32,000 bases of DNA from Akkermansia muciniphila ATCC BAA-835 (GCF_000020225.1 NC_010655.1:570001-602000); one strand, 5' to 3'. Numbered from the stretch's first letter, positions 1 to 32,000 are shown. Program-made: numbers and translations. The notes: generated by a model not told the origin, from the letters alone.

Positions 1-1112
1 TGCCCGTTCCAGCCGATGTCCGATGTATTGGCGATAATATGTCCCGTCCCTTTCTCAAAGGCCATGCAGCTTCCCATTCCTTCTTCCCAGCCTTTCCCCT
101 GGAAAACGAACCTGTTGTTCCGGATTTCGTAAGGGTAGGCCTTTTTGTCTATTTCCACTTCCGTGAACCGGTCATCCGTCTTCACGACGCGCGCCTCCGT
201 GCACCAGGACCGTTCGTAATCCACGGATAAACGGTTGATGCTGACATTTTCGCTGTCCATCACCAGGAGGGGAACCACCTTGCCGTGAAAAAGAAACAGG
301 GAACCATTGCCCTCCACGCGGACATTCCGCAAATCGGCCAGAGGCACACACACCGGATGAATCAGCGGCTGGTCATGGTTGGAAATATGGAAACTCATGT
401 TCAAAGCCCCCTCCGGATAAAAATGGTAAATGCCTCTGGGGATGTTCAAAACGCCCCCGCCCTGCCTCCGGAGAGCGGAAACGGCAGCCCGCAGCGCCGG
501 CCCCTGATCTTTTCTGACGCCGGGAACCATGCCGAATTCAGAGGCATTCACCACAGCTCCCTTCATCCCCTGCCCACTTCCTGTCGTCTTCCAGGCCAGA
601 TCTACCCAGTCCGCATGGTCGTAAGAATTATTGTCCACCCGGTCGGCCATCAGGTAAAGATGCCGTATGCCGTTTTCCGCCACCGGAATGGAAAACTTCT
701 TCGCGGCCATCCCCCTCCTCATCACGCCGGAACTCCATAAAACCTCGGACCCGCTCATCACGCGGAATTCCACGCTTCCGTCTCCATCCGCACCGTCATC
801 AATTCCGCATGCACCTTCCAGCCTCAAAACTTTCGGGTTTTCCGGAACGGGCAGGGGAATCATGGACGTAGCGTGCGTACCGATTCCCGTGGCATATTTT
901 TTGCCGCCTATGCTCAACCCCGCATTACTGAAAGACCGGTCCAACCGGGTTTCCCCCGTCTCCTGGCGAGTCATCAGCAGGCTGGAGGCAGGAACTTTTA
1001 CGGCTATGGTTCCGGATTGGGCAGCTTTTTCCTCGCCCTGGGACTGTGCCGGGAATAATCCCGCCAAACACGCTGCAACTACAAAACTCCATGAAAACAT
1101 CCGGCTGAACAT
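1..1112 (-). CDS. Secreted glycoside hydrolase, N-terminal part: signal peptide, NPCBM carbohydrate-binding module, then the start of a right-handed beta-helix catalytic domain. A GH110-like alpha-galactosidase is the best guess. The 3' end runs off the window.
   Basis: Absent from the ORF track because it has no stop in the window. My own minus-strand translation from the ATG (rc of 1110-1112) stays open to position 3. It reads MFSRMFSWSFVVAACLAGLFPAQSQGEEK (signal peptide), then LSIGGKKYATGIGTHATSMIPL...GACGIDDGADGDGSVEFRVMSG...DHADWVDLAW (NPCBM pattern), then VNASEFGMVPGVRKDQGPALRAAVSALRRQGGGVLNIPRGIYHFYPEG (typical start of pectate-lyase-fold hydrolases). The + strand ORFs 39-230, 285-740 and 667-1422 are its shadows. 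Confidence 0.75.
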   Translation of the reverse strand, partial: MFSRMFSWSFVVAACLAGLFPAQSQGEEKAAQSGTIAVKVPASSLLMTRQETGETRLDRSFSNAGLSIGGKKYATGIGTHATSMIPLPVPENPKVLRLEGACGIDDGADGDGSVEFRVMSGSEVLWSSGVMRRGMAAKKFSIPVAENGIRHLYLMADRVDNNSYDHADWVDLAWKTTGSGQGMKGAVVNASEFGMVPGVRKDQGPALRAAVSALRRQGGGVLNIPRGIYHFYPEGALNMSFHISNHDQPLIHPVCVPLADLRNVRVEGNGSLFLFHGKVVPLLVMDSENVSINRLSVDYERSWCTEARVVKTDDRFTEVEIDKKAYPYEIRNNRFVFQGKGWEEGMGSCMAFEKGTGHIIANTSDIGWNG

Positions 1113-1229
1113 ATTTTTTATACTCTGTTCCCGTATTCCTTCTATCAGAAAAAATATGGATCGTCCAGAAGCTTCCATCAGAGAAAAAGAGAGATTGCCT
1201 TCCATACCGAATTCAGGGACACTGTCTCC

Positions 1230-1697
1230 ATGCGATCAGCATTCTTCCTACTGCCCGGCATCCTGCCGGCTCTTTCCGCCTGCGGGCGCGGAGGCGCCAC
1301 GCTTGAAACGGATAACGTCCAGGCGGAATGGTTCCCCAACGGCAGCAGAACGGCGATTGTCCTGGAAGGGGAAAGCGAACCCGTTTCCGAACGGGAAATC
1401 CGGCATCCCCATTCCGGCATGACTCTTTTTTACCATTCGCTGGGGGACGGCAGAGGAACTTTGGAAATCGCAGGAGGGGTTCCGGAAACGGCTACAGTAA
1501 CATACAACCAGGGAGCGGCTTCCACGGAGCTGCATTTCAAAACGGCCTCCAGGGAAATACTTCTGAATGACGTACGCCGCCCGGACGCGAACGAAAAAAC
1601 GGCCTTCCTGAATGGCTGGAGCTGCCAGGAACGGGGCACAGCCCTGCTCCGTTCCGGGACAACCGGAGCCATGACCACGGAAAAAAACGTCCCATGA
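1230..1697 (+). CDS. Hypothetical lipoprotein
   Basis: The N-terminus MRSAFFLLPGILPALSACGRGG has a lipobox (LSAC). The stop overlaps the next start in ATGA (1694-1697), suggesting translational coupling with the hydrolase. I recognise no family. Confidence 0.6.
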   Translation: MRSAFFLLPGILPALSACGRGGATLETDNVQAEWFPNGSRTAIVLEGESEPVSEREIRHPHSGMTLFYHSLGDGRGTLEIAGGVPETATVTYNQGAASTELHFKTASREILLNDVRRPDANEKTAFLNGWSCQERGTALLRSGTTGAMTTEKNVP

Positions 1698-2512
1698 ATC
1701 TTCTGAGGATACTGAAAACGGGAACATGGAAAATCCCGTGCGCACTTCTGCTTGCCGGGGTTCTGGCTCTGGCATGCGTCCAGTGTTCCGTCCGTTCCCT
1801 AGTGTACCTGCCGCCCCAACCCAAGGACAAAACCGCGTATCTGGAAAAACGTGCCGCCTGGGAACCGCATCGGCGCACCTTCCACCATAATGGGGCCAAA
1901 CTCAGCGGATGGCTTATTGAAAAAAAGGGGCAGCCCCTCCTAGTATATTACGGAGGGAACGCCATGGATATTTCCATGATGCTTCCCTACCTGGACCGTT
2001 TTCCCCATGCCAAACTCCTGGTCAATTACCGCGGGTACGGGCTCAGCACCGGCTCTCCTACGGAACAGGATATCATGGGAGACTCCCTGGCTATCCTTGA
2101 CTCCGTGCTGAAGGAAACCGGAAGAACGCCGGACGACGTCATCCTGGTCGGGCAAAGCCTCGGTTCCGGAGTCGCTACCCAGGTAGCCTCCGTCAGACAC
2201 GTGAAAAAACTGGTGCTGCTGGTCCCTTTTGACAGCCTTCTGGAAACTGCCCGCGGTCTCTTCCCATACCTGCCCGTCAGGCTTCTCCTTCCGGACCACT
2301 TCCGGTCAGACCTGGCCGCGCCCAAAGTCGCCTGCCCTGTCAGCATCCTGGCTGCGGGAGCGGATGAAGTCATTCCTCCGCACCACGCCAAACGGCTCCG
2401 GGACTGTTTCTCCGTACCGGTCAGTTACCAGGAATTCCCCGGAGCCATGCATAATACCATCTGGCTCAGCCCCGGCTTTGATAAAGCGTTTTCTCAAAGC
2501 ATCGGGTACTGA
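1694..2512 (+). CDS. Membrane-anchored alpha/beta-fold hydrolase (ABHD13/Bem46-like serine hydrolase)
   Basis: N-terminal hydrophobic anchor, nucleophile elbow GQSLGSG, the NYRGYGLSTGSPTE segment, and a C-terminal ...GADEVIPPHHAKRL...PGAMHN segment that could supply the acid and His of the triad. Confidence 0.8.
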   Translation: MNLLRILKTGTWKIPCALLLAGVLALACVQCSVRSLVYLPPQPKDKTAYLEKRAAWEPHRRTFHHNGAKLSGWLIEKKGQPLLVYYGGNAMDISMMLPYLDRFPHAKLLVNYRGYGLSTGSPTEQDIMGDSLAILDSVLKETGRTPDDVILVGQSLGSGVATQVASVRHVKKLVLLVPFDSLLETARGLFPYLPVRLLLPDHFRSDLAAPKVACPVSILAAGADEVIPPHHAKRLRDCFSVPVSYQEFPGAMHNTIWLSPGFDKAFSQSIGY

Positions 2513-2520
2513 TCTCCGTT

Positions 2521-2970
2521 TTATTCCGCAGGAGCCAGAGATACGCGGCGCAGGCAGCTTCCTTCATGTTCCAGCAGCAGCCATGAGGTTTCTTCCGGCA
2601 GCGCTTCCGGAAACAGGTTGGCCCATTCGACAATGAGCACAGTCTCTCCGTCCAGATACTCTTCCCACCCTATGCCGGTCAGCTCGGACTCATCCTTCAG
2701 CCGGTAAAAATCAAAATGGCATGCCGGCAGGCGTCCGTCAGCATGCTCATGCACCAGGGAAAATGTCGGGCTGGCAGCCGCCTCGGAACTCCCCAGCCCC
2801 TCCATAATGCCCTGGGTCAGGTGCGTCTTTCCGGCCCCCAGCTCACCCACCACGCCCAGAATTTCGCCGGGCATTAAAATTTTACCTATTTGCCTCCCCA
2901 GCTCCCTCATTTCCTCCGGGGAATGAGTCAAAACGGGGCCGTTTCTAAAAATTTTATGCCATTCGCTCAT
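2521..2970 (-). CDS. tsaE: tRNA threonylcarbamoyladenosine (t6A) biosynthesis ATPase TsaE
   Basis: 149 aa with P-loop GELGAGKTHLTQG, the FDFYRL motif and the family-typical EW segment (LIVEWANLFPEALPEE). Confidence 0.85.
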   Translation of the reverse strand: MSEWHKIFRNGPVLTHSPEEMRELGRQIGKILMPGEILGVVGELGAGKTHLTQGIMEGLGSSEAAASPTFSLVHEHADGRLPACHFDFYRLKDESELTGIGWEEYLDGETVLIVEWANLFPEALPEETSWLLLEHEGSCLRRVSLAPAE

Positions 2971-2984
2971 TTTTTCATGAAATT

Positions 2985-3037
2985 TTGCTTGTCTAAAATA
3001 AAGTCATATGGTTTATTGCGGCTCCCGCATCTGCGGG
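2985..3037 (+). promoter_or_regulatory. Candidate rplU promoter (TTGCTT-16 nt-TATGGT, 2985-3012) followed by a small leader hairpin (CCCGCA-tc-TGCGGG, 3024-3037)
   Basis: Hexamers and hairpin read directly from the sequence upstream of rplU. Promoter rules for this phylum are not well known to me. Confidence 0.3.
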
Positions 3038-3058
3038 CGAACCTTAACAGTGATAGCA

Positions 3059-3376
3059 ATGGCATACGCAATTTTCAAAACAGGTGGCAAGCAGTACCGC
3101 GTCCAGACGGGCGACGTGATCGACGTTGAATGCATCAATACCCTCGAAGAGGGGGCCGAAGCAAGCTTCGATCAGGTGCTTATGGTGGAAAATGACGGAA
3201 AAGTGACCGTCGGCACCCCCATGGTGGAAGGAGCTACGGTCTCCGCCAAGGTGGTCAGCCAGTTCCGCGGCAAAAAGATCATCGCTTTCAAATTTAAGCG
3301 CCGCAAGGGCTTCCACAAGAAAAAAGGTTCCCGCCGCGCCATGACGAAGCTGGAAATCACTGCTATCAACGCCTAA
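3059..3376 (+). CDS. rplU: 50S ribosomal protein L21
   Basis: [24 protein letters not shown]... is a canonical L21 N-terminus. I trimmed the track ORF (3008) to the internal ATG at 3059. Confidence 0.95.
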
Positions 3377-3402
3377 TTTCAACCCTTAATTTTTATTATC
3401 TT

Positions 3403-3666
3403 ATGGCTCACAAGAAAGGTCAAGGTTCTGTCAAGAACGGTCGCGACTCCCGCAGCAAGCGCCTCGGCGTTAAAAAATTCGGCGGACAGGAAGTGATCGC
3501 GGGCAACATCATCATCCGCCAGCGCGGCACCAAGTGGCACCCCGGCAAGGGCGTAGGCATGGGTCGTGACTACACCATCTTCTCCCTGGTGGACGGCCGC
3601 GTGTTCTTTGACCGCGAAGGCCGCCGCGTCAATGTGGCTCCGGAAGGATCTGAAGCCGCCAACTAA
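3403..3666 (+). CDS. rpmA: 50S ribosomal protein L27
   Basis: [29 protein letters not shown]... is a canonical L27 N-terminus. 87 aa. Confidence 0.95.
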
Positions 3667-3692
3667 AATACGGATTACTCTATCTCCCTGCA

Positions 3693-3727
3693 GGGGCGGC
3701 CATCCACAGGGATGACCGCCCCTTTTT
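3693..3727 (+). terminator. Rho-independent terminator of rplU-rpmA
   Basis: GGGGCGG (3693-3699) pairs with CCGCCCC (3716-3722). An inner CATCC/GGATG stem closes a 4-nt loop, and TTTTT follows at 3723-3727. Confidence 0.85.
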
Positions 3728-3760
3728 CTGTCCTTCTCCGCGCTCCAATAAATAACAGGA

Positions 3761-3779
3761 ATTGTTCTTGCAAAACAAT
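3761..3779. promoter_or_regulatory. Inverted repeat ATTGTT-N7-AACAAT upstream of the fur-like/suf operon (candidate operator overlapping a TTGCAA -35-like hexamer)
   Basis: Palindrome read directly, about 43 nt upstream of the Fur-family start codon. No known box was matched with confidence. Confidence 0.25.
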
Positions 3780-3821
3780 AGCCCCTCCCCCACTATCCAC
3801 GCAGAGCATGAAAAATAAGAT

Positions 3822-4262
3822 ATGAATCCCAAAACAGATTCCAAGCAGGCCGTCCGCACTGCCTCTACCCTGCCGGTCATTTCCGGGTTGAGGCTTACCA
3901 AGCAAAGGCAGGAAGTTTATCAGGTTCTTCTGGAACAAAGGGATCATCCAACAGCCAATGAAGTTTACCAGCGGGTACGCAAAAAACTCCCCAGCATCTC
4001 CCTGGCCACCGTTTATAACTGCCTGGAGGCGCTGGTGAACCACGGCCTGGTCAATCAGGTCAACTTTGAACGCAGTTCTTCCCGTTTCTGTCCCAATCTC
4101 GTTGAGCACGGACACTTCCAGGACACCCGGACCGGACGCATTTACGACATCACCATCAAGGAAGGCGTGGAACTGAAGGAATTCATCAACTTGCCCGACG
4201 ACGTGTGCGTGGAAGAAGCCCAAATCACCCTGAGGGGTTCCATCACCACGCCGCAGGGCTAA
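3822..4262 (+). CDS. Fur-family metalloregulator (atypical, Cys-poor)
   Basis: Winged-helix segment LRLTKQRQEVYQVLLEQRDHPTANEVYQRV...ISLATVYNCLEALVNHGLV is typical of Fur/PerR/Zur. The HHHxxCxxC region is replaced by EHGHFQDTRTGRIYDI. The gene ends 15 nt before sufC. Confidence 0.8.
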   Translation: MNPKTDSKQAVRTASTLPVISGLRLTKQRQEVYQVLLEQRDHPTANEVYQRVRKKLPSISLATVYNCLEALVNHGLVNQVNFERSSSRFCPNLVEHGHFQDTRTGRIYDITIKEGVELKEFINLPDDVCVEEAQITLRGSITTPQG

Positions 4263-4277
4263 CTCTCTTTCATCATC

Positions 4278-5036
4278 ATGAGTCTGGTCATTAAAAATTT
4301 GCACGCCAACGTGCAAGGCACGGAAATACTTAAAGGCATCAATCTGGAAATTCCCAAGGGAGAGGTGCATGCAATCATGGGGCCCAACGGCTCCGGGAAA
4401 AGTACTTTATCCAAAGTTCTTTGCGGACATCCGGACTATGAGGTAACGGAGGGAGAAGCCTGGCTGGACGGACAGAACCTGCTGGACATGAGCATTGACG
4501 AACGCAGCAGGGCGGGACTCTTCCTGGCATTCCAGTACCCCATGGAAGTTCCCGGCGTTTCCAACGCCAACTTCCTTCGTGCGGCCATGCAGGCCCGCAT
4601 GCCCCATGGGGAGGAACTGGATGCGGTCACCTTCTACAAAACGCTCTATGCAAAAATGGACCAGCTCGGCATGGCCCGCAAATTCACGTCACGCGCCGTT
4701 AACGAAGGTTTCTCCGGGGGAGAGAAAAAGCGCAATGAAGTGCTGCAAATGCTTCTCCTGGATCCCCTCTATGCCATTCTGGACGAAACGGATTCCGGCC
4801 TGGACATAGATGCCCTCCGCATTGTCTCGGAAGGAGTCAACTCCATGCGTTCCCCTTTCCGGAGCTTCCTGGTCATCACCCACTACAAACGCCTGCTGGA
4901 CTACATCAGGCCGGATGTGGTCCATGTACTGGCTGACGGGCGGATTGTCCGGACCGGAGGCGGAGAACTGGTGGACGAACTGGAAAGCAGGGGATACGAG
5001 TTCCTGAAAGAAACGGAAACAGCGGAAAAGGCATAA
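4278..5036 (+). CDS. sufC: Fe-S cluster assembly ATPase SufC
   Basis: Walker [13 protein letters not shown] signature FSGGEKKR, Walker [14 protein letters not shown]. 252 aa, immediately upstream of sufB. Confidence 0.95.
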
Positions 5037-5059
5037 CGCCGCCAATCCGGCAATCAATC

Positions 5060-6496
5060 ATGAGCGATACACCTGACATGTCAGAGAACGGGAACACACA
5101 GAACCTGTTTGACTTCGACCGGAGCAAGGGAAACTTCTCCTTCCCGGAACGCCATAAATTTGATGCCGGATACGGCCTGACGGAGGCCACTATTGACTAC
5201 ATCTGCGACGTCAAGGACGACCCGGAATGGGTGCGCCAGTTCCGCAAAAACGCGCTTGCCGTTTTTGAAAGCAAGCCCATGCCCACCCACTGGGCTTCTC
5301 CGGATATTAAAAAAATAGACTTCTCCCAAATCCGCTACTACCTCTCCGACGGAGAACGGCCCAAACGAAGCTGGGACGACGTGCCGGAGGATGTAAAGCG
5401 CACCTTCGAACGCCTGGGCGTTCCGGAACAGGAACGCCAGTTTCTGGCGGGCGTGGAAGCCCAGTACGACTCCGAATCCGCCTACTCCAACATGAAGGAG
5501 GAACTCCGCAGCCAGGGCGTCATCTTCGTCAACTCCACGGAAGGCCTGAAACACCATGAAGATGTCTTCCGCCCCTGGTTTGGAAAAGTCATTCCCACGG
5601 GAGACAACAAATTTTCCGCTCTGAACAGCGCAGTATTTTCCGGAGGTTCCTTCATTTACGTACCCAAAGGGGTTAAACTCAAACATCCTCTCCAGGCGTA
5701 TTTCCGAATCAACTCGGAAAATTTCGGGCAGTTCGAACGAACTCTCATCATTGCGGATGAAGGTGCGGAACTCATGTACATGGAAGGATGCACGGCACCC
5801 CAGTTTGAAACTTCCACCCTCCACTCCGCCGTTGTGGAACTGGTCGCGCTCAAGGGCGCGAAAATTCAGTACGTCACCGTGCAAAACTGGTCCTCCAATG
5901 TCTTCAACATGGTCACCAAGCGCGGTCTTGCCATGGAAGATGCGGAAATCCGCTGGATAGACTGCAACATTGGTTCCGGCCTCACCATGAAATACCCGGC
6001 TGTGGTGCTCAAAGGCAGGCGCGCGCGGGGGGAAGTCATCTCCATCGCTCTGGCAAACACGGGCCAGCATCAAGATACGGGGGCCAAAATGATCCATGCG
6101 GCGGACGACACTACGTCCAACATCGTTTCCAAATCCATCAGCATCGGCGAAGGGCGCGCCAGCTACCGGGGCCAGGTAATCATGGGCAAAGGGCTTAAGG
6201 GGTGCAGGAACAACACGGAATGCGACGCCCTACTTCTGGCAGCCAACAGCCGTACGGACACCTACCCTGCCATCACGGTAAAAGGGGATGGAGGCACGGT
6301 GCAGCATGAGGCATCCGTCTCCCAGGTCTCTGAAGAAATGCTTTTTTACATGCAGCAGCGGGGCATCCCGAAAGCTGCGGCGATGTCTCTGGCCGTCAAT
6401 GGATTCATTAACGACCTCGTTCAGGAATTCCCCATGGAATACTCTGTGGAGCTGCGCAGGCTCATTGATCTGGAAATGGAAGACAGCATCGGATAA
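5060..6496 (+). CDS. sufB: Fe-S cluster assembly scaffold SufB
   Basis: 478 aa, placed between sufC and sufD. It has a long conserved beta-helix core typical of SufB (e.g. ...[18 protein letters not shown]...[16 protein letters not shown]...SRTDTYPAI...[21 protein letters not shown]). Confidence 0.95.
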
Positions 6497-6507
6497 GGAG
6501 GGAAATA

Positions 6508-7761
6508 ATGAACCACTTGCTTAACGAAGAACAATTTTCCGCAGGCTTTCTTCCCGCATGGTTTGAAGCCCGGCGCCGCCATGCCCTGGAACAGGCGGAA
6601 CGGCTTCCGGAACCTTCCCGCCGCATGGAATCCTGGCGTTTCGGCACCCCCGGCAACGAATCCCTGGAACATGTTGAAGCAGCCCTTCCTGTGGCGCCGG
6701 AAGCCTTGGCCCCCATCATCAGGGAACATGCCTCCATGCCGGAGGCCCTCCGCATTGTTTACGCCAACGGGCTCCCCGTATCCCTTCCGGAAGAGCTTCC
6801 GGAAGGGCTTTCCGTCATGGATATGGAAGACTTTGTGCTCCAATGCCCGGACACCGCCCGGAAATATTTGGAAACAGAGACGGAAACGCTCGGTTCCGAA
6901 AAACTGTCGGCATTGACTATGGCTCTCCAGCACAACGGGCTGGTTATTATGGCGGACAGGGAAATCTCTCTCCCTCTGGAAATACTCCACTTCATTTCCG
7001 GAGATAACGTGGCCGTTTTTCCCTCTACGCTGCTCATTGCGGAAACCGGAAGCCGCCTGCACATTCTGGAACGCCACCTTAGCGCAGACCATGGCCGCCA
7101 ATTCTGCGGAGCGCTCCAGCAATACCACCTTTCCTCCGCGTCATCTGTCAAATACGCGCTGGTTCAGGAACTTAACAGCCGTTCCCGTGCCGTGGAGCTT
7201 TCCCATATTATGGCGGATGATTCCGCGGAAATGGAACATCTCGTCAGCCATCCCGGCGCAGCCTGGGCCAGACAGGAGACGGTCTGCATCCTGAACGGAG
7301 ACGGCGCAGGAGTCCGCCTGCTTTCCGCCAACCATCTGAAGGAAAACAAGGAGCTGGACCAGAGGACCTGCCAGAAGCACCTTTACCGCGGAGCCTCCAG
7401 CAACCTGCTTTATGCCAATGTGCTTGACGATGAAGCCAGCAGCATTTTCAGCGGCATGATCCTGGTGGCGGAAGGCGCGCATGACACCAGCGCCTATCAA
7501 AGCAACCGCAATCTCATTCTCAGCCCCAGAGCGGAAGCCAACTCCATTCCCGGCCTGGAAATCCTGGCGGACAGAGTGCAGTGTTCGCACGGTTCCGCCA
7601 CTTCCTCCATTTCCCCGGAAGAAATTTTCTACCTGCTTTCACGGGGCATTCCGGAACAGACGGCGCGCAGAATGATTGCCCAGGGCTTTCTGAAACATGT
7701 CTTGGACCAATTCGGCGATGAAACCATACGTACCGCGGTAGAAAGCATCATCCTGCCCTGA
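6508..7761 (+). CDS. sufD: Fe-S cluster assembly protein SufD
   Basis: 417 aa, follows sufB. The C-terminal SufB/SufD-family segment is ...NLILSPRAEANSIPGLEILADRVQCSHGSATSSISPEEIFYLLSRGI. Confidence 0.9.
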   Translation: MNHLLNEEQFSAGFLPAWFEARRRHALEQAERLPEPSRRMESWRFGTPGNESLEHVEAALPVAPEALAPIIREHASMPEALRIVYANGLPVSLPEELPEGLSVMDMEDFVLQCPDTARKYLETETETLGSEKLSALTMALQHNGLVIMADREISLPLEILHFISGDNVAVFPSTLLIAETGSRLHILERHLSADHGRQFCGALQQYHLSSASSVKYALVQELNSRSRAVELSHIMADDSAEMEHLVSHPGAAWARQETVCILNGDGAGVRLLSANHLKENKELDQRTCQKHLYRGASSNLLYANVLDDEASSIFSGMILVAEGAHDTSAYQSNRNLILSPRAEANSIPGLEILADRVQCSHGSATSSISPEEIFYLLSRGIPEQTARRMIAQGFLKHVLDQFGDETIRTAVESIILP

Positions 7762-7802
7762 CCGCTATTTCATGAAACCCAAAAAGACGGAGAGACGGTC
7801 CC

Positions 7803-10061
7803 CTATCCCTCCTTTTCCGTCCTGATATTAACGCGCCGCTGCAAGAGAGCCGCCACAAGCAGAAACAGAGCAGTTCCCCCCATCATGCTGTAATACCATT
7901 CACGGTAAGGCGTATGGTACTGCAGGAGGATTTCCGTCTGCTGTTCCGAATCCGGAACAGAAACAAGAATAGAATAGCGCTCAGTACTGGATAAAGGAAG
8001 CTCTTCCCCCTTCCCGGTGCGGGCGCTCCATCCCCTGGAATAGCTCTCAAGAACAGACAATTCCTTTGTTCCTGGCGGCACGGTGACATGGATCTTATTA
8101 TTCGTTCTCCAATCCGGAACAACAGGAGAAAAATGATTCTCTTCCCCCTGGGTTCGGACAAAATAGCGTCCACGGTACAAGGGATTTTCCAGCAAGAAGA
8201 AATCTTCCGTTTCCTGAACCAGATTCCACCCGTCAAAAGACGGCCTTCCGGCTTTGGCATCACACAACAAATGAGAAATGCCGGCCATGGCATAATCTTT
8301 CGGATAATAATGTCCATCCGACAAAGGTCTCAGATATCTGGGCTGCACCGTTTCATAACCTGAGGCCAGCCTTATTCCATATGTGGATAAATGATTAGTA
8401 CATAAAAAATCCAAGTCATTATGAGGATTGACGATAACAACGGCACCATCCCCCACATGTCCGCGAAACTCGGACATCCATTCCGGTTCTTTATAAAGAT
8501 AGCCGCTTTCCGGTTTGTCGGAATAGGCAATCCATGAAGAAGAAAACACTATTTGTTCCCCAAAGGTACATAATACCACAAGTCCTGCCCACCACTTCGG
8601 ATAACGGCTGGATATATTCAGGCGGGAACAGGCCCAGCCCCCTACGCTGACCAGTAAAATCAATAAGGCATTGCGCCAATCCCAAATCATCAGCTGGTCC
8701 AGGAGACGCTCGCTTCTGAGCAAATACCAGGAATGACGGTATTTTTGCTGAGAAGTCGTTATGTTTCCGTCAATAAAGCTATGCAATTTTAACAGCAATG
8801 GTTCATGGAAACACTGAACTGCCACCGATACGGCAAGCCATATACACAAAATTCCAATTCCCCACCATGCAAGTCTGCGCCAGATAGGAAGAACCGGATG
8901 CCGCCTAAGGTCAAATAACTGCCATCCGGCAAGCCAGCTCATTCCAAAAGCCATCACAACCGTGGAACGTGAATAGAGGAAAGTGGAAAGAGGTGTGCAT
9001 GAAACAATTAAACTGACAAGAAAACAAAACTTGGCGGTCAACGGTGCCCGGCGGTTAAACAATGCCAGAACAGCCAGCACAAAAACAACTCCTCCACCAA
9101 ATTTGATATCGAATAAATCAGCGCCAATCACTTTGGAAATACTGATTGTCTGAGGAATGCCGAAGAGCGTCGGCATCACAGATGTGGCCAGAAAAGGAAT
9201 ATTTTCCAGCCCCCAGACAAACGGCAAGCTTTTACAGCCTTCCATGCGCGGCAGGGTGTCCACAAAAACATCCAAGGAAAGCAACGCCGCCAAAAATCCG
9301 GAGATCAAATAAAAAGATGATGATTTCAGAAAAACTTTCCAGGACCAGCGGTCTGCCCGTTTCCACCAATCCGCAAGAAACACGCACAGCACCAAAAGAA
9401 AAACAAAGAGACACGCTTGCAAATGGCCTCCTCTGAATCCGAGAACAATAAAGAGAATAGAGGGAAGATGCACCCATTTGTTTTTCCTTCTCCCTTCCAA
9501 CAGGGACCAGACAATCAACGGCGCCCAGATTATTCCACCAAGCCACCGGTCATATATCCACATAATAAACTGGGAATAAAAACTGAAACTCACAGCTCCC
9601 AGCAATACGTACGGAATAGGAATTCCCCTGGATTTCAGTAGAATGATCATCCCCAGCCCTGCGATAAAAAACTGCAGCAAGATTCCCGCATCCCATGCCG
9701 TCCAGAAAGGAAGAAAACCAAATAACCAATGATGCCAATCCCCCGGGCTTAACATGGTATTTTCCGGCAGTGAAGTCCCATTGTGAGTATAAGGGTTCCA
9801 TCCCATATACCCATCACTTTGCCAGGACTGCTGCATCGCCCAGCTATAAGGTAAATATTGAGAAGCCCCATCTACGTTATATTGGTTATGGACTTCCTCC
9901 ATTGGCTGAGTTGCGAATGGTTTGAACAGGCATTCCACACAATCCACCGGGGCTAAAACCTTTCCTCCAAACACGGCAGGAGCAAAAAAAAGCAGTACAA
10001 GTACTGCCCAAATTATTATCCCCCACCACAAGGGAATTTTTCTATTTTTTTTACAATTCAT
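7803..10061 (-). CDS. Large polytopic membrane protein, YfhO-like (GT-C-type glycosyltransferase candidate)
   Basis: 752 aa: an N-terminal TM helix, an extracytoplasmic loop with ...NVDGASQYLPYSW..., many further TM segments, and a soluble C-terminal ~200 aa ending in a last TM. The architecture resembles the YfhO family. The family call is from memory. Confidence 0.6.
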   Translation of the reverse strand: MNCKKNRKIPLWWGIIIWAVLVLLFFAPAVFGGKVLAPVDCVECLFKPFATQPMEEVHNQYNVDGASQYLPYSWAMQQSWQSDGYMGWNPYTHNGTSLPENTMLSPGDWHHWLFGFLPFWTAWDAGILLQFFIAGLGMIILLKSRGIPIPYVLLGAVSFSFYSQFIMWIYDRWLGGIIWAPLIVWSLLEGRRKNKWVHLPSILFIVLGFRGGHLQACLFVFLLVLCVFLADWWKRADRWSWKVFLKSSSFYLISGFLAALLSLDVFVDTLPRMEGCKSLPFVWGLENIPFLATSVMPTLFGIPQTISISKVIGADLFDIKFGGGVVFVLAVLALFNRRAPLTAKFCFLVSLIVSCTPLSTFLYSRSTVVMAFGMSWLAGWQLFDLRRHPVLPIWRRLAWWGIGILCIWLAVSVAVQCFHEPLLLKLHSFIDGNITTSQQKYRHSWYLLRSERLLDQLMIWDWRNALLILLVSVGGWACSRLNISSRYPKWWAGLVVLCTFGEQIVFSSSWIAYSDKPESGYLYKEPEWMSEFRGHVGDGAVVIVNPHNDLDFLCTNHLSTYGIRLASGYETVQPRYLRPLSDGHYYPKDYAMAGISHLLCDAKAGRPSFDGWNLVQETEDFFLLENPLYRGRYFVRTQGEENHFSPVVPDWRTNNKIHVTVPPGTKELSVLESYSRGWSARTGKGEELPLSSTERYSILVSVPDSEQQTEILLQYHTPYREWYYSMMGGTALFLLVAALLQRRVNIRTEKEG

Positions 10062-10215
10062 TTATAATAAAAATCTGACATTGGCTCCTCATGCATCCCC
10101 AAAGAAAATTCCTGTAAATTAACGAATGAATTTCTCCACAGAATTGTTAAAACCGGCATCCATCGTTCTCCTTCAGCCCTGAAATTAAACCAATGAATCG
10201 GAACGCCTTTTTCTA

Positions 10216-10231
10216 GCGGATTTACAATCCG
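10216..10231. repeat. 16-nt near-palindrome GCGGATT-TAC-AATCCG (copy 1)
   Basis: Read directly. It is the exact reverse complement of 10499-10514. Confidence 0.8.
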
Positions 10232-10498
10232 TTACGGACAGTAAAAGAAAAAAACTCTTGTTCTCAGGGAAAGTGCCGCTCTTTATACGGTTATTGAAAC
10301 GTGACTCCGCTTCAACATGCAACGAACTCTATAAAAGAGGGTTTGCCAAAATTCTACTTCAGGCCCGGATATCGTAGCAATTTCCCGTATTCCCGTCACC
10401 AGGGTGGGCCCAGGCAAATTTCTGTGCTACGTAAGAGGCCCTGATACGTAAAGAAACGATGTTGCAAGTTCTTTTCTCTTAGAGTTACAGCTTGACTC

Positions 10499-10514
10499 CG
10501 GATTGTAAATCCGC
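10499..10514. repeat. 16-nt near-palindrome CGGATT-GTA-AATCCGC (copy 2, inverted relative to copy 1)
   Basis: Read directly. It is the exact reverse complement of 10216-10231, 283 nt away. Confidence 0.8.
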
Positions 10515-10766
10515 CCACCTTCTCAAGAAAGCACTATTTCATTGAAAAATGCTTCACCCAGAATTATTTTCATCCTGAATTCCCAGTTAAGCATCTTAAG
10601 AAAAGCATCAAAAAATCTGGCCGGAATGATATGAAATAGCCTTGCAGCCGGTTTATGACCTGTCCGACAAGCAAATTGCTGCCACAAATATTTATGATTC
10701 ATCATTCCATATAAAAATATAAATAAAAAGGAACCGGACAAACAGGAACGGCGCGAATAAATAAAT

Positions 10767-10791
10767 AATCCGAAATAAAAGGAATCCGAAA
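10767..10791 (+). repeat. Direct repeat AATCCGAAA (10767-10775 and 10783-10791), sharing the AATCCG half-site of the upstream palindromes. A tandem CATCCGG x2 follows at 10812-10825.
   Basis: Read directly, about 100 nt upstream of the sulfatase start. Confidence 0.7.
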
Positions 10792-10885
10792 GGCTCACCC
10801 TGTGAGCATCTCATCCGGCATCCGGTAAGGAAAACGAAACTATTTTTTGAAACAAGGAAGAGTGTTTCTCCGTTATTATTACCGT

Positions 10886-12388
10886 ATGGTCACATTTTAC
10901 AATATCACTCTCTCTACCGCCTTTTCCCTGCTGATGCTGTCCGTGGCGGAAGCGGCACGGCCCAATGTGGTTCTCATCAATGCGGATGACCTTGGCTGGG
11001 CGGAAGTGGGCTGCTACGGCCAGAAAAAAATTAAAACCCCGAACATTGACAAGCTGGCCTCCGAAGGACAGCGATGGGTTTATTTCTATTCCGGAGCTCC
11101 GGTTTGTTCCCCTTCCCGCAATGTGCTGATGACGGGCAAGCATACGGGCAACTGCGACGTACAGGATTTGAAACGCGTGGACGCGGGCGAAAACTGGCGC
11201 GACCTCAAAGGAGACTGGCCCATCAGAACGGAAACCTACACTCTACCGGAAGCCATGAAAAAAGCCGGTTACGCCACAGCGGTGTTCGGTAAATGGGGTA
11301 TTGGGGATTTCGGTTCCACCGGAGCGCCGGACAAACACGGCGTGGACAGGTTCTATGGCTACACGGACCAGAAAGCCTGCCACACCTACTATCCTCCATA
11401 CCTCTGGAATGACGGAAAGAAGGAAGTTCTCAACACTTCCCTGACAGCCGCCACTATCGGACACGGTTCCCAGCCCAAAGGGGAAGTTCTGGCGGACACC
11501 TACCGCGCGGAACAACACAGTTCCGATCTTATTGCGGATAAAATGCTGGAATTTGTGAAGGAAAAGGCCCATGGCAAACAACCGTTTTTCCTGTATTACG
11601 CCCCGCTGGAACCCCATGTGGCCATGCAGCCTCTTCAGGAATGGATTGACCGCTATCCCCGCGAATGGGACAAATCCCCCTACCGCGGCAACCGGGGCTA
11701 TCTGCCCCATCCCCGCCCCCGGGCCGCCTATGCAGGCATGATTTCCCAGATGGACCACAACGTAGGACGCCTGCTGGACACGCTGAAAGCCTGTGGCCTG
11801 GACAAAAATACCATCGTCATTTTTACCAGCGACAACGGCACCACGCATGATGCAGGGGGGGTGGACCACCGGTTCTTCAACTCCGTAGCCGATCTCAAAG
11901 GTTTGAAAGGGCAGCTTTATGAAGGCGGTATACGTGTCCCCGGCATTATCCGCTGGCCTGGGAAAATAGCCCCGGGAAAAACCATCACCCAGCCGGCCTT
12001 CCATGCGGACGTGATGCCTACACTGTGCGCTCTGACAGGAGCGGATGCAGGTTCTCCGCTGGGAACGGACCTCTCCCCTGTCCTTCTGGGCAAAAAATCC
12101 GCTCTGCATGACAGGAAGCCCCTGGTCTGGGCAGGGGGAGGCTACGGCGGCCAGGTAGCCGTGCGTTTCGACTCCAAGAAAGTCATCCGCCGCAACCTGT
12201 TTCCCGGTAAAAAACCGGACAACTGGGAAGTGTACGATATCGTGAAAGACCCCGCAGAGAAAAATAATATCGCCGCAGAAAACCGTGACCTTATCAACAG
12301 AGCCATCGCCATTCTGGACAGGGAATATCAACCCGCGCCCGGCTTCCAGGCCCTGCGTTACAAGGCCCCGGAACAGGTAGCCGAATAA
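10886..12388 (+). CDS. Secreted Cys-type sulfatase (arylsulfatase A / GalNAc-6-sulfatase-like)
   Basis: Signal peptide MVTFYNITLSTAFSLLMLSVAEA, then PNVVLINADDLGW and the formylglycine motif CSPSR (APVCSPSRNVLMTGK). The track ORF starts at a TTG (10847), so I use the ATG at 10886. Confidence 0.9.
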   Translation: MVTFYNITLSTAFSLLMLSVAEAARPNVVLINADDLGWAEVGCYGQKKIKTPNIDKLASEGQRWVYFYSGAPVCSPSRNVLMTGKHTGNCDVQDLKRVDAGENWRDLKGDWPIRTETYTLPEAMKKAGYATAVFGKWGIGDFGSTGAPDKHGVDRFYGYTDQKACHTYYPPYLWNDGKKEVLNTSLTAATIGHGSQPKGEVLADTYRAEQHSSDLIADKMLEFVKEKAHGKQPFFLYYAPLEPHVAMQPLQEWIDRYPREWDKSPYRGNRGYLPHPRPRAAYAGMISQMDHNVGRLLDTLKACGLDKNTIVIFTSDNGTTHDAGGVDHRFFNSVADLKGLKGQLYEGGIRVPGIIRWPGKIAPGKTITQPAFHADVMPTLCALTGADAGSPLGTDLSPVLLGKKSALHDRKPLVWAGGGYGGQVAVRFDSKKVIRRNLFPGKKPDNWEVYDIVKDPAEKNNIAAENRDLINRAIAILDREYQPAPGFQALRYKAPEQVAE

Positions 12389-12472
12389 GAGAACGGGAAA
12401 GAAGGTTCCACGATCCGCCTCCTTCGCCATTCTGACCTTGACGTGAACGGAGCCGGGGTTAGTCTTTCACGC

Positions 12473-13438
12473 ATGAGTTTGACATCATCCCTCCTTTCCA
12501 GGGTGCTCGGAGGCGGTTCCTGCTCCAGAGAAGAATTGATAGCCCTCAGCCGGGAACCGCTGGAAGAATTGTGCCAGGCGGCCAACGCCATCCGGGAACA
12601 TTTTTGCGGGAATGTCTTCGACCTCTGCACCATCATCAACGGCCGCAGCGGCAAATGTTCGGAAAACTGCAAATACTGCGCCCAGTCCGCCCATTACTCC
12701 ACGGCAGTGGAGGAATATCCCCTTTTAAGTGATGAAGCCCTCCTGGCGGGGGCCAGGTACAATGACGCACGTGGCATTCTGCGCTACTCCATCGTCACCT
12801 CCGGCAAGAGGCTGACGGATGAAGACGTGGACCGGCTCTGCGCCAGTTACCGGCACATCGCCGAACATTGCGGCATCTCCCTCTGCGCCTCCCACGGCCT
12901 TATTTCCAAGAAACACTGCGAGCAATTGAAAGCCGCAGGCGTTTCACGCTACCACAATAATCTGGAAACTTCCCGCCGCAATTTCCCTAATGTCTGCACC
13001 ACCCATACGTACGACGACAAACTGCAAACCATCAAATGGGCTCTGGAAGCCGGGCTGGAAGTTTGCAGCGGCGGCATTATGGGGCTTGGAGAGACTATGG
13101 AAGACCGGATAGACATGTACATGGACATCGCGGCGCTGGGCATCAAATCCATGCCCGTCAACTTTCTGACCCCCATCCCCGGAACGCCGTACGCGGACAT
13201 GACCCCCCTGGGAGAAGAAGAACAGCTGCGTATCGTGGCCCTGGTGCGGTTCATCATGCCGGACGGCTTCGTCCGCATCGCCGCCGGCAGGAATACCATG
13301 AAGGACCACGGCAGGAAAATCTTCATGTCCGGAGCGAATGCCGCCATCTCCGGAGATATGCTTACCACCGCCGGCGTCACCATCCGGGAAGACCTGGCCA
13401 TGCTGGCGGAACTGGGATATGAAGTCCGCATGAAATAA
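12473..13438 (+). CDS. bioB: Biotin synthase
   Basis: Radical-SAM cluster motif CSENCKYC, followed by YNHNLET-like YHNNLETS and the GxIxGxGE-like GGIMGLGET. It sits adjacent to bioA. The track ORF begins at a GTG (12443), and the ATG at 12473 is preferred. Confidence 0.9.
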   Translation: MSLTSSLLSRVLGGGSCSREELIALSREPLEELCQAANAIREHFCGNVFDLCTIINGRSGKCSENCKYCAQSAHYSTAVEEYPLLSDEALLAGARYNDARGILRYSIVTSGKRLTDEDVDRLCASYRHIAEHCGISLCASHGLISKKHCEQLKAAGVSRYHNNLETSRRNFPNVCTTHTYDDKLQTIKWALEAGLEVCSGGIMGLGETMEDRIDMYMDIAALGIKSMPVNFLTPIPGTPYADMTPLGEEEQLRIVALVRFIMPDGFVRIAAGRNTMKDHGRKIFMSGANAAISGDMLTTAGVTIREDLAMLAELGYEVRMK

Positions 13439-13466
13439 GGTCCGTCCCATTTTCGCGCCCTTTGCC

Positions 13467-14816
13467 ATGAATCACTCCGACTGGTCAAAAAAAGATCTGG
13501 AATACATCTGGCATCCCTGTTCCCAGATGAAGGATTACGAAACGCTGCCTCCTATCGTGGTCGACCACGGAAAAGGCGTCAACCTGTATGATGTGGACGG
13601 GAAACGCTATCTGGATGTGGTCAGCTCCTGGTGGTGCAACCTGCTGGGCCATTCCCACCCCAAAATCAACCGTGCCATCAAGGAACAGCTTGATTCCCTG
13701 GAGCATGTCATCTTCGCCAACTTCTCACACAGGCCGGCTATCACTCTGTGTGAAGAACTGATGAAGAAAATTCCGCGGGGGCTCTGCAAATTCAATTTCT
13801 CGGATAACGGTTCGGCATCCATCGAATCCGCCATGAAAATGAGTTTCCAATACCACTACCAGACCGGAAACCGTCAGAAAGTACGTTTCATGTCCCTGAG
13901 CGACGCCTACCACGGAGAAACCCTGGGAGCCCTCTCCGCAGGAGGCCTGGACCTTTATTCGGAACTCTACAAACCTCTTCTGCTGGACATCGTGCGCATT
14001 CCCGCTCCGGATTGCTACCGCTGCCCCAAGGGGAACAAACGCGGCTGCTGCCAGGCGGAATGCATTGACGCGGCACAGGAGGCCTTTGCGCGCCATGGGG
14101 ACGAATGCGCCGCCCTGCTGGTGGAACCCCTGCTCCAGGGCTCCGCAGGCATGCGGATGTATCCTCCCGCTTATCTGGCGAAACTGCGTTCCCTGTGCGA
14201 CGCCTACAACGTGCACCTCATTGCAGATGAAATCGCCACCGGTTTTGGCCGCACGGGGAGCATGTTCGCCTGCGACCAGGCCGGCGTTTCCCCGGACATC
14301 ATGTGCGTCTCCAAAGGGCTCACGGGCGGCTATATGCCCATGTCCATCACCATCACCACGCAGAAAATTTACGATGCCTTTTATGCGGACTACAGGGAAG
14401 GAAAAGCATTCATGCACAGCCATACCTATTCCGGCAATCCGCTGGGGTGCTCCACAGCTCTCGCCGTGCTGAAGGTCCTGGACGAGGAACACATTATTCC
14501 CCGGGCGCAGGAAAAAGCCCCTCTTTTCCGCCAGATGATCGTGGAGGCCCTGGGGGATCATCCCCACGTGGGGGAAATACGCAGCCTGGGCCTGGTGAAC
14601 GCCATTGAACTGGTGGAGAACAGGGAAACCAAAAAAAGCTTTCCGTCCGAGCAGAGGCTGGGGTACCGGATTTACAGGGAAGCCCTTAAACAGGGACTTC
14701 TGCTTCGCCCCCTGGGCGACGTCCTGTATTTCAATCCCCCCCTCGTCATTTCTCCGGAGGAAATGGAGGAAGCCGTATCCATCTGCGCTTCCTGCATCCG
14801 CAAAGTGCTGGGATAA
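13467..14816 (+). CDS. bioA: Adenosylmethionine-8-amino-7-oxononanoate aminotransferase
   Basis: Class-III aminotransferase with IWHPCSQM, DEIATGFGRTG and PLP-lysine context SKGLTGGY. 449 aa, directly downstream of bioB. Confidence 0.9.
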   Translation: MNHSDWSKKDLEYIWHPCSQMKDYETLPPIVVDHGKGVNLYDVDGKRYLDVVSSWWCNLLGHSHPKINRAIKEQLDSLEHVIFANFSHRPAITLCEELMKKIPRGLCKFNFSDNGSASIESAMKMSFQYHYQTGNRQKVRFMSLSDAYHGETLGALSAGGLDLYSELYKPLLLDIVRIPAPDCYRCPKGNKRGCCQAECIDAAQEAFARHGDECAALLVEPLLQGSAGMRMYPPAYLAKLRSLCDAYNVHLIADEIATGFGRTGSMFACDQAGVSPDIMCVSKGLTGGYMPMSITITTQKIYDAFYADYREGKAFMHSHTYSGNPLGCSTALAVLKVLDEEHIIPRAQEKAPLFRQMIVEALGDHPHVGEIRSLGLVNAIELVENRETKKSFPSEQRLGYRIYREALKQGLLLRPLGDVLYFNPPLVISPEEMEEAVSICASCIRKVLG

Positions 14817-14904
14817 ATGTTCATCCGGCACAACAAGACGAACTGTTTTTTCTTGAAGAAGATTGTGAACCACCAATATAGTGCAATTATAATTTGACAA
14901 AAGC

Positions 14905-14948
14905 CGGGATGCGGCAGCTACAATACAGCCACCGCGCCCCGTTTTTTT
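14905..14948 (+). terminator. Rho-independent terminator of bioBA
   Basis: CGGGATGCGG (14905-14914) pairs with CCGCGCCCCG (14932-14941) with one mismatch and one G-U. The loop is 17 nt and TTTTTTT follows at 14942-14948. Confidence 0.65.
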
Positions 14949-14987
14949 ATGAGTGCAGATACCAAAATGTTACGCAATAGAACGGCA

Positions 14988-15002
14988 TTTTTTTTTGGGG
15001 GG
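14988..15002. repeat. Back-to-back homopolymers T9 G6 in an intergenic region
   Basis: Counted directly: T at 14988-14996, G at 14997-15002. Confidence 0.9.
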
Positions 15003-15229
15003 TAAAGGTATAAAACCTTATTGTCTTATTTCCCCGCCCGGGAAGCCCGCATAAATCAAGTTTTTTTCTCCCCTATCGCGTCACATTCGCCCGCTTTTTC
15101 CTCATGTGCTCGGCGTTATGTATGCGGGTGATCCCGTTGTAAGCACTTTTGAATTTTGAAGCATGGTATCAACAGGAGCTGCAAATACAATATTTCCGCA
15201 ATGAATTTGACAATAAAGGAGCAATGCTT

Positions 15230-15805
15230 ATGGAACCAGTCAATTTGTTGAAAGCTAAAAATCGTGATGAGTTAAGGCAATGGCTTGAACAGAATCATAA
15301 GACTGAAAAAGAATGCTGGGTTGTTGTAAAACGTGGTAAACCAAAAGGGAATAACACATTTTGGTATATTGACGCAGTAGAAGAAGCTATGTGTTTCGGC
15401 TGGATTGATAGTACAACAAAAAAACTCGATAATGGTATCACTGCACAAAAACTGGCTCCCCGCAGAACAGTTAGCTTATGGTCTGAACTAAATAAGGAAC
15501 GCTGCCGCAGGATGGAAAAATTAGGAAAAATGACGGAAGCCGGACGTTCTGCTTTACCCGATATGTCATCAGCAGGTTTTATCATAGATAAAGAAATTCT
15601 AAAAGCATTACAAACTGATAACGAAGTGTGGGAAAATTTTCTTAAATTTCCACCTCTTTATCAGAGGGTACGCATAGATACTATACAGATAAAAAAGAAA
15701 CAACCACAACTTTTTCAAAGAAGATTACAAAAGTTGCTTGAGAATACAAAAAAAGGAATAATGTACGGCGAATGGAATGATAATGGGCGATTATTAGACT
15801 ATTAG
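15230..15805 (+). CDS. YdeI/OmpD-associated family protein (low-GC, likely horizontally acquired)
   Basis: ...ELRQWLEQNHKTEKECWVVV...YIDAVEEAMCFGWIDSTTKKLDNG...LAPRRTVSLWSELNKERCRRMEKLGKMTEAG matches my memory of the YdeI family. AAGGAG at 15215-15220 favours the ATG at 15230 over the track start at 15149. Confidence 0.7.
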   Translation: MEPVNLLKAKNRDELRQWLEQNHKTEKECWVVVKRGKPKGNNTFWYIDAVEEAMCFGWIDSTTKKLDNGITAQKLAPRRTVSLWSELNKERCRRMEKLGKMTEAGRSALPDMSSAGFIIDKEILKALQTDNEVWENFLKFPPLYQRVRIDTIQIKKKQPQLFQRRLQKLLENTKKGIMYGEWNDNGRLLDY

Positions 15806-15892
15806 CTCCGGCAACCACGTTTTTTAAGACAAAAGATGCAACTTTTCTTCAGGACCGGGGTTTGTAAAGATACCTTGCAATCTCATACCACC

Positions 15893-16966
15893 ATGATACG
15901 CCTCACCCCGCTCCGCAAACGTCCGGCGCTTTCCGCGCTGGTGCTTCTCCTCCTGGGATCCGGCTTCTGCCAGGCTCAGGAAATGCTTACCGATTCCGCA
16001 AGAAAGGAAGCTTCCGAATGGCTTAAGGAAGTCAAAGCCGGCTACCTGAACACCAGCTCTTCCCGTATCCAGAAGGCCGTGGCCGCCCTTACCGCGGCCA
16101 TCAGCACGGAAAACGCCGCCATGAAACTTTACGTGGATGCCATGAAGGACCGGTTTCTGAACCCCACCAGCATGATGTCCCGCATGCTGAACCGGGGAGG
16201 CGGGGGCGGCTTCCGCATGATGCGCATGCCGGGTTCCGGAGGGAGGGGAGGCAACAGCAGCAAGCCTGACAGCCCCAGCACCGCCTTTTCCAACTGGCGC
16301 AAGCAGAATACGGGAAACAACGTAGCTCCCGGCTTTAAAAAAGCCCTTCAAATCCAGTGCAAATGGATGCTGCTTTGCCTGAGAAAAGCGGACGCGGAAA
16401 AAAACGAACGCGACCTTAACGTTTCCTCCAGCGTCCTGTCCATGCTGGATGAAGTGGCCGCCAACGCCAAGGATGTAGGCGAACAGCTTCCCATGGTAAG
16501 CGGAGCCAGCGAAGTCATCCGCACCTACCTGAACATTGGAGACTACCGTTCGGAAACCCTGCCGGACAACCTGATGGATCTCAATACCATCTTCGACCGC
16601 GTACTGCTGGCTCCCTACAAGGAGAAAAAGGATGTGGAAAACTTCCGGAAACTCTGGAACAAACGCATCGGCCTGGAAGCGACTCTGCTGCAAAACAACT
16701 CCGCCAGCGATAAAAAAACAGCGGAAGCAGAAAAAGCCGATTTCCTGGTTAAAAGACAGTGGGAACGGGAAAAGGCCTGCTTTGAACTCGGCGACCAGGT
16801 AGCGGCACTTGAAAAGATGAAAAGCCTGATTTCCGGCATCAAGGACCCTTCTGAAAAGCAGCGTGCCATCCGCGACCTGGAATTCCTGCTTCTTACCCCG
16901 GCGGAACAGGCGAAACTCCGCGAAGAGCGCATGAACAAACGCATGCCGGGCGGTCCTCGCTTTTAA
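15893..16966 (+). CDS. Secreted hypothetical protein, mostly alpha-helical, with a Met/Arg/Gly-rich low-complexity insert
   Basis: Signal peptide MIRLTPLRKRPALSALVLLLLGSGFCQAQE from the internal ATG at 15893. Its K/E/A/L-rich composition looks genuine, whereas the fully overlapping minus ORF 15824-16969 is F/R/G/H-rich (a shadow). Confidence 0.6.
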   Translation: MIRLTPLRKRPALSALVLLLLGSGFCQAQEMLTDSARKEASEWLKEVKAGYLNTSSSRIQKAVAALTAAISTENAAMKLYVDAMKDRFLNPTSMMSRMLNRGGGGGFRMMRMPGSGGRGGNSSKPDSPSTAFSNWRKQNTGNNVAPGFKKALQIQCKWMLLCLRKADAEKNERDLNVSSSVLSMLDEVAANAKDVGEQLPMVSGASEVIRTYLNIGDYRSETLPDNLMDLNTIFDRVLLAPYKEKKDVENFRKLWNKRIGLEATLLQNNSASDKKTAEAEKADFLVKRQWEREKACFELGDQVAALEKMKSLISGIKDPSEKQRAIRDLEFLLLTPAEQAKLREERMNKRMPGGPRF

Positions 16967-17002
16967 CAATCGTCGCCAAGCCCCAGCCTCCCTCCTTTCT
17001 CA

Positions 17003-17035
17003 TCCCCCGTTGCGTAACGCGCACCGGGGGATTTT
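17003..17035. terminator. Hairpin between convergent genes (likely terminator for the + strand gene)
   Basis: TCCCCCG (17003-17009) pairs with CGGGGGA (17025-17031), with an inner GCG/CGC stem, then TTTT (17032-17035). The T-tract is short and overlaps the stop of the minus gene. Confidence 0.45.
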
Positions 17036-18836
17036 ACATTGCGGAGAGCCGCATTTCCCTGACGGAGGCAGCTTCCTTCCTCCCGGGTTGGAACCATGTC
17101 TTGCGCAGGCGGTAAACGCGCACGCCCTGGATATTCTCATCCAGATGCCAGGCTGTGCGAACGCCGTGCTGCTCCCAGATATGGCGGCTGAGCATCCCCA
17201 TGAACTTGCTGTCCATATCGGAAACGTCACCTTGCGGAGTGAGACAGACAATGTACACATTATCCCTGCACAGGTTCAGGGAGGACTGCCCCTCCCACCC
17301 CATCTCCTTCAGTTTCCGCTGTACGGGTTTCAACGGAAAATTCCAGCCGCCCAGCGTGACAACGTTCTTCCGGGAACAGCTCCAGGCCTTGCGGAAAACA
17401 GACTGCCCCGGGGCCAGATCGTCAATAGTGCCGCCGGACATCTGGACGCAAAACAGGGAATCGGGCTCCCGGTCCACCCGCTCGCATAACAGGCGCCCGG
17501 CATCCGGGGAAAAAGATTCCAGATTAGCCTCCCACACGGCGGCGCACGCCTGGGACAAAGAAACGGAGAACGCGCAGAACATGGGCACGCCGCCCGCAAG
17601 AGCTCCCTTCCCCGTCCAGGTGATGCGGATGGGACGATATTTATCCGACCACAGCAGACACAGCCCTGCAATCAGGAACGTTGGATAAACTACGCGGAAA
17701 TACAGGCGGTCTATGCTGGCCATATACAGCAGAATCAGCACCAGCAGGGAGCCTACGCAGCACACCAGGGCCGGAGAATCCCCGCGCCGGAAAGAAACGC
17801 GGCATGCCAGACCGAACAAAATCCAGCAGGGGAGAAGATCCATAACGGAATCCCATGAAAACAGATGCAAGGCTTTCTCTCCACGGGCCCACGCCCTGGG
17901 CCAGAATTCACCTCCGTCCCGCGCCAACAGAAGCCTTTCCAGATAATCCGTATTGAATACATCCATATCGCAATTGGTAAACATCCGGACCATCCTGATA
18001 TCGTTGGAGAACACGCCGTACTTTTCACACTGGTAGGCGCTCTCCTGCCTGATGGGACACGTGTCCGAGAGAAGGGCGCGGGCCTGGTTCCATGCCGCCA
18101 CGTCACATCCCTCCAGCACATTCCGGTGGGCGTATTTATTATATTCATTCAGGCTGAAGGACGCAATGAGCACACAGGCCAGAGCCAGCCAGAGACGACT
18201 GAGGGCAAACAGCTTTTCCCTGGACGGCCTGAGCCCTTCCAGGCTGCCTGCCAGCAGGATGGCCCCCCAGAAAGCATCGCACACCAGGGCGGCATCCAGC
18301 CGGACCATGCTGCCCAGCACGCACAGGAATACTCCCGCGCACCACCCCCTCCAGGAAGAGCCGTACTTCAAACACGCCAGCACACCTGTAAATCCCGTCA
18401 GAAAGGCGGCATGGCTGAATTGCAGAGCGGCGTAAAAGCCCGGCATGATCAGAAGCCACACCAGCAGCAGAACCAGCGTATTGAAATCATATCTGCGCGC
18501 CTTGCGGGCATGCGCCGTCAGCATCGTGAAAATGGCCGCGCCGCTGGACAACGTGGCAAGCGCCAGAAACACAGGCCAGACGGACACCCCGCCAAGGACA
18601 GGCGCAGCTTTCAACAGAAGCCCGGTCAACAGGGGATTGACGAAAATGACATGGGCATCCGCATAAGAGGGATCCCCCCATCCGTCAAGCACGGACGCAA
18701 TCACCAGATCGTCATTGGACTGGTACGCCACGCCCACAAGGCTCCAGGCCAGAACCAGAAGCAACAGGTTGAACCATACGGGATGGAGCAGAGGAAAAAG
18801 CGATACCCATCTCCAAATCTGTTTCAACATAAGCAA
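17034..18836 (-). CDS. Orphan 600-aa polytopic membrane protein (candidate GT-C-like terminal transferase of the upstream cluster)
   Basis: About 10 hydrophobic segments, a DD pair in the first predicted external loop (AYQSNDDLVIASVLDGWGD), a Cys-rich ~110-aa loop in the middle, and a soluble ~170-aa C-terminal domain. It has the same orientation as the GT2/flippase genes and lies 122 nt downstream of them, with no obvious terminator between. Confidence 0.7.
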   Translation of the reverse strand: MLMLKQIWRWVSLFPLLHPVWFNLLLLVLAWSLVGVAYQSNDDLVIASVLDGWGDPSYADAHVIFVNPLLTGLLLKAAPVLGGVSVWPVFLALATLSSGAAIFTMLTAHARKARRYDFNTLVLLLVWLLIMPGFYAALQFSHAAFLTGFTGVLACLKYGSSWRGWCAGVFLCVLGSMVRLDAALVCDAFWGAILLAGSLEGLRPSREKLFALSRLWLALACVLIASFSLNEYNKYAHRNVLEGCDVAAWNQARALLSDTCPIRQESAYQCEKYGVFSNDIRMVRMFTNCDMDVFNTDYLERLLLARDGGEFWPRAWARGEKALHLFSWDSVMDLLPCWILFGLACRVSFRRGDSPALVCCVGSLLVLILLYMASIDRLYFRVVYPTFLIAGLCLLWSDKYRPIRITWTGKGALAGGVPMFCAFSVSLSQACAAVWEANLESFSPDAGRLLCERVDREPDSLFCVQMSGGTIDDLAPGQSVFRKAWSCSRKNVVTLGGWNFPLKPVQRKLKEMGWEGQSSLNLCRDNVYIVCLTPQGDVSDMDSKFMGMLSRHIWEQHGVRTAWHLDENIQGVRVYRLRKTWFQPGRKEAASVREMRLSAM

Positions 18837-18958
18837 ATTTCCTGACTTTACAGACTGTTTTCCCTGTCCGGGGACGCATACTAGGAACGGGGAAAATGAA
18901 AGTCAAGAGCCGATCCGGATGAACAAACCGGAGGGGCTAAAAGGCTGCAACCTCTTCC

Positions 18959-19303
18959 TTAACGGTTCAGGCAGACGATAATGCCCGCGATAATCATCGC
19001 GTTGCCGCCCACTTTGCGCATGGTGATCGGTTTTCCGAAAAAAATCCGGTCAAACAAAAGGATATATACATATGCGGAGCATTCCAGCATATTCACCGTA
19101 ATCATCGGCAGGTGGGACAGGCAGTAAAACGTCAGCAGGCAGCAGCCCAAAAAAACGGAATATGCCGCCATCGTGGCCGGATTCACGAAATAGGCAAGGC
19201 CGGTCAGCCGGTCATTCATGGCGGACTTTTTCAAAACCACCTGTGTGCAGGAAGCAAGAAAAACGGAAAACAGGTTCAGCCCAATATAAAATTCCTCACT
19301 CAT
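18959..19303 (-). CDS. Small 4-TM DMT/SMR-like membrane protein, ArnE-like flippase subunit
   Basis: 114 aa from the internal ATG (MSEEFYIGLNLFSVFLASCTQVVLKKSA...GGNAMIIAGIIVCLN). Size and pattern resemble ArnE. Its start overlaps the preceding gene by 8 nt (ATGAGTGA). Confidence 0.65.
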   Translation of the reverse strand: MSEEFYIGLNLFSVFLASCTQVVLKKSAMNDRLTGLAYFVNPATMAAYSVFLGCCLLTFYCLSHLPMITVNMLECSAYVYILLFDRIFFGKPITMRKVGGNAMIIAGIIVCLNR

Positions 19304-19664
19304 GCGCCTCCTCCGTGGAAACCAAAATAATACCCCCGATGACCAGCGCCGCTCCCGCCGCCAGCGTCCAGGAAAGAGCCTCCCCCAGGCAAAGCCATGC
19401 CAGCAGGATACCCCAGATGACAACGGCGGAACGGTTGGCATAAGCCACACCCAGGTTGAATTTTTTCAGCATGACCTGCCATCCCGCCGCATAAATGCCC
19501 AACAGGAACAGCACGCCGGCCAGCAGGGCAAACCGGCGCCAGTCCGTCCAGCCGTAGGGGGCAGCCATGCGCCCCAGCACGGTATTCAGCGCGTAAACGA
19601 TAAACAGCAGGTGCAGAATCAGATAGTTGATCATGAAAGAAAAAAAGAGACGGGAACAATTCAC
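19296..19664 (-). CDS. Small 4-TM DMT/SMR-like membrane protein, ArnF-like flippase subunit
   Basis: ...LLAGVLFLLGIYAAGWQVMLKKFNLGVAYANRSAVVIWGILLAWLCLGEALSW...VIGGIILV is an EamA/SMR-like half-transporter pattern. The GTG start at 19664 overlaps the GT2 stop (GTGA). An alternative ATG lies at 19634. Confidence 0.65.
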   Translation of the reverse strand: MNCSRLFFSFMINYLILHLLFIVYALNTVLGRMAAPYGWTDWRRFALLAGVLFLLGIYAAGWQVMLKKFNLGVAYANRSAVVIWGILLAWLCLGEALSWTLAAGAALVIGGIILVSTEEAHE

Positions 19665-20599
19665 TCATACCGGCGCGCTACCACCACGGCGGGCCTGTGC
19701 TTGGTTTCCTTATAAATCTTGGAAATGTAAATGCCGATAACGCCCAGGCTCATCAGAATCAAGCCTCCGACCAGCCAGATGGAGGCCACGGAAGAGGCCC
19801 AGCCGGGAGGGGCTACATTATACAGAAGCTGGCGCACAACCACCCAGGCGACATACAGCATGGCTACTAGGGTGACCGCCAGGCCAAAGTATGAAATATA
19901 CACCAACGGCCTGGCGCTGTAGGAAACCACGGAATTCACCGCCAGCGCCATTTTTTTGCGGAAAGTGTAGGTCGTTGGAGAAGAGGATGCTTTCTTCACC
20001 CTGCACGGCACCTGCCGGAAACCGGCGGAAACGCACAGCCCAAAGAAAAAAGGCTCCCGGTCCTGGAATTTCAGCATCTCCCGCAGAAAACGCGCGCTCA
20101 TCAGCCGCGCCGTAACCATATTCCTGGTAATCTGCTGATCGGAAAGCAAATTAAACAATGTGTAGAACAATTCTCCGGAAACGGCTTCAAACAAGCCGCC
20201 CTTCCTCTTCTCCTGCACCCCGTACACCACATCCGCCCCGGTAGAATCCATCTCACGGGAAAAATTAACCAGCCACTCGGGAGATTCCTCCAAATCACTG
20301 TCAATCAAGAATACGCGCTCTCCCCGGGCTTCTTCGCAGGCCACGTACATGGCCAGATGATGGCCGAAGTTGCGGGATAAGTCCACCACGCGCACCCGGC
20401 CGTCCTTCTCCCGCTCCTTCAACGCCTGTTCCAGACCGTCCCTTGGGCAGCCGTCATTCACCAGCACCACCTCCGTGCAGGAGGGGTCATAACCCGCCTC
20501 AAGCGCAGCGGCGAAACTGCGGGAACAGAACTCCGCCAGATAACCGCCCGTACAATACACGGTAGCCACAATGGACAATTGAACCTGTGGATCAGTCAT
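19661..20599 (-). CDS. Polyprenyl-phosphate glycosyltransferase, GT2 family (ArnC/GtrB/CsbB-like)
   Basis: GT-A domain (LSIVATVY..., VNDGC, LSRNFGHHLA, DSDLEE) plus two C-terminal TM helices and GIYISKIYKETKHRP, collinear with my memory of E. coli ArnC. The start ATG at 20599 overlaps the GNAT stop (ATGA). Confidence 0.85.
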   Translation of the reverse strand: MTDPQVQLSIVATVYCTGGYLAEFCSRSFAAALEAGYDPSCTEVVLVNDGCPRDGLEQALKEREKDGRVRVVDLSRNFGHHLAMYVACEEARGERVFLIDSDLEESPEWLVNFSREMDSTGADVVYGVQEKRKGGLFEAVSGELFYTLFNLLSDQQITRNMVTARLMSARFLREMLKFQDREPFFFGLCVSAGFRQVPCRVKKASSSPTTYTFRKKMALAVNSVVSYSARPLVYISYFGLAVTLVAMLYVAWVVVRQLLYNVAPPGWASSVASIWLVGGLILMSLGVIGIYISKIYKETKHRPAVVVARRYE

Positions 20600-21096
20600 A
20601 ACGCTTTTACATACATGAGAACGCGCTTCCTTTCCCCGCTTTTCTCGCACACCTCGTCCTTTTCCGGAACACGGGCAAAACCCATGCGCTCATGAAAACG
20701 CACGGAAGCCGCATTGTCCTCCAGAATCCGGGCATATAACCGTTCCAGACCCAGCTCCCCTGCGGCCAGCTCCATCATCCCGGCATATGCGGCGGAAGCC
20801 GGGCGCAGTTCCCTGAATGCCCTGTCGTAAAGATAAATGCCTATCTCTCCGCAACGCGTATTCCGGTCAAACCAGGGCAGGTAAACCAGACCCAGCGGAA
20901 CCTGGTCCGCATAAATCACGCAGGCGCGGGCATCCTCCCCGCGGACGTTCCTTTCCAGCCACGCCCGATGCTGCTCCTCCGTTACCTGGTCCAACAAAAA
21001 AAACGGGGTGATCTTTTCGGAATTGCGCCACACGCGCAGGCGGCTGCGCATGGCCTCATCCACATCAGACACGTTGACCAGGCAAATTTTCATCAT
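20596..21096 (-). CDS. GNAT N-acetyltransferase, PseH-like (acts on 4-amino-4,6-dideoxy sugar nucleotides)
   Basis: 166 aa. The LRVWRNSEKITPFF...EEQHRAWLERN pattern matches the PseH-type WRN motif, and the GNAT core is ...RFHERMGF. The start overlaps the aminotransferase stop (ATGA at 21093-21096). Confidence 0.75.
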   Translation of the reverse strand: MMKICLVNVSDVDEAMRSRLRVWRNSEKITPFFLLDQVTEEQHRAWLERNVRGEDARACVIYADQVPLGLVYLPWFDRNTRCGEIGIYLYDRAFRELRPASAAYAGMMELAAGELGLERLYARILEDNAASVRFHERMGFARVPEKDEVCEKSGERKRVLMYVKAL

Positions 21097-22232
21097 GATT
21101 CAACTCCCTCCAGCCCGAAGCCGGCCCGCAACACCTCCCGGCAACCTTCTTCCCCCAAATCGTAATACAAAGGAAGCCTCAGCAACGTATCGCTGGTACG
21201 GTCCGTATGAGGCATGGCCCCGGCAGAACGCCCGAATCTCATCCCGGCAGGGGAGGAATGGAGGGGAATGTAGTGGAACACCGCTTTAATCCCGTGCTCC
21301 GCCAGCTTGTTGATCAAGCGCGTGCGCTCCTCCATGGAACGGAGCAACACGTAATACATGTGGGCGTTATGCGTGCAATGCTCCGGAATGCACGGACGCC
21401 GCAACACCCCCTGTTCTTCCAATGGAGCCAGCGCGCGGTGGTACATATCCCACCACTTCAGCCTTTCCCCGTTGATCTCCTGCCCGTGTTCCAGCTGGGC
21501 ATACAAATAAGCGGCGATCATCTCTCCGGGCAGATAGGAGGAACCTACGTCCACCCAGGTGTATTTGTCCACCTGCCCGCGGAAAAACCTGGCACGGTTG
21601 GTCCCTTTTTCCCGGATAATCTCCGCGCGTTCCATCAGGGAGGGGTCATTCACCAGCAGGGCTCCTCCCTCTCCGGAAATGACATTCTTGGTCTCGTGGA
21701 AACTGTAACAGCCCAAATGGCCGATGGAGCCGAGCCGACGCCCTCTGTAGCAGGAGCCGACGCCCTGGGCAGCGTCTTCAATCACATACAGGCGATGCCT
21801 CTCGGCAATTTCCATGATTGCATCCATTTCACAAGCCACGCCCGCGTAATGAACCACGCAAATGGCGCGGGTGCGGTCCGTGATGGCCGCTTCTATCAGC
21901 GTCTCGTCAATATTCTGCGTATCCGGCCTGATATCCACGAATACAGGAACGCCGCCGCGCAGCACAAACGCGTTCGCCGTGGAGACGAACGTATAGGAAG
22001 GCATGATAATCTCGTCGCCCGGGCGGCAGTCGATCAACAGGGCCGCCATCTCCAGCGCGGCGGTTCCGGAATGAACCAGCAGAACCTTTCCGGCGCCGGT
22101 GCGTTCCGCAAGCAGTTCATGGCATTTTTTCGTGTAATAGCCGTCTCCGCATAAATGGGCGCGCTGGATGGCGTCCCGGATATAATCCAATTCGGGACCG
22201 TGCTGGTGAGGTTGGTTGAAAGGAATCTCCAT
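21093..22232 (-). CDS. wecE: dTDP-4-amino-4,6-dideoxyhexose (Fuc4N-type) transaminase, WecE/RffA-like, DegT/DnrJ/EryC1 family
   Basis: Long collinear identity with my memory of E. coli WecE: MEIPFNQP..., IIMPSYTFVSTANAFVLRGG, DIRPDTQNIDETLIEAAITDRTRAI, VHYAGVACEMDAIM, FHETKN (PLP Lys), AEIIREKGTNRARFFRGQVDKYTWVDVGSSYL, VFHYIPLHSSPAG. I trimmed the track ORF (22277) to the ATG at 22232. Confidence 0.85.
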   Translation of the reverse strand: MEIPFNQPHQHGPELDYIRDAIQRAHLCGDGYYTKKCHELLAERTGAGKVLLVHSGTAALEMAALLIDCRPGDEIIMPSYTFVSTANAFVLRGGVPVFVDIRPDTQNIDETLIEAAITDRTRAICVVHYAGVACEMDAIMEIAERHRLYVIEDAAQGVGSCYRGRRLGSIGHLGCYSFHETKNVISGEGGALLVNDPSLMERAEIIREKGTNRARFFRGQVDKYTWVDVGSSYLPGEMIAAYLYAQLEHGQEINGERLKWWDMYHRALAPLEEQGVLRRPCIPEHCTHNAHMYYVLLRSMEERTRLINKLAEHGIKAVFHYIPLHSSPAGMRFGRSAGAMPHTDRTSDTLLRLPLYYDLGEEGCREVLRAGFGLEGVES

Positions 22233-22283
22233 GGCTTCAGAAAAGACCGGCCCATGACGGACGCCCGGCGCGGGCATGCCGAT

Positions 22284-22318
22284 CCCGTGCGGAAGGCGTT
22301 CCCCGCCTTCCGCACGGG
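22284..22318 (-). other. Very strong GC-rich hairpin (14-bp perfect stem, 7-nt loop) with no U-tract on either strand
   Basis: CCCGTGCGGAAGGC (22284-22297) pairs with GCCTTCCGCACGGG (22305-22318). It lies between the stop of the acetyltransferase gene (22354) and the wecE-like start (22232). Confidence 0.8.
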
Positions 22319-22353
22319 GAGACCCTACTATGAACGAAGGGCTGAAAACAAGC

Positions 22354-23475
22354 CTAGACCTTGATGAAGGTCCGGTTTTTGTACATGTAATACAACACGC
22401 CCCAAATCAGGGCGTAATTGCACAGGTAAAAGACAAACCTGTCCGCATCCCCGAAGCACTCGCTAAACCCGGCAAACAATACCCGGGAGAAATTGCCCGT
22501 AGGGGGGCACAGAGATACCCACATGTACACGAAAATGGCATTGCTCCCTATTACGGAGAAAAAGAATGTCAACCAGTTCAATTTCAGCACATCCGTCAGC
22601 AGATAGAACAGGAACAGCAGAAAATAGCACCATCCCGCCGCCCACAATACCATGGAACTGGTGAACAAACGCTTGATCATCGGAAAATCCAGGCTCCAGG
22701 CATATCCCAGCGCCAGGCAGCCCGCGCCCGCACATAACAGCCACGCCAGCTTTTTCCCGTGCCCCTGCACCCGCTTCAGAATCTGGCCGCCCAGCAGACC
22801 GAGCATGGTCATGGCGCCAAAACCGAACTGCGCCAGAATCCACGCATAATTCGTTCCATCCTGCCAGTTTCCCATCAGGTATTTATCCAGCAGCAGGGCC
22901 AGATTCCTCCCCGGTTCAAGCATTCCTGCCGCACAGGAACCCACCGCGGGGTCAGAAAAGGAAACAAACTTCATGACCAGCCAGTACACAGCCAGCAGCC
23001 CCCCCGTTGCCGCTACCTGCCACCGGATGGACAGATGAAGAAGGCAAATGGCCGCAATCAGGTAGCCGGAGGCGATGGCCTGGAGCGTATTGCAGTACAG
23101 GGACATCCTGGACGGTTCAAAACTCAGCAGATTGCCCTGCACCACCATGCCCAGCAAAAAAAGCACCACTACCCGCCTGGCAACCTTCAGGTAAATCTTC
23201 CACAGAGGTTCCGAACCGATGCGTTTGGAAAAGGAAAACGGCATGGCCGTTCCCACAATGAACAAAAAGAGGGGCATCACCAGATCCCAGGCGGCGAATC
23301 CCTCCCAAGCCACGTGCGTGCTGTGCTTCACCAGCCACTCGGGGCTCCGGTCGTAAAAAAGATTGATGCCGGCCACAACCAGAGCCAGGCCCCCGGTCAG
23401 GAAAAACATGTCAAATCCCCGCAGGGCGTCAATGGCCGCAATTCTCTGCGGCCTGGTATCGGAAAGTGAACTCAT
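22354..23475 (-). CDS. Transmembrane acyltransferase, heparan-alpha-glucosaminide N-acetyltransferase (HGSNAT)/DUF5009-like
   Basis: 373 aa with about 10-11 TM segments. The N-terminal RIAAIDALRGFDMFFLTGG and ...FAAWDLVMPLFLFIVGTAMPFS are typical of this family, as I recall it. Confidence 0.65.
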   Translation of the reverse strand: MSSLSDTRPQRIAAIDALRGFDMFFLTGGLALVVAGINLFYDRSPEWLVKHSTHVAWEGFAAWDLVMPLFLFIVGTAMPFSFSKRIGSEPLWKIYLKVARRVVVLFLLGMVVQGNLLSFEPSRMSLYCNTLQAIASGYLIAAICLLHLSIRWQVAATGGLLAVYWLVMKFVSFSDPAVGSCAAGMLEPGRNLALLLDKYLMGNWQDGTNYAWILAQFGFGAMTMLGLLGGQILKRVQGHGKKLAWLLCAGAGCLALGYAWSLDFPMIKRLFTSSMVLWAAGWCYFLLFLFYLLTDVLKLNWLTFFFSVIGSNAIFVYMWVSLCPPTGNFSRVLFAGFSECFGDADRFVFYLCNYALIWGVLYYMYKNRTFIKV

Positions 23476-23651
23476 GGCAACATTCCAACTACGGCACCAC
23501 GTCCGCCAACCTTTCCAAAGACTTTCTTTTTCTAAGGCTCCGCAAAGAAAAACGGCTGTTTCCGGAAAAACCTGTCCTTCACGGCAACTCCGTCATGATG
23601 CCTTTCTCCATATTCCCTGCCCCGCATTTCATGCTATGCTGCCCCTGCAAC

Positions 23652-24164
23652 ATGACCATGGGGAACGACCAATCCGGCGAACGCGACAGCTTCCGGAATA
23701 TTGAAACTTACGCTCGCATGAAAATGGATGAACTTGGTCTGGCAGACTGGCAATTCGGCTGGGACCGGGCCAAAAGAAGGCTGGGAGTGTGCCGTCTGCT
23801 GGAAAAAAGCATTACGATTTCCATTCACTTCGTCCGCGCCAACCTGGAGACCCCTCATGAAATCCGTGACACGATTCTGCATGAGATCGCCCACGCCCTG
23901 GCGTGGACCCGCCACGGAGAACGCACCCACGGACCGCGATGGAAACAAATTTGCAGAGAAATAGGGGCTGTCCCGTGTGCCTCCGCCAAACCGGACGCCA
24001 TCCGCGTCACCACGTACAAATATCTCCTGCGTCTGAAAACGACGGGAGAAATCGTCGGCAAATACCACCGCCGCCCCTCTTTCGCCAAATACCTCAAGCG
24101 CATGGCCCTGAAAGGCCGCCCCGATACGCTGGGCCAGCTGGAACTGGCGCCTTATGAAGAATAA
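23652..24164 (+). CDS. SprT-like zinc metalloprotease domain protein
   Basis: ...WQFGWDRAKRRLGVCRLLEKSITISIHF... followed by an HExxH site (ILHEIAHALAW) and HGPRWKQICREIG. The start is uncertain (ATGs at 23652, 23658, 23718). The track ORF from 23466 is probably too long. Confidence 0.65.
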   Translation: MTMGNDQSGERDSFRNIETYARMKMDELGLADWQFGWDRAKRRLGVCRLLEKSITISIHFVRANLETPHEIRDTILHEIAHALAWTRHGERTHGPRWKQICREIGAVPCASAKPDAIRVTTYKYLLRLKTTGEIVGKYHRRPSFAKYLKRMALKGRPDTLGQLELAPYEE

Positions 24165-24179
24165 TCTCCACAAAAGCTG

Positions 24180-24201
24180 AAAAAACGAGCCGTTTCCGGC
24201 T
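24180..24201 (-). terminator. Candidate terminator of the atp operon
   Basis: On the minus strand AGCCG-gaaa-CGGCT (24188-24201) is followed by a T6 run (A6 on the + strand, 24180-24185). It lies about 45 nt downstream of the last gene. The stem is short. Confidence 0.45.
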
Positions 24202-24246
24202 ATTCTCCAGCATCAACGATCATCCCATTCCGGGCATTTCCATTTT

Positions 24247-24810
24247 TTACGTCTGCTCATTATCCGGAACAGCAGAGGAAACACTCAAGGTGCGCTGGCG
24301 TACGTAATCGTACACCTTCGGGTCGCTGTCTCCGGCTGCCCAGACCACCCGCAGGAAGTCGGCGGGATGAATATTTCCGTGATCCCGGAAGAAACGGCGG
24401 TCATTCTCACAGCAGTAAATGATGTCATCCCCCATGGAACCGACGAGCTTGGCCCGCGCCTTGGCAATCAGGCGCGGAAGGTAGGGGAGACCGCAGAGTT
24501 CGTCGCCGAACCCCGGCAAATCATACCCGATCACAGGTTTCCCCTGGTAAAACTGCCCGTGCTGGACGGTCAGGAAGAAGTCCCGGCGCGCCGCAGCCAT
24601 CAGCAGAACCGTGGTGGGGGAAGGTTCTCCCGTACGGGCATAGGTTTCTACAAAATCAAACAATTCCCGAGTGCGGCAGCCGATGGAAGACAGAAAGATA
24701 ATTTCCTGGTCCGTAAAGAAACCGTCCACATTCCTGTGGCCTTCATGGTAGCGCCCCACCGCTTCGCGGAAAAGGTCGTAAAACGTATCGTTCCAATCTT
24801 CTTCCATCAT
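24247..24810 (-). CDS. Uncharacterised protein with a DUF5069-like C-terminal half, translationally coupled to atpC
   Basis: 187 aa. ...GLPYLPRLIAKARAKLVGSMGDDIIYCCENDRRFFRDHGIHPADF-like segment resembles DUF5069 (from memory). The start ATG overlaps the atpC stop in ATGA (24807-24810). Confidence 0.65.
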   Translation of the reverse strand: MMEEDWNDTFYDLFREAVGRYHEGHRNVDGFFTDQEIIFLSSIGCRTRELFDFVETYARTGEPSPTTVLLMAAARRDFFLTVQHGQFYQGKPVIGYDLPGFGDELCGLPYLPRLIAKARAKLVGSMGDDIIYCCENDRRFFRDHGNIHPADFLRVVWAAGDSDPKVYDYVRQRTLSVSSAVPDNEQT

Positions 24811-25229
24811 CGGCCCGGCGATTTATGTTTGCGCTTGAAGTTAAGCATCATGATCTGCTTGGTCAGATTGGCTTCAAAGCGGGCCTGTTCCTCGCGGGAC
24901 ATTTCCGAACGCGTCTTGAGCACCTCCTGCGCTTCCTGAATGGCCCGTTCCACGCTGCCTTCATCAATCTGGGAGGAATTAAGCGCGAGGTCGGTTACCA
25001 TGAGAACATGGTCGTCATTGACCTGCACAAAGCCGGTGCCCACCACCATGCTTTCCTCCGGGCCGTCCATGGGCTTGTAGCGGAGTTCCCCTGGTTCCAG
25101 GGAGGTAATCAGGGCCGTATGGTGTTCCAGCACGCCCATCTCCCCGAGACTGCCGGGCAGATAAACGTATTCTACAGTAGCGGCAACCGCCACTTCATCC
25201 GGGGTAATGACTTTGAACTCCATGCTCAT
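24807..25229 (-). CDS. atpC: F1 ATP synthase epsilon subunit
   Basis: 140 aa with an N-terminal beta-sandwich pattern (FKVITPDEVAVAATVEYVYLPGSLGEMGVLEHHTALITSLEPGELRY) and a helical C-terminus. It follows atpD. Confidence 0.9.
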   Translation of the reverse strand: MSMEFKVITPDEVAVAATVEYVYLPGSLGEMGVLEHHTALITSLEPGELRYKPMDGPEESMVVGTGFVQVNDDHVLMVTDLALNSSQIDEGSVERAIQEAQEVLKTRSEMSREEQARFEANLTKQIMMLNFKRKHKSPGR

Positions 25230-25252
25230 GGTTCGGGACGGCGGGAAAAGGG

Positions 25253-27621
<2,369 letters not shown>

Positions 27622-27642
27622 GTGTCAGTACTCCCGTAATCG

Positions 27643-29175
27643 TTAGTTCCAGCTGAGCTTGAAGGATTCGATAGCGGCTTTAAGCCCTGCGTCTATTTCC
27701 GGCGTCAGGTCTTTTTTCTTCAGAATGCTTTCCAGCAGATCCGGATGCTGATCCTGCATCACCGCTTCCCACGCATTCTGGCATTCCTTGATCCTGTCCA
27801 CCGGAACGTCGTCAAAGTACCCTTTTTGCATGGCATACAAGTCAGCGGCCTCCAGACCCAGGGATTTGGGCTCATACTGGTTCTGCTTAAAGAGCTCCAC
27901 GATGCGCTGGCCGCGGGCCAGCTTGGCCTTCGTGCTGGGGTCCAGATCAGACCCGAACTGGGCGAACGCCTGCAATTCCGTAAATTGGGCCAGATCCAGC
28001 TTAATGGAGCCGGCCAGCTTCTTGATAATTTTCGTCTGGGCGGAGGAACCCACACGGGAGACGGAAATACCCACGTTGATGGCTGGGCGCACCCCCTGGT
28101 AAAACAGGTCCGTTTCCAGGAATATCTGGCCGTCCGTGATGGAAATGACGTTCGTGGGAATGTAGGCGGAAACGTCGCCTGCCTGCGTTTCAATAATGGG
28201 AAGAGCCGTCAGGGAACCGCCGCCGTGTTCCTTGTTGATGCGCGCGGCGCGTTCCAGCAGGCGGCTGTGCAGGTAGAATACGTCCCCCGGGTACGCCTCG
28301 CGGCCGGAGGGGCGGCGCAGAATCAGGGAAATCTGGCGGTAGGCCACGGCATGCTTGGAAAGGTCGTCATAAACGATAAGGGCGTCTTCCCCCTTGTCCA
28401 TAAAGTATTCCCCCATCGCACAGCCGGCGTAGGGCGCCAGGTACAGCATGGCGGCAGGATCGGAGGCGGAAGCCGCCACGACGATGGAATATTTCATGGC
28501 TCCCGTTTCCTCCAGTTTCGCCACCAGGCGGCTGATGTTGGCGCGCTTCTGGCCGATAGCCACGTAAATATTGTAGAGAGGCTGGTGATCAGGAAGCTTG
28601 CCTTCCTCCGCCAGACGGTTCTGTTCCGCCTGGGCAATCATGGTATCCATGGCAATGGCGGTCTTCCCGGTGGCACGGTCCCCGATGATGAGTTCGCGCT
28701 GGCCGCGGCCAATGGGAATCATGGCGTCAATGGGAAGGATGCCGGTCTGGACGGGCACGGAAACGGATTGGCGGGAGATGATGCCGGAGGCGATTTTTTC
28801 CACCGGGTAATACGCTTCCGCCTCAATCGGCCCTTTGCCGTCAATAGGTTCTCCCAGCGTGTTCACCACCCGGCCCAGCAGGGAGCGGCCCACGGGCACG
28901 GAAAGAAGGCGTCCGGAACACTTGACCAGATCCCCTTCCTTCAACTTGGAATCATCCCCCAGAATCACGGCGCCAACCTCATGTTCTTCTAGGTTCATCG
29001 CCAGCCCCATCACCCCGCCGGGGAACTCTATCATTTCATTGAGCATGACGCCGCTCAGCCCTTCGATCTTGGCGACGCCGTCCCCCACGGAACGAATGAC
29101 GCCCACGTTTTCCTGACTGACGGAAGCCGTGGCTTTTTTTATTTCTGCTTCGAGTTCTTGAAGTATGTTGCTCAT
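27643..29175 (-). CDS. atpA: F1 ATP synthase alpha subunit
   Basis: Walker [17 protein letters not shown], plus ...[42 protein letters not shown]. 510 aa. Confidence 0.97.
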
Positions 29176-29191
29176 GGGAAAAATTCGTTGG

Positions 29192-29599
29192 TTAATTGGA
29201 AAGGGTGCGGGCCATCGCAGCCAGACGGTCGATTCTGGAACGCACGGAACCGTCCTTCACGTCGTCCCCTACCTGGATGCGGACACCCGCCAGCAGAGAC
29301 GGTTCCACCTCCCAGCGGTAGTAGAGGACGCCGCCATATCTGGCCTCCAGTTTGGCCTGAATCAGGGAACGCTCCTCTTCCGTGAGGGGCACGGCGCTTT
29401 GAATAGTGGCTGTACGGCTTTTCACCGCATATCCCACCATGCCGGAAAAAGCCTTCAGCAGAGCGGCATAATTGCGGGGCTTGCGTTCCGCAATTTTCCG
29501 GGCGATCAGACGCACGCGGTCCTCCGCCACGGCATTCCCGTCCATACAGAGCCGGAACAGCCTGCGGGCGGCATTTTGCGTGTCCTTTCCGATCTTCAT
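29192..29599 (-). CDS. atpH: F1 ATP synthase delta (OSCP) subunit, unusually short
   Basis: It sits between atpF and atpA. The C-terminal pattern ...[30 protein letters not shown] is delta-like. It is only 135 aa, and no longer in-frame start is available. Confidence 0.75.
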
Positions 29600-29606
29600 A
29601 AATATT

Positions 29607-30134
29607 TCAGGAATCTAGGCTGTCGATCGCTTCCCGGTTGATTCTCCGCTGGTCTTCTTCCGTCAGCATTTTTCCGGTAACCTGGGCCGCCGCCAGGGCC
29701 ACCAGCTGGCCAAATTGTTCTTTTAACGCTTCACGCTCTTTCTGCTGTTCCAGTTCCGCAAGCTGGCGGGCCTTTTTTATGATTTCCTCAGCCTTCCGGG
29801 AGGCTTCCGCTTCCTGTTCTTCCAACAGGCGGGCGGCGGCAGCCTTGGCGGCGTCTATTTTCTCCTGTCCCTTTTCCCCTGCTTCCACCAGCATTTCATG
29901 CGTCTGTTCCTTTACGGAAGCCAGCTGCCGCTCACTTTCCTCACGCATTTCCTCTCCTTCTTCAATACGCTGGCGCCTTTTTTCCAGAACATTCTGGATG
30001 GGTTTGAACGCCAGATAACGCAGGATCACCACCATCAGAATGAAAGCGATCAGGTTGGCAACAAAAGGTTCCCAACTCGTTACCCCAAAGGGAGCAAAAG
30101 GATTCCAGGCTTGGTCAGCTATGAGATTCAGCAT
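29607..30134 (-). CDS. atpF: Fo ATP synthase b subunit
   Basis: A single N-terminal TM (FVANLIAFILMVVILRYLAF), then KPIQNVLEKRRQRIEEG and a long charged coiled coil. 175 aa. Confidence 0.85.
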   Translation of the reverse strand: MLNLIADQAWNPFAPFGVTSWEPFVANLIAFILMVVILRYLAFKPIQNVLEKRRQRIEEGEEMREESERQLASVKEQTHEMLVEAGEKGQEKIDAAKAAAARLLEEQEAEASRKAEEIIKKARQLAELEQQKEREALKEQFGQLVALAAAQVTGKMLTEEDQRRINREAIDSLDS

Positions 30135-30194
30135 AAGATGAGCGGTTTGAACATGCCGGAAATTTTCCGAAACCGGCAGGGAACGGGCGCACCG

Positions 30195-30222
30195 CCCCGG
30201 AGCGGAGAAGCTCCCTCCGGGG
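30195..30222 (-). promoter_or_regulatory. Intercistronic stem-loop just downstream of atpE
   Basis: CCCCGGAG (30195-30202) pairs with CTCCGGGG (30215-30222), giving an 8-bp stem and a 12-nt loop. It lies in the 102-nt atpE-atpF spacer. Confidence 0.6.
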
Positions 30223-30236
30223 GCGAAACTTCCGTT

Positions 30237-30458
30237 TTATTTCACAAAGATGGAGATCAGGGCCACGCCTTCAATCAGGGCCGCCAGCGTGATGGCAATC
30301 ACCATAATGGGGGAGGAAGCTCCGGGGTTGCGTCCGGTGGCTTCCGCGGCTTTCGCGCCAATGAGGCCAATGCCGAGGCCGGCGCCGATGGTGACGAGGC
30401 CGAAACCTACGTTGCCGGACAGTTCGGCCAGGGAGGTCATTGCGATAGGATCAATCAT
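30237..30458 (-). CDS. atpE: Fo ATP synthase c subunit
   Basis: 73 aa from the internal ATG at 30458. It forms a two-helix hairpin with a glycine motif (GAGLGIGLIG) and a carboxylate in ALIEGVAL. The longer track ORF (to 30608) overlaps atpB and is rejected. Confidence 0.9.
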   Translation of the reverse strand: MIDPIAMTSLAELSGNVGFGLVTIGAGLGIGLIGAKAAEATGRNPGASSPIMVIAITLAALIEGVALISIFVK

Positions 30459-30540
30459 GTTATTGGTATGGTTTATGTTTTTTGTTGAACGTTCCCCCAC
30501 AGGTTGCCCATGGTCCGGAACGGAAAGCTGGCGGTACGGT

Positions 30541-31479
30541 TTATGAGGTTTTTCCAGGCGGCAGGCGGTCCGGCACGGGAAGTTCCTTCTCCTCATTTTT
30601 GGAAGCATGGCCGTGGGCGTTATCGTCCCCCACCTGAAGTTTCAGGAAAATCGCCGTCAGAAGCAGGAAAACCAGGGCCTGGATGAACCCCACCAGCAGT
30701 TCGATCGCCAGAAACGGCAGTACGCACAGGGAGCTGAGTACGGGCCCGAACATATGGGCCATGGTGTCAATAATCGTTTCCCCGGCGTAAATATTGCCGT
30801 AAAGACGAGCGGCCAGCGCAATGGGGCGAATCGTGATGCTCAGGACATCCACCAGTCCCACAAAAATGAAGATGAACACCAGCACGAATCCCATGAACCC
30901 CGGCAGTCTCCCCTTGGGGCCGAACAGGTGAATAAAGAAGCCTTTCAGCCCCTGCTCCCGGATAGACCAGTAAAGCCACATCAGCGCATAAAAAATACCC
31001 AGGAACATCGTCACGTTCATGTCCGCATTCGCGCCGCGGAACAGCGGCACCCCATGATAGGTGATGGTTCCCACCCCGGGAAGAAGCCCCATGTAATTGC
31101 TGACCAGAATAATGGTGAAAATAGTTCCGAAGTACCAGAAGTACTTGCGCGTCAGGCGCGGACCCAGAAGGGACTGGACAAAGTTGTACAGAGTTTCAAA
31201 AAAGTATTCCACCGCATTCTGTAAACGGGAAGGCAGGATGCGCATGGAGCGGGTGGCGGACCATACGACCACCCCTATCAAAAGAACCGCCAGAAAAAGC
31301 ATCAGCATCGAGTTGGACACCGGGAGCTCAATGCCTCCGGGCAGAGGTATGGAAAACAAATGGGGAGCGGCCTGTTCCAATCCGTGCTCCGCTCCTTCCT
31401 CCGCCGCACAGGCGCTGCCGCCCATAACGCCGGACACGGTCAATGCCGCCAACCACAGGAACTGGAAAAATCTGCTCAT
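30541..31479 (-). CDS. atpB: Fo ATP synthase a subunit
   Basis: Conserved Arg helix ITIRPIALAARLYGNIYAGE and multiple TM segments. The start is taken at the ATG at 31479 (MSRFFQFLWLAALTV...). There is a hydrophilic C-terminal tail. Confidence 0.9.
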   Translation of the reverse strand: MSRFFQFLWLAALTVSGVMGGSACAAEEGAEHGLEQAAPHLFSIPLPGGIELPVSNSMLMLFLAVLLIGVVVWSATRSMRILPSRLQNAVEYFFETLYNFVQSLLGPRLTRKYFWYFGTIFTIILVSNYMGLLPGVGTITYHGVPLFRGANADMNVTMFLGIFYALMWLYWSIREQGLKGFFIHLFGPKGRLPGFMGFVLVFIFIFVGLVDVLSITIRPIALAARLYGNIYAGETIIDTMAHMFGPVLSSLCVLPFLAIELLVGFIQALVFLLLTAIFLKLQVGDDNAHGHASKNEEKELPVPDRLPPGKTS

Positions 31480-31612
31480 TGTCTGTCTTTTACCATTACT
31501 CGTGCCAACTCCTGTAAATACTGGAAAAAGGAATCCATTCCCTTTATTTGACGGTTTTGATTGTGGACTCTCCTCTTTATTTTGGCAAGCCCAAAACTCG
31601 GCACGCACACAA

Positions 31613-31641
31613 ATTATATACATTTGTACATAATCTTGAAA
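31613..31641 (-). promoter_or_regulatory. Candidate atp operon promoter (minus strand TTTCAA-17 nt-TATAAT)
   Basis: A perfect TATAAT (rc of 31613-31618) and a weak -35 (rc of 31636-31641). The site is about 135 nt upstream of atpB. Confidence 0.3.
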
Positions 31642-31690
31642 GAAACCTGGATGCCCGTTACAACATCAACAAAATCTTTTCTCCATCAAC

Positions 31691-31721
31691 AAAAAAGCTT
31701 CCGGGAATCCATCCCGGAAGC
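31691..31721 (-). terminator. Rho-independent terminator of the upstream minus-strand gene
   Basis: GCTTCCGGGA (31697-31706) pairs with TCCCGGAAGC (31712-31721), a 10-bp perfect stem with a 5-nt loop. On the minus strand it is followed by TTTTTT (A6 at 31691-31696). Confidence 0.85.
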
Positions 31722-31744
31722 CTGCAGGCAGAACTGAAGGGCCG

Positions 31745-32000
31745 TTACTTGGCGGCGGAAATAATATGGATGTGGTACACGTCTCTGCCGTCCGCGGCCT
31801 TGCGCCCCGTGGCATGAATTCCCGTAACATCGGAAGTGATTACATCGAGGGTTTCCACAGCATTCCGAAGCTCCCTGCTGCTTTCCGCCGCGCTCTTCAG
31901 GGCGTCACGGACCGGAACCAGGTTAAGCTGAAATTCGAGAGGGGCTCCCTGTACCGGAGATTTCACGGATTCCCTGAGGACTTCCATACCGAAGGCCTTC
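31745..32000 (-). CDS. Hypothetical protein, C-terminal part (the 5' end may lie outside the window)
   Basis: The frame is open from the window edge to the stop at 31745 (...MEVLRESVKSPVQGAPLEFQLNLVPVRDALKSAAESS...DVYHIHIISAAK) and is followed by a strong terminator. I recognise no family. Confidence 0.5.
   Translation of the reverse strand, partial: KAFGMEVLRESVKSPVQGAPLEFQLNLVPVRDALKSAAESSRELRNAVETLDVITSDVTGIHATGRKAADGRDVYHIHIISAAK

What the first reader, a model, noticed from the sequence alone, without database searches (positions are those of the whole stretch)
17034..22232. Arn/Gtr-like lipid-carrier glycosylation operon built around a dTDP-4-acetamido-4,6-dideoxyhexose module
Six same-strand genes are tightly packed. 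They are a WecE-like transaminase, a PseH-like GNAT, an ArnC/GtrB-like GT2 with two C-terminal TM helices, two ~115-aa 4-TM ArnF/ArnE-like proteins and a 600-aa polytopic membrane protein. Junctions seen directly: ATGA overlaps at 21093-21096 and 20596-20599, GTGA at 19661-19664, an 8-nt overlap at 19296-19303, then a 122-nt gap without an obvious terminator. Established knowledge gives three comparators. The Arn pathway uses an aminotransferase (ArnB), transient N-acylation (ArnA), a GT2 that loads undecaprenyl phosphate (ArnC), a flippase (ArnE/F) and a GT-C transferase (ArnT). Gtr and CsbB/YfhO systems use the same GT2 + flippase + GT-C logic. WecE plus an acetyltransferase makes dTDP-Fuc4NAc, which in enterobacterial common antigen synthesis is consumed by a cytoplasmic transferase (WecF). 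My inference is that here the 4-acetamido-4,6-dideoxyhexose is loaded on a polyprenyl phosphate, flipped, and transferred in the periplasm onto lipid A/LOS, another glycan or a protein. No ArnD-like deacylase is present, so the sugar would stay N-acetylated and neutral. I am not aware of a described pathway with this combination.
Basis: partly seen in the sequence, partly recalled or inferred. Interest (0 to 1): 0.78.

Follow-up and report, generated by a model that had tools for sequence, protein, structure and literature searches.

The report
Akkermansia lipid-carrier sugar decoration gene cluster
Akkermansia muciniphila carries a conserved gene set that most likely makes an N-acetylated amino-dideoxy sugar, loads it on a membrane lipid carrier, flips it outward and attaches it to an unknown surface molecule using an enzyme from a family that has no name yet.

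Summary
The window is A. muciniphila ATCC BAA-835, and all six minus-strand genes exist with the stated overlaps.

The parts are:
- a true WecE ortholog (62% identical to E. coli WecE; above NCBIfam's equivalog cut-off);
- a GNAT, fused to WecE in a relative;
- a GtrB/ArnC-type GT2 with two C-terminal hydrophobic segments;
- two overlapping small DMT proteins remotely homologous to ArnE;
- a 598-aa protein with no Pfam, NCBIfam or PDB sequence match.

A confident model of the 598-aa protein (pLDDT 90) matches only GT-C glycosyltransferases among its best PDB hits, and it has an invariant Asp after the first helix. Its family has 458 representatives, and every source name seen was "hypothetical". 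In unrelated bacteria it sits next to WecE orthologs (5 of 10 contexts), GtrB-type GT2s (7 of 10) and small DMT pairs (4 of 10).

This is a three-component periplasmic glycosylation system with a new donor class and a new GT-C family.

- the last gene has its own conserved promoter-like element;
- the GNAT is not a PseH member;
- the published LOS lacks this sugar, so LOS is an unlikely acceptor.

The acceptor is unknown and nothing is biochemically shown.

The parts
21093..22232 (-). WecE ortholog. PLP-dependent dTDP-4-keto-6-deoxy-D-glucose 4-aminotransferase, 379 aa (ACD04339).
   Evidence: NCBIfam NF008687: 615 bits (cut-off 375). TIGR02379: 601 bits (cut-off 434.85). PDB 4PIW: 506 bits, next family 175. 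62% identity to E. coli WecE over 367 aa. ArnB only 29%. Start codon conserved.
20596..21096 (-). GNAT N-acyltransferase, 166 aa (ACD04338). Inferred to N-acetylate the dTDP-4-amino sugar.
   Evidence: Pfam Acetyltransf_3: 58.4 bits. Best NCBIfam hit PseH, 65.8 bits, below the 93.1 cut-off. ATGA overlap with WecE. Fused in frame to WecE as one 545-aa protein in relative L001. Not similar to E. coli WecD/RffC.
19661..20599 (-). GtrB/ArnC-type GT2, 312 aa (ACD04337). Inferred polyprenyl-phosphate sugar synthase.
   Evidence: Pfam Glycos_transf_2: 66 bits. Full-length match to GtrB 5EKP (E 3.3e-38, residues 6-308 against 26-327) and to ArnC structures (E 2.5e-18). Two C-terminal hydrophobic segments, 230-260 and 267-296. 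DSD motif read in the translation.
19296..19664 (-). Small 4-helix DMT/EamA half-transporter 1, ArnE-like. 111 aa from ATG 19631, or 122 aa from GTG 19664.
   Evidence: Pfam EamA: 25.4 bits (gathering score 28.2). Profile A3 against E. coli ArnE: probability 94.8%, E 5e-8 over 95 columns. Four hydrophobic stretches.
18959..19303 (-). Small DMT/EamA half-transporter 2, 114 aa (ACD04335). Inferred partner of the previous protein in a heterodimeric flippase.
   Evidence: Pfam EamA: 27.5 bits. Weak ArnF/ArnE NCBIfam hits. Profile A4 against ArnE: 92%. 8-nt overlap with the preceding gene. The same adjacent pair is found in L007, L015, L016 and L019.
18878..18906 (-). Conserved sigma-70-like promoter element (TTGACT, 17 nt, TAGTAT) in the gap before the last gene.
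   Evidence: It is the only promoter-like hit in 16800-23700. CTTGACTTTC and TAGTAT are invariant in 8 Akkermansia-lineage loci while the rest of the gap diverges. Its function is not shown.
17034..18830 (-). 598-aa polytopic membrane protein (ACD04334, 'hypothetical protein'). Predicted GT-C-fold glycosyltransferase of an unnamed family, with a C-terminal extracytoplasmic domain.
   Evidence: No Pfam, NCBIfam or PDB sequence hit. AlphaFold2 model: pLDDT 90.1, pTM 0.91. The 13 best PDB fold matches are all GT-C enzymes: ArnT, an unnamed chain of a secretory-translocon entry (9n9j_I, probably the oligosaccharyltransferase subunit), DPY19, Pmt4, PglB, AftA, AftB and EmbC. D40, R177 and D256 are invariant, and D41, N65, R251, D277, D288 and R375 near-invariant, across 70 members.
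22354..23475 (-). NagX/HGSNAT-like (DUF5009) membrane acetyltransferase directly upstream on the same strand. Whether it belongs to the system is uncertain.
   Evidence: NCBIfam NagX: 177 bits, below the 480 cut-off. Pfam DUF5009: 36.9 bits. Syntenic in all Akkermansia loci, but so is the whole neighbourhood. No similarity to the Acyl_transf_3 genes in distant clusters.

Best explanation
This is a three-component, lipid-carrier-dependent periplasmic glycosylation system with its own donor-sugar module. The proposed steps are below. All are inferred from homology and context; none is shown biochemically.

1. RmlA and RmlB, encoded elsewhere, supply dTDP-4-keto-6-deoxy-D-glucose.
2. The WecE ortholog aminates C4 to give dTDP-4-amino-4,6-dideoxy-D-galactose (dTDP-Fuc4N).
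3. The GNAT N-acetylates it with acetyl-CoA to give dTDP-Fuc4NAc.
4. The GtrB/ArnC-type GT2 transfers the sugar to undecaprenyl phosphate on the cytoplasmic face.
5. The two small ArnE-like DMT proteins, as a heterodimer, flip Und-P-Fuc4NAc.
6. The 598-aa GT-C-fold enzyme uses the invariant Asp40 (with Asp41) in its first periplasmic loop to transfer the sugar to an acceptor outside the cytoplasm.

The sugar stays N-acetylated and neutral.

The acceptor is unknown. My ranking is a surface polysaccharide (capsule/EPS) first, a periplasm-exposed protein second, and LOS least likely.

The GT-C gene has its own conserved promoter-like element, so the transferase may be expressed partly independently of the donor genes.
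For: Identity of the parts: as listed under 'parts'.

GT-C fold: the model has pLDDT 90.1. The 13 best PDB matches are all GT-C enzymes, with probability 0.60-1.00 (0.87 or more for 12 of them). An invariant N-D-D follows helix 1. The charge pattern of the loops, read, gives N-in, a 100-residue hydrophilic loop at 229-328 holding R251, D256, D277 and D288, and a C-terminal soluble domain on the outside.

Functional coupling:
- Tight overlaps between the first five genes.
- WecE and the GNAT are fused in L001.
- The cluster is kept in 7 other Akkermansia-lineage genomes.

Independent recurrence. The GT-C proteins compared here are only 21-23% identical in the distant loci. Across 10 distant contexts:
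- WecE orthologs of 58-62% identity (49% over a fragment cut by the contig end in L007) sit beside it in L003/4, L007, L016, L018 and L019.
- Full-length GtrB-type GT2s are present in L003, L006, L007, L015, L016, L018 and L019.
- Small EamA pairs are present in L007, L015, L016 and L019.
- RmlA-like and RmlB-like genes are present in L015.

Precursor supply: an RmlA gene, AMUC_RS01170, is annotated and expressed in this strain (PMC7671984).

The three-component logic is established for Gtr, Arn and pentofuranose systems (PMC11127046) and for PgfS/PgfM1 protein glycosylation (PMC12041528).
Against: - No biochemical or genetic data exist for any of the six genes. I found no paper on them.
- Fold matches are modest: Foldseek E about 1e-3 and TM-score 0.38-0.44.
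- There is no sequence-profile link to ArnT or to a YfhO-like protein.
- The GNAT's substrate and acyl donor are unassigned.
- The C4 configuration rests on orthology to WecE. TIGR02379 is labelled for the gluco product.
- No 4-amino-4,6-dideoxyhexose was reported in the LOS of this strain.
- The composition of other surface glycans is unknown, so no product is known.
- Two family members (L002, L005) are orphans without a nearby GT2.
- RmlB was not checked.
Confidence: 0.7

Rival explanations
1. Arn-like modification of lipid A or the LOS core. The same machinery is used, but the GT-C enzyme puts the sugar on lipid A phosphates or on core sugars, changing charge or shielding as ArnT does.
For: The best PDB fold match is ArnT. 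The flippase pair resembles ArnE. By established stereochemistry, D-Fuc4N is the 6-methyl homologue of L-Ara4N. The order of enzyme types mirrors arnB, arnA (acylation), arnC, arnE/F and arnT.
Against: The published LOS of this strain contains only Kdo, Hep, Glc, Gal, Man, Fuc, GlcNAc and GalNAc. Its lipid A carries plain phosphates (PMC11436972). There is no ArnD-like deacylase, so the sugar would be neutral and give no charge benefit. In distant genomes the family sits in polysaccharide or teichoic-acid-type loci.
Confidence: 0.1
2. Extracytoplasmic protein O-glycosylation. The GT-C enzyme transfers the sugar from Und-P to Ser/Thr-rich regions of periplasmic or surface proteins, as PgfS/PgfM1 and GtrB/PgtC2 do in streptococci.
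For: The best NCBIfam hit of the GT2 is PgfS (143.6 bits), which works with a GT-C enzyme on protein disordered regions (PMC12041528). PMT, DPY19 and PglB are among the fold matches. A secreted protein of unknown function with a Gly/Ser-rich stretch (15836-16966) is the conserved convergent neighbour of the GT-C gene. This holds even in L002, where the rest of the cluster is absent.
Against: The PgfS hit is far below its cut-off of 500. No glycoprotein carrying such a sugar is known in Akkermansia. Distant contexts point more often to polysaccharide loci.
Confidence: 0.2
3. Conventional cytoplasmic assembly. The GT2 adds Fuc4NAc to an Und-PP-linked repeat unit, as WecF does in enterobacterial common antigen. 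The 598-aa protein is a Wzy/WaaL-like polymerase or ligase, and the small proteins are unrelated efflux pumps.
For: WecE plus an acetyltransferase feeds exactly such a pathway in E. coli. Three of 70 family members give weak hits to Wzy_C or O-antigen_lig, with E from 1e-4 to 0.05. One source labels small protein 2 'small multidrug resistance pump'.
Against: The GT2 has the full GtrB/ArnC architecture, including the C-terminal membrane helices. There is no initiating phosphoglycosyltransferase, Wzx or chain-length regulator in the cluster. None of the top 50 fold matches is described as a WaaL, Wzy or SEDS protein. The GT2 + EamA pair + family-member trio recurs in four unrelated loci.
Confidence: 0.07

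Closest known systems
Arn pathway (ArnB, ArnA, ArnC, ArnD, ArnE/F, ArnT) for L-Ara4N on lipid A
   Same: It uses a 4-aminotransferase of the DegT family, N-acylation of the nucleotide amino sugar, a GT2 that loads undecaprenyl phosphate, a pair of small DMT proteins as flippase, and a GT-C transferase. The sugar has the same ring stereochemistry, because D-Fuc4N is L-Ara4N plus a C6 methyl (established chemistry).
   Different: The nucleotide is dTDP, not UDP. The aminotransferase is WecE (29% identical to ArnB). Acylation is by a GNAT rather than the ArnA formyltransferase. There is no ArnD deacylase, so the sugar stays neutral. The GT-C protein has no sequence similarity to ArnT. ArnC, ArnE and ArnF equivalog models are far below their cut-offs. 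LOS is not the evident acceptor.
Gtr (GtrA/GtrB/Gtr*), CsbB/GtcA/YfhO and PgfS/PgfM1 three-component systems
   Same: A GtrB-type GT2 (E 3e-38 to GtrB 5EKP), a flippase and a GT-C enzyme that decorates a glycan or protein outside the cytoplasm.
   Different: Those systems use common UDP sugars (Glc, GlcNAc, GalNAc) and need no dedicated sugar-synthesis genes. GtrA and GtcA belong to a different flippase family. The GT-C enzymes there are Gtr*- or YfhO-type, not this family.
Enterobacterial common antigen Fuc4NAc branch (RffH, RffG, WecE, WecD, WecF)
   Same: It has the same aminotransferase (62% identity) and the same predicted product after N-acetylation, dTDP-Fuc4NAc.
   Different: In ECA the sugar is added in the cytoplasm by WecF to Und-PP-linked lipid II. 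The acetyltransferase WecD is unrelated to this GNAT. No WecF, WzxE or WzyE is present here.
Pentofuranose three-component system of Citrobacter youngae (founding GT136; PMC11127046)
   Same: It is a recent precedent where a new donor class and a new GT-C family were defined together from an O-antigen locus.
   Different: It has a different donor chemistry (PRPP-derived polyprenyl-phosphoribose), a MATE flippase and a different GT-C family.

Membership tests
WecE (dTDP-4-amino-4,6-dideoxygalactose transaminase, NF008687 / TIGR02379) | Score above the curated equivalog cut-off, and full-length similarity to characterised WecE. | tested here: met
   615 bits against 375, and 601 against 434.85. 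62% identity over 367 aa to E. coli WecE. PDB WecE 506 bits against 175 for the next family.
WecE | Catalytic activity and galacto configuration of the product. | not testable with these tools
   Needs an enzyme assay with dTDP-4-keto-6-deoxyglucose and NMR of the product.
PseH (TIGR03585) | Score above the curated cut-off. | tested here: not met
   65.8 bits against 93.1. It is a GNAT (Acetyltransf_3, 58.4 bits) but not a PseH equivalog.
WecD/RffC (dTDP-Fuc4N acetyltransferase) | Sequence similarity to E. coli WecD. | tested here: not met
   BLASTP E 0.033 over 31 residues. No NCBIfam hit.
Polyprenyl-phosphate glycosyltransferases of GT2 (GtrB/ArnC/DPMS type) | GT-A domain with a DXD motif, plus a C-terminal pair of membrane helices, alignable end to end with GtrB. 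| tested here: met
   5EKP: E 3.3e-38, residues 6-308 against 26-327. ArnC: E 2.5e-18. Hydrophobic segments at 230-260 and 267-296. DSD motif in the translation.
ArnC (NF007986) and PgfS (NF047588) equivalogs | Score above the curated cut-off. | tested here: not met
   ArnC: 74.6 against 529. PgfS: 143.6 against 500.
ArnE/ArnF flippase subunits | Score above the equivalog cut-offs. | tested here: not met
   16-18 bits against cut-offs of 92-99.
ArnE/ArnF-like small DMT pair (works like) | Two adjacent proteins of about 110 aa with four helices, of the DMT/EamA superfamily, detectably homologous to ArnE. | tested here: met
   EamA: 25.4 and 27.5 bits, just under the gathering score of 28.2. hhalign against ArnE: 94.8% (E 5e-8) and 92.1%. 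Against ArnF only 18-74%. 8-nt gene overlap.
GT-C glycosyltransferases | GT-C fold of the membrane domain. | tested here: met
   Model pLDDT 90.1, pTM 0.91. PDB ranks 1-13 are all GT-C, from about seven families, with probability 0.60-1.00, TM-score 0.25-0.44 and best E 1.3e-3. This is a predicted structure, not a solved one.
GT-C glycosyltransferases | Conserved acidic residue in the first extracytoplasmic loop after helix 1. | tested here: met
   D40 is invariant and D41 at least 90% conserved in 70 sequences with 20% mean column identity. The side of the membrane is inferred from the charge distribution, not measured.
GT-C glycosyltransferases | Membership of a named GT-C sequence family (PMT_2, YfhO, ArnT, STT3 and so on). 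| tested here: not met
   No family is matched by more than 2 of 70 members in Pfam. NCBIfam gave only 6 of 70 weak hits, to a 'putative glycosyltransferase' model. hhalign against ArnT and the YfhO-like protein gave probability below 1%.
Three-component periplasmic glycosylation system | A polyprenyl-phosphate GT, a flippase and a GT-C enzyme encoded together. | tested here: met
   All three are adjacent here and in 7 other Akkermansia-lineage loci. The trio recurs in L007, L015, L016 and L019.
Three-component periplasmic glycosylation system | A lipid-linked monosaccharide donor, and transfer outside the cytoplasm. | not testable with these tools
   Needs lipid mass spectrometry and mutant analysis.

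The most novel reading that the evidence does not exclude
The 598-aa protein founds a new GT-C family whose members, across Verrucomicrobiota, Firmicutes, Fibrobacterota and others, are dedicated to transferring N-acylated 4-amino-4,6-dideoxyhexoses from a polyprenyl-phosphate carrier. With WecE, a variable N-acylation cassette (GNAT, ATP-grasp, MaoC, or an ACP/KASIII set), a GtrB-type GT2 and an ArnE-like pair, it would form a widespread and so far unrecognised class of extracytoplasmic glycan decoration. In A. muciniphila it would put Fuc4NAc on a surface polysaccharide or protein that has not yet been chemically described and could affect host recognition.
Probability: 0.45. Interest if true: 0.72.

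Novelty: new variant of a known kind. Interest (0 to 1): 0.6.

Why it matters
A. muciniphila is a heavily studied gut symbiont. Apart from its LOS, the composition of its surface glycans is 'mainly unknown' (PMC13343947). This cluster predicts a specific, unreported sugar (a 187-Da N-acetyl-amino-dideoxyhexose) on its envelope, and it names the genes to delete to find it.

More generally, it assigns a fold, a catalytic motif and a likely substrate class to a protein family with 458 representative clusters. That family has no Pfam or NCBIfam model, and every source name I saw for a member was 'hypothetical protein'. It would also extend the three-component glycosylation principle to dTDP-derived amino-dideoxy sugars.

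Tried and rejected
1. Pfam, NCBIfam and PDB sequence searches of the 598-aa protein, alone and as a 70-member profile, gave nothing usable.

2. The first AlphaFold run, with 12 close sequences, failed (pLDDT 47). Only the 70-sequence alignment gave a usable model.

With the close alignment it returned only Akkermansia.

4. The word-indexed protein search with the diverse profile did not get beyond Akkermansia.

5. hhalign of the family profile against E. coli ArnT and the window's YfhO-like protein showed no relation.

6. Literature searches were unproductive.
- A search by guessed locus tags (Amuc_0495-0500; the mapping from ACD accessions is uncertain) found nothing relevant.
- 'viosamine' with 'undecaprenyl phosphate' found no paper.
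- 'Fuc4NAc', 'undecaprenyl phosphate' and 'GT-C' found only ECA and general papers.
- An Akkermansia glycoproteome search returned only unrelated papers.
- One search was rejected for syntax.

7. The supplement of the LOS paper, which holds its gene table S6, is not held.

8. I tested whether the upstream NagX-like gene corresponds to the Acyl_transf_3 genes seen in distant clusters. There was no similarity, so its membership stays open.

9. Rfam and tRNA scans of the window found nothing.

10. I considered and rejected a Wzy/WaaL-type reading of the 598-aa protein (see rivals).

Full report
**Source and observation**

The window is Akkermansia muciniphila ATCC BAA-835 (MucT). Six of the proteins are exact matches to GenBank ACD04334, 04335 and 04337-04340. 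Related loci are all Akkermansia or Akkermansiaceae.

The overlaps were read directly:
- ATGA at 21093-21096 and at 20596-20599.
- ATGAGTGA at 19296-19303.

Three refinements:
- WecE starts at ATG 22232. That codon is conserved in eight loci. The upstream ATG 22277, used by some gene callers (394-aa versions), is lost or out of frame in some of them.
- Small protein 1 probably starts at ATG 19631, the start shared with relatives. That leaves a 30-nt gap rather than a GTGA overlap.
- The last gene starts at ATG 18830 (598 aa).

**The five recognisable parts**

Transaminase. It is a WecE ortholog, not just WecE-like.
- NCBIfam equivalog NF008687 scores 615 bits against a cut-off of 375. PseC, ArnB, LegC and DesI all fall far below their cut-offs.
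- PDB WecE scores 506 bits, against 175 for the next family.
- It is 62% identical to E. coli WecE and 29% to ArnB.

GNAT. It belongs to Acetyltransf_3. Its best named hit, PseH, is below the cut-off (65.8 against 93.1 bits). It is unrelated to E. coli WecD, and its only PDB hits are weak. Its link to WecE rests on the ATGA overlap and on an in-frame WecE-GNAT fusion (545 aa) in a relative whose GT-C protein is 63% identical.

GT2. It aligns end to end with the GtrB structure 5EKP (E 3.3e-38) and with ArnC structures. It has two C-terminal hydrophobic segments. This is the architecture of polyprenyl-phosphate sugar synthases.

Small proteins. Both score just under the EamA gathering score. Profiles built from them and their distant counterparts match E. 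coli ArnE with 94.8% and 92.1% probability. They fail the ArnE and ArnF equivalog cut-offs by a wide margin. So they work like ArnE/F, but they are not ArnE/F.

**The 598-aa protein**

It has no Pfam, NCBIfam or PDB sequence match. The word-indexed search found only close Akkermansia homologs.

An exhaustive profile search found 458 representative proteins at E of 0.001 or better. Most are 550-700 aa and match over the full length. None of the 70 I aligned has a meaningful Pfam or NCBIfam hit. Every source name I saw was 'hypothetical protein', from Akkermansia, Eubacterium and Fibrobacter.

In that alignment (20% mean column identity):
- D40, R177 and D256 are invariant.
- D41, N65, R251, D277, D288 and R375 are nearly invariant.

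With this alignment AlphaFold2 gave pLDDT 90.1 and pTM 0.91. The 13 best PDB fold matches are all GT-C glycosyltransferases from different families: ArnT, an unnamed chain of a secretory-translocon entry (9n9j_I, probably the oligosaccharyltransferase subunit), DPY19, Pmt4, PglB, AftA, AftB and EmbC. Unrelated transporters follow with probabilities near 0.1. The scores are modest (best E 1.3e-3, TM-score about 0.4), so this is a fold assignment and not a family assignment.

I read the topology from the helices and the positive-inside rule, using the sequence. The N-terminus is inside. The N-D-D motif (39-41) lies in the first outside loop. The conserved 229-328 loop and the C-terminal alpha/beta domain (about 440-580) are outside. 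This is the GT-C layout, with the catalytic Asp after helix 1. This step is inference.

**Independent support from unrelated genomes**

I looked up the contexts of ten distant family members whose contigs gave usable context. The GT-C proteins compared by tblastn are 21-23% identical to the window protein.

- WecE ortholog next to the family member: 5 of 10 contexts. Identity to the window WecE is 58% in L003/4, 63% in L016, 60% in L018 and 62% in L019. L007 has a fragment cut by the contig end, 49% identical.
- Full-length GtrB-type GT2: 7 of 10 contexts (L003, L006, L007, L015, L016, L018, L019).
- Adjacent pair of about 110-aa EamA proteins: 4 of 10 contexts (L007, L015, L016, L019).
- RmlA-like and RmlB-like genes: one context, L015, directly before the family member.
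- Orphans without a nearby GT2: two contexts, L002 and L005.

What varies is the tailoring set: a GNAT here, ATP-grasp enzymes, a MaoC dehydratase with a GNAT-like protein, or an AMP-ligase/ACP/KASIII set. That suggests different N-acyl groups on the same amino sugar.

Neighbouring genes in several of these loci are polysaccharide or teichoic-acid genes: TagF-like, a CDP-alcohol pathway, a Wzx-type flippase and many glycosyltransferases.

**Operon structure**

The first five genes overlap or nearly so, and are very likely co-transcribed.

The gap before the GT-C gene contains the only sigma-70-like match in the 6.9-kb region: TTGACT, 17 nt, TAGTAT at 18906-18878. One hit is not more than the 3.5 expected by chance. 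However, both hexamers are invariant in all eight Akkermansia-lineage loci while the surrounding gap sequence diverges, including in the most distant locus.

I take this as a conserved promoter for the transferase gene. No terminator-like site lies in the gap, so read-through may also occur. Neither has been measured.

**Acceptor**

The LOS of this very strain has been solved.
- Its sugars are Kdo, heptose, Glc, Gal, Man, Fuc, GlcNAc and GalNAc.
- Its lipid A has unsubstituted phosphates (PMC11436972).
- A second LOS paper also does not mention such a sugar.

So LOS is not the evident target, at least in culture. The composition of Akkermansia's other surface polysaccharides is stated to be mainly unknown (PMC13343947), and the cps1 capsule locus lies elsewhere.

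Given the polysaccharide contexts of distant family members, I rank a surface polysaccharide first. The GT2's best named relative is PgfS, which serves protein O-glycosylation, so I rank a protein second.

An RmlA gene is annotated and expressed in this strain (PMC7671984). The published LOS structure reports no rhamnose, so a dTDP-sugar consumer such as this cluster is plausible.

**Comparison with known systems, and novelty**

The logic is the established three-component scheme: Gtr, Arn, CsbB/YfhO, PgfS/PgfM and the pentofuranose systems. The closest parallel is Arn: a DegT aminotransferase, N-acylation, a GT2, a small DMT pair and a GT-C enzyme. The sugar is the 6-methyl homologue of L-Ara4N (established stereochemistry).

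The differences are:
- the dTDP/WecE origin of the sugar;
- a GNAT instead of a formyltransferase;
- no deacylase, so the product is neutral;
- a GT-C protein of an unnamed family;
- an acceptor that is not evidently lipid A.

I found no description of such a pathway, within the limits of the library. I therefore rate it a new variant of a known kind. Interest is moderately high because it gives a concrete, testable prediction in a much-studied symbiont and a function for a sizeable uncharacterised family.

Noticed in passing
window 7803-10061 (-): A 752-aa protein with weak YfhO/DUF6044 Pfam hits (32 bits, gathering score 28.5) lies in a low-GC stretch (0.41-0.47 against about 0.56). This is a second GT-C-like gene about 7 kb from the cluster. 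It is variable: 94% identical in L009, only about 50% identical in L010-L012, and not found in L013, L014 or L001 within the sequence held. L019 also carries a YfhO gene at the end of its cluster.
   Followed up: partly
window 22354-23475 (-): A NagX/HGSNAT-like (DUF5009) transmembrane acetyltransferase sits directly upstream on the same strand and is conserved in all Akkermansia loci. Distant clusters often carry an Acyl_transf_3 membrane acyltransferase between the GT2 and the GT-C or EamA genes (L003, L006, L016). No sequence similarity between the two was found. A weak terminator-like hairpin overlaps its stop codon.
   Followed up: partly
window 15836-16966 (+): A 376-aa protein with no Pfam hit, a signal-peptide-like N-terminus (from Met20) and a Gly/Ser-rich stretch. 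It is the convergent neighbour of the GT-C gene in every Akkermansia locus. In L002 it is 59% identical, and there the GT-C homolog (36%) stands without the rest of the cluster. It could be an acceptor or a partner. This is untested.
   Followed up: no
L001 6561-8198: WecE and the GNAT are fused into one 545-aa protein in a divergent Akkermansia-lineage MAG (GCA_965300605.1). In that genome the cluster directly abuts the SUF genes, so window 7.8-15.8 kb is variable content.
   Followed up: yes
window 15149-15805 (+): An OmdA/YdeI-like gene lies in a second low-GC patch (0.41). tblastn found no counterpart in any of the related loci, so it looks like a strain- or species-specific insertion between bioA and the secreted protein.
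   Followed up: partly
L015, L016, L018, L019 (distant loci): The tailoring genes next to WecE/GT2 differ between lineages: AMP-ligase + ACP + KASIII + acyltransferase; MaoC dehydratase + GNAT-like protein; ATP-grasp + HMGL-like + HAD; ATP-grasp + B12-binding + octopine-dehydrogenase-like. This points to a family of differently N-acylated 4-amino-4,6-dideoxyhexoses carried on lipid.
   Followed up: partly
P0044, P0146 and P0158 (811-860 aa family members): Some family members carry an extra N-terminal region of 200-290 residues with no Pfam hit. Its nature is unknown.
   Followed up: no
P0013 (554 aa): A metagenomic protein is 99% identical to 62% of the 598-aa protein but carries a PF02698 (DUF218) domain. 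It is probably an assembly or gene-call chimera.
   Followed up: no
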